A stretch of DNA of 40,822 nucleotides from an uncultured Planctomycetaceae bacterium (lineage in GTDB: Bacteria > Planctomycetota > Phycisphaerae > UBA1845 > UTPLA1). Both the position numbers and the translations under genes were made by a program. The stretch covers positions 1 to 40,822 of the forward strand of contig CAZNFM010000035.1 in the NCBI GenBank assembly GCA_964572385.1, read 5' to 3'. Of the stretch, positions 1 through 40,822 are shown piece after piece; position 1 is the stretch's first letter; the number at the start of each line of letters is the position of its first letter. The notes beneath the pieces were generated by a model. It was not told the DNA's origin and did no database searches. It saw only the letters and a program-made list of their open reading frames with translations.

Positions 1-467
<467 letters not shown>

Positions 468-625
468 GGGGACAACCTGGACCCGGACAGGCCGATCGGT
501 CGACTCACGTCCGCCGAAGCCAGCCTGCCCGGGACTTGGTCAGCATGTTCTCGATCGGCGCTACGGTGCCGGTGCCCGCTGGAGCGATTCAGCGGCCGAC
601 GATCTCTGTTGACCTTTTGAATGGT

Positions 626-662
626 CGCCCGACCAGCCTCGGTTGGTCGGGCGATCTTTTTT
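626..662 (+). terminator. Rho-independent terminator ~160 nt downstream of the 16S 3' end
   Basis: Perfect 10-bp stem CGCCCGACCA(626-635)/TGGTCGGGCG(644-653) with an 8-nt loop, followed by ATCTTTTTTC (T6 run 656-661). It sits in the correct orientation for the + strand 16S transcript. No tRNA or 23S follows. Confidence 0.7.
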
Positions 663-768
663 CATGCGCCGCCCGAGGTGGCCATCCCCGCTGGTCGTTG
701 CCGAAGTCCGCACTCGCCGAACGTTGCCTTCGGCGGCAGCTTGGGCTGGCCCCGACGCCCGGAGGGGC

Positions 769-2325
769 TCACCAGCGGAATTCGGTGCCCGCGGCGGCAC
801 CGACCAGGTGGTCATGCAGGGCCAAAGCGGCTTCTCGCGGGAGGTAGGGCATCCGGATCGCCGCGGCACTGGCGACGCCGGCGTTGGCCGCATCAATGGC
901 GAGCGTGGCCATCTGGTGCCGGCGGTCGAAAGGCGATTCGCGAATCATCACCGCCTGGATCTTGCTCATGCGGATGATTCGGCATTCGCGGGATAGCCAG
1001 CCCCATCGATACCAGAGCGACTGACTGGTGACGGCGTAGCCCATATGGCGAACCCGCTGCCGCGCGAACAGGTACGCCAAGGGCAGGGCCAGGCCGCCCA
1101 GCGAACCCCACGGGGGGTAAGCGAAGCCAAGAAAGAGTAGGGGCCCAGCCAGCCAAAGCACGTAAACGACGAAAACGCGTCGCACCGCGCGGGGATGCAG
1201 GCGATGCCAATCGGTCGGAACGCTGCTGAGCTCGCTCTGAATCTCCGGCAGCAGGGCGTGGGCCGCGTCCTGCCGCGCGATCGGCAAGAGGGCGTCAAGA
1301 CTCGAGGCGGCCGCATCCGGCCGGACGGCCCCGGCGGTGCGAGCCTTGAGCGTAACGGTGCCGAAGAGGCGATGCAGCGGACTTGCGTGGATCTCCAGTA
1401 GTTGGATGCGGTGCCGTGGGATAGTCAATAGCCGTTGGGTAAGCAAGCCGAAGCAGGTCCGCAGTTCGTCGCCGTCGCGCTGGAGACGGAAGCCGAAGAA
1501 GGTGGTGATCGCCCAGAGCACGGAGAGTACCCGCAGGCCGACCACGGCCAACGCCGCGAGTAGGACGAGCAGGAGCCGGCCGGATGAGGAATTCCATAAG
1601 TCGTCGCCGCTCACGGGCCCAAGCACGGCTTCGATCTGCTCTGGAGAAGGCATCAGATCCATCTGCGTGGTCGCCGCCAAAACCGCTGCCAGGGCCACGA
1701 GGCCCCGGTTCGAGATCACGCCCAGTCTGACCAGGTCGGCCAATGGCACACGGTGCAGGATCCGCCCGCCGGAAGCTGACCTGCTGCGGTCGTCGCCGGA
1801 GAATCCGGCGGCGGGCCGCGCCACGGGCTGGGCGGTGGTCGAAATCACGCGTGGGACGGCGGCGACGGCACGGCGTCGTTCCCGGAAGAGCCGCTCGCGA
1901 ACGTCTTCGGCCGCGGCCAGCGACAGCACCCGCAGAGTGGCTTCCGGCTCGCTGCCGCTGGCGGTCTGGATGATGACGTCGGCGACGCCCAGCAGGCGAT
2001 GAACAACCGTTCGCGTCATGTCCACGTTCTGGATGTGTTCGTAGGGAATATGCCGCTCGATCCGCTGGAGGATTCCGCTCTTGATGACCAATCCGTCGTG
2101 GGCAAAGGCATAGCGGAGGCTCAGGTAGATCGCGATTGCGTAGCACAACGCCGGAACGGCCAGCACCATGGCCCAGATCTCGGTCCGCTCCCCTCTTCCC
2201 AGAAACAGCACGATCAGGCCGGGGATCAGAAATCGCCGCAGCACGGAACCGAGACTGAACAGCAACGAGGCGGGGTGCAACCGCCGAAAGACCGGAGGAG
2301 GATCGCCTGGCTCAGACCGCGTCAT
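769..2325 (-). CDS. YdbT-like membrane protein with tandem bacterial PH (bPH_2/DUF304) domains
   Basis: 518 aa, ATG start. N-terminal TM pair, then repeated bPH_2-like units (…GLVIKSGILQRIERHIPYEHIQNVDMTRTVVHRLLGVADVII…). Its first 14 nt overlap the stop of the upstream ydbS-like gene, the classic ydbS-ydbT arrangement. Confidence 0.7.
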   Translation of the reverse strand: MTRSEPGDPPPVFRRLHPASLLFSLGSVLRRFLIPGLIVLFLGRGERTEIWAMVLAVPALCYAIAIYLSLRYAFAHDGLVIKSGILQRIERHIPYEHIQNVDMTRTVVHRLLGVADVIIQTASGSEPEATLRVLSLAAAEDVRERLFRERRRAVAAVPRVISTTAQPVARPAAGFSGDDRSRSASGGRILHRVPLADLVRLGVISNRGLVALAAVLAATTQMDLMPSPEQIEAVLGPVSGDDLWNSSSGRLLLVLLAALAVVGLRVLSVLWAITTFFGFRLQRDGDELRTCFGLLTQRLLTIPRHRIQLLEIHASPLHRLFGTVTLKARTAGAVRPDAAASSLDALLPIARQDAAHALLPEIQSELSSVPTDWHRLHPRAVRRVFVVYVLWLAGPLLFLGFAYPPWGSLGGLALPLAYLFARQRVRHMGYAVTSQSLWYRWGWLSRECRIIRMSKIQAVMIRESPFDRRHQMATLAIDAANAGVASAAAIRMPYLPREAALALHDHLVGAAAGTEFRW

Positions 2326-2929
2326 CTTCTTCGGAACCCAGCAGGTGATTGCGGATCAGGATGGCGGTCTCGTGTCGCAGCCCCTCCAGAGCAACCGAGG
2401 CACTCATGGTTCCGGCCGTGTGGATCACCAGGTGGGCCAGGCCGAACCGGCGCTCGATCGGGCCTTGGCTCACGTCGGTGTGCTGCACTCGTGATCGAGG
2501 GATGCTGTTGGTCGTCCGCCACAGAACGCCCCGGCGGATCTGAATACCAAGCGGTGTAACGCGGTAGGATCGATAACGGTAGTGCAGGGCCGGCCAGACC
2601 TGTGCCGCCCAGGCGAGCAAGGCCGCGAAAACCAAGGCGCCAGCGACAATCGTCACCTCGACGAACGATGGCGGATCAGCCATCCAGAACAGTATCACCG
2701 CCGCGGCCAGGCTCACCGCCGCCACCGGACCGGCGAACAGCCAGCCCGCCAGGCGCTCCGCGCGGACTATCTCCGGTGCGAGGCGGTGTTCTCGGCCATC
2801 TGCGATGACCTCGCCGCATTCGGTGGGGGGCGGGCCGCCTTTCGCCGGGTCCGCGGCGGCCAGCTGAACACCCGGGAGAGGCGTAATCGAGCCTTGTTCG
2901 CCACCGGACGGGTCTTTCGTTTCGCCCAT
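2312..2929 (-). CDS. YdbS-like membrane protein with a single bPH_2 domain
   Basis: 205 aa, ATG start. Two TM helices then a bPH_2 motif (YRVTPLGIQIRRGVLWRTTNSIPRSRVQHTDVSQGPIERRFGLAHLVIHTAG). Translationally coupled to the downstream ydbT-like gene. Confidence 0.7.
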   Translation of the reverse strand: MGETKDPSGGEQGSITPLPGVQLAAADPAKGGPPPTECGEVIADGREHRLAPEIVRAERLAGWLFAGPVAAVSLAAAVILFWMADPPSFVEVTIVAGALVFAALLAWAAQVWPALHYRYRSYRVTPLGIQIRRGVLWRTTNSIPRSRVQHTDVSQGPIERRFGLAHLVIHTAGTMSASVALEGLRHETAILIRNHLLGSEEDDAV

Positions 2930-3061
2930 GTCCGAAGCTCCGATTCCAATGACCGGTCTGGCCGCCGGTATGAGACCTCACCGCTCCTGACGCCGGATTA
3001 TTCTGCGCCTGCCGACCTGCCGCAACTTGCCGGATCCTGCTCGACCCAGCACGATAGGGGT

Positions 3062-4327
3062 ATGTGCGGTCGGTCGCAAGACTCATCCCCCCCGGCGGAC
3101 GCTGCCTCGGCCCCGCCGGCCCCGGACGAGCCGGTGCCGTGGGTTCGGCTGCGGTCCGCAACGATGCATCCGTTCATCTTTCGGCGCATGGTGGGCGAGG
3201 TCTCGCCAGCGGCTCAGCCCGGCGATGTAGTCACGGTGTACGATAAAGCCGGCCAGTTTCTCGGACGCGGCCTCTACAACCCACAATCGCAGATCGTTGT
3301 TCGGGTGCTGACTCGTAGCCGTGATGCGATCGACCGGGAGTTTTGGCGAGAGCGGCTCCGGCAGGCCATCGAATTGCGGCGGCGACTCGGGTTGTTCGGC
3401 GAGACCACCGATGCCTGCCGCCTCGTCCACGCCGAGGCAGACGGTTTGTCGGGGCTGGTCGTCGAGCGCTATGCCGATGCCTTGGTCCTCGAGTTCTTCT
3501 CGCTGGGCATGTTTCAGCGCCGCCGAGAGCTGGTTCGGCTGCTGGCGGAGCTGCTCGGACCGCCCTCCGTGCTGGATCGCCCGCGGCTCGCCGCGGCCGA
3601 GTGGCACGTGGTGATGCGAGCGGATGAAGGAATCGAGCGAGTCGAAGGATTCACGGTGCCGCCGGAGGATCAGGCCGACCGCATCCCTCTCATCATCCGT
3701 GAGCATGGTATCCGCTACCGGGTTGACCCTGCTCGGGGCCATAAGACCGGCTTCTTCTGCGATCAGCGCGACAACCGGCGTCGGTTCGCGTCACTTTGCC
3801 GTGATGCCGAGGTCTTGGATGTGTGCTGCTACACGGGAGGGTTCGGAATCGCCGCCAAAGTGCTAGGGGACGCGGCCGCGGTGACCGCCGTCGACTTGGA
3901 CGAGGCGGCCTTGGCTCTCGCGCGCGAGAATGCCAATCTCAATCAGGTGCGCTTGAACCTGGTCCACTCCGACGCCTTCAATTACCTCCGCCAGATGATC
4001 GCCAACCATCGTCAATTCGGCGCGGTCGTCGTGGATCCGCCCAAGTTGGCGGTCCGTCGCTCGGAAACCGAGACCGCTCTGAAGAAGTACCACGACCTCA
4101 ACACCCTCACTTTGCAAGTGGTTCGCCCCGGCGGGATTCTTGTGACCTGCAGTTGCAGCGGGCTGGTTTCACGAGACGCCTTCCTGGACGTAGTTCGCGG
4201 GGCGGCGCGGCGTGCCGCAAAATCCGTGCAGGTCATCGGTCAGACCGGCGCAGCGCCGGATCACCCGGTCACTTTCGAATGCCCGGAGACGGAATACCTG
4301 AAGGTGATATGGCTGCGGGTATTGTGA
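3062..4327 (+). CDS. rlmI: Class I SAM-dependent 23S rRNA (m5C) methyltransferase, RlmI/YccW family (PUA + Rossmann MTase)
   Basis: The track ORF 2582..4327 starts at GTG far upstream and overlaps the divergent ydbS gene. The family-consistent N-terminus (PWVRLRSAT…HPFIFRRMV, compare E. coli RlmI [23 protein letters not shown]) begins at ATG 3062, preceded by AGGGG. Downstream are the SAM-binding motif VLDVCCYTGGFGIAA and the catalytic region. The C-terminus PETEYLKVIWLRVL matches the RlmI C-terminus. Confidence 0.85.
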   Translation: MCGRSQDSSPPADAASAPPAPDEPVPWVRLRSATMHPFIFRRMVGEVSPAAQPGDVVTVYDKAGQFLGRGLYNPQSQIVVRVLTRSRDAIDREFWRERLRQAIELRRRLGLFGETTDACRLVHAEADGLSGLVVERYADALVLEFFSLGMFQRRRELVRLLAELLGPPSVLDRPRLAAAEWHVVMRADEGIERVEGFTVPPEDQADRIPLIIREHGIRYRVDPARGHKTGFFCDQRDNRRRFASLCRDAEVLDVCCYTGGFGIAAKVLGDAAAVTAVDLDEAALALARENANLNQVRLNLVHSDAFNYLRQMIANHRQFGAVVVDPPKLAVRRSETETALKKYHDLNTLTLQVVRPGGILVTCSCSGLVSRDAFLDVVRGAARRAAKSVQVIGQTGAAPDHPVTFECPETEYLKVIWLRVL

Positions 4328-7040
4328 TGGCCTCGCGGGATTCCGTCCGCAGCGGCTCCAGTCTGAACAATTGGTTATGGCGAAGCTCTCCGCCCAGCTC
4401 CTGCACGGTCACGCGGAGATACCGGTCTGAGATGGCCTGGCTGATCGACAGGAGGTACTCGCGGACCGCCGTCTGTCCCGGTGCCAGGTTGCGGATGATG
4501 TGGGTGTCGCACGGAACATCCGCCGCGATGAGATAGGTGTGGAGGTTCAGCGTGCGTTCGCCGCGATTACTGACCCGCTGTCGCACGCGGAGCGTGCCGT
4601 TCTCAGAGTCCACCAGTACGTTGACGTCCAAGCCCGGCGAATCCACCTGAACGGGTGCCCGCAGCAACAACGGCTCGGCACCGTAGTCCTGGATGTCCAG
4701 CCGGGCAGACAGCACGTATTCGCCGACGGCCTGGTTGGTCGGCACGCGGAATCGTAGGGGATACTCCGCCGCCGCACCCGGGGGAATATCCAGCCGGATC
4801 TTGCGAGGCTGCACATCCCACTCGCCGGGCAGGCCCAGCAGAAGTTCGCCTCGCAGCCGCGTCGCTCGGGGGTTGACCAGACGCAGGGTCCGCTCCTGCA
4901 CCGCGACCTTGGCCTCCAACGCCGGCGGAGCGACTCCAAAGCTCCCGAGCAGCATCGCTCGCCAGGCTGGAATCGGAGAGATCACGACGGGTGCGGCGTC
5001 GAGGCTCAAGCGCGTGCCGTTGGCGTCGTAGGGCAGGTCCGTGATCTCTCCCCACAGGTTCATCTGTCGCAGATCGCGGCCCAGATCCACCTCCGTTGTG
5101 CAAAGCGAACCGGGCGAGACGTCTGCAAACGCGACCAAGGATGCGGTTTCCTGCGCGGGGTCAAGGAACAGTCTGCCTTCGGCGCCTCCGCCCAACCACA
5201 TAGCCGGACCGGGTTTCAGGTCGCCAAGCGCACCACCCAGCGTGCGGAGGACCAGTGACTCTTCGCGCAGGTCAATGTCAGGAATTCCTCCTCGCGTCGT
5301 CACGGTCCAGGGTTGCATCACGAAAATCTTCTCCGCGCCCGCACCGTAGGCGGCGACCAGTCTGCGGGCGAACTCTGCGAGGCGGTCTCGGCGGTGATAT
5401 GGGCCTTCTGGAAGATACGGCACGGTGATCCAGAATCGTATCCCGGGGGGAACCGTCGCCAGGTGTTCGGCATAACGGTGCGCCGGTAGGTGTGGAGGCA
5501 TGGAAACGGACAGGATATCCACCGTGCCGCTTTGCAGCGTCAGGGGCGTCTGCACCGTCAGCGGGACCGCCAGATCAGGTCGTCCTAGCAAAGGCTCTAC
5601 CTCGGCCCGCACCCGCATGACCGCGGTTCGCAACTGCTCGCCGGAGTCGATTTCCGGTTGGCGGTCCTCGCCGAGCTGGCAGGCGGCGATGTGCCGCCCG
5701 TGCCTGGAAAGGGGCAAAGCCAGCCAGGCCCGCCATTCCTCGGAGGGCGCGGCGAGCAGATCCAGCAAACCCCGAGTTCGGCCATTGGGCAGCTCTGTCA
5801 GGCTGGGAACGGGGGCTTCCAGCACGCCCATGACGCGGATTCCCCGGGCTTGCAGGAGTCTTAGTAATCGGTCTTCGCCAGAATCGCCGCGCAGCAGTGC
5901 TTCGTCGTCCATGGTGGCATGCCACAGCGGCCATTTCACCGTGTTTCCGCCTACCGCTCGCACCAACTCCACCGTTAGCTCGGGCGTGAGTCGTGCGTCC
6001 GCATTCAGAATGATTCCCCATGGCGCCGCCGCCGAATCTGGCGGCCTGGAGGCCGCCACGTCGCTTTCGCTAAGTCTGACGAACGTGCGTTGGTGGGTTG
6101 CCAGTTCCTGCGTGCCAACCCGCACGCTCACTCTGGCCGCGTAGAGGCCCGGCGGCTGTTCACCCAAATCCATGACCGCGGCCGGGTCAAACTCGCTTCC
6201 GAGGGGGATTTCCTTTTCGAAAACGCGTTTCCCCTCCGCGTCAATCACCTCCAGCCCGGCGGCGAGGCCGATTCCGTCAGGGTCCGTCACGGTCGTTTGG
6301 CATTCCACTCTTTCGCCGCTGGCGTAAAACGGAACGCTCTTGCTCAGCGACAGAGTGGTCCTCGGCAACCGCAGCACGGTGATGTCATCAAACCACGCCG
6401 CGCCGGTCATGTCTCGTTGCGGGATGGGGCGCGGGTTGTCCGCAGAAGGTCTGGGCTCTTCCGGCTGACGAAGTTGTAGACTGAGTGCCAGGCGAGCGGC
6501 GCGCTCGCGTCCGCCCGGAAGATCGATTGTCACGGCCTGCCACGAGCCGTCGGCCTCCGGCCCGCCGATCGGTTCGCTCCATCGCTCCGAATCTTCGATC
6601 TTCCGCATGGCGTGGTCCACGTAGTAGCCGCTCAGATAGGCGCGCGCATGCATGAGTCCGGCCGTGCGAACCCAGGCGACGATTCGATAGTCGCTCTCAG
6701 GATGAACGGGAATATCGCGCCCTTGGTATCGCATCCCCACGCTGCCGCCACGCAGGTCCAGCCGGAAGGATGGGGGGGCGTCATGTCCGATCTCGTAGTC
6801 GAAACTCGGCTCCAGAAATCGTGGGTAGCCCGCCTCCATCAGGCGAACCCAGTTCATCGGCGTGTCTTCATAATTACCCTGAGGTCGCTCGTCGAAATCG
6901 AAGGTCTTGACGATGCGTTGCTCGATACGGACCGAAACCGGATCCTCGACCGGGGCGATGATTTCCGGTTTCCGCCCTGCGAATTGTGCCGGTATTGCCG
7001 GCCCGACCAGGAAACAGACGACGAGAAATCCCCTCAGCAT
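4269..7040 (-). CDS. Large secreted protein of unknown function (923 aa, signal peptide)
   Basis: ATG at 7040 with GAGGT 5 nt upstream. N-terminus MLRGFLVVCFLVGPAIPAQFAG is a signal peptide. The reading frame has uniformly high GC3. No catalytic family recognised, though parts resemble a TIM-barrel-like fold (low confidence). Its 3' end overlaps the rlmI 3' end by 59 nt, convergently. Confidence 0.75.
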   Translation of the reverse strand: MLRGFLVVCFLVGPAIPAQFAGRKPEIIAPVEDPVSVRIEQRIVKTFDFDERPQGNYEDTPMNWVRLMEAGYPRFLEPSFDYEIGHDAPPSFRLDLRGGSVGMRYQGRDIPVHPESDYRIVAWVRTAGLMHARAYLSGYYVDHAMRKIEDSERWSEPIGGPEADGSWQAVTIDLPGGRERAARLALSLQLRQPEEPRPSADNPRPIPQRDMTGAAWFDDITVLRLPRTTLSLSKSVPFYASGERVECQTTVTDPDGIGLAAGLEVIDAEGKRVFEKEIPLGSEFDPAAVMDLGEQPPGLYAARVSVRVGTQELATHQRTFVRLSESDVAASRPPDSAAAPWGIILNADARLTPELTVELVRAVGGNTVKWPLWHATMDDEALLRGDSGEDRLLRLLQARGIRVMGVLEAPVPSLTELPNGRTRGLLDLLAAPSEEWRAWLALPLSRHGRHIAACQLGEDRQPEIDSGEQLRTAVMRVRAEVEPLLGRPDLAVPLTVQTPLTLQSGTVDILSVSMPPHLPAHRYAEHLATVPPGIRFWITVPYLPEGPYHRRDRLAEFARRLVAAYGAGAEKIFVMQPWTVTTRGGIPDIDLREESLVLRTLGGALGDLKPGPAMWLGGGAEGRLFLDPAQETASLVAFADVSPGSLCTTEVDLGRDLRQMNLWGEITDLPYDANGTRLSLDAAPVVISPIPAWRAMLLGSFGVAPPALEAKVAVQERTLRLVNPRATRLRGELLLGLPGEWDVQPRKIRLDIPPGAAAEYPLRFRVPTNQAVGEYVLSARLDIQDYGAEPLLLRAPVQVDSPGLDVNVLVDSENGTLRVRQRVSNRGERTLNLHTYLIAADVPCDTHIIRNLAPGQTAVREYLLSISQAISDRYLRVTVQELGGELRHNQLFRLEPLRTESREAITIPAAISPSGIPSPGIRK

Positions 7041-7287
7041 GATTACCTCGATGGCGTGCCAACCGGGTTACGGCGCCCTGTGGGGCGAGGAACGCTTATT
7101 GACCTTATCGAACCGCCTCATCGAGGGATTGAGCGTCGTGCCTGAATCGGCCGGACGAAACCGCGAGACGTCCGATATTACCCGCAGCTTGCTCGGCCAA
7201 AGCACCGTTCGCAGGCCGGCGACGCGACCTACCGATATCTTCTAAAGACGCGTCCAATCGATTGGTTGAGATGGTGGAGGTGACGAC

Positions 7288-7578
7288 ATGACCAGACTGC
7301 CCCGCATCTGCCGCAGCGCGAAAATCGCCTTGGCCGCGACGTTGGCCTCCGGGCCCTTGTTGTTCAACGGCTGTCTTGATTCCGAGATCGGGAAGCGATT
7401 TCGCGAGGCCTACGCCACCGGCTTCGCGGAAGGTCTCTCCACGGCCCTGGGCACCGCCGGGCAGGCCGAAGCCGGCTTGCGGCAGATGGGACAAGCCTTG
7501 GCCGACGCCTTGGGAGCGGTGATTGCTCCTCGCGAGTCCGGCTCTTCTTCATCAGGCGGATCCGGAGGCAGCCGCTAG
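7288..7578 (+). CDS. Small lipoprotein with a Gly/Ser-rich tail (hypothetical)
   Basis: ATG preceded by GGTGGAGGTGACGAC (SD). Signal peptide plus lipobox (…LLFNGC). 96 aa. Confidence 0.5.
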   Translation: MTRLPRICRSAKIALAATLASGPLLFNGCLDSEIGKRFREAYATGFAEGLSTALGTAGQAEAGLRQMGQALADALGAVIAPRESGSSSSGGSGGSR

Positions 7579-7589
7579 CCTGCTTGCCG

Positions 7590-8774
7590 TTAACGCCTTC
7601 CTAGCAGCTTCTCCAGCCGGTCCATGCCCTGATCGATGTAGTCGAGGCTGTTGGCGAAGGAGAGCCGGACATGATTGTCCGAGCCGAAGGCCAGTCCGGG
7701 CACTAACGCCACATGGGCCTTCTCCAGGATAACGTTGCAGCATTCCACTGAGCCTCGGACTCCCAGAAGGCGATACGCCTCGGTGAAGTCGGGAAAACAG
7801 TAGAACGCCCCGCTCGGTGGGATGCACGACACCCCGGCGATGGCGTTCAATCGTCGACACATGTGCAGGCCGCGGCGTTCGAATTCAGCTCGCCGCAGTT
7901 CGACGTGCGCTTGATCGCCGGTCAAGGCCTCCACCAGGGCGTGTTGCACGAAAGTCGCGGTTCCACTGGTCGTGTGGCTCTGGATTTTCGCCATGGCCTT
8001 GATGATTCTCTCCGGACCCGCTGCATAGCCCACCCGCCAGCCCGTCATGGAGTGGGTCTTGCTGGCCGCGTTGAAGGTGATGGTCTTCTCCCGCCATTCG
8101 TCATCGACGGCCGCGAAGCTAAGATGCTCTCGGCGATCGCCGAAACGGAGCTGGTCATACATCTCGTCGCTGAACACGATGAGGTCGCGGCCGGACAACG
8201 CTTTGGCGATGGCTCGAACTTCCGCGGGGTTGTAGGCGAAGCCTCCCGGATTCGAGGGACTGTTGAAGATCAGTATCTTCGTCCGCGGAGTCACCGCGGC
8301 GAGGATCTGCTCCGGCGTCAGACGCAGATCGCGGGGATCGTGCGGCTCGACCAATACGACCCGCCCCTCGCACAGCTTGATCTGCTCGGGGAAGCTGACC
8401 CAATACGGGACCGGAAGGATCGCCTCATCGCCGGGATTGAGCAGGGCGGCGGCGGCCAGGAAAAGCGCCTCCTTGCCGCCGACCGTCACAATGACCTGGT
8501 CGGGCGTGTAATGCAGCCCGTTGTCGCGGCGGAACTTCTCGCAGACCGCCGCGCGAGCTTCCGGAATCCCGTGCGAAGGCTTGGCGTAGCCGGTGTGCCC
8601 GGCCTCCAAAGCCTGACAGGCCGCCGTCTTGACGTGCGCTGGGGTAGGGAAGTCAGGCTCGCCTGCTCCGAAGCCCAGAACGTCTATTCCTTTTCGACGT
8701 AGTTCCGCAGCTTTCGCCGCCACCTCCAAGGTAGCGGAGGAGGCCAAGACCTGGACGCGCTTCGAGAGATCCAT
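7590..8774 (-). CDS. PLP-dependent aminotransferase class I/II (aspartate/aromatic aminotransferase-like)
   Basis: Fold-type I aminotransferase motifs: GEPDFPTP near the N-terminus, the NSPSNPGG substrate/PLP region, and the Lys-bearing FNAASKTHSMTGWRVGY. The track ORF starts at TTG 8801; the first ATG (MDLSKRV…) is at 8774. Either start gives the same protein family. Confidence 0.9.
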   Translation of the reverse strand: MDLSKRVQVLASSATLEVAAKAAELRRKGIDVLGFGAGEPDFPTPAHVKTAACQALEAGHTGYAKPSHGIPEARAAVCEKFRRDNGLHYTPDQVIVTVGGKEALFLAAAALLNPGDEAILPVPYWVSFPEQIKLCEGRVVLVEPHDPRDLRLTPEQILAAVTPRTKILIFNSPSNPGGFAYNPAEVRAIAKALSGRDLIVFSDEMYDQLRFGDRREHLSFAAVDDEWREKTITFNAASKTHSMTGWRVGYAAGPERIIKAMAKIQSHTTSGTATFVQHALVEALTGDQAHVELRRAEFERRGLHMCRRLNAIAGVSCIPPSGAFYCFPDFTEAYRLLGVRGSVECCNVILEKAHVALVPGLAFGSDNHVRLSFANSLDYIDQGMDRLEKLLGRR

Positions 8775-9120
8775 GGGTCGCTTTCTTTGCACGGGCAGCA
8801 AATACTACGCCCCGGAAGGTGCCTGCCCCAGCATTCTTCCGGGTCGATGCCCTTTCATTCTTGTCCGCCGGAGCGAGCAACAGCACCACGTAGCCGCCGA
8901 ACACGGGACGAACGCCGGCTGCCGAGGGACACACAGGTTATCTTCACTAGCAACGGGCATGCCAGTCATATGCCGCCGCTTTTGAACGCCGCGTTGCCGT
9001 TTCCTTCGCACGCTGCGACAATAGCCCCACTTGGGGAGAGGGGCAATTACTCAGAGATGACTCCCGCAGCCAGGGAGGCACGAGGGATTCCAGCATCCGT
9101 TAGCCGAGCCCATCCGGACA

Positions 9121-9846
9121 ATGACGCTCAACAATGAATCGCTGTTCGTGCTGCACCTTCTCACCTGTGGCGCATTGCTGCTCGTTGCGGCTCGTCAAGG
9201 GCGGGCAGGATTGGGCGCGGTCGTCGTCACCTGTACGATCCTCATGAACATCGTGGTGATGAAGCAATTCACCGTCTTCGGGCTTTCGGTGACCGGGGGA
9301 AACGTACTCTTCGCCATCGTTTTTCTAGCCAACGACGTGCTGAACGAGCATTTCGGCAAAAAGGCTGCTCGCGCGGCGGTCTATCTGGGCTTCTCCGCGA
9401 GCCTGGCAGTCGTGATCGTCACGCAATTCGAGTTGCTGTACGCCCCTAACTCCTCCGATGACGCTCAGCCGCACTTGGACTACTTCTTCGCCGCCAACGC
9501 CTACCCGCGGATCGTCCTGGTTTCGATGGTCAGTTACCTGGCGTCGCAGTTGCTTGATACCCAAGTCTACCATTTCATTAGGCGGCAGACCGGCACTCAC
9601 CGCCTTCTGTGGCTGCGCAGCAACGCGTCGACCTGGATTTCGCAAGCCTTCGACACGGTGTTCTTCACCACCGCGGCCCTCACCGGGCCCGGCTCGGTCA
9701 TCAGTTCGTGGCCGGAGTGGCGAGACGCGGTCGTCTTCAACTACCTGATCAAGCTGATCGCCGCCGTGGGCAGCACACCGTTTCTCTACCTGACCACCTG
9801 GCGCCCCTTCGTACCCTCCGGCTCGCAGCGCCAGTCCGTCGCCTGA
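9121..9846 (+). CDS. yhhQ: Queuosine-precursor transporter, YhhQ/Vut (DUF165) family
   Basis: 241 aa, ~6 TM. Colinear with E. coli YhhQ: LANDVLNEHFG ~ LATDLTVRIFG; YLASQLLDTQVYHFIRRQ ~ YALGQILDVHVFNRLRQ; WISQAFDTVFF ~ FGNVSDTLAFF. Confidence 0.85.
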   Translation: MTLNNESLFVLHLLTCGALLLVAARQGRAGLGAVVVTCTILMNIVVMKQFTVFGLSVTGGNVLFAIVFLANDVLNEHFGKKAARAAVYLGFSASLAVVIVTQFELLYAPNSSDDAQPHLDYFFAANAYPRIVLVSMVSYLASQLLDTQVYHFIRRQTGTHRLLWLRSNASTWISQAFDTVFFTTAALTGPGSVISSWPEWRDAVVFNYLIKLIAAVGSTPFLYLTTWRPFVPSGSQRQSVA

Positions 9847-9887
9847 TTGGCGACTCCGCCCGATCGCACAAACGCCATGAAGAACCG

Positions 9888-9928
9888 AAGCCCGCGAGGT
9901 GGCCGGAAGGCACTCGCGGGCTTGTTGG
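9888..9928. terminator. Candidate bidirectional terminator hairpin between convergent yhhQ and the lipoprotein gene
   Basis: 11-bp stem AAGCCCGCGAG/CTCGCGGGCTT with a 14-nt loop, followed by TGTTGG. Weak U-tract and large loop, so low confidence. Confidence 0.3.
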
Positions 9929-9966
9929 ATCAGCGGATCCTGCCACCAAAGGGGCAATGGCTCGCG

Positions 9967-10434
9967 TTAGGACGGAGTCTGCACGCCCATGCCGGCAAGC
10001 ATGTTCCGTAGGCCGTTGCCCAGTTCTTGCAGGTAATGCTCGAAAAACTCCTTGACGTCGTCGGGATCCGTCAAGTCATACTGCATCTCATCCACTCGTC
10101 CCGAAAAGGCCTCCGCCAGTGCCTGGAGGCTTTCCACCGACGGTGGATGCGATTCAAAATCATCAAATGAGACGTAGCCGTTGGACGACATGAAATCGAC
10201 GATGGCCTGGGCCTCCTCCGCGGTCAGAGCGATCTCAGGTACTCCGGTGAGGTTTGCCGCCGTTGAACTCAATAGCTGCCACTCGGCGGCCGTCAGAGTT
10301 CCCACCTGGTTACTGGCCAGTTTCCCGGCGGCGCTCGCTAACGTGAAAACCTCAAACGTGCCGCAACCGGCCGCACCGCCGCCCAGCGCCGCGATCAGCA
10401 GCATACAGACGGCCATTTTCGTTTTCTTGCCCAC
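9967..10434 (-). CDS. Lipoprotein of unknown function
   Basis: GTG start at 10434 with a strong SD (AAAGGAGGAGAAAGAC) upstream. Signal peptide plus lipobox (…AAGC). An alternative ATG lies at 10416. Confidence 0.65.
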   Translation of the reverse strand: MGKKTKMAVCMLLIAALGGGAAGCGTFEVFTLASAAGKLASNQVGTLTAAEWQLLSSTAANLTGVPEIALTAEEAQAIVDFMSSNGYVSFDDFESHPPSVESLQALAEAFSGRVDEMQYDLTDPDDVKEFFEHYLQELGNGLRNMLAGMGVQTPS

Positions 10435-10515
10435 GTCTTTCTCCTCCTTTCATTCGGTCTCAACACATGCTCAGATCAGTCGAGCCACATACCTCCAACG
10501 GCGATCGCGCTCGAA

Positions 10516-10785
10516 TCATGGAACGTTGAACGTCAGCAGGAACTGCACGAGTCGATCGCCCTCGGGGGTGTCCGGCGCTCCCACTGCCTCGCGGATTCGC
10601 TGCCGCTTCTGGTCCGTGGTCAAGGTGGAGTCGTTCTGGATGGCCTTGAGATCGGCGAGACTGAAACCTGGAATCGCGTTCAGCAGAGGACCTTGCAGAC
10701 GCTCCATCCCGCAGCCGGCCCCAGTCAGCAGCAGACCGATCGCCCACGCGATTACCTGAAGTCTGCACCAGTGTCGTTTGATCAT
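10516..10785 (-). CDS. Small lipoprotein (hypothetical, 89 aa)
   Basis: ATG start; signal peptide with lipobox LLTGAGC. Codon usage is consistent with the genome. Confidence 0.45.
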   Translation of the reverse strand: MIKRHWCRLQVIAWAIGLLLTGAGCGMERLQGPLLNAIPGFSLADLKAIQNDSTLTTDQKRQRIREAVGAPDTPEGDRLVQFLLTFNVP

Positions 10786-10956
10786 GGCTTTTCGCCTGCC
10801 CTCTCGGGTTGCCGGATGGCCGATACCCTGAAGTGCATCGGCTGACCCGCCGCGGACCCTTTAGCTGCGGCAGGAAGGCGAGCAGGGGGCGATAATTCCG
10901 GCTCGGACTGCTGTCGCGACGCCAAGAACCTCCCTGCGCAACAGCGTATGCGATGA

Positions 10957-11307
10957 TCAGGCTTCGATCTGCACGCTGGCCAGAGCGCTGCTGACGTCGT
11001 TGCAGCACTCGAAGATCTTGTCCAGTCCGGTGACGAGAAACACTCCCCACACTTCCGTTTTCAGCCCGCAGAGTCGCAACTTGCCAGGAGCGGCGGTATG
11101 GAGCAGTTTTCGGAGCTTGAGGAGCTTGGCGATGTTTGAGGAATTCAGGAAATGGACGTTGGAGAAATCCAGAACCACATCTGCGCCGCCGCGTTCCTGG
11201 ACAGTCTCCTGCAGCGTGTTGAGGTCGTCCGTGAATTGCGGGTCGTCTTGAAGTTCCGCAAGAATAATCCGGTCAGACCAGTCTTTGAGTGGCATAGTGC
11301 GACCCAT
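10957..11307 (-). CDS. STAS-domain anti-sigma-factor antagonist (SpoIIAA/RsbV-like)
   Basis: ~115 aa. STAS pattern with the phosphorylatable-Ser region (LDFSNVHFLNSSNIAKLLKL). Confidence 0.7.
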   Translation of the reverse strand: MGRTMPLKDWSDRIILAELQDDPQFTDDLNTLQETVQERGGADVVLDFSNVHFLNSSNIAKLLKLRKLLHTAAPGKLRLCGLKTEVWGVFLVTGLDKIFECCNDVSSALASVQIEA

Positions 11308-11364
11308 TCAGAGAGCGGCTCAGTAAGGCCCGCGATCCGACCCTAGCGGCAACCACCGCCGCTG

Positions 11365-11775
11365 TCAACCTCCGCTGTCGGAAATGCCGAACAGAAGGAA
11401 TGGCCGAATCCGCTGAACGGTACGTCGGCCGATTCCAGGCACCAGGTTGAGATCTCCCGGCCCCAGATAGGCGGTTTTTCCGCCATTCGGGCTATCATGC
11501 CGGCGTTCTCGGAATGCCACGATGTTGCGGGCGGTTTGCTCTCCCAGACCCGGCAATTGGGCTAGTTCGAACCATGCGGCGGTATTCGGATCCAAACCGA
11601 CCCGAACCGGCGGACGAGGAACGGCGGATCTGTCCTCGCCTGCGAAGTGGCCATTAATGGTGATCACCAAGCAGATCCCGGCTCCTACCGCCGCGAGAAC
11701 CGAGGCAGTCCGAGTACGACGGTCCGAAATGCCGGCCACTGGGTCCACAGGTTCCTGCCGCGTCCACGTACTCAT
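11365..11775 (-). CDS. comEA: ComEA-like helix-hairpin-helix DNA-binding membrane protein
   Basis: ATG at 11775 (AAGGG upstream). The longer track ORF to 11982 has an implausible N-terminus. TM segment, then tandem HhH motifs (ELAQLPGLGEQTARNIV…LNLVPGIGRRTVQRI). Confidence 0.65.
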   Translation of the reverse strand: MSTWTRQEPVDPVAGISDRRTRTASVLAAVGAGICLVITINGHFAGEDRSAVPRPPVRVGLDPNTAAWFELAQLPGLGEQTARNIVAFRERRHDSPNGGKTAYLGPGDLNLVPGIGRRTVQRIRPFLLFGISDSGG

Positions 11776-11980
11776 GAAGCCCTTATACCACGAATCATCG
11801 CGCCGGTAGAGATCGGACCCACGAGCCAACCTGGAATGGCTGGCCGTGTCTAGCCTTGTGCGACTACAGCAGAAGTCCGAGGCTGGTGGAAAGCCGCCCT
11901 GTGTTGCGTTGCCGTTGCTCCTTGTGCCAGCGAATCTTACAATCCAAGAACTCCGCCCGATAGACGGGCCGAAGCAGACC

Positions 11981-13426
11981 ATGAAACGCTTTCTCGCTCC
12001 ATCTGACGCCGCTTCAACCGCCCCACAAGGCAGCCCCGTTGCCTGGTGGACGGCTTATGAGTCGTTGATCAAGGCGGCGATCGTGGCGGGGGCGGCGATC
12101 ATGTTGGCCTTCATCGTCGCCAGCGGGAAACTAGGCGGCCGGCATGGGGGGCTGCCGAGTTCGCTTGCCGGCCGCGTTTTCTGGCTCGCGATGTTCGCCT
12201 ACGCCGGGGTGATGTACGCTGCCTTGTTCTGGCGGATCGCCCTGTGGCTGCGGTATCGACCGATGCCTTCGGTCGCCGATCACGAATTGCCGAGTGTATC
12301 CGTCATCATTCCCGCCTACAACGAAGGGGCCGCGGTTCAGGCGGCGATTCGCTCTGCCGCTGCCAGCCGCTATCCCCGTGAGCGGCTGGAGATCATCGTG
12401 GTTGACGACGGTAGCGAGGACGACACCTGGCGGCACATTCAGGCTGTTGCCGCCGAACTAAGTGGGCAGGTCAGCCTCCAGACCATTCGCTTACCCGTCA
12501 ACCGCGGCAAGCGACACGCGCTGGCCGTGGGTTTCGATCGGGCCGGCGGCGAGGTGTTCGTCACTGTTGATTCCGACAGCGTGCTCGGCGCGGACGCCCT
12601 GCGGAACGCCGTGACGCCGCTTGTGCTCGATCCTGCCATCGGCGGCGTGGCCGGTTGCGTCGAGGTGCTGAACCCTCGAGAGAGTGTCGTAACGCGTTTT
12701 CTCAAGTGCACCTTCAGCATGTCCTTCAAGTTCGTGCGGGCCTACCAGAATGAATTTCGCGGCGTCTTCTGCACGCCGGGCGCCTTAAGCGTCTATCGTG
12801 CGGAGGCCGTTCGTCGCCTCAAAGGCGAGTGGCTGAACCAGCAGTTTCTCGGCCGGCCCTGCCTGACGGGCGAGGACCGGGCGATGACTAATCTATTGCT
12901 CCGCGAGGGGTGGTTGACCGCATATCAGGGCAACGCCGTCGTGTATTCCCGCATGCCCGCCGACTACGCGGGGCTTACGCGGATGTTCCTCCGGTGGGCG
13001 CGGAGCAACATCCGGGAAACCGTCTTTCTGTTCCGGTTCCTGTTCACGCGGTTTCGGTCGCGACACCTGACTGCCTTCCGTGCCAACATGCTTCTCGTCA
13101 CGCTGGCGATGATCGTGCCGGCGCTGTTGATCTTCAATAGCACCGCGCTGCTGCTGACCAACAACGACTTCCTGTTGCGGCATCTGGGCGTGGTGATTCT
13201 CTACGCCGCGACCACATCGATCATCTATTACCGCAACGAAAAGGACAGCGACTGGGTCTGGCTTTTTGTATATGGCTTCTTTTGGGTGCCCTGCGTGTCC
13301 TGGATCATGCCCTATGCGGCGCTGACGCTCCGCAACACGGGTTGGCTGACCCGACGCCTCCCTTATCCGCGCGTGCAGAGCCGCGATCCCGCCACCCTCC
13401 ACCCGGCGGGAGCGTCGCCGGCCTGA
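11981..13426 (+). CDS. Membrane-embedded processive family-2 glycosyltransferase (NodC/hyaluronan/chitin-synthase-like)
   Basis: GT2 motifs: SVIIPAYNE, DDGSED, VDSDS (DxD), GEDRAMT (G-E-D-R), FLRWARS (QxxRW-like), flanked by N- and C-terminal TM helices. First ATG is at 11981; the track start at GTG 11846 would overlap the divergent comEA promoter region. Confidence 0.85.
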   Translation: MKRFLAPSDAASTAPQGSPVAWWTAYESLIKAAIVAGAAIMLAFIVASGKLGGRHGGLPSSLAGRVFWLAMFAYAGVMYAALFWRIALWLRYRPMPSVADHELPSVSVIIPAYNEGAAVQAAIRSAAASRYPRERLEIIVVDDGSEDDTWRHIQAVAAELSGQVSLQTIRLPVNRGKRHALAVGFDRAGGEVFVTVDSDSVLGADALRNAVTPLVLDPAIGGVAGCVEVLNPRESVVTRFLKCTFSMSFKFVRAYQNEFRGVFCTPGALSVYRAEAVRRLKGEWLNQQFLGRPCLTGEDRAMTNLLLREGWLTAYQGNAVVYSRMPADYAGLTRMFLRWARSNIRETVFLFRFLFTRFRSRHLTAFRANMLLVTLAMIVPALLIFNSTALLLTNNDFLLRHLGVVILYAATTSIIYYRNEKDSDWVWLFVYGFFWVPCVSWIMPYAALTLRNTGWLTRRLPYPRVQSRDPATLHPAGASPA

Positions 13427-13456
13427 CATGGCCGGCCCTGGGCGGGCTGGTAGGGT

Positions 13457-14821
13457 TTATGCCTTGCGCACCACAGGCGGGGGAGTCGGCTGCGGAGGGC
13501 TGGCAGACTGCTGAGCGGCGTCGCCCGCGAGGTTACCTGCGATGCTGCGGGTCAGGTGCCGCAGATCGACTCCTAGCACGCTTTCCAACGTGGCCAGCGA
13601 TTCCGCGAGCATCTTGGCTCGACTGAGGGCCGCGCCGGCCACCGCCTGACCGTCCCCGCTGTCGATGACCGTCACATTGCCCAGCCGAACCGTCTGCACG
13701 CTCTTGGCCACCTCGCCGACGACGGACGGCAGCATCTCCACCAGCATGACCTTGAGGGCATCGGGGTACTTCTGGATCGCCTGACCAATCGTTTCGATGG
13801 CGGCGGCGCGAGCCTTGCCTTCCTCAAGGACGGAAGCGGCGTCGCCTTCGGCCTTGGCGCGAGCCACGTCGCGATCCGCGATGGCCTTCTGCACTTCGGA
13901 TGCACGCAAGCGGGCGCCTTCGGCCTTGGCGGCGGCTTCCTGCTGCTCGGCTTCCTTGAGTGCAGCTTCGCGAGCCAGTTCCGCACGTCGGATCCGCAAG
14001 GCGTTCTCCGCCTCGGCGATGGCTTTCTCGGCCGCCAAGCGGGCCTGTTCGGCGCGCTGGTTGGCGGCGGCTTCGGTGGTCTTGGCTTCCGCGTCGCGGT
14101 TCGCCTTGGCCTGTCGCGCCGCGGCTGCGGCCTCGGCTTCCTTGACCGCCGCCTCGGCAGCTCGTTCCGCCTCGGCCTTGCGGGCCTGGGCCAGCACCTC
14201 GGCCCGGGCCTTGCGGGCGATCGAGACGAGGTACTGTTCCTCGTCGTGAACGTTCTGGATATTCACGCTGTCGATGAGCAGGCCGAGCTTACGGAAGTCG
14301 TCCGACACCTCGTTCATGACCGTGGCGACGAACTTATCGCGGTCTTCGACGATCTCCTCCGGCCGCATCTTGCCGATGACCGCGCGCAAGCCGCCTTCCA
14401 GCGTCTCTCGCGCCACCCGCTGAATCTCCTGCGGGGGGTGACCAAGAAACCGCTCAATGGCGTTGGGCCGCAGCGCGGGATCGGAGGAGATCTTCACGTT
14501 GGCCACGCCGTTGATGTTGATCGGCAGCATCGTCCCACCGCCGGATTGGGCCTTGACCTCCAGGCCGACCTGCATATTGCGCAGGCCCAGACGCTCCACT
14601 TTCTCGAAGATCGGGATGACGCAGGTCCGCCCGCCGATCAGCACGCGATAGCCCTGGCCCTCGCGGTTTCGCTTGCCGCTGATGATCAGCATCTCGCTGG
14701 GATTGCCAACCACCGTCAACTTGGCGATGACGATCACTACGAAGAGAAACAAGAATAACAGGAGAACGCCGATGGCGACTCCAGTGCTCCAGCCATCGGC
14801 CAGGATGGGGAATGTGCTCAC
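13457..14821 (-). CDS. Flotillin-like SPFH/band-7 protein (FloT/YuaG-like) with a long Ala/Glu-rich coiled-coil
   Basis: N-terminal TM, SPFH core (LLIDSVNIQNVHDEEQYL), then the EA-rich flotillin repeat. GTG start forms a GTGA overlap with the nfeD stop. Confidence 0.9.
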   Translation of the reverse strand: MSTFPILADGWSTGVAIGVLLLFLFLFVVIVIAKLTVVGNPSEMLIISGKRNREGQGYRVLIGGRTCVIPIFEKVERLGLRNMQVGLEVKAQSGGGTMLPININGVANVKISSDPALRPNAIERFLGHPPQEIQRVARETLEGGLRAVIGKMRPEEIVEDRDKFVATVMNEVSDDFRKLGLLIDSVNIQNVHDEEQYLVSIARKARAEVLAQARKAEAERAAEAAVKEAEAAAAARQAKANRDAEAKTTEAAANQRAEQARLAAEKAIAEAENALRIRRAELAREAALKEAEQQEAAAKAEGARLRASEVQKAIADRDVARAKAEGDAASVLEEGKARAAAIETIGQAIQKYPDALKVMLVEMLPSVVGEVAKSVQTVRLGNVTVIDSGDGQAVAGAALSRAKMLAESLATLESVLGVDLRHLTRSIAGNLAGDAAQQSASPPQPTPPPVVRKA

Positions 14822-15507
14822 GCTGACTCTCCTTCCTTAGTGCTGTCTAGAAACCGAGCTTCCTCCAGGGAGACCACTTCGGCGACACCGTTCCGGTAAT
14901 CCATCACCATGACCTCGTGACCTACCGGGAAGCTGATATCTGCGTGCCGCGACGCCGCAGGCACGAACCGCTGCCCGCCTCTGACATCGATAGAAACTTC
15001 CCCTTGCTGCGGAGGACAAATGCTGATCGTGACCTTGCCGACTCGGTTCAGATAGTCTTTCGCCTCTGGAGCGCTGTTGCCTTCGGTGCGACGGAGTCGC
15101 CGAAACGCCTGATGTACGATTTGCCCGACCGTGACACCGCCGACGGCCGAGACCGCCAGCGTCCAGCGTTCGCTCAGATCGCTCAGATTGCTGAGGATCA
15201 CGCCAAGTGTGCCGAACGCCGCTGCGAAGAAGAAGACAAAGCGTAGGGAGAGCCAGGTGCTCAAGGAAGACAGGCCGCCCCCGTGATGCAGGTCGCCCAC
15301 GGAAGCGTCCCCGGCATGGCCGATATCCGCCTCAACCCCGCCGGCGTCGACTTCCACGGAGGCGTCACCACCGGCGTGGGAGTCGGCGAAGGCGGAAACC
15401 AGCAGGACACCCAGCCCGAAGATGGCGCAAGCCCAGTACACCGTAGTCAGGGTCGAACTGCTGGCAACCAATGCTGCCAGGGCTTCGGTCATGTCGATGG
15501 CGGACAT
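14818..15507 (-). CDS. NfeD-family membrane protein (YuaF-like), flotillin partner
   Basis: ATG with a strong SD (CCAGGAGGCCTACC). TM region followed by a C-terminal OB-fold-like beta domain (RVGKVTISICPPQQGEVSIDVRGGQRFVPAAS). 4-nt overlap with the flotillin gene, the canonical nfeD-floT operon. Confidence 0.8.
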   Translation of the reverse strand: MSAIDMTEALAALVASSSTLTTVYWACAIFGLGVLLVSAFADSHAGGDASVEVDAGGVEADIGHAGDASVGDLHHGGGLSSLSTWLSLRFVFFFAAAFGTLGVILSNLSDLSERWTLAVSAVGGVTVGQIVHQAFRRLRRTEGNSAPEAKDYLNRVGKVTISICPPQQGEVSIDVRGGQRFVPAASRHADISFPVGHEVMVMDYRNGVAEVVSLEEARFLDSTKEGESA

Positions 15508-15701
15508 GGTAGGCCTCCTGGATTCTGCTGGCCCGCTAGGCTCGCGGGAAAGATCATGACAGACAGCCGAAACTTACTCTATCATGCTCAACGGAAACTG
15601 CCTACTCGAATTTTGCGCAATTTGTATAACCCCTGGCCGAAGCACTACCGCGGCCGCCGACAGCCGGGGGGGCAAAACATCGATTGGAAAAGGGTGATAC
15701 A

Positions 15702-17372
15702 ATGCTGCTTCGGTTCTGTCGGCAGGTGGTTTATACGGGGCTGTGGGCCTTCATCTGCACCTCACCAATGTTGATGGCTGCTCCCGGAGATATCAAAACG
15801 TCGGTGCCATTGCCTTGCCGCTATCCGGGAGGACTGGCCACCGATGGTCGGCACTTCTTCGTGGCCGATTGGCGGGAGGCCCTCATTTACCAGATGGCTC
15901 CTGATGGGCAGGTCCGCCGAACCTGGCCGGCACCCACCCTAAAGCCACAGGGATTGACCTACGGCGCCGGGAGACTGTTCATTTCCGACGACCACACCGG
16001 CTGGATCTACGCGATGAATCCGGCAGATGGGATTGTCGAACGCAACTTCGAAGGCCCCGGCCCCAATGTCGTCGGACTCGCTTTCAGCGACGAAGGACTG
16101 TTCCTGATGGAGCAGAAGTCCGGCCAGATCTTCCTGGTGGACACCGACAATGGGACCATTCTTCGAACGTTCGAGGCCCCGAACCGCACCTGCGGCGGCC
16201 TGGCGTTCGATGGCCGCTACCTCTGGGCTGCCGACCGGGTCAAGGACGAGATTTACCTCGTTGATCCGGTCCGGGGAGTCGTGCTGGGCATCGTCGCGTC
16301 TCCGGCGGCTTATCCGGCTGGCTTGGCCTGGCTTGACGGCTACCTCTGGAATAATGATTTCCAGACGCGGCAAATATATCAAATCGTCGTCCGCGATCCG
16401 CAGAAGTATCGCCTGGCCGATTCCCGTGAAGCGCGGGTCGAGTTTCTCTGGGGTCTCTACAACTACGGCCCGGGCGAGGTACGCGACCTTCGCCTGCACC
16501 TCGCGATACCCCGATCCTGGCCGCAGCAGGAGCTGCTGTCGCCGGTGGAGTACTCGAAGTCCCCAATCGGCGTTCGGCCGGATCGCTGGCAGCAGCCGTC
16601 CGCGGAGTTTCGCGTCGAGAGCCTCGCCGCCGGCCGGCGGGAGCTGTTCGGCTACACCATCGCGGCACGGATCTCCTCCATACGCTATCTGATCTTCCCC
16701 GACGAGGTTGGCTCGCTCTCGGAGATTCCGCCCGACCTGCATAAGGCTTACACAGCCGACGGTCCCCGCTATCGCCTGGATTCTCCTTACCTTCGGGAAA
16801 CGGTGGCGCGGGTTGTGGGCGAAGAGAAGAACCCGTACTGGATCGCCCGAAAGCTGTATGACTTCGTGATCGAACGCTTGGAATACGAGATGGTCGGAGG
16901 GTGGGATGTGCCCGAGGTCGTCCTTCAGCGGGGTCGCGGCTCCTGCTCCGAGTACACGTTCTCTTTCATCGCCCTCTGCCGCGCGGCCGGCTTACCCGCC
17001 CAGTACGAAGGCGGCCTCGTGGTCCGCGGCGATGAGGCCAGCGTGGACGAGGCGTTCCACAGATGGGCCTTGGTGTACCTGCCGGGTTACGGCTGGGTGC
17101 CCGTGGACGCCAACCGCGGTGATGCTCCGATTCCTGCTGATCGGGCGAGAGGGTTTGGCGAGTTGTCCAACCGATTTCTGGTTACGATGCGCGGGGGCGG
17201 AGATTCCGAGAACCTCGGGTGGGACTATACGAGCTTCGCTCGGTACCGTACAACAGGTTACTGCAAGCTGGAGGAGGAGCGGCTGGCGTTGTGGGAGCCG
17301 CTGACTGCCACGACGCAGCCGGCTTCCGCGCCATCGCCAGGGAACAAGCCGGGGGAATGCCGCGTTCCGTGA
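15702..17372 (+). CDS. Secreted fusion protein: glutamine-cyclotransferase-like beta-propeller + transglutaminase-like cysteine protease domain
   Basis: First ATG at 15702 (the track start 15684 is TTG). Signal peptide MLLRFCRQVVYTGLWAFICTSPMLMAAPG. The N-terminal ~250 aa have plant/bacterial-type glutaminyl-cyclase propeller motifs (PQGLTYGAG, GLATDG, GLAWLDGYLW). The C-terminal has a transglutaminase-like core (GRGSCSEYTFSFIALCRAAGLPAQYEGG … WALVYLPGYGWVPVDANRGD; Cys-His-Asp). Confidence 0.8.
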   Translation: MLLRFCRQVVYTGLWAFICTSPMLMAAPGDIKTSVPLPCRYPGGLATDGRHFFVADWREALIYQMAPDGQVRRTWPAPTLKPQGLTYGAGRLFISDDHTGWIYAMNPADGIVERNFEGPGPNVVGLAFSDEGLFLMEQKSGQIFLVDTDNGTILRTFEAPNRTCGGLAFDGRYLWAADRVKDEIYLVDPVRGVVLGIVASPAAYPAGLAWLDGYLWNNDFQTRQIYQIVVRDPQKYRLADSREARVEFLWGLYNYGPGEVRDLRLHLAIPRSWPQQELLSPVEYSKSPIGVRPDRWQQPSAEFRVESLAAGRRELFGYTIAARISSIRYLIFPDEVGSLSEIPPDLHKAYTADGPRYRLDSPYLRETVARVVGEEKNPYWIARKLYDFVIERLEYEMVGGWDVPEVVLQRGRGSCSEYTFSFIALCRAAGLPAQYEGGLVVRGDEASVDEAFHRWALVYLPGYGWVPVDANRGDAPIPADRARGFGELSNRFLVTMRGGGDSENLGWDYTSFARYRTTGYCKLEEERLALWEPLTATTQPASAPSPGNKPGECRVP

Positions 17373-17439
17373 CCGACGGTGGCCGGTTCCCTTGACGGTC
17401 GGACTTGCCGAACTCGAGGCGAGCACGGTCACTGCCCAT

Positions 17440-18099
17440 CTACTGGCGACGAAAAACGTATCCGCCCTTGGTCGCTCCCCAGACCTGGCGGCCTTCCGCA
17501 TCGTAACCGCGGTCCCAGGTGATGAGCTCGTCCGGCGTGACGGTGGCTTCCGAGGTGGCGTACGCCGCTCCGCGCAGCGTGCTGGCGCAGTCTTGTCCCG
17601 CCGTGCGGCCCACAAAGCATTTTGCCGCGGTTCGCCGTAGGATCAGTGAACAGCCCTCTCGCAGAATCAGTTGGTCGGGCGTTAAGCGGTCCAAAATGCT
17701 CGGATCCCGCCAGGCTCCGGCAAACCGTAGCGGATCTCCGGGCAGCTCGTAAACAATGCTCTCGATGGTTCCGTCACTCCGGGGGCAAAGGCGGTATACC
17801 CGCTGCCGGTAAGGTTGGTCGAGCTTTTCCGCGGCAGCCTGTTCCACATAGATCCACGGCCCGTCCGTGCGAGCAGGCCAGATCGGCATCATGTGGAGCC
17901 GTATGTCAAAGAAGTTCTCCGGGTCGGCTTGGTGCTGGGCGGCGCTGCTGAATGAGCCGCACAGCCAGGCAGCCAATAATCGGCAGTCATCTTCCGCCGG
18001 CTTGGGGGACCGCGACGAGGTCGGCTGAGCAACGCGGCAGCCGCACAGCAGCACCGTGCTGAGCATGATGAAGCGAGCCACTCGATGACGGCAAAACAT
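17440..18099 (-). CDS. CpcT/CpeT-like (DUF1001) lipoprotein; bilin-lyase-family fold in a non-phycobilisome context
   Basis: ATG 18099 with GGAGAA SD. Lipoprotein signal (…VLLCGC). Family motif LAAWLCGSFSSAAQHQADPENFFDIRLHMMPIW…GPWIYVEQ…PYRQRVYRL. Confidence 0.6.
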   Translation of the reverse strand: MFCRHRVARFIMLSTVLLCGCRVAQPTSSRSPKPAEDDCRLLAAWLCGSFSSAAQHQADPENFFDIRLHMMPIWPARTDGPWIYVEQAAAEKLDQPYRQRVYRLCPRSDGTIESIVYELPGDPLRFAGAWRDPSILDRLTPDQLILREGCSLILRRTAAKCFVGRTAGQDCASTLRGAAYATSEATVTPDELITWDRGYDAEGRQVWGATKGGYVFRRQ

Positions 18100-18427
18100 A
18101 GATTTCTCCGCTGTGCCCCTGGGATTCGGCTCAAGGGCGATTCGCATCGTACCCGCCGCATCCGGCGCGGCCAATGGATGGCTAACGGCCATGTCTGTCG
18201 GGAGCCGCAGTCGACAGGATCCGGACGGAACAACGACCCTTCGCCCGCACCCGTGATCTGCTACCGGCTTATGGTCCAGTTCTTGCGAGAGCCGGGACCA
18301 TGTGCAGGTTCACGTTCTGTTTCCTCATTTCTTGCAGCAGTGAGAATAAGCCGGGAGTTCGGGGGGCAGCGGTCCACGGATCGGCATTGGCCGGCGAACG
18401 TCGCCTGCGGCTCACTCGGCGGGTTGA

Positions 18428-19162
18428 TTACCGCGCTGGGGCCGGGGCCTGCTCGTCGATCACCTCAACCGGAACCTGCACCTCTCCGAACTTCAGGAAA
18501 CCGGGAACGAATGGACTGTTGTAAGCCAGATACCTTGGGGAGCCGGCGACCTTGAAACGCGGGGGATTCTGCTTCAACCAGGCCTCGATCTGTCGGAGGC
18601 CGTGGGACAGGTTTCTCGCCGTGTAGCCGCCGCGCACGCCGACGGACAAAACCATCATGGAAGGCAAATCTGCGACCTCCACTCGAGGGTCCGCCGGATC
18701 GGGCCCAACCCTACCGAGAGAAGGCTCTCGATACAGGAAAGCCATAGCCTGGGCTCGCGGCTCGTGTTGATCCAGCGGTTCCGCGGCCGCTTCGTCCCCT
18801 AGCGTGGCAGCATACTTGATCTCCACCGGAGCGGTCATGGCAATCTCATGGCGTTGAATGTGCTGAAAAAGGGGGCGAAACATGTCGTTCGGATCACCGC
18901 CGCCGCCATCGGCCGTGCGGACTCGCGCGAAGCGGTATGACGGGTAACTCTTGAGGACGACCTGCCCGACCGGTCCCGCCGGCGGAAAGCCATCCGGAAG
19001 CGGAGCTTCACGAAAAAGAAACGGCGGCTTCGGCTGCCTGCCTGGCGAGGTTACCGCAGTGTCTCCTTGCGGCGAGTTCATCAGGCCGCGGGTGCCCTCG
19101 TGTTGACAGCCATAAGCCGCCAGGCCGGCAATTGCCGCGATCATGCACCAAATCCAAGGCAT
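18428..19162 (-). CDS. SOUL/HBP heme-binding family lipoprotein
   Basis: ATG with GAGGGAA SD. Lipobox (LAAYGC). SOUL-type C-terminal region (…RYLAYNSPFVPGFLKFGEVQVPV). Confidence 0.7.
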   Translation of the reverse strand: MPWIWCMIAAIAGLAAYGCQHEGTRGLMNSPQGDTAVTSPGRQPKPPFLFREAPLPDGFPPAGPVGQVVLKSYPSYRFARVRTADGGGGDPNDMFRPLFQHIQRHEIAMTAPVEIKYAATLGDEAAAEPLDQHEPRAQAMAFLYREPSLGRVGPDPADPRVEVADLPSMMVLSVGVRGGYTARNLSHGLRQIEAWLKQNPPRFKVAGSPRYLAYNSPFVPGFLKFGEVQVPVEVIDEQAPAPAR

Positions 19163-19288
19163 CGTGATTCCCTCATTTTAGGGTTTGGGAACAGGCAGAC
19201 CCTCCCCAAGCCAATCTGGCCGGTTGCGGGAGCATAGTCCTGCTGCTTGGGTTTCGCTGCGAGGGTGTCTGCTGCCGTGGCGGAGTCG

Positions 19289-19948
19289 TCAAAGCCCGGC
19301 ACTGCGATGCGCTGGCCGTTCGAAGAGAACCAGTCTGTCTTCAGAGCAACTAATCAGCTGCAAGTTGAATGCGTCGGCGATCCAAGCAAAAGTACGGGCA
19401 GAGTAGAACGCCACGTGGGTCATGTCGCGGGCGTACCACCAGTCGGCAAACATATTCGGCCCATGATGCAGCAGAGTCCGGGCCACCAGTCGGCCTCCCT
19501 CGCGCAGCAGGGCAGCTATTCTTCGCAACTCCATCGCCGGGTCAGTGAAGTGTTCGAAGACTTCAACCGCGACGACGGCATCGTAAGGAGAGGAAAGATC
19601 GGCTGCGGGCGCGAAAAGCGGATCGTAGGCGGTCACTCGATAGCCCCGCTCTTGCAGCAACTCGGCCAGGACCGGATTCGGCCCGCAGCCGTAGTCCAGC
19701 ACCCGGCACAGATTTGCGGCGCCCTTCTCCAGGAACGCAATGGTTTCCCAAAGCATCGCGACATAGCCCGGGTCCATTCGGGAGTTGCGGTGAAGTCGAT
19801 ACCTTTCGGCGCACTGCTCCGGGGTGAGCTGGGCTTCCCTGGCGACGTGGATGAGGTCGCAAACCGGGCAATGGTTGAAGGGACGACGGTGGGCGGCAGG
19901 ACAAGCCGCCGTCAAGCTTCCGCACAATGGGCAGATGGCGGGATGCAT
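19289..19948 (-). CDS. Class I SAM-dependent methyltransferase with an N-terminal Cys4 zinc-ribbon
   Basis: CPLCGS…CPVCD zinc ribbon, then Rossmann motif I (VLDYGCGPNPV), acidic motif II (RVTAYDP) and VAVEVFEH. Confidence 0.7.
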   Translation of the reverse strand: MHPAICPLCGSLTAACPAAHRRPFNHCPVCDLIHVAREAQLTPEQCAERYRLHRNSRMDPGYVAMLWETIAFLEKGAANLCRVLDYGCGPNPVLAELLQERGYRVTAYDPLFAPAADLSSPYDAVVAVEVFEHFTDPAMELRRIAALLREGGRLVARTLLHHGPNMFADWWYARDMTHVAFYSARTFAWIADAFNLQLISCSEDRLVLFERPAHRSAGL

Positions 19949-20189
19949 GTGGCCCCATGTTAGCAGGCCAATGCTGCTGCTCAGAACTGATCAGCTCGTA
20001 CGATGGGCGTCCTGGAGCGAGAAGATTTTGCGAATTTTTCGCGGGAGAAACGGGCCGATTTTCACTTGCCTTGAGCAAGTCTGAAATGACAAATCCACCT
20101 TCCAGCGAGACTTGCGCCCAAACGAAAAATGCCTCGTTCATTGAGCTGAACATCGCATGCAACCCATTGTCGAGCCGATAGATGCCGCC

Positions 20190-20243
20190 ATACAATATGT
20201 TGATTCCGAGTCGGTTGACAGCCCCTAGGGCTTGGGGTATTTA
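20190..20243 (+). promoter_or_regulatory. AT-rich promoter-like block upstream of nrdJ: TTGACA-17 nt-TATTTA, with a weak NrdR-box-like element just upstream
   Basis: TTGACA 20215-20220, 17-nt spacer, TATTTA 20238-20243. This is a conspicuous AT island in a 65% GC background. ATACAATATGTTGATT (20190-20205) matches 12 of 16 positions of the NrdR box consensus acaCwAtATaTwGtgt. Confidence 0.3.
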
Positions 20244-20549
20244 AAACATTGCCCCTTGAGGGCGCCGATAACGCTGTATGCCGCGATGCAGTTTGCTAAC
20301 TCTCCGTCTGCGGCGGCAGTGGAAGGCCGATCGGTCCCCGGACCAGGCGAGCGTCGAGGTGCGGGATCGGCGCTGGCATATATCTGACATGCCGGATCGT
20401 AGAATTTTGTAAGCGGGCGGGACTGGAATCAGCGGTGGCCAGGTCCGTTTCGGCCGAGGGAAGGTTTTGTCGACTAGTAAAGTCTGGTTTTAGCGGCGAC
20501 TGGCGGAGTATTGGATACCCTTCAGTCATTGCCGGGAGCAGGATGGCCC

Positions 20550-23216
20550 ATGGTGAGCGCTTCGAAGGAACGAGCGGTCTCGATCGACAAGGATGTTGAC
20601 TGCCAGGTCCGCGATGAGGAAGAGTTCGTTCTGACGGCCAACGCCGTCCGGGTGCTGCGGGCGCGATATCTGGAGAAGGACGAACGCGGCCAGGTTGTGG
20701 AAACACCTGATCAATTATTCGATCGGGTGGCCACGGCCATTGCGGACGTTGAGTTGAAATACGGCGGCAGCGAGGCAGTACGCAGCGAGTGGAAGGCGCG
20801 ATTCAAAAGGCTGATGACCTCGGGTCGCTTCATGCCCAACAGCCCGACGCTCATGAACGCCGGTCGCTCGATGGGCATGCTGAGTGCGTGTTTTGTTCTT
20901 CCTGTCCCCGATTCGGTCGACGGCATATTCGACGCCATCAAGAATACGGCGTTGATTCAGAAGGCGGGTGGCGGCACCGGTTTCGCGTTCGACTCGCTCC
21001 GGCCGACCGGCGACTACATCCGATCAAGCGGAGGTACGACCAGCGGACCGATCAGTTTCTGGCGGGCCTTCAGCGAAGCAACGAATGCGATCCAGCAGGG
21101 CGCTTTTCGGCGCGGGGCCAACATGGGCATGATGAACATTCATCATCCCGACATTCTCAAGTTTCTCCACGCCAAAGAAGACCTCACGCAGTTCACCAAC
21201 TACAACATCTCCGTCAAGGTGACGGACGAGTGGATGAAGGGCTTTAAGGAACAGCCGGATGCCCCGCATCGCACCCGCAATCCCCGCAACGGGCGGGAAT
21301 TCTTACTGCCCAAGTCTTTAGATATCAAGACGTACGACATCCGTCAGTTGCTTCCCGTGGAGGATTATGACGGCTCCGTTCCCGTTTATAGTCGACGCGA
21401 GGTGTGGGAGATCATCATCCGCAACGCCTGGCGGACTGGTGAGCCGGGGGTAGTCTTCATCGACCGGATCAATGAAGCCAACCCGACGCCGCACGTGGGG
21501 CGGATCGAGGCGACCAATCCATGTGGCGAGCAACCGCTGTTGCCGTACGAAGCCTGCAACCTGGGCAGCGTGAATCTCGGCCTGTTCGTCAGGCACGCCT
21601 GTTCACCTCAGGCGGAGGTGGACTGGGATGCTTTACGGGGGACCATTCACGACGCGGTCCGCTTCCTGGACAACGTGATCGATGCCAACAACTACCCGTT
21701 GCCGGAAATCAGCGACATCTGCAAGGCGAATCGCAAGATCGGCCTCGGGGTGATGGGCTTCGCCGATGCCCTCTTCAAGCTCAACGTGGCGTACAACTCG
21801 GAGGAGGGCGTGGCATGGGGCCGCCGTCTGATGGAGTTCGTCAACAACGAAGGACACAACTACTCGGAAAAGCTGGCTCACGAACGCGGTGACTTCCCGA
21901 ATTGGGCCAATAGCCATTGGGACACGCGGTACCGTCGGCGGATGCGCAACAGTTGCGTGACCACGGTCGCCCCGACCGGCACAATCAGCATCATCGCGAA
22001 TTGTTCCGGCGGCGTGGAGCCGCTGTTCAGCCTGGCTTTCTTCCGCAACGTGCTGCACGGCCAGGACGAAGGTCGTGGACCGATGATCGAGATCAACCAA
22101 ACCTTTGAGCGGGTAGCCCGCGAAAGGGGATTTTACAGCGAGGGCCTGATGGAACAGGTTGCCAGGGATGGCACCCTCGCTCATCTCGACGGCATTCCGG
22201 AAGACGTACGACGGGTGTTTGTCTGCGCCCACGACGTCACCGCCGAATGGCACATCCGCATGCAAGCGGCTTTTCAAGAACATTGCGATTCCTCCATTAG
22301 CAAGACAATCAACTTCCCCCATTCCGCGACCGTCGAGGACGTCGATCGGATCTACCGCATGGCGTTCGACCTACGTTGCAAGGGCGTCACGGTTTATCGC
22401 GATGGTTGTCGGGCCAATCAGCCGATGGCGCTGGCGGAATCGGACAAAAGGCATGAAGAGATGAACCAGGGTTCGGAAATGCGCGGCGAGGAGCTCCGGG
22501 AAGCTTCCGCGCCGGCCAAGGTCGAGATTGTCACCGAGACGAATCTGTTCGGAGAACGAATTACCGCGATCAAACCTCCCGCGACGGTTCTCGAACCGCG
22601 GGAGCTTCCGGCCATCACTAGCGGGATTCGCATCCGGCAGCAAACCCCGTTCGGCAACATGCACATCCAGATCACGGTCGATCCCCGCGAAGAGCGAGAA
22701 CTGGAGGTCTTCGCCCAACTGGGCAAGGGCGGAGATATTGCCACTAGTGATCTAGAGGCGATATGTCGTATGATTAGCCTATGGTTGAGGGCTGGCGGCC
22801 GACTCAATCACGTCATCAAGCAGTTGTCGGGCATCGGCTCGTCGTTGCAGATTCCGACTAAGCATGGCAGGATCATGTCCTTGGGCGATGGCTTGGCCCA
22901 CGCCCTCAAGCGTTATACGCGGGCCAAGGAGCGGTTTGGTCTCAAGGCCCTGCTGCTGGGGGAAATCGACCCAGAGGCTCTCGAGAATGACTCGGCTCAC
23001 AGCGAAAAGAAAAGCGGGCAAGGGAACGGCAATGGTGGTGGCAAAACGCCCCCCCCGGGGGATGTCACCTTGGCTGCTGCCCGATTGCTCGAAGCGGCCC
23101 CTCGCCCGACGTCGCTCCGCCAGAATTATCGAATTAAGTGTCCGGAATGCGGAGGAGATCTTGATACCGGCGAAAGCTGCGTGAAATGCCACGGCTGCGG
23201 CTATGCCCAATGCTGA
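20550..23216 (+). CDS. nrdJ: Adenosylcobalamin-dependent ribonucleotide reductase, class II (NrdJ), with a C-terminal zinc ribbon
   Basis: First ATG 20550 preceded by GGGAGCAGGATGG (the track start 20511 is TTG). RNR motifs include NPCGEQPL…EACNLGS (active-site Cys), TVAPTGTISIIANCSGGVEP and a C-terminal CPECGG…CVKCHGCGYAQC. No intein-like insertion is evident. Confidence 0.95.
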   Translation: MVSASKERAVSIDKDVDCQVRDEEEFVLTANAVRVLRARYLEKDERGQVVETPDQLFDRVATAIADVELKYGGSEAVRSEWKARFKRLMTSGRFMPNSPTLMNAGRSMGMLSACFVLPVPDSVDGIFDAIKNTALIQKAGGGTGFAFDSLRPTGDYIRSSGGTTSGPISFWRAFSEATNAIQQGAFRRGANMGMMNIHHPDILKFLHAKEDLTQFTNYNISVKVTDEWMKGFKEQPDAPHRTRNPRNGREFLLPKSLDIKTYDIRQLLPVEDYDGSVPVYSRREVWEIIIRNAWRTGEPGVVFIDRINEANPTPHVGRIEATNPCGEQPLLPYEACNLGSVNLGLFVRHACSPQAEVDWDALRGTIHDAVRFLDNVIDANNYPLPEISDICKANRKIGLGVMGFADALFKLNVAYNSEEGVAWGRRLMEFVNNEGHNYSEKLAHERGDFPNWANSHWDTRYRRRMRNSCVTTVAPTGTISIIANCSGGVEPLFSLAFFRNVLHGQDEGRGPMIEINQTFERVARERGFYSEGLMEQVARDGTLAHLDGIPEDVRRVFVCAHDVTAEWHIRMQAAFQEHCDSSISKTINFPHSATVEDVDRIYRMAFDLRCKGVTVYRDGCRANQPMALAESDKRHEEMNQGSEMRGEELREASAPAKVEIVTETNLFGERITAIKPPATVLEPRELPAITSGIRIRQQTPFGNMHIQITVDPREERELEVFAQLGKGGDIATSDLEAICRMISLWLRAGGRLNHVIKQLSGIGSSLQIPTKHGRIMSLGDGLAHALKRYTRAKERFGLKALLLGEIDPEALENDSAHSEKKSGQGNGNGGGKTPPPGDVTLAAARLLEAAPRPTSLRQNYRIKCPECGGDLDTGESCVKCHGCGYAQC

Positions 23217-23534
23217 TCGGAGATTCTGACCGCAGCGAGTGCGAACCTCCAGCCCGCCGCCCGTGTATACTTCCATGGCGAGTTCGCAGCATGGCTTCAT
23301 CGTGAGCCAGTCTACCGGCGAACGCCTCTTCAATCCGGCTTCTTTCCCCTCCGGAAAGCGCCGAGTTACCCCCAGAGGAACTTGGCGCTTTCTTTGTTCC
23401 CGCCACCCTCTCACCCCCGCTTCTGCCGTTTCTCGTGCCTCGGTATGCTGGGCAACCTCCGCCGCAGGAGCCCCACCGCCCATGAGACGGCGGTCGCCAG
23501 GCCGCGACAACGCTTACTGCGTCGAGGTCCCGAG

Positions 23535-25583
23535 ATGAACGACCATTCATCGCCGTCACTCCCCGCAGCGAGAGGAACGACCCGACCTGCTGCGGCCTTC
23601 GGCGTGCTGGTCGTGCTGCTCTGCCTGTTCGTGCTCTGGCGGCAACATCCTCGCCTGTCTGCGGTCTTTACGAGCGATCGCGTCTTCTTTGTCGATCCAG
23701 ACGATTACACGCGAGTCCATCGGGTCGAACAACTGATTTCCGGACAGGCCCGACGAATTGTACGCATGCCGGAGATCAATTATCCGGTCGGGCTTGACTC
23801 CCACTGGACTTCGCCGATGGATTACCTCTTGGTGGCCTCCTACCACATCTTCGGTCCCCTGATGCCGCACAAGGATCGGCTGGCCGCCGTGTCCGCCTGC
23901 CTGCCGGCCCTGGTCGGCTTGGTTTTCGTGGCGGGATTGGTCTGCTTCGTCCGGCGAGCAGCGGGCACTGCTTCCGCCACTCTGTGCGGACTGTTGGTGG
24001 TCTTATCGCCCGGTTTCTACAGGGTGTTCCAGCTTGGGCATCCGGACCATCATTGCCTGCTCGAACTCCTGCTGCTGGTCGCTTTCGGCTGCTGGTGGCG
24101 GGTCGGTTTTCCCCAGAACCCGGAGCATGTGGGCGCAGGCCGGGTCTCGGCGATCGCCAGCGGTTTGGCCATGGGTCTGGCAATCTGGGTCGCCGCTCAG
24201 GCTCTGCTCTTCTGGGCGGTCCTGCTGACGGGCCTGACCGCAGCAGGCTGGCTCGCGGCTCCCGGGTGTCGGCCGGCTTTTGTCCGGCTGCGGCTCTGGT
24301 GGGGAGGCAGCGTGGCCTTTGCCGTCGCGGTGGGGTTCCTGGTCGACAATTGGCCGGAGCTGAATGTGACCGCCATCGACCGAATCAGCGTCGTGCACGT
24401 GGCCGCGACGATGGTCGGTCTCCTCATGCCGGCACGCGGGCGGCCTTGGCGCCAAGCCTGGATTCTGAATCTGTGTTTCGTCGCCTCGTTAGTCGGGTTG
24501 ATCGGGTGGCTTGCGGCGAATCGTGAAAGCGTGTTTCAGTTCGTTCAAGGGGACGTCTTCCATCGCTGGTCCGCTCAGATTGCCGAACTACAGCCGCTCA
24601 TCGTCCGGAGCGGGCCGGAATGGTCGTTCGCGCCGATGCACGCCCGCCTGGGCCTGCTCCCGTATGCCTTCCCGTTACTGTGGTGGTTCTTCATGCAGTT
24701 TGAGCGCGTCTCTCTGGTGATGAGGGCCACCTTGGGACCGATCAGCGCCCTCGTCATGGTGCTCATCCTGTCGCAGCTCCGCTGGCTGGACCATTTTGGA
24801 TGGGCGGTGGCGCCGGTGGCGGGCATCGGGGTCTGGGGGCTGGTGACGCGCCGCAACCAGCAGGGTTCCGGGGCGAAGGGACGTTTTGCAATGGCGGCGG
24901 CGTTGCTTGCGCTGATGGTCGCCCCGGCTGCGTGGTGGATCCTCACGCTCACGCCGGATCGGGCGGTCGCGGCCAGTGCCCTCCAGGCTCGCACGGACTT
25001 TGCCGCGCGGCGAATCGCCGCACACGAAGAGGCCCATGCGTCCGGCAATCCCTGCCGGCAGGCCATTCTGTGCGATGAGGGCGAAGGCCCTGCGCTGTTG
25101 TACTGGACGGGCTTGCCGGTCGTGGCCGCGCCCTATCACCGGGGGTTGCAAGGTGTGCTCGAAGCTGCCGCATTCTTCGCGGAGAGAGACCCGGGGGCGG
25201 CAAGGGCTCGGCTGGATCGCCTGGGTGTTCGGTATATCGTGGTGCCAACCCGTCCTCACGAACAGCTCATGCAATTCGAACAGCTCGCTTTCGGTGAACT
25301 GCGGTCGTTCGACCCACCGGCCTGGGAACGGGATGAGTCTGGAAGCTGGCGGCCACAGCCTCGGTACCGACCGGAAGTAGTCCAGACCATGGCCTATCGG
25401 CTGGTCATGGCCGAAGGCACCGCGGCGATTCCCGGCGTGACGAAAATCGCGAGCATCGTGGAAGGAGAACCCGACGCCCAAGGGCGACGGATGAAAACGG
25501 GACTGGTATTTGTAGTGGATGACTTGCCGACGTCGGAGCAGCCCGCGACGGCACGACCGGGTGAAGTCCCTTCGCGACCATGA
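23535..25583 (+). CDS. Large polytopic membrane protein, possible GT-C-fold glycosyltransferase (STT3/ArnT-like)
   Basis: ATG 23535 with a GAGG SD (the track start 23382 is TTG). About 11-13 predicted TM helices. The first extracytoplasmic loop carries an acidic DxD-like motif (FFVDPDDYTRVHRVEQL), as in GT-C enzymes. A large C-terminal soluble domain follows. The functional call is tentative. Confidence 0.6.
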   Translation: MNDHSSPSLPAARGTTRPAAAFGVLVVLLCLFVLWRQHPRLSAVFTSDRVFFVDPDDYTRVHRVEQLISGQARRIVRMPEINYPVGLDSHWTSPMDYLLVASYHIFGPLMPHKDRLAAVSACLPALVGLVFVAGLVCFVRRAAGTASATLCGLLVVLSPGFYRVFQLGHPDHHCLLELLLLVAFGCWWRVGFPQNPEHVGAGRVSAIASGLAMGLAIWVAAQALLFWAVLLTGLTAAGWLAAPGCRPAFVRLRLWWGGSVAFAVAVGFLVDNWPELNVTAIDRISVVHVAATMVGLLMPARGRPWRQAWILNLCFVASLVGLIGWLAANRESVFQFVQGDVFHRWSAQIAELQPLIVRSGPEWSFAPMHARLGLLPYAFPLLWWFFMQFERVSLVMRATLGPISALVMVLILSQLRWLDHFGWAVAPVAGIGVWGLVTRRNQQGSGAKGRFAMAAALLALMVAPAAWWILTLTPDRAVAASALQARTDFAARRIAAHEEAHASGNPCRQAILCDEGEGPALLYWTGLPVVAAPYHRGLQGVLEAAAFFAERDPGAARARLDRLGVRYIVVPTRPHEQLMQFEQLAFGELRSFDPPAWERDESGSWRPQPRYRPEVVQTMAYRLVMAEGTAAIPGVTKIASIVEGEPDAQGRRMKTGLVFVVDDLPTSEQPATARPGEVPSRP

Positions 25584-25628
25584 ACCATCTTGATATACTC
25601 CAGACCCAGCCTGGTGTGAGGAAGAGCC

Positions 25629-27689
25629 ATGCCGTCTCCGGAGCAGGAGATCAGCGAACTACGAGAGCAGATCCGCCGCCATGATCACTTGTACTACGTG
25701 GAGGGTCGGCCGGTCATCTCCGACCGCGAATACGACCGTCTTTTCTCCCGGCTCAAGGAACTGGAATCCGCCCATCCGGAGCTGGTCACGCCAGACTCGC
25801 CTACGCAGCGGGTCGGCGGGGAGCCGCTGCAAGACTTCGCCCACGTGACGCACACCGTGCCGATGTTGTCGATTGACAACACCTATAACGAAGCGGACGT
25901 ACGAAAGTTCGACACGCAAGTGGCCAGGGGGCTGGAGGGCGAGCCGTACGAGTACTATGTCGACCCCAAAGTAGACGGCGTGTCGGCAGCGGTGCGGTAC
26001 GAAGACGGGATGCTTGTGCTGGGCGCCACTCGCGGCGACGGCCGCACCGGCGATGACATCACGGCGAACATCAGAACGATCCGTGCGATTCCTCTTCGCC
26101 TGCGAGGGACGGACTGGCCCCGCGTGCTGGAGGCGCGGGGCGAGGTGTATTGGCCTCGGCCTCTTTTCGATGCGCACAATGAGCAGCGCGAGAGCCAGGG
26201 GCTGGAACGCTTCGCCAACCCTCGCAATGCGACTGCCGGCTCACTCAAATCGTTGGACCCCAAGGTCATTGCCCAGAGAGGACTGGCGTTCGTGGCACAC
26301 GGTCTGGGTGTTGTGGAAGACGCGGCCTTCACCACCGCCGAGGAGGTTTTCGCCGCGTTCAAACGCTGGGGGATTCCCGTTAGCCCGTACGGTCGGGTCT
26401 GTGTGAATATCGACGAGGTGCTCCGCTTCATCGCGGACTGGGATCGGAAACGCCACGAGCTGGAGTTTGAAACGGACGGACTGGTCATCAAGGTGAACCG
26501 CCTGGATCAGCGGGAGCGACTCGGGGCGACCAGCCGTTGCCCCCGCTGGTGCATCGCCTACAAGTATGCGGCGGAGCAGGCGGAGAGCCGCCTGCTGGCC
26601 GTCGATTTCCAGGTTGGCAAGCAGGGTACGATCACGCCGCGGGCCGTCATGGAGCCGGTCCAGCTTTCCGGTACGACCGTTCGTCACGCCAGCCTGCACA
26701 ACTTCGACCAGGTCGAGCGGCTGGATGTCCGCATCGGGGACACAGTTCTCGTCCAGAAGGCGGGCGAGATTATTCCTCAGGTCGTTGGCGTCGTTATGGA
26801 GAAAAGGCCGCCGAACGCCCAAAAAGTACTCCCGCCAACGGAGTGTCCGGTGTGCAAAGAGGCCGTGATCAGAGACGAAGGCGGAGTATATCTTCGCTGC
26901 ATCAACCCTGCCTGCACCGCCCAACTGAAGGAGCGGCTGAAGCACTTCTGCGGGCGTGACCAGATGGATATCGAGGGCGCCGGGGAAGTGTTGCTCGACC
27001 AATTGGTAGACAAAGGTTATGTGCGGCAATTTGCCGATCTGTATTCATTGGCCGAGCGTCGCAGCGAGATCCTGGGCGAGGCCCCGACGGAGTCGAGAAC
27101 CGGCGGCCCCGGCGGGAGACTCGAACGCGTAGGGCCGAAGTCCTTCGAGAACCTGCTGGCGGCGATCGAGGAAAGCAAGAGCCGGCCGCTTTCTCGCTTG
27201 TTGGCCGCACTGAATATCCGCCACGTCGGCAAGGCAACGGCCGAGTTGATTGCCGCCCATTTCGGCGATTTGGAGCGAATCGCCGAGGCCTCGATGGAGG
27301 AGTTGCAGCAGGTAGACGGCGTCGGTCCGGAGGTAGCCCGCTCGGTAGATCAGTTCTTCCGCAACCCCGCGGGTCGTCAGACGTGGATGGCCCTTCGGGA
27401 GGCGGGAGTGAACATGACCCAACCCCGGGCAGAGACCGGTAGCCCACAGCCCTTGGCGGGCAAGACAGTGGTGGTAACCGGCGTTTTGAGCGGCCTCAGC
27501 CGGACCGAAGTTGAGAAGTTGGTCAAGGACTTGGGCGGCAAGACTTCCGGCAGCGTCAGCAAGAAGACATCCTTCGTAGTCGCCGGAGCCGATCCCGGAA
27601 GCAAACTTCAAAAAGCTCGGGAGCTGGGCGTGCCCGTGCTGAACGAAGCGGAGTTCCGCAAGATGATCGGTCGCGAGGCATTGGAATAG
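25629..27689 (+). CDS. ligA: NAD-dependent DNA ligase LigA
   Basis: GAGGAAG SD. Adenylation motif DPKVDGVSAAVRYEDG (KxDG); OB, Zn-finger (CPVCKE…CINPAC), HhH and a C-terminal BRCT (KTVVVTGVLSGLSRTEVEKLVKDLGGK). Confidence 0.97.
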   Translation: MPSPEQEISELREQIRRHDHLYYVEGRPVISDREYDRLFSRLKELESAHPELVTPDSPTQRVGGEPLQDFAHVTHTVPMLSIDNTYNEADVRKFDTQVARGLEGEPYEYYVDPKVDGVSAAVRYEDGMLVLGATRGDGRTGDDITANIRTIRAIPLRLRGTDWPRVLEARGEVYWPRPLFDAHNEQRESQGLERFANPRNATAGSLKSLDPKVIAQRGLAFVAHGLGVVEDAAFTTAEEVFAAFKRWGIPVSPYGRVCVNIDEVLRFIADWDRKRHELEFETDGLVIKVNRLDQRERLGATSRCPRWCIAYKYAAEQAESRLLAVDFQVGKQGTITPRAVMEPVQLSGTTVRHASLHNFDQVERLDVRIGDTVLVQKAGEIIPQVVGVVMEKRPPNAQKVLPPTECPVCKEAVIRDEGGVYLRCINPACTAQLKERLKHFCGRDQMDIEGAGEVLLDQLVDKGYVRQFADLYSLAERRSEILGEAPTESRTGGPGGRLERVGPKSFENLLAAIEESKSRPLSRLLAALNIRHVGKATAELIAAHFGDLERIAEASMEELQQVDGVGPEVARSVDQFFRNPAGRQTWMALREAGVNMTQPRAETGSPQPLAGKTVVVTGVLSGLSRTEVEKLVKDLGGKTSGSVSKKTSFVVAGADPGSKLQKARELGVPVLNEAEFRKMIGREALE

Positions 27690-27722
27690 CGATCGCTTCG
27701 GAAAAGACGAAGTCGAGGTGAG

Positions 27723-28499
27723 ATGGTTGCGACAATCCCAACGCGACGGTTGATCGGGCGGCAGGTTGGCAGAGTCGGGTCGTGGCCGTTGCGCATTCGT
27801 GCCGTCTTGGCATTGCTCACACTGGCCGGCCTCGTCGGCTGCGGCGGGCCGCCGCACCGCACGAAGATCTCGGAACTGGATCCGCACGTTGGCGCCTACC
27901 CAGGTCGCGAATCGCCGCTGCCGGCCCGCCCGGAGAAGCCGTCCCCACGTCGTCCCAGTGGTCCGGCCAGCGTTGTCGTGGACGCGGGACACGGCGGCCG
28001 GGATCCCGGCGCGCAGGGACTCTCGGCACTGCCCGAGAAAACGATCAACCTGCGCATTGCCCTGAAGCTGGCCGACAAACTGAAGGCTCGCGGAATCACG
28101 GTCGAGACGACCCGCACGACCGATGTATTTCTCGAGCTGGCGGACCGGGCCGCCAAGGCGGATCGCGCTCGAACGGGCCTCTTTGTCTCGATTCACGCCG
28201 ATGCCAATCCCAAACCTCAGATCTCCGGGACCACCGTATACATCGCTCGCAACGCCGGCGCGGAAAGCGTTCAGGCCGGGCGCAGCATCGTGACTGCCCT
28301 GGAGCGGGCGGGCATCGAATGTCGAGGCCTGGGTCGAGCGAACTACCGCGTCCTGGTGGGTCATTCCCGGCCCGCCGTGCTGGTGGAGTGCGGCTTCCTG
28401 ACCAACAGAGCGGAAGCGGCCAAGTTGAATACTGAGGCCTATCAAGAGAGGGTCGCGGCGGCCATCGCGGAGGGAATCGCGGATTTCTTCGGGCGGTGA
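27723..28499 (+). CDS. N-acetylmuramoyl-L-alanine amidase (Amidase_3 family) lipoprotein
   Basis: GAGGTG SD. Lipobox LAGLVGC. Amidase_3 motifs VVVDAGHGGRDPGA, …FVSIHADA…, TEAY. Confidence 0.9.
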   Translation: MVATIPTRRLIGRQVGRVGSWPLRIRAVLALLTLAGLVGCGGPPHRTKISELDPHVGAYPGRESPLPARPEKPSPRRPSGPASVVVDAGHGGRDPGAQGLSALPEKTINLRIALKLADKLKARGITVETTRTTDVFLELADRAAKADRARTGLFVSIHADANPKPQISGTTVYIARNAGAESVQAGRSIVTALERAGIECRGLGRANYRVLVGHSRPAVLVECGFLTNRAEAAKLNTEAYQERVAAAIAEGIADFFGR

Positions 28500-28528
28500 T
28501 TCCGGTCGCACTACGGTGAGCAAGGGTA

Positions 28529-28573
28529 GTCTGTCGCGCAGCGTCGGTCCGTGCTACACTCTCAGCGACAGAC
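28529..28573 (+). promoter_or_regulatory. Long-stem inverted repeat in the leader of the first uvrA-like gene
   Basis: GTCTGTCGC (28529-28537) and GCGACAGAC (28565-28573) form a perfect 9-bp inverted repeat separated by 27 nt. It lies 13 nt upstream of ATG 28586 and may be an operator or structured leader. Confidence 0.25.
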
Positions 28574-28585
28574 GGCCCCTGCGAC

Positions 28586-30544
28586 ATGGAACCCGAGAAC
28601 ATAGAAGTCCGGAATGCTCGCCAGCACAATCTCCGCAACGTCTCCGTGACGCTGCCGCGGAATCGACTCATCGTCTTCACCGGCGTGAGCGGCAGCGGCA
28701 AGAGTTCGCTTGCCTTCGACACGCTCTACGCGGAAGGGCAGCGCCGCTACATCGAGTCGCTTTCCGCCTATGCCCGCCAGTTCATCGGTCAGATGCAGAA
28801 ACCGGATTGCGACCTGATCACCGGGCTGTCGCCCTCCATCGCGATCGAGCAGAAGTCAACCGGATGGAACCAGCGCTCCACGGTGGGAACCCTCACGGGA
28901 ATCATGGATTTTCTGCGGGTTCTCTATGCTCGAGTCGGTCGGCAGCATTGTCCGGAGTGCGGGCGGCCCATCGCCGCGCAGTCTCGAGAGCAAGTCGTGG
29001 AGAGCATTCTGCGGGGCCACGCTTCGTCTGGCGGTTCAACCACTGCTCCAGCGGCTCGAGTGCTGATCCTGGCGCCGGTGGCACGCGGGCAGAAGGGGGA
29101 GTTTCGCGATCTATTTGACGATCTCATTCGGACAGGATACGTCCGTGCGCGGGTCGACGGCCGCGTCGTGTCCCTACGCGAAGCCCCGGCCTTGCAGAAA
29201 AACCAGCGCCACAACATCGACTTGGTGATCGACCGTTTGGAAATCGGCGAGAACAATCGGGGTCGACTGGCCGAGGCGGTTGACGCGGCGTTGCGGTTGG
29301 GCAAGGGCACGCTGATCGTTTCTCCGGACGACCCGGGGGTGGCCGAAACGCCTGAAAGGCAACGGCGAAGCGGGCAGAGCATGGATCGCGTGTTTTCCTC
29401 TCGCTATGCCTGCTCGGTGTGCGAACTGTCGCTCGAGCCGCCGACGCCGCAGTTATTTTCCTTCAACTCGCCCAGCGGCATGTGCCACTCCTGCGATGGG
29501 CTCGGCGAGCAGTTCGACTTCGATCCGGATCTGCTTGTGCCGGATGCCTCGCTCAACTTCTGGGCGCCCTGCGTGGCGCCCTTGCGCACGAAGATCGGCA
29601 GATGGCGGCGGCACATCTACGAAGGCGTGGCTCGCGCACTCGGCGTCGATCTCGACCAGCCGTGGAGGGATCTGCCCGCTTCCGCTCGCCGGGCCTTATT
29701 GCAGGGCACGGGGGACCGGCACATCACCTATGAATGGCGATGGTCAAAGGGCACCTGGAGACACGGCGGCAAATTCGAGGGCGTGATCGAGGAGTTGCGC
29801 CAGAAGTACCGCCAGGCCAAGGCCCCGTTCATCAGGCGGTATTACGAGAGGTTCATGACGCGCCGACCATGCCCGGCTTGCGAAGGGGGACGGCTCAACG
29901 CACAGGCGCTGGCGGTACACTTGCCGGTCAAGGGGGCCAGTCGGGGACCGAGCATCCGCGAATTCGCGGCCTTGTCGGTGAAGGCCGCGTGGGACTTGCT
30001 GACGCGGTTGGAGCTGACGCCCGTGCAGCGGATTATCGCCGAGGACCTGCTCAAAGAAGTGGGGGCCCGGCTGGAATTTCTGCTGAACGTGGGGTTGCAT
30101 TATCTGGCGCTGGAGAGGACCGCACCGACGCTCAGTGGCGGCGAGTTGCAGCGTATTCGCCTGGCCGGGCAGATCGGCGCGGGGCTGGCCGGCGTGCTGT
30201 ATGTCCTCGATGAACCGTCGATCGGATTGCATCCGCGCGACAACCAGCACCTGCTGGAAAGCTTGGGTCGGCTGCGGGACCTCGGCAACACGGTCATCGT
30301 GGTCGAGCACGACGAGGCGACGATGTGCGCCGCCGACCATATCGTGGACTTCGGTCCCGGCCCGGGTGTGAGGGGAGGACGGATCGTGGCCGAAGGCTCG
30401 TACGCGGAGATCGTCGGCAACGCCGAGTCGCTGACGGGGCGATACCTGAGTGGCCGGGAGGAAATCCCCATCCCGACGCGGCGCCCGGTGGTCGTAAACC
30501 GCCGACGACGTAGCCGGGAAAGGAATGCAAAGCAGCCGAAGTGA
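28586..30544 (+). CDS. uvrA: UvrA-like protein consisting only of ABC module I (N-terminal half of excinuclease ABC subunit A, including the UvrB-binding and insertion domains)
   Basis: 652 aa. Walker [35 protein letters not shown], Zn modules (CPECG…, CSVC…CHSCDG, CPACEGG), signature LSGGELQRIRLA, Walker B LYVLDEPSIGLHPRD and H-loop VEHD. Ends …LTGRYLSGREEIPIPTRRP, exactly where canonical UvrA continues into module II, then a basic tail and a stop. Confidence 0.9.
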   Translation: MEPENIEVRNARQHNLRNVSVTLPRNRLIVFTGVSGSGKSSLAFDTLYAEGQRRYIESLSAYARQFIGQMQKPDCDLITGLSPSIAIEQKSTGWNQRSTVGTLTGIMDFLRVLYARVGRQHCPECGRPIAAQSREQVVESILRGHASSGGSTTAPAARVLILAPVARGQKGEFRDLFDDLIRTGYVRARVDGRVVSLREAPALQKNQRHNIDLVIDRLEIGENNRGRLAEAVDAALRLGKGTLIVSPDDPGVAETPERQRRSGQSMDRVFSSRYACSVCELSLEPPTPQLFSFNSPSGMCHSCDGLGEQFDFDPDLLVPDASLNFWAPCVAPLRTKIGRWRRHIYEGVARALGVDLDQPWRDLPASARRALLQGTGDRHITYEWRWSKGTWRHGGKFEGVIEELRQKYRQAKAPFIRRYYERFMTRRPCPACEGGRLNAQALAVHLPVKGASRGPSIREFAALSVKAAWDLLTRLELTPVQRIIAEDLLKEVGARLEFLLNVGLHYLALERTAPTLSGGELQRIRLAGQIGAGLAGVLYVLDEPSIGLHPRDNQHLLESLGRLRDLGNTVIVVEHDEATMCAADHIVDFGPGPGVRGGRIVAEGSYAEIVGNAESLTGRYLSGREEIPIPTRRPVVVNRRRRSRERNAKQPK

Positions 30545-31227
30545 GAATGCTAAGGAGCCGGCCGTCGACACGCAACGTCGGGGCAGACTGTTGGACGAAC
30601 AGACTCGCTCGCGGGCGCCTCAGGAGCGCGGTCGCCTGATGCGGCAGTTCATCGTCCCGGCGATGAACCCGGCGAAGCGGTTTCGTACTATGTGCGTGCT
30701 CATGGACCGGGCCATCGTGCAGACCGGAGAGAAGCGAGGGTGGGAGCGGGGTGCATGACCGGACAAAGTTGGCGATGCGTGGAGTCCTCGCGGTACGCAT
30801 CTTGCGGCGGGGCGGTGCGAAGCGGCGCTTGCGGTCGCGGGTTTCTCTTTCTCAGCAATGCTGAGAATGGCAATTGGCCTGACGCGCGATGGCGAGTTCG
30901 CAAGCAGATGGCCAAGGCGGAGTGGAGCGGGCGGTGCATTCGATCAGAGCCGCCGTGGCGCCTTGCCGAAATCCTGCCGCATTTTCGAGCCGGCGACGTC
31001 AAGACCGCTGCGTTCCGACCCGGGGAAGGTTGGCGGGAATTGGAAGTGCGGAAACAGGATGATTGCGGGTGCTCTCTCCGGGAGGTCAGTTTGAAGAGAC
31101 TGAGCTCGTCACCGCCGGAAGCTCATTCCTGTCACAGATGTGAGTTCCCGATGGACCAGACCGATCTGCACGCGCTGAAATCGCCAATCCAAGTTGTTCT
31201 GTGCGAATTCCCGGATGCCGGCGCGCT

Positions 31228-34200
31228 ATGAGTCCCAAACGAACTCCTGCTCGACCACAGACCGCTGTCACCGCAAGCCCATCTGCGGGCAAGGTGTGCT
31301 GTCCGTGGCTAACCATCCGCGGGGCTCGCCACAACAACCTCAAGAACCTTGACGTGTCAGTTCCACTCGGGCGGTTCGTCTGCGTGACCGGCGTCTCCGG
31401 CTCCGGCAAGTCCTCGCTGGTGAACGACATTCTCTACGAGCAACTCGCCGCCGATCTCAACGGTCTTACCGGGGTGCACCCCGGTCGCCATCGTTCGATC
31501 GAGGGCAAGGAGCATCTGGACAAGGTCATCGGCATAGACCAGTCGCCGATCGGGCGAACCCCGCGAAGCAACCCGGCGACCTACGTCAAGGTCTTCGACG
31601 AGATCCGTGACTTATTCGCCCGGCTGCCGGACAGTCGAGTCCGCGGCTATCAGCCGGCCCGCTTCAGTTTCAACGTCGCCACCGGCGAGCGCGGCGGTGG
31701 TCGGTGCGAGGCCTGCGAAGGCAACGGGGCCAACCGCGTGGAAATGGAGTTCCTTGCGGATGTTTGGGTGACGTGCCCCGTCTGCGGCGGCCGCCGATTC
31801 AACCAGGAAACGCTCCAGATTCAATTCAAGGGCAAGAGCATCCACGACGTGCTCGAAATGGACGTGCAGGAGGCCCTGCGGCATTTCGAGAGCATCCCCA
31901 AGGTGCGAGCCATGCTGGCCACGCTCCAGGAGGTCGGCCTGGACTACCTGAAACTGGGCCAGTCGAGCACCACGCTTTCCGGAGGCGAGGCCCAGCGAAT
32001 CAAACTGGCGCGCGAGCTGGTCCGGCGCAGCACCGGCCGGACCCTGTATATTCTCGATGAGCCGACCACGGGCCTGCACTTCGATGACGTCCGCCGCCTG
32101 CTCACGGTGCTGCATGGCTTCGTGGATGCCGGCAACACGGTGGTGGTCATCGAGCACAATCTCGACGTGATCAAGACGGCAGACTGGGTGATCGACTTGG
32201 GGCCGGAAGGCGGAGACGACGGTGGCGAGGTGGTCGTCGCGGGAACGCCCGAAGATGTGCAGAAATGTCGCCGTTCGCACACCGGACAGGCGCTGCGAGA
32301 GGCCCAGATGCGCCGATTTGTGGCGAGTGCCGAGAAACAAGCCCGGGCTTCCAAGCTCACCACCGCAGGCAAGAGCAACACCCCAGCGGCCACCGGGCTT
32401 GCCTCCCACGGATGCTCCGCGCCAAGGCTCTCCGGCGCCGAGATCGTCGTGGTGGGGGCCCGCGAGAACAACCTTCGCAACCTCACGGTTCGCGTGCCGC
32501 GAAGCCGGATGACGGTGTGTTCCGGCGTCTCGGGCAGCGGCAAGACCAGCTTTGCACTGGACACGGTTTATACCGAAGGCCAACGCCGCTACATGGAGTC
32601 TCTGTCCGCATACGCCCGTCAGTTCCTCGGGCAACTCCAGAAGCCCAAGGTGGATCACATCCACGGCTTGTCGCCGGCCGTCGCGATCGAACAACAAGCG
32701 GCCAGCAAGAGTCCCCGTTCCACGGTGGGCACGGTCACGGAAATTTATGACTACATGCGGGTATTGTGGGCACGAGTGGGCCGCCCCTACTGCCCGCAAT
32801 GCGGCGTGCCGGTGGAGAGGCAGACGAGCGACGAGATCCTCGAACAGATCATGAGCCTGCCTGCGGGCACACGGCTGCTGCTTTGCGCGCCGATTGAGAG
32901 TTCTCCTGGTGACACCTGGGCCGCGGTGTTCGAGCGATGCCGGGCCCAAGGCTATACTCGGGCTCGGGTAGACGGTCACGTCGTGGAGTTGGCGGCCTCG
33001 CCTGAAATCGACAGTCGACAGAGACACCGCGTGGAGCTGGTGGTCGACCGCATTGAGGTGCGGGCGGCTTCTCGTTCGCGTATCGGAGATTCGGTTGAAC
33101 ACTGCCTGGCCATGGGGCGCGGCGTCATGTGGGCGGTGCCGGCGGGCCATTCCGGCCGAGCGGACGAGTTCAGGGAAACCTCACCCGACCGAAGTGTGCG
33201 CGACAGTGCTCGAAGATTCTCGCAACACCGATCGTGTCCGGAGTGCGGTGCCGGCTTCACCGAATTGACTCCCCACCATTTCAGCTTCAATTCCCGACTG
33301 GGCTGGTGCCCAGCGTGCGAGGGGCTCGGCGTGCAGCGCGGCACGACCGTTGACACCATCATCGCACGGCCCCAGCAGTCGATTGTCGGCGGAGCTATCG
33401 TCGGATGGGAGGACGTCTCCCGGCGGCCCTTATTCCGGCGCATCCTGCTGGCCTTGGCCCGGGCGATCGGCATTGATCCCGAGGCGCCCTGCGCATCCCT
33501 GACGCCGGCTCAACGGCATGATCTCTTGTTCGGTCTGGGGGAACGCTGGATCGACACGGTGGCGGAAAAGGTAGAGAATGAGGCGGTCGGCCAACCCAGC
33601 CTACGATTCCAATGGAAAGGGTTCTTTCCGGCAATCGATGAGGCTACGCGGGCATCGTGGGAGTACCGCTATCGTTTGCAGGACCTGGCGGCGGACACCG
33701 TCTGCCAGGCCTGTCGTGGGGGACGGCTGCGTCCGGAGGCCGCGGCGGTTCGCCTGGAGGACAGCAACGGAGGGAAAGGAACGAGCATCGTGGAGGCGTG
33801 CCGCATGCCGCTGGCGGCGGCGGCCGCTTTCTTCGAGTCCCTCCGGCTGGACCGCCGGCAGGCGCGCATCGCTGGGGAACTCCTGCACGAAATCAAGTCC
33901 CGGTTGCGATTCCTTCTGGATGTCGGCTTGGAGTATCTCTCGCTGGATCGATCAGCGCCGACGCTCTCGGGCGGGGAGTCACAACGGATTCGCCTCGCGT
34001 CGCAGATCGGCAGCGGATTGACCGGCGTCCTTTACGTCCTGGACGAGCCAACCATCGGGCTGCATCCACGCGACAACCAGCGGCTCGTGAAAGCCCTTCA
34101 CAGGTTGCGGGATCTCGGCAACACCCTGTTGCTTGTCGAACACGACCGCGAGGTGATCGAATCGGCGGATCACCTGCTCGACTTCGGCCCCGGCGCCGGT

Positions 34201-36576
34201 CGGGAAGGCGGCGAGATCGTGGCCGCCGGTTCGCCCCGACAGATTGCCCGTCAAAGCCGCTCACCACGAGCCCGTCGCGCCCGGGTCACAGAAACGGCCG
34301 GCGACTCTGGCGCGCACGTCAAAGCGACGGATTCAGTGGGGACCTCGGTGACGGGTCGCTACCTCGCAGGCGTGGACGCGATTCCCGTGCCGACCAACCG
34401 TCGTCCAATCGGTGTTCCGCCTGATCAGGGGGAAACGAGCCGTGCGGCGGGCGGCACCGAAACGTTGAGACCCGAACTGGATGCTCGCGGGGCTGGGAAT
34501 TCGCGGGAACCGGACGTGCAGCACTGGCTGATCATCCGAGGCGCTCGGCATAACAATCTGCGCGGAATCGACGTCGCCTTCCCCTTGGGCCGGTTCATCT
34601 GCGTGACCGGTGTCTCCGGTTCAGGCAAGTCCTCGCTGATCACGGAGACTCTGCAACCGGCCCTCGCGGCCCGCATTCATCGCGTTCGCGCTGCCCCGGG
34701 TGACCACGATCGCCTGGTAGGTGTCGAGCACATCGACAAAGTCATCACGGTGGACCAGCAGCCGATCGGCAGCAGCCCGATGTCCAACCCTGCGACCTAC
34801 ACCGGCGTGTTCGACTTGTTGCGCGAGATCTTCGCCCGCCTGCCGGAAAGCCGCGTTCGCGGGTACACCGCCAATCGATTCAGTTTCAACCGTCCGGGCG
34901 GGCGATGCGAAGGCTGTGACGGTTACGGGCAGGTCTACTATGAGATGCACTTCTTGCCCGACGTCTGGGTACCCTGCGAAACATGCGAGGGCAAGCGTTA
35001 CAACCGCGAGACGCTCGAGGTGCGTTACAAGGGCCTGAACATCGCGGAAGTGCTGGAGTTGCCCGTGAGCGAGGCGCTGCGGCATTTTGCCAATGTGCCG
35101 AAGGTTCGTCGCATGTTGCAGACGCTGGAAGACGTGGGACTGGGCTACCTGCCGCTTGGCCAAGGGGCGCCGACCCTCTCCGGAGGCGAGGCCCAGCGGC
35201 TCAAGTTGGCGGCGGAGCTGGGCCGTCCCAATACCGGCCGAACCATCTACTTCCTCGATGAACCCACCACCGGCTTGCACTTCGAGGACCTGCGAAAACT
35301 GCTGGGCGTGCTTCACCGCTTGGTTGATCTGGGCAACACTGTCATCTGCATTGAGCATAACCTGGAGCTCCTCAAGACCGCGGATTACGTGATCGACCTG
35401 GGACCGGAAGCCGGGGACCAGGGCGGCATCGTGGTCGCCGCAGGGCCGCCTGAAACGGTGGCCCAAGCTGCCGCCTCCCACACCGGCCGCCTGCTCCGGA
35501 AGATACTGGCGGCTGGTCCGCATCGAGAAAGGAAGCCGTTCGAACCGCACCGCTCCGTGTCAGCGCCGGAGGTCGGTTCCGGTTCCGATTTGCAAGCGAC
35601 GGAGTCCGTCCAGATGCCCTGGGAGCGGGACGGCCGCCGCTGGCACACCGCCCTGCGACCCAGCCGCGAGGGCCGGCCGGTCCGCTGGGAGGCCGCGGCG
35701 CTGGAGTACGTGGTGGAGCGGATCGAGCGGATCGGCCGGAATCGCCTTCTGCCCACCGACTGGGCGGATCGGGCGCGGGTGGAGATCAAGGCGCGGGCGC
35801 CGGCTGGGCTGCCGCAGACTGCGGTGCCGTGGTTCTGTCACATCCTCACCGGGGGTGAATGGTTGTTGGATCTGCTGTTCCGAGTACCGCATGGCGTTTT
35901 CGACCCACGAAGCCTGGAGGCGGAGTTGGGGCTGAAGAGGATTGAGGAACGCAACGATATCCCAGCATACGGGGTAAACAGCCGGGTGCTGGTCCGTGCC
36001 GCCGTTGCCGACCTGGACCAAGTCCGCATTCTGGTGCATGATCGCCGGGAAGTGGCGACCGCCGCATTCAGAGGTTTCCTCTCACGGGCCTGGCAAGCCT
36101 ACTCCAGTCATCTCGAGCGATTGGCGCAGGATGCCGCGGGAGCGGAACCCTGGAAACAGGACGGCAAGGCCTGGCACCTGTCGCAGCGTTCCATTCCATC
36201 CAGCCAACCCAGGGTGTGGAAACCCCTGACGCTGGTGACGTTCCTGGGACTCATTTCGCGAATGGCCCCCGGGATCCGACCCTTGTGGGACCGCAAAGTC
36301 TTCGTTGAGCTGGTTGATGCCGCGGGCCGCCGAGTGGGCAAGATCATCACCAACCAAGGCGCGGAACTTCGCGTGGATCTACACGTTCCTCGGGGAGCGC
36401 TGACGCCGACCCGCGTCGAGAGCCTGGGGCGTCGGCAGGAGTTCGCCAGGCCCGGAAGCAGTGGCGCGGAGTTGACGTTCTGGTTTGCGGGCCTCGACGA
36501 AGTGGATCAGCAACAGCTTCGCCTGGCAATTGAGTCGGCCGCCTCCGCAGCCGCCGGGGCCCCGTCGCCTCCTTGA
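31228..36576 (+). CDS. uvrA: Giant UvrA-family fusion (1791 aa from the upstream GTG at 31201): UvrA ABC module II, then a complete second UvrA (modules I+II), then a ~350-aa C-terminal domain of unknown function
   Basis: First ATG at 31228; an in-frame GTG lies at 31201. Residues ~30-365 are UvrA module II ([17 protein letters not shown]…[21 protein letters not shown] Zn finger, [50 protein letters not shown]-terminus-like [15 protein letters not shown]). A ~45-aa linker follows. Residues ~415-1440 are a full UvrA: module I ([10 protein letters not shown]…[68 protein letters not shown]) and module II ([12 protein letters not shown]…[45 protein letters not shown]). The last ~350 aa have no recognisable family. 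Confidence 0.9.
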
Positions 36577-36633
36577 CGGATGGGCATCCGCGCCACCCTT
36601 GCCGCCAGACTTGTTCCGGCGACAATCATATTC

Positions 36634-37218
36634 ATGGCGAAGCAAGCCCTGCCCGGCCTTCTGGAAGTGGTTCACGGGTCGATGTTCGGCGGCAAGACCG
36701 AGTACATGATCGCACGCTTACGTGAGGAAGAAGCCCGCGGCAGGCGGGTCCGGGCTTTCAAACATGTGATCGACGATCGGTACGATCCGGACCACCTCGT
36801 GACCCATCGCAAGGACCGTTTCGCGGCGACCCGTGTGGCGACAGCCGAGGAACTCCTCAGCGAATCGGAGGGTTATGAGGTCGTGGCCATCGACGAGGGG
36901 CATTTCTTCACGCCCGCTCTCGTCGAGGTGGTCCGAGCAATCCGGGAACGATGTCTGGTGGTGATCGTAGCTGGGATCACGCACGATGCCTGGGGGCGGC
37001 GGTTCGCTCCCATTCCGGAGCTGGCTCGCATGGCGGATCGGGAGATCCTGCGGCAGGCGCCGTGCTCGATCTGTGGGGAACCATCTCCTTTCACCCAGCG
37101 TATGACTCCGGTGAGGTCGGCCCACATGGTCGGTGGATTAGGAGACTACGAGCCGCGTTGCGCCCTTCATTTCGAACCCCTTACCGAAGCTGTCGGGGAC
37201 GCCTTCGGGCGGAGGTGA
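36634..37218 (+). CDS. tdk: Thymidine kinase
   Basis: P-loop FGGKTEYMIAR, VIAIDEGHFF, and the C-terminal zinc ribbon of type II Tdk (CSICGEPSPFTQRM…CALH). ATG 36634 is preferred over the upstream in-frame ATG 36580, which lies only 4 nt after the uvrA-fusion stop. Confidence 0.9.
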   Translation: MAKQALPGLLEVVHGSMFGGKTEYMIARLREEEARGRRVRAFKHVIDDRYDPDHLVTHRKDRFAATRVATAEELLSESEGYEVVAIDEGHFFTPALVEVVRAIRERCLVVIVAGITHDAWGRRFAPIPELARMADREILRQAPCSICGEPSPFTQRMTPVRSAHMVGGLGDYEPRCALHFEPLTEAVGDAFGRR

Positions 37219-37347
37219 TCGGATGCGTTCAGGGGCGGCAGAGCCAGGAGCCGCCTTGTCGTGAAGGACCGCTTTGTCTACGATGCGGTGTCCCCTCCGG
37301 GAGAGGGGTTCGCGGCGGTCCGTTCGAAACGGAGGCGTTGACACCGC

Positions 37348-37704
37348 ATGCCCCACCGACATCACTCGACATGTCGATCGGCCGTTTGGCCGGCTTGCGC
37401 CGCCGCCGCGCTGGTGGTGGGATGCAGAGCGCCTGAAGGCAGCATCCACTCGTGGAACCCCAGCGAGCGGGTTCTCGCGATCCGCAAAGCGGCCATGGCC
37501 AAGGATGTTCACGCCGTGCCGCTCATCGTGGATCGCCTGGAGGACGAAGACATTGCCGTCCGCCTGTTCGCGATCCTCGCCTTGCAGGAGATCACCGGCG
37601 AGCGGTTCGGTTATGATTACACGGCGACCGGGCCTCGGCAGGCGGCGGCGGTGGAAGCCTGGCGGAGCTATGTCCGCGGCGGCGGCCATCTGGCTGGCCC
37701 ATGA
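37348..37704 (+). CDS. HEAT-repeat (PBS-lyase-like) lipoprotein
   Basis: ATG with GGAGG SD. Lipobox (ALVVGC). HEAT-like repeat (VPLIVDRLEDEDIAVRLFAILALQEITGERFGYD). Its stop (37702-37704) lies 10 nt before the ATG of the next gene. Confidence 0.55.
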   Translation: MPHRHHSTCRSAVWPACAAAALVVGCRAPEGSIHSWNPSERVLAIRKAAMAKDVHAVPLIVDRLEDEDIAVRLFAILALQEITGERFGYDYTATGPRQAAAVEAWRSYVRGGGHLAGP

Positions 37705-37714
37705 GAGCGGTGTC

Positions 37715-38182
37715 ATGATCGATTCGGAGCGGCTCGAGCTGATCGTCGCCAGCCAGGCGGCCAGCCTGCCAGTGGTCCGCAACGCAGTGGAGCAGATGGC
37801 CCGGATGGAGCAATTTACCGACGCGGAAACGCACGGCCTCCTGTTGGCGATTGACGAGGCCCTGGCCAACGTCATCAAGCACGGTTACGAGGGCCGGCCC
37901 GACCAGCCCATCCGCATCGTTCTGGCTCACACTGAGGGCCCGGATGGTCGCAAAGGCTTGGCGGTGGAGGTCCGCGACCAAGGACGGCAGGTGGACCCCG
38001 CAACCATTAGGGGCCGCGATCTAGATGATGTCCGCCCCGGAGGCTTGGGCGTGCATATCATGCAGTCCGTGATGGACGAAGTATGCTACAGTTGCCCGCC
38101 TGACGGCGGCATGTTGCTCCGCATGGTCAAGTACGCCGGTTCCAGCCGCAAAGATGGCCACCGGCCACCCGACGCAAGCTAG
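37715..38182 (+). CDS. RsbW/SpoIIAB-like anti-sigma factor / Ser-protein kinase (GHKL HATPase_c_2)
   Basis: ~155 aa. N-box-like LAIDEALANVIKHGYEG, G-box region DVRPGGLGVHIMQSVMDEV. The track ORF 37274..38182 has a non-protein-like TTG/ATG-extended N-terminus that I reject; an in-frame alternative start is at 37670. Confidence 0.75.
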   Translation: MIDSERLELIVASQAASLPVVRNAVEQMARMEQFTDAETHGLLLAIDEALANVIKHGYEGRPDQPIRIVLAHTEGPDGRKGLAVEVRDQGRQVDPATIRGRDLDDVRPGGLGVHIMQSVMDEVCYSCPPDGGMLLRMVKYAGSSRKDGHRPPDAS

Positions 38183-38216
38183 GTCTGCGCCGGCCACGGA
38201 AGGGATTTGGACGCCC

Positions 38217-38564
38217 ATGGACAAGCCCCGCAGTCTGATCCAGGAAATCCGCAAGGTTCCAGGCACCACGATCGTGGTGTTGTCGGGCGACGTGGACCTA
38301 CACCACTCGCCGGAGCTCCACGCCCGCCTGGTGGAGGTCGCCGCGGAACGCCCGCCTCGCCTGCTGCTGGATCTGCGAGGCGTGCCGTACATGGATTCCT
38401 CAGGTGTCGGGACTCTGGTGGAGGTGTGGCGACGGGTGGGGGCCTACAAGGGCCGACTGGTGCTATTCGGCTTGAACAGCCGCGTTCGCAGCGTCTTCGA
38501 GATCACCAAACTCGATACGTTCTTCACCATCTGCGAAACGGAGGAAGAGGCCGCCACCGCGTAG
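38217..38564 (+). CDS. STAS-domain anti-sigma-factor antagonist (RsbV/SpoIIAA/MlaB-like)
   Basis: GGAAGGGA SD. 115 aa with a STAS pattern including the conserved phospho-acceptor Ser region (LDLRGVPYMDSSGVGTLVEV). Confidence 0.75.
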   Translation: MDKPRSLIQEIRKVPGTTIVVLSGDVDLHHSPELHARLVEVAAERPPRLLLDLRGVPYMDSSGVGTLVEVWRRVGAYKGRLVLFGLNSRVRSVFEITKLDTFFTICETEEEAATA

Positions 38565-38581
38565 ACAGGAGCGGACCGCGC

Positions 38582-39451
38582 ATGAGTGAGCGTCCGGCAT
38601 CTCGAGAAGCCGCCAAACTGACAACCGGGCTCATTCGCTCGCTGGAGGCCATCGGTGAAATGGTGTTGGCGCAGGGCCGGAACGTCGCCGGCTTCATGGC
38701 CTTTCTCGGCGGCGCAGTGCTCTTGCTGGGGGAGACGCTTGGGTGGATCTACCGCTCGCTGGTCCGGCGCGAGGTGCGGTTCGGGAAGGAGAGCCTCCTG
38801 AGCCAGATGGTCCGCGTCGGGGTTCGCAGCATTCCGATCGTGGCTTTGGTACAGGTTTTCATCGGCATCATTCTCGCCTTGCAGATGGCGCCGACATTGC
38901 GTGATTACGGGCAGGTGCAGCGAGTGGCGGACATCGTGGCCATCGCCGTATTCAGGGAACTGGGGCCCCTGCTTTCGGCGATCGTGCTCTCGGGCTTCGC
39001 GGGGGCCAGCATCGCGGCGGAACTGGGCGCGATGGTCGAGGGCGAGGAGGTCAAAGCCCTCCGCGCGACCGCCCTGAACCCGGTTCGCTTCCTGGTGATG
39101 CCGCGGTTTCTCGCGACCGTGGTCATGCTGACCTTGCTGACCGTGATCGCCGATGTGGTGGGCGTCCTGGGTGGTTTTTTGACCGGAACCACCGTGCTTG
39201 GCCTCGATCCCACGCAATACCTCAGCTACACGCGATCGGCGTTGACCCATCAGGACTTTCTCACCGGTCTGGCCAAGGCCGGTGTCTTCGGCGTGCTCAT
39301 TTCCATTATTGCCTGCTACGAAGGCTTGAACGTCAGCGGTGGGGCGGAGGGGGTCGGCCGGGCCACGACCAATACGGTGGTCAAGTGCATCGTCGCCCTG
39401 ATATCGGCGGATGTCATCTTCACCGCCATTTTCTACGCCTTCGGATGGTGA
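38582..39451 (+). CDS. mlaE: MlaE/YrbE-family ABC transporter permease (phospholipid/lipid transport)
   Basis: AGGAG SD, 18 nt after the STAS stop. 5 TM. Family signature near the C-terminus: NVSGGAEGVGRATTNTVVKCIVALISADVIFT. The track ORF 38207..39451 carries a Gly/Arg-rich spurious N-terminal extension overlapping the STAS gene. Confidence 0.85.
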   Translation: MSERPASREAAKLTTGLIRSLEAIGEMVLAQGRNVAGFMAFLGGAVLLLGETLGWIYRSLVRREVRFGKESLLSQMVRVGVRSIPIVALVQVFIGIILALQMAPTLRDYGQVQRVADIVAIAVFRELGPLLSAIVLSGFAGASIAAELGAMVEGEEVKALRATALNPVRFLVMPRFLATVVMLTLLTVIADVVGVLGGFLTGTTVLGLDPTQYLSYTRSALTHQDFLTGLAKAGVFGVLISIIACYEGLNVSGGAEGVGRATTNTVVKCIVALISADVIFTAIFYAFGW

Positions 39452-39481
39452 GCCGACCTGCATTCTGCCGCGGCTGCCCGT

Positions 39482-40678
39482 CTATCGCGGGGGAGCCGCG
39501 ACGGAATACACCATATGATCGGGACGCTGATACGTCAGGCGGTGTGCGTAAAGGGTCTCCTCGCCTGTGTGGCCAAGCTGGCCTCGGACCAGCGGAACCT
39601 CCCTCCACTCGATGACTCCCGAGAAACACCGCCGGTTGCCGCTCGACCAGGCCGCGCTCGGGTCGGGCACCAGGCGGATGTCCAGCCGGGCCCCACGCGA
39701 AGGAGCGTAGAAGTTGTCGACCCGCACCCGTTCATGATCGACAAACTCACTGAGGGAAATCTGGCCGACTTCGCGGTATTCCGCATCGCTGCCCGATGGC
39801 CGAACCAGCACGGTCGCGGCGATGGGAATGCCGGTACTTGCGGCGCGAAGCCAGATCGCTCCACCGCGGCCCGTGCGATCGCGGCGAACCGCAGCCGCGC
39901 CGAGCCGATGCCATATCGCCCAGACGGTGGCGGCGTTGGCCGTCTGTTGAATGTACTGAGTCGCATCGCCCTCGGTGGCGAGGGTGCCGCTCAGTCGAAA
40001 CGGTCTCTCCACGACCAGGGTTGCCTTCTGCGGACCGAACTGAACTGCGTTAAGAGCCACCGTTCCCTCAACAACGATCTCATGACCACCGGGAGCGAGT
40101 CGTGGCCCAGTCACAAGACACTTTCCGGCCAAGTGTGGAATCAGGGTCCGGGACAGGGTCTCGGTCGGCACGTCCTGACCATCCACGAACATCCGCAAGC
40201 CCGCAACGCTCAGGAAGTAGGTGTTGACCGGCAAGGTGAGTGGATTCTCGTAACTGAGCCGAAACCTGACGGGTGCGTCGACGGGTTGTCGTGTCTCCAA
40301 GGAGAGGTTGGGCGCCCCCAACATGGACAGCAGGTACTTCTTCGCCTCCTGTTCGTTCAGCTCGTTGGCCTGGAATCTGCGGTGGAGTTCGGTGCGCGGC
40401 GCGGTTCCTTCATCGCTCTGTACGGCCAGCAGAACGCGGGCCGGCACCCACCTGATGAAGTGATAGTAACGGTTGCCGTAGTATGCGGCGCTGACGAGAC
40501 TTAGCAAGAGCAGAATCAGTAGCAGGCGAGTCAAGGACCGCCGCAGCCGCACATGCTCGGGCCGAGCCAGCAGCTTGTCCGCGGGGATATCCAGCCCGCA
40601 TTCCGGGCAGCGGCCCGGATTCGTAGGGTAATCACACTGCGGGCAGAAGCCGGTCGGTTGTGGAGTACTGCCGGGCAT
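39482..40678 (-). CDS. Membrane protein with an N-terminal Cys4 zinc-ribbon, one TM helix and a large extracytoplasmic domain of unknown function
   Basis: ATG 40678. CPQCDY…CPECG ribbon, then a hydrophobic LLLILLLLSLVSAAYY segment. High GC3 throughout. Confidence 0.65.
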   Translation of the reverse strand: MPGSTPQPTGFCPQCDYPTNPGRCPECGLDIPADKLLARPEHVRLRRSLTRLLLILLLLSLVSAAYYGNRYYHFIRWVPARVLLAVQSDEGTAPRTELHRRFQANELNEQEAKKYLLSMLGAPNLSLETRQPVDAPVRFRLSYENPLTLPVNTYFLSVAGLRMFVDGQDVPTETLSRTLIPHLAGKCLVTGPRLAPGGHEIVVEGTVALNAVQFGPQKATLVVERPFRLSGTLATEGDATQYIQQTANAATVWAIWHRLGAAAVRRDRTGRGGAIWLRAASTGIPIAATVLVRPSGSDAEYREVGQISLSEFVDHERVRVDNFYAPSRGARLDIRLVPDPSAAWSSGNRRCFSGVIEWREVPLVRGQLGHTGEETLYAHRLTYQRPDHMVYSVAAPPR

Positions 40679-40685
40679 TATCGGC

Positions 40686-40714
40686 AGTATAACTAATATC
40701 TCTGTTCACACCAA
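40686..40714 (-). promoter_or_regulatory. Candidate sigma70-like promoter giving a near-leaderless transcript for the zinc-ribbon membrane protein
   Basis: On the minus strand: TTGGTG-17 nt-TATACT, with the -10 ending ~8 nt before ATG 40678. There is no SD in between. This is an AT-rich island at the window edge. Confidence 0.25.
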
Positions 40715-40822
40715 GTATGATTCGCGGCGTCTGGAACGGCATCGGTGAAGCGGTCGGCCGCTGCGGACGGAGATATTGTCAAATCTCGTTGATGGCGTCG
40801 TGATCAGGCGGCGTCCTTCTGG

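Follow-up and report, generated by a model that had tools for sequence, protein, structure and literature searches.

Few DNA-damage sensors have been studied as closely as UvrA, whose set of domains is regarded as complete. In the stretch of DNA analysed here, a contig of 40,822 nucleotides from an uncultured planctomycete (hereafter the window), a uvrA reading frame continues for some 350 residues beyond the last motif that can be assigned to UvrA. Is this tail a genuine part of the protein, and what might it contribute to a repair enzyme thought to be fully described?

The uvrA locus and its reading frame

The ORF at 31201..36576 on the + strand comprises 1791 codons without interruption and is open from GTG 31201, the ATG at 31228 being the likely start of the gene. 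Residues 1 to ~1434 (~1430) were recognised as UvrA by both NCBIfam and Pfam. On 31201..36573, the models NF001503 and TIGR00630 scored 1770 bits (cut-off 1147) and 1706 bits (cut-off 730), respectively, both with E=0, and the Pfam domains UvrA_inter and UvrA_DNA-bind matched outside the tail. Apart from the tail, the protein shows everything that defines a UvrA: a score above the curated cut-off, two ABC modules, the UvrB-interaction domain and the insertion/DNA-binding domain. The last UvrA motif ends at about nt 35505, from where the same frame runs for ~357 codons to the TGA stop at 36574-36576. The GC contents at the three codon positions are 0.71/0.52/0.76 in the tail versus 0.68/0.50/0.77 in the UvrA part. 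The ORF of the thymidine kinase gene tdk is open from ATG 36580 and likely starts at ATG 36634, 58 nt past the uvrA stop. The preliminary description of this DNA had reported an in-frame extension of about 350 residues, a coding-typical GC3 and a tdk gene a few tens of bases after the stop, and all three observations were borne out. The features of the region are the following:

20511..23216, + strand: ribonucleotide reductase with a TSCPD domain
23382..25583, + strand: STT3-like membrane protein (weak match)
25629..27689, + strand: NAD-dependent DNA ligase
28586..30544, + strand: uvrA piece A, 652 aa (Pfam UvrA_inter 2e-31, UvrA_DNA-bind 4.6e-24)
30692..31231, + strand: small ORF of at most 179 aa, in the 650-nt gap between the uvrA pieces
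31228..36576, + strand: uvrA piece B, made of the ABC-II half of copy 1, the whole UvrA copy 2 and the tail
35503..35616, + strand: linker (tail residues 1-38), with LxxGPxxxR at its start, then variable, acidic and predicted to be disordered
35617..36138, + strand: domain EN (tail residues 39-212), with PWxxDGxxWH, helix alpha1, a five-stranded sheet with an inserted helix, and a long C-terminal helix
36139..36558, + strand: domain EC (tail residues 213-352), a shorter paralogue of EN with PWxxxGxxWH and EN-like topology
36559..36576, + strand: end piece APSPP and the TGA stop, short and without conservation
36634..37218, + strand: tdk, thymidine kinase (PF00265, E 1.7e-28, domain from residue 27)

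The ribonucleotide reductase, the NAD-dependent ligase, the uvrA pieces and tdk belong to a group of DNA-metabolism genes that all lie on the + strand (20511..37218).

The protein had been called a UvrA fusion. The UvrA units are indeed present in the ORF, which is one part of a split double UvrA, the first N-half being encoded by the separate gene at 28586..30544. Piece A holds the N-half of copy 1, namely the ABC-I Walker A, the UvrB-interaction domain, the insertion/DNA-binding domain and signature I. Together, pieces A and B make up two UvrA units with all the canonical domains (ABC-I, UvrB-interaction, insertion/DNA-binding and ABC-II). The doubling of UvrA in planctomycetes, by fusion of two uvrA genes, has been published (PMC8567305). 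In that Pfam-based description only the doubling is reported and the C-terminal 350 aa are not mentioned; it differs from the double UvrA of the window and of the Phycisphaerae-type genomes, where copy 1 is divided between two genes. The split falls between ABC-I and ABC-II of copy 1 in all Phycisphaerae-type loci examined, as in the window, with a gap ranging from an overlap to ~2 kb; it is therefore a conserved feature and not an error. In the Pirellulales and Gemmatales loci, a single ORF of 2350-2470 aa encodes the four halves together with the tail. The B1-B2-B3-E layout of piece B is kept in ~60 loci.

The small ORF in the gap (GC3 0.63) has an odd composition rich in Cys, Trp and Arg, and its TGA overlaps the ATG at 31228 (ATGA). 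It gave no Pfam match, and no Rfam match was found in the gap at 30300..31400. A homologue was seen in only one relative (L024 3932..4816), where it occupies the corresponding position and likewise ends in an ATGA overlap (31 % identity over 173 aa, E 2e-22).

Conservation and distribution of the tail

A first word-indexed search with the tail retrieved eight relatives, all of them C-terminal UvrA fragments, one being named 'excinuclease ABC subunit A [Phycisphaerae bacterium]'. The word-indexed protein searches gave 8, 23 and 1 matches only, so that an exhaustive search was needed. With a tail-only profile, HMMER identified 461 out of 1.84 billion cluster representatives at E<=1e-3, including 108 at E<=1e-30. 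Among the 150 best-scoring of the 461, the long matches (1063-2343 aa) carried the tail at their extreme C-terminus, and the shorter matches started with UvrA ABC-II sequence. Two proteins that seemed to consist of the tail alone are artefacts: one starts 13 nt from the end of its contig (P0074), and the other is a fragment from a frameshift-ridden assembly in which UvrA is broken into many pieces (P0077). A candidate fusion to TrmE (P0040) was also rejected, the TrmE/GTPase matches being sub-threshold only and an ABC domain preceding the tail.

When one genome was scanned for each GTDB species, 467 genomes had a relative of the tail. Among the best 80 loci, 78 are labelled Planctomycetota and fall into Phycisphaerae, Pirellulales and Gemmatales; they include the isolate Anatilimnocola sp. 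NA78 (L078), a member of Pirellulales in which the tail lies within a single UvrA ORF. The two other labels among these 80 belong to metagenome-assembled bins, assigned to Binatia and Alcaligenaceae. The UvrA segments and the tail were mapped onto the stop-to-stop ORFs of the 80 loci, and the ABC-II of copy 2 and the tail were found in a single ORF at every mapped locus with enough sequence. A frameshift artefact is ruled out, since ABC-II and the tail share one ORF in more than 60 related loci. The tail is real, conserved across Planctomycetota and placed in frame behind ABC-II in every complete UvrA.

The median identities to the window among Phycisphaerae-type loci are 72 % for ABC-II, 46 % for EN and 38 % for EC; the tail is therefore constrained, yet evolves faster than the core. 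In one locus (L049, contig CAZUQM010000056.1), a single blastn segment of 78 % identity to the window was seen, with a tail identity of 40 %. The tail is best explained as an accessory module that is translated as part of the long planctomycete UvrA and is specific to this lineage. The possibility that it is a non-functional read-through or a degenerate remnant, which its faster evolution and the loss or lack of EC in one lineage might suggest, is effectively refuted by this conservation across the classes of the phylum, by Trp, His, Arg and Gly positions at least 90 % conserved, by confident predicted globular folds and by the coding-like GC3.

Anatomy and predicted fold of the tail

An AlphaFold2 model of the tail, obtained from an 8-sequence alignment, had a mean pLDDT of 82.8. 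Three parts could be distinguished: a low-confidence segment (residues ~1-38, pLDDT 38-66) and two well-predicted alpha/beta domains, EN (~39-212) and EC (~213-352, pLDDT 82-94). The pTM of 0.53 points to an undefined mutual orientation of EN and EC, and all the structure models were built on shallow alignments of 8-12 sequences. BLASTP showed that a PW(E/K)xDGxxWH motif is repeated within the tail. In a profile-profile comparison (hhalign, 32 sequences), EN and EC aligned with 99.2 % probability (E 1.5e-19, 136 columns), and EC was matched by the EN HMM in all full-length proteins. One domain has therefore been duplicated in tandem to form the two domains of the tail, EN having in addition an insert that bears a helix. 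An extra domain on UvrA had been proposed from the preliminary description: the extra module is genuine and in frame, and what was taken for one domain is a linker followed by two homologous domains.

Residue conservation was computed on 78 sequences. Positions conserved at 90 % or more in EN are P39, W40, G44, W47, H48, W62, L67, E94, W110, F111, H113, T116, L122, R127, L147, Y156, G157, R161 and A196. The equivalent conserved positions of EC are P216, W217, G221, W224, H225, L226, W239, W262, T283 and G309, and L2, P6 and R10 of the linker are likewise conserved at 90 % or more. The linker is acidic (family median pI 4.5, net charge -3). The two domains are basic, with a median pI of 9.35 and a net charge of +4 for EN, and 10.07 and +7 for EC, although this charge is not universal, the pI going down to 5.5-5.9 in some members. 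In one protein (P0002), an insert of ~70 aa made of SKSQNVKT-like repeats was seen at tail residues ~80-150, in the loop between alpha1 and strand 1 of EN, which indicates that this loop tolerates large low-complexity inserts.

The number of domains varies. A group of loci found in a metagenome scan with single-domain seeds (L088-L110) possesses an ORF made of ABC-II, a UvrA and EN, which ends after EN. Another locus (L084) likewise has EN only, and its N-half and ABC-II+EN genes are set apart by two genes on the opposite strand. At several of these EN-only loci (L088-L110, L084), no same-strand piece-A gene was found in the 5 kb upstream. Two tail domains are thus not essential, since one lineage lost EC or never had it. 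A rule of one tail domain per UvrA unit was ruled out by the same loci, EN standing alone on the 1.5-UvrA ORF of L088-L110 and in L084.

We then asked what kind of domain this is. The tail alone (35503..36573) matched no Pfam and no NCBIfam family at E<=1, including the model of the 1809-aa chlamydial UvrA (NF001885), whose coverage leaves the tail outside. The tail profile found no match at E<=10 among PDB chain sequences (2fki, 2a1v and 2kfp being among those covered), and Foldseek found no significant match to the PDB for the two-domain model. Among 71 tail members, PF04237, PF08818 and PF01491 gave no match at E<=5, and the EN and EC profiles compared by hhalign with the single E. coli YjbR sequence yielded probabilities of 0.3 % and 0.1 %, respectively. 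HTH_32 (PF13565) was rejected: it matched 6 of the 71 members, at best with 23.6 bits (E 7.8e-5) against a gathering threshold of 33.7, and all these weak matches lay on the segment from PWxxDGxxWH to alpha1, which is predicted to be part of the sandwich domain with no separate HTH.

EN and EC are predicted to adopt a fold of the YdhG/YjbR/frataxin/MotA-CTD group. The best structural neighbour of the tail domains is YdhG-like/frataxin, and further ones are type III secretion chaperones, Mediator subunits and FP domains; all of these bind proteins or metals and not DNA. In the predicted models, the domains show the 'double-wing' alpha/beta sandwich of YjbR/MmcQ (PF04237, DUF419; 2fki, 2a1v, 2kfp), to which their sequence identity is 7-11 %. 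They differ from it by the extra N-terminal PWxxDGxxWH element and, in EN, by the inserted helix. YjbR proteins occur alone or with EVE, TerB or GNAT as a fusion partner and not with UvrA, the carrier of the tail domains. With respect to YdhG-like/DUF1801 and frataxin (CyaY, Nqo15), the tail domains are without sequence similarity, basic instead of acidic, arranged in tandem and fused to a repair ATPase. YjbR/DUF419 and YdhG-like domains come closest to the tail domains, in structure as in function. The sequence tests for membership in YjbR/MmcQ (PF04237), YdhG-like (PF08818) and frataxin (PF01491) were negative, and EN and EC appear to constitute a new domain family of known fold. The absence of any known family, as stated from the start, thus held in Pfam, NCBIfam and PDB sequences, and remote homology and structure prediction added a predicted fold with no curated sequence family. 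The three outcomes that the preliminary description had named against itself did not occur: the tail is not a common annotated domain, it is more than a low-complexity linker, and no frameshift has made a separate gene of it. No paper mentioning the tail was found in a literature search; Pfam has no model for it, and the sole paper drawing the architecture of planctomycete UvrA used Pfam. The whole protein is a new UvrA variant and not a new kind of system. In E. coli K-12, yjbR (PF04237) is convergent to uvrA with 35 bp between the 3' ends (L081, NC_000913.3 4270658..4273871), maybe by coincidence.

Possible roles of the tail

The tail-domain family also occurs in a second protein context. 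A GmrSD-type restriction protein of 1095 aa (L120 7556..10843, metagenome contig JACXTT010002801.1) shows GmrSD_N (E 2.9e-29), an HNH-like motif and a weak match to an OLD-type TOPRIM. A segment of it starting EPWKVDGRKWHLEQR gave an hhalign match of 96.2 % to the EC profile (84 columns, E 2.4e-9); eight residues match the seed by construction, which is not the case of the flanking PW..DG residues and of the 84-column alignment. A weak match to the MGMT/ATL-like DNA_binding_1 domain (E 0.05) follows the EC-like segment. The neighbouring genes form a defence island, with a DUF4011-helicase-REase protein, an ADP-ribosylglycohydrolase/phosphatase, an HNH protein and HsdM. Only one further fragment with the GmrSD-type context was found. 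The alignment indicates that the family is also present, rarely, in another DNA-targeting enzyme. As to whether the tail is always fused to UvrA-like modules, this is so at every complete locus among those mapped, and the GmrSD-type protein is the exception.

The preliminary description had left the choice between an effector, a nuclease, an interaction or a regulatory module. Nothing spoke for a nuclease or an enzymatic effector, as no catalytic family matched and the fold group is non-enzymatic; an interaction, regulatory or DNA-binding module is compatible with the results. We consider it most likely, though with no more than about even confidence, that the tail serves planctomycete UvrA as an auxiliary module for nucleic-acid binding or DNA tethering. 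This is suggested by the DNA-binding neighbours of the fold, the charge, the conserved aromatic and basic residues of the sheet, and the restriction-enzyme context. The fold type resembles that of the T4 MotA C-terminal domain (MotCF) and of the McrB N-terminal domain, both of which contact DNA. YjbR/DUF419 has been described as a CyaY-like 'double-wing' fold with predicted MotCF-like DNA binding (PMC7641849), and YjbR has been linked structurally to the base-flipping McrB-N domain (PMC3424535). We propose that the flexible acidic linker would tether the two tandem basic alpha/beta domains, EN and EC, which would provide further contacts with DNA for a UvrA that by itself already forms a covalent pseudo-dimer (here the products of gene A and gene B). 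The tail might in this way modulate the scanning of DNA by UvrA or its retention near lesions. Several observations count against a role on DNA: YdhG-like/frataxin, the closest neighbour in structure, and several further ones bind proteins or metals, Foldseek was negative against the PDB, no sequence link to PF04237, PF08818 or PDB chains was obtained, the charge is not universal, and EC is absent in one lineage.

It is possible, with a clearly lower probability, that the tail is a protein-protein adaptor that recruits or holds some other factor instead of DNA, for example UvrB/UvrC, RNA polymerase or Mfd, the separate piece A, or an anchor to the nucleoid or the membrane. Many neighbours of the fold type bind proteins, and the planctomycete nucleotide-excision repair (NER) proteins fractionate unusually (PMC8567305). 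The tail is, however, also present on the single unsplit UvrA ORF (L071-L080), so that linking piece A to piece B is not what it is specifically needed for. A DNA target agrees better with the basic charge and with the presence of the domain in a GmrSD restriction protein, and no partner emerges from conserved gene neighbourhood.

A more specific version of the DNA-binding role seems rather improbable: EN and EC would form a new family of 'readers' of DNA lesions or modified bases, with PWxxDGxxWH and a sheet lined by Trp, His and Arg, serving both NER in planctomycete UvrA and modification-dependent restriction in GmrSD-type proteins. The GmrSD-type copy would then sit beside an ATL/MGMT-like domain. 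If this were true, planctomycete UvrA would possess an extra damage-sensing surface, mechanistically unlike canonical UvrA.

Frataxins act via an acidic ridge. It is very doubtful that the tail is a frataxin/YdhG-like iron or zinc chaperone, for example serving the UvrA zinc fingers, or a metal or redox sensor. As judged on sequence-level charge, no such ridge is present on helix 1 and strand 1, the domains being basic on median and the acidic positions of alpha1 unconserved. No conserved Cys/His/Asp cluster was seen beyond the single His48/His113/His225, and no sequence match to PF01491 or PF08818 was obtained.

Equally improbable is that the tail is produced, to some extent at least, as a separate protein from an internal start at the conserved Met before PW, or that it is a separate gene fused by error. 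This Met (Met38, nt 35614 in the window) is present in 64 of the 78 sequences, and SD-like words were seen within 18 nt upstream in 31 % of the cases versus 8 % at control internal ATGs. The remaining 14 sequences, however, have Leu, Val, Phe or Ala in its place, and the SD-like words peak at -24..-19 and +6..+11, so that their enrichment reflects conserved codons and not a correctly spaced SD. The artefactual nature of the two stand-alone candidates and the single ORF kept in more than 60 loci also argue against a separate protein.

The UvrA of a whole phylum thus appears as a covalent double unit with two additional conserved basic domains for which no database model exists. The tail deserves a family model of its own, as thousands of 'excinuclease ABC subunit A' annotations now hide it, and the domain boundaries, models and conserved residues described here make the difference testable. 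If the tail binds a partner, it may explain the unusual fractionation of the planctomycete NER proteins. If it binds DNA, it would add a new family to the 'double-wing' DNA-binding fold, and binding to DNA or lesions would represent an alternative tuning of the damage search in nucleotide-excision repair. The tail is a clear addition, open to testing, to a textbook protein in a phylum that has received little study.

Follow-up and report, generated by a model that had tools for sequence, protein, structure and literature searches.

Why should an RsbW-like serine kinase and a STAS antagonist, the components of a partner switch, be encoded directly beside the permease of an Mla lipid transporter? 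The question is raised by positions 37348-39451 of the stretch of DNA analyzed here, a 40,822-nt contig of an uncultured Planctomycetaceae bacterium, placed in the Phycisphaerae of the Planctomycetota (hereafter the window), where four tightly spaced genes run in the same direction on the plus strand (Table 1). An initial annotation, made from the letters of the sequence, had read them as a HEAT-repeat lipoprotein, a GHKL kinase, a STAS protein, and an MlaE permease, and had proposed that a phosphorylation-controlled STAS protein gates the permease. Pfam domain matches for all four products agree with these gene assignments.

Table 1. Positions of the four genes and of the features that follow them in the window.
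Feature	Position	Strand or orientation	Product	Pfam match or detail
HEAT-repeat lipoprotein, first gene	37348..37704	+	118 aa	PF13646 HEAT_2, E=5e-6
RsbW/SpoIIAB-like GHKL serine kinase	37715..38182	+	155 aa	PF13581 HATPase_c_2, E=2e-24
STAS protein, SpoIIAA/RsbV type	38217..38564	+	115 aa	PF01740, E=1e-22
MlaE-family ABC permease, last gene	38582..39451	+	289 aa	PF02405, E=5e-71
Inverted repeat, flanked by mlaE and the 398-aa gene that converges on it	39459..39510	no strand		21-nt arms
Convergent gene, Zn-ribbon membrane protein	39482..40678	convergent to MlaE	398 aa	

The four genes form one operon, a reading that rests on their tight spacing, the lack of an internal terminator, and a hairpin after mlaE. 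The intergenic gaps measure 10, 34, and 17 nt, in line with the gaps or overlaps of 10-35 nt first described; an alternative ATG of the kinase gene at 37670, which is the start called in public databases, gives a 170-aa product and a 35-nt overlap with the HEAT gene. Purine-rich motifs resembling Shine-Dalgarno sequences (GGAGG, GAGAG, GGAAGGGA, and AGGAG) lie 7-12 nt 5' of each start, so that every gene has its own, as had been noted. A consensus scan of 36400-40822 found no terminator-like site between the four genes and no sigma-70-like promoter, and its terminator matches stayed at background level. Past the MlaE stop codon, 30 nt separate the operon from the next gene, which does face MlaE, and the inverted repeat located there, with arms that are 81% complementary and spaced by 10 nt, is probably a bidirectional terminator hairpin that ends the operon.

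The second product is an RsbW-like GHKL kinase, as had been proposed, though it remains below the cut-offs of the RsbW equivalog models. It scores 86 bits against PF13581, its PDB matches are RsbW (6m36_A at 1.4e-6) and SpoIIAB, and its motifs EALANVIKHGY, RDQG, and GGLGVHI align with the N, G1, and G2 boxes of SpoIIAB and RsbW. Against the NCBIfam models, it attains 52.4 bits for RsbW NF003144 (cut-off 145), 42.6 bits for TIGR01924 (cut-off 155), and 41.7 bits for the SpoIIAB model TIGR01925 (cut-off 135). All orthologues share the N box (DEALANVIxHGY) and the G2 box (PGGLGxHII). Equally constant is the Asp of the G1 box, which reads RDQG in the clade of the window and EDEA in a second clade (L016-L026), where the departure from DxG might weaken ATP binding.

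The third product is a single STAS domain (PF01740 over residues 10-112) that falls into the SpoIIAA/RsbV superfamily, with 84.4 bits against the anti-sigma antagonist model TIGR00377 (cut-off 53.45) and a serine in a DSSG motif. Its score against the curated MlaB model NF033618 is 16.9 bits, far under the cut-off of 90. Similarly, all of its PDB matches are of the SpoIIAA/RsbV/TM1442 type, and no MlaB chain appears among them at E<=0.01. Neither the kinase nor the STAS protein reaches the curated equivalog cut-offs for RsbW, SpoIIAB, or SpoIIAA. The conserved serine that a phospho-switch calls for is present as Ser61, the predicted phospho-acceptor, within MDSSGVG, which aligns with the MSSAG, MDSAG, and MDSTG motifs of the top PDB antagonists; the Ser in these motifs is the phosphorylated residue. 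DSSG is invariant in the kinase-bearing loci and reads DSAG in two loci that have no kinase gene (L014 and L015). The initial annotation had suggested that a STAS protein that lacks the acceptor and groups with MlaB would speak for coincidental adjacency, and what we found is the opposite on both counts.

The G1 box invites a cautious view of the kinase, for it departs from the DxGxG pattern (RDQGRQ in the window, EDEARQ in clade L016-L026). The kinase could be inactive and serve for binding only, and/or the STAS protein could serve constitutively as a structural subunit akin to MlaB that never undergoes phosphorylation, much as E. coli MlaB functions without a known kinase; the persistence of the DS motif in the two kinase-less loci would fit with this as well. 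We regard such an arrangement as improbable. The N box (E..N..H), the G1 Asp, and the G2 box have stayed invariant at only 36-40% identity, and DSSG has done so wherever the kinase is present, which is the pattern expected under selection for catalysis. Judged from the alignments, the acceptor serine of the STAS protein and the catalytic motifs of the kinase appear to be under selection.

The conservation of the gene neighborhood in relatives, which had been put forward as a check, bears on the question of coincidence. The four-gene arrangement recurs, with differing flanks, in about 100 related loci, most of them metagenome contigs without taxonomy. Among 80 metagenome loci fetched via the kinase, the STAS gene follows the kinase gene in 67 of the 68 that could be assessed for it, the lipoprotein gene precedes the kinase gene in 59 of 63, and MlaE follows the STAS gene in 51 of 53. 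Genome loci fetched via MlaE all carry the STAS gene where upstream sequence is available, and very few of them lack the kinase or HEAT gene. Complete or near-complete genomes with the module include CP053450.1, JACKHI01, and JAHBXN01. Spacing between the orthologous genes ranges from -8 to about +50 nt and includes ATGA-type overlaps. At least three unrelated flanking contexts surround the module: one with genes for thymidine kinase and UvrA upstream, one with a divergent PIG-L gene upstream, and one with GuaA upstream and a convergent adenine deaminase downstream. Since the order recurs in about 100 loci across different contexts, it is non-random, and the adjacency of kinase, STAS, and MlaE is far beyond chance. 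The exceptions comprise loci with kinase and STAS genes and no MlaE (L005, L006, and L106) and one with a kinase and no STAS gene (L054). The two kinase-less loci read HEAT-STAS-MlaE-MlaF-MlaD, with the STAS gene overlapping mlaE by 4 nt. Because they keep the STAS gene with the mla genes while having no kinase, the tie of the STAS protein to the transporter is independent of the kinase.

Judged by sequence, nothing sets the STAS protein apart from ordinary anti-sigma antagonists, and the kinase is most similar to true anti-sigma factors, an observation that counts against a transporter reading. If the module were a partner switch of the classical kind, the kinase would act as the anti-sigma factor of a sigma factor encoded at another locus (a FliA-like one, for instance) and the STAS protein as its antagonist, with the lipoprotein and MlaE co-transcribed or part of the regulon. 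The best sequence matches of the two proteins (RsbW/SpoIIAB and SpoIIAA/RsbV) are those of such a switch, and the closest relative of the window (L002/L003, with a kinase 88% identical) indeed has a candidate: a 262-aa FliA-like gene of the sigma-70 family, with regions 2, 3, and 4, located about 1.3 kb past mlaE on the opposite strand and adjoining a Ser/Thr kinase gene. The corresponding position would be just beyond the window. However, tblastn found neither this sigma gene nor the Ser/Thr kinase gene within 10 kb in the other genome-derived loci (L004-L027), and the Pfam-annotated neighborhoods of L004-L010 hold no sigma factor. As only L002/L003 have one, a nearby cognate sigma factor was dropped as a conserved partner. 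Inspection of the locus and of the nine Pfam-annotated neighborhoods turned up no PP2C or other phosphatase. A sigma-factor switch would also leave unexplained why about 100 loci keep a constant order of lipoprotein, kinase, STAS, and MlaE genes, with translational coupling and a continuation into mlaF and mlaD, and why kinase-less loci keep the STAS gene tied to mla genes; moreover, the 52 bits of the kinase lie far from the 145-bit cut-off for RsbW. We consider this explanation distinctly unlikely. A sigma-specific RsbW with its cognate sigma factor nearby, the other sign of chance adjacency named at the outset, is not what the related loci other than L002/L003 display.

The fourth product is a clear member of the MlaE family, with 239 bits against PF02405 (cut-off 22.5) and 215.1 bits against TIGR00056 (cut-off 212.2), although the E. 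coli-type model NF033619 gives 183.5 bits, below its cut-off of 315. Its best PDB matches are the MlaE proteins of P. aeruginosa, E. coli, and A. baumannii (6e-37 to 3e-31), ahead of mycobacterial YrbE1A (2e-27). The MlaE orthologues, at 47-93% identity, always lie behind the STAS gene.

The description of this MlaE as an orphan applies to the window itself. Pfam searches of long ORFs, a Walker-A/LSGGQ scan, and tblastn with Phycisphaerae MlaF and MlaD as queries found no MlaF-, MlaD/MCE-, or MlaC-like gene in its 40.8 kb; the sequence on record for this organism consists of the 40.8-kb contig and 9.4-kb copies. The description does not extend to the sister loci, as about half of the related loci continue with genes for an MlaF-like ATPase and for an MCE/MlaD protein of the long type. 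The ATPase gene comes directly after MlaE in at least 34 orthologous loci, 26 of which also have the long MlaD; in the six-gene locus L047, it spans 7775-8695. The best NCBIfam match of the ATPase is MlaF PRK11831 (171-179 bits). The MCE protein, 420-470 aa in length and built of a TM, an MCE, and a helical part, matches PF02470 MlaD in 13 of 16 members (best E=3e-11), and its profile matches Mce/MlaD, Mce1B, LetB, and MlaD chains in the PDB. In a simple, midpoint-rooted neighbor-joining tree of MlaE, the four-gene clade of the window is nested within a six-gene grade; the orphan MlaE is best read as a local, derived state, with the six-gene form in sister lineages. Published data on Phycisphaerales genomes include mlaF-mlaD pairs unlinked to mlaE and, in one such genome, a STAS gene flagged as MlaB that adjoins mlaE (PMC10665443, supplementary dataset); neither MlaA nor MlaC is reported for Phycisphaerae (PMC10665443). 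Frames of 543-606 aa in three loci (L043, L060, and L097) were considered as MlaE-MlaF fusions and discarded, since Pfam shows only ABC_tran in their C-terminal halves; in this GC-rich DNA, overlapping frames simply stay open out of register.

We propose, with a probability of roughly 0.55, that a Phycisphaerae-type MlaEFD phospholipid ABC transporter has its regulatory and membrane components encoded in this operon, with the STAS protein in the role of MlaB and switched off by the kinase via Ser61. In E. coli, Thr52 of MlaB is situated at the MlaF interface, the phosphomimetic T52E reduces MlaF binding, and MlaF does not remain on MlaE without MlaB (PMC7367683). How "active" MlaB is regulated was left there as an open question, with Thr52 phosphorylation described as attractive but unsupported and the kinase as not known (PMC7367683). 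A pairwise alignment, weak (E=0.089) and made with an approximate sequence of E. coli MlaB, places residues D60-S61 of the STAS protein opposite D51-T52. Ser61 would then be the structural equivalent of both SpoIIAA Ser58 and MlaB Thr52, the latter at the center of the MlaB-MlaF interface.

In the scheme that we infer, the unphosphorylated STAS protein, as the functional counterpart of MlaB in this lineage, would dock on the MlaF ATPase, which would be encoded elsewhere in the organism of the window and is encoded by the next gene in sister lineages, and would stabilize or activate the MlaF-MlaE complex. Using ATP, the GHKL kinase would phosphorylate the STAS protein on Ser61, whereupon it would leave MlaF and transport would be turned down. 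The unphosphorylated form might also bind the kinase, in the fashion of a partner switch, and resetting would fall to a PP2C-type phosphatase encoded outside the locus. By analogy with MlaB and MlaF of E. coli, the STAS protein likely targets the MlaF ATPase and not the permease itself. The original proposal thus keeps its core, a kinase/STAS phospho-switch tied to the Mla genes (with its acceptor serine, its intact kinase boxes, no conserved sigma factor, and about 100 loci), while the orphan status of MlaE becomes a local one, the gated protein is more likely MlaF than the permease, and any link to stress signaling is putative. The pattern suggests that the module is a natural case of phosphorylation control of an Mla transporter.

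The first gene would add a part that faces the other side of the membrane. Its product scores 27.1 bits against PF13646 HEAT_2, slightly below the cut-off of 27.7, and carries about two HEAT-like repeats. On inspection, its N-terminus has the makeup of a lipoprotein signal, namely a positive n-region, a hydrophobic stretch, and a lipobox (VVG-C26) whose Cys26 shows no variation among 21 orthologues and is conserved to at least 90% in a set of 31. A PDB sequence search returned alphaRep/HEAT-like repeat proteins only. The AF2 model (pLDDT 82) consists of a low-confidence N-terminus followed by 4-5 helices; its Foldseek matches are generic alphaRep/HEAT proteins only (E>=0.05) and gave no functional lead, and a particular fold was not assigned. 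The gene is retained in the two loci without a kinase. As part of the proposed transporter, the lipoprotein would be a periplasmic accessory of the Mla machine and could partner the periplasmic face of MlaE/MlaD, in a lineage without MlaA and MlaC.

One periplasmic, one membrane, and two cytoplasmic signaling proteins also make up the layout of a transmembrane relay, and signals might run in reverse. MlaE and the lipoprotein would monitor envelope lipids, the STAS protein would shuttle between MlaF/MlaE and the kinase, and the output would be a second partner of the kinase, a sigma factor or some different effector encoded elsewhere, so that gene expression or another process would be informed of the transport status. 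A second binding partner is normal for partner-switch kinases, non-sigma outputs are documented for such modules (for example, in Anabaena), and some loci have the lipoprotein, kinase, and STAS genes with MlaE not adjacent. Yet the surroundings of the module contain no conserved candidate for the output protein, the kinase-less loci keep the link between the STAS protein and Mla independently of the kinase, and regulation of the transporter is simpler and covers all data, so we find reverse signaling unlikely. There is likewise a small chance that the relay works both ways, with the lipoprotein and MlaE/MlaD sensing lipids, the STAS protein switching between MlaF and the kinase, and the kinase holding an unlinked effector such as a sigma factor. 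If so, cellular signaling would control Mla activity and also receive reports of it, and with the HEAT lipoprotein the Mla system of this lineage, which has neither MlaA nor MlaC, would gain a new periplasmic component.

Compared with known systems, the regulated transporter that we favor resembles the MlaFEDB system of Proteobacteria in having an MlaE-family permease beside a single-domain STAS gene, in the MlaF-like ATPase and MCE (MlaD) genes that share the operon in sister loci, and, by the weak alignment, in a Ser/Thr at the position of MlaB Thr52. It differs in its STAS protein, which is of the SpoIIAA/RsbV type (17 bits, against 90 for MlaB), in the serine kinase and HEAT lipoprotein genes that precede it, in the "long" type of MlaD in the sister loci, and in the location of mlaF and mlaD outside the operon in the lineage of the window. 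The RsbW-RsbV and SpoIIAB-SpoIIAA pairs of Firmicutes also combine a small GHKL kinase with a DSSG STAS substrate in adjacent, translationally coupled genes. In the rsbV-rsbW and spoIIAA-spoIIAB operons the antagonist gene comes first, whereas here the STAS gene follows the kinase gene, the conserved neighbors are transporter genes, and no cognate sigma factor or PP2C phosphatase is present in the operon or conserved nearby.

Three other systems, SypE-SypA of Vibrio fischeri, BtrW-BtrV of Bordetella, and HenR/All4160/Alr3423 of Anabaena, are similar in that a kinase and a STAS protein apparently control a cell-envelope process post-translationally, without a dedicated sigma factor. Unlike the present case, in which an ABC lipid transporter is the inferred target, none of them targets such a transporter, and here the kinase is a stand-alone single domain with no phosphatase partner in the locus. 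The sister loci, with mlaE, mlaF, and long mlaD genes and neither MlaA nor MlaC, resemble the minimal MlaEFD with a long MlaD of Veillonella parvula and most non-proteobacterial diderms (PMC10665443). That system was described without an MlaB counterpart, whereas here STAS, kinase, and lipoprotein genes precede the core. STAS proteins of this kind would be missed by current surveys, because these use E. coli MlaB as the search model.

In the literature, we found no paper that connects MlaB with a kinase, or the Mla system with partner switching. A dedicated serine kinase that stands, throughout a lineage, beside the STAS protein in the MlaB position of an Mla transporter bears on the open question of MlaB regulation, and the module offers a natural system for direct tests of post-translational phospho-control of an ABC lipid transporter. 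Partner-switching modules would gain a new class of output, and MlaEFD-type systems a candidate periplasmic lipoprotein component.

Several flanking genes were also considered as additional members of the module and set aside. The divergent PIG-L gene (8 loci), GuaA, adenine deaminase, and cyclophilin have housekeeping functions and adjoin the module only in particular lineages, and an FAD oxidoreductase gene follows mlaD in just 3 loci. The convergent gene for the Zn-ribbon membrane protein is common only to the window and its closest relative.

The initial annotation described four co-directional genes encoding a HEAT-repeat lipoprotein, a GHKL kinase, a STAS protein and an MlaE permease. 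The ORF listing, the sequence itself and Pfam and NCBIfam matches confirmed all four at the positions tabulated below. The genes are separated by 10, 34 and 17 nt, an SD-like purine-rich motif lies 7-12 nt upstream of each start, and a terminator scan found no terminator-like site between them. Public databases call the kinase from an alternative upstream ATG (37670), giving a 170-aa product. The gene after MlaE is convergent, as also described; no MlaF, MCE/MlaD or MlaC gene was found in the rest of the 40.8-kb window. The other window genes have housekeeping roles (ribonucleotide reductase, NAD-dependent DNA ligase, amidase, UvrA-like proteins, thymidine kinase). Identical module proteins also occur on Logan assemblies, and their nearest named relatives come from Phycisphaerae, Phycisphaerales or Planctomycetota MAGs. 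At its N-terminus the convergent protein carries a CxxC...CxxC motif resembling a double zinc ribbon (PF12773, E=0.006, below cut-off); it also has a single hydrophobic segment and matches no further family. Within loci L001-L027, which come from genomes and look-ups, only the closest relatives, L002/L003, share it (73% identity).

Coordinates of the module genes and of other features discussed in the text
Feature	Sequence	Position	Strand	Details
CpeT/CpcT-family protein	window	17440-18192	-	PF06206, E=2e-55
SOUL haem-binding-family protein	window	18428-19162	-	adjoins CpeT/CpcT gene
UvrA-like ORF	window	28586-30544	+	652 aa
Intervening ORF	window	30692-31231
UvrA-like ORF	window	31201-36576	+	1791 aa
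HEAT lipoprotein	window	37348-37704	+	118 aa; HEAT_2 E=5e-6, marginally under gathering score (Pfam)
GHKL kinase	window	37715-38182	+	155 aa; HATPase_c_2 E=2e-24 (Pfam)
STAS protein	window	38217-38564	+	115 aa; STAS E=1e-22 (Pfam)
MlaE	window	38582-39451	+	289 aa; MlaE E=5e-71 (Pfam); TIGR00056 215 bits, cut-off 212
Inverted repeat	window	39459-39510	.	21-nt arms; spans spacer and 3' end of convergent gene
Convergent gene	window	39482-40678	-	398 aa; 30-nt spacer after MlaE
Sigma factor and Hanks-type kinase	L002/L003	13131-15559	-	262 and 443 aa
Second STAS gene	L011	13681-13989	+	PF01740 E=8.5e-17
FAD-dependent oxidoreductase	L014	13076-14233	+
FAD-dependent oxidoreductase	L047	10232-11365	+
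FAD-dependent oxidoreductase	L058	6287-7312	+

The same gene order recurs widely. Pfam-labelled neighbourhoods of kinase and MlaE homologues showed lipoprotein-kinase-STAS-MlaE in seven distinct neighbourhoods (L002/L003, L004 and L007-L010), and lipoprotein-kinase-STAS without MlaE in an eighth (L005/L006). Scanning one genome per GTDB species with MlaE yielded 17 loci at 47-80% MlaE identity; by tblastn, STAS was directly upstream of MlaE in every locus having upstream sequence, and the kinase and HEAT genes were found in nearly all loci. With a kinase alignment as query, a scan of metagenomes gave 80 loci, and among those with enough flanking sequence STAS followed the kinase in 67/68, the HEAT gene preceded it in 59/63 and MlaE followed STAS in 51/53, where genes were detected by tblastn with a handful of queries, several loci are near-duplicates and most contigs carry no taxonomy. 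Orthologues have intergenic distances between -8 and about +50 nt, and overlaps of 4 or 8 nt are common. The four genes occur in at least three unrelated contexts: in the window and L002/L003 they are preceded by thymidine kinase and UvrA; in eight loci, by a divergent PIG-L gene; and in L016-L026, GuaA lies upstream and a convergent adenine deaminase follows. They have therefore travelled together through rearrangements. The PIG-L/LmbE-family deacetylase gene (251-278 aa) lies on the opposite strand directly 5' of the lipoprotein gene in eight loci within L004-L012, frequently with FabA-like, Hc1 histone-like and L34 genes in front of it; since it is absent from the window and the L016-L026 clade, it is probably lineage synteny rather than a system component.

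The permease, initially described as an orphan, is one in the window but not in sister loci. An ABC ATPase motif scan detected an ATPase directly after mlaE in 25 loci, raised to at least 34 by tblastn. In L047 and L014, this is an ABC_tran protein of 306-310 aa; of all ABC families in NCBIfam it matches MlaF best (PRK11831, 171-179 bits), without reaching the equivalog cut-off. The next gene encodes a 420-470-aa protein, single sequences of which barely match anything in Pfam or NCBIfam. Across the family, 13 of 16 members match PF02470 MlaD (best E=3e-11), and half (8/16) match the Mce4_CUP1 helical domain. The family profile matched Mce/MlaD-domain proteins of known structure: PDB chain 13hr_I (6.7e-8), Mce1B (1.5e-5) and LetB, as well as A. 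baumannii and E. coli MlaD (7e-4 to 2e-3), with the MlaD and Mce1B alignments covering the N-terminal TM helix and continuing into the MCE domain; we therefore term it long MlaD.

Counting all loci, some redundant, and taking absence of MlaF as none within roughly 700-1300 nt after mlaE, 33 had the four-gene form with no ATPase within 700 nt, 21 the full six-gene form (the module plus MlaF and long MlaD), 8 a six-gene form ending after MlaF at a contig end, 3 kinase-STAS-MlaE-MlaF-MlaD with the HEAT gene undetected or unassessable, and 2 (L014, L015) the six-gene form without the kinase. In a midpoint-rooted NJ tree of MlaE, the window belongs to a monophyletic clade made up solely of four-gene loci, around which six-gene loci form a grade; another four-gene clade, comprising L016-L026 and a few further loci, sits on the opposite side of the root. 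Most simply read, the operon originally had six genes, and mlaF-mlaD became detached from it in the lineage of the window. Supplementary data of Grasekamp et al. 2023 (PMC10665443) are in line with this: in their table, mlaE-F-D are contiguous in Planctomycetia, mlaD is apart from mlaE in Phycisphaerae, and mlaF-mlaD pairs are located elsewhere in Phycisphaerales genomes, for example in UBA2402 (DDSA01000044.1_43 and _44) and P. mikurensis (BAM04221 and BAM04222). In UBA2402, a STAS gene flagged there as MlaB (DDSA01000205.1_3) adjoins mlaE (_2); neither MlaA nor MlaC is listed for Phycisphaerae. An FAD-dependent oxidoreductase gene (FAD_binding_3/lycopene-cyclase-like) directly follows long mlaD in three six-gene loci on different branches (L014, L047, L058) and was not found after mlaD in other loci.

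The permease, STAS protein and kinase fall into established superfamilies (MlaE, STAS/anti-sigma antagonist and GHKL anti-sigma-type kinase, respectively). By genomic position the STAS protein is MlaB-like; by sequence the kinase-STAS pair is RsbW-RsbV-like. STAS scored 84 bits against the TIGR00377 anti-sigma-antagonist superfamily (cut-off 53) and 17 bits against the NCBIfam MlaB model (cut-off 90; residues 50-101), and the kinase matched the RsbW and SpoIIAB NCBIfam models only below their cut-offs, so neither is filed as MlaB or RsbW proper. PDB sequence matches of STAS (best 4hyl, 3.7e-15) consist entirely of antagonists of the SpoIIAA, RsbV or TM1442 type and include no MlaB chain. Ser61, within MDSSGVG, falls where SpoIIAA has its phosphorylated serine, Ser58. 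A pairwise alignment with E. coli MlaB is weak (E=0.089) and tentatively sets Ser61 opposite Thr52, a putative correspondence consistent with the MlaB-model match over residues 50-101. The acceptor position expected of the phospho-regulated switch first proposed is retained, and every kinase-bearing locus has an unchanged DSSG; the kinase-less L014 and L015 have DSAG. These two loci keep lipoprotein-STAS-MlaE-MlaF-MlaD, the STAS stop overlapping the mlaE start, and the tie between STAS and transporter is thus independent of the kinase. One relative (L011) carries a second, divergent STAS gene, 30% identical to that of the window, ~2.8 kb downstream of mlaE.

PDB sequence matches of the kinase include RsbW (6m36_A, 1.4e-6) and SpoIIAB, and its EALANVIKHGY, RDQG and GGLGVHIM align on the SpoIIAB N, G1 and G2 boxes. 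DEALANVIxHGY, PGGLGxHII and the G1 Asp are invariant in 19-21 orthologues, down to 36% identity; in the L016-L026 clade, EDEA replaces RDQG. That the kinase is non-catalytic, or the STAS protein unphosphorylated, we consider very unlikely.

The lipoprotein begins with basic residues, a hydrophobic stretch and a lipobox; all 21 locus-derived orthologues retain the lipobox Cys, and its conservation among 31 database homologues is at least 90%. The mature protein (~85 residues) has four to five helices in an AF2 model (pLDDT 82), and sequence and fold searches returned only generic HEAT-like repeats (alphaRep, PBS-lyase type). As four-gene, six-gene and kinase-less forms all retain its gene, it falls on the transporter side of the module.

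A conventional sigma-factor switch, merely hitch-hiking with mla genes, appears quite unlikely. On the far side of the convergent gene, L002/L003 carry adjacent genes for a FliA-like sigma-70-family factor (regions 2, 3 and 4) and for a Hanks-type Ser/Thr kinase that has a TM segment at its C-terminus, and the same pair probably lies directly past position 40822 in this organism; the two are absent beside the module in every other genome-derived locus. Partner-switch modules with non-sigma outputs are known (SypE/SypA, BtrW/BtrV, the Anabaena All4160 system). A reverse, sensor-type relay with an unlinked output is also conceivable, albeit unlikely.

The six proteins very probably form one functional system, and phosphorylation of STAS by the kinase is likely. 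In E. coli, Thr52 of MlaB occupies the centre of the interface through which MlaB binds the helical subdomain of MlaF, the phosphomimetic T52E weakens MlaF binding, and MlaF fails to remain on MlaE when MlaB is missing (Kolich et al. 2020, PMC7367683). Combining these results with the module anatomy, the most economical model is that STAS would be the MlaB equivalent of a Phycisphaerae MlaEFD transporter; phosphorylation of Ser61 would release it from MlaF and down-regulate transport, unphosphorylated STAS may bind the kinase in partner-switch fashion, and an unlinked PP2C phosphatase would reset the switch. We put the probability of the complete model, with regulation acting in this direction through MlaF, at about 0.55. 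No PP2C/SpoIIE phosphatase was found in any Pfam-annotated neighbourhood. Kolich et al. 2020 (PMC7367683) leave open whether MlaB is phosphorylated and call the regulation of active MlaB an open question; the module makes this question directly testable. A full-text literature search returned no partner-switch module aimed at an ABC lipid transporter and no MlaB-associated kinase. A large Mla survey detected MlaB only by an E. coli-type model in synteny; most of the STAS genes described here would escape detection that way.

Elsewhere in the window, UvrA has an unusual arrangement: the 652-aa ORF is confined to its N-terminal portion (ABC-domain start, UvrA_inter, UvrA_DNA-bind). The 1791-aa ORF, ~650 nt further on, opens with the ATPase half typical of the UvrA C-terminus, followed by a second UvrA_inter/DNA-bind/ATPase set and a terminal extension of ~400 aa without Pfam match. 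UvrA is split alike in L002/L003 (652 aa, an 80-aa ORF, 1750-1767 aa), which rules out a sequencing artefact; L009 carries just one UvrA-like gene, of 1316 aa. The CpeT/CpcT family comprises phycobiliprotein lyases typical of cyanobacteria, and the host of the gene found here appears to be a non-photosynthetic planctomycete.
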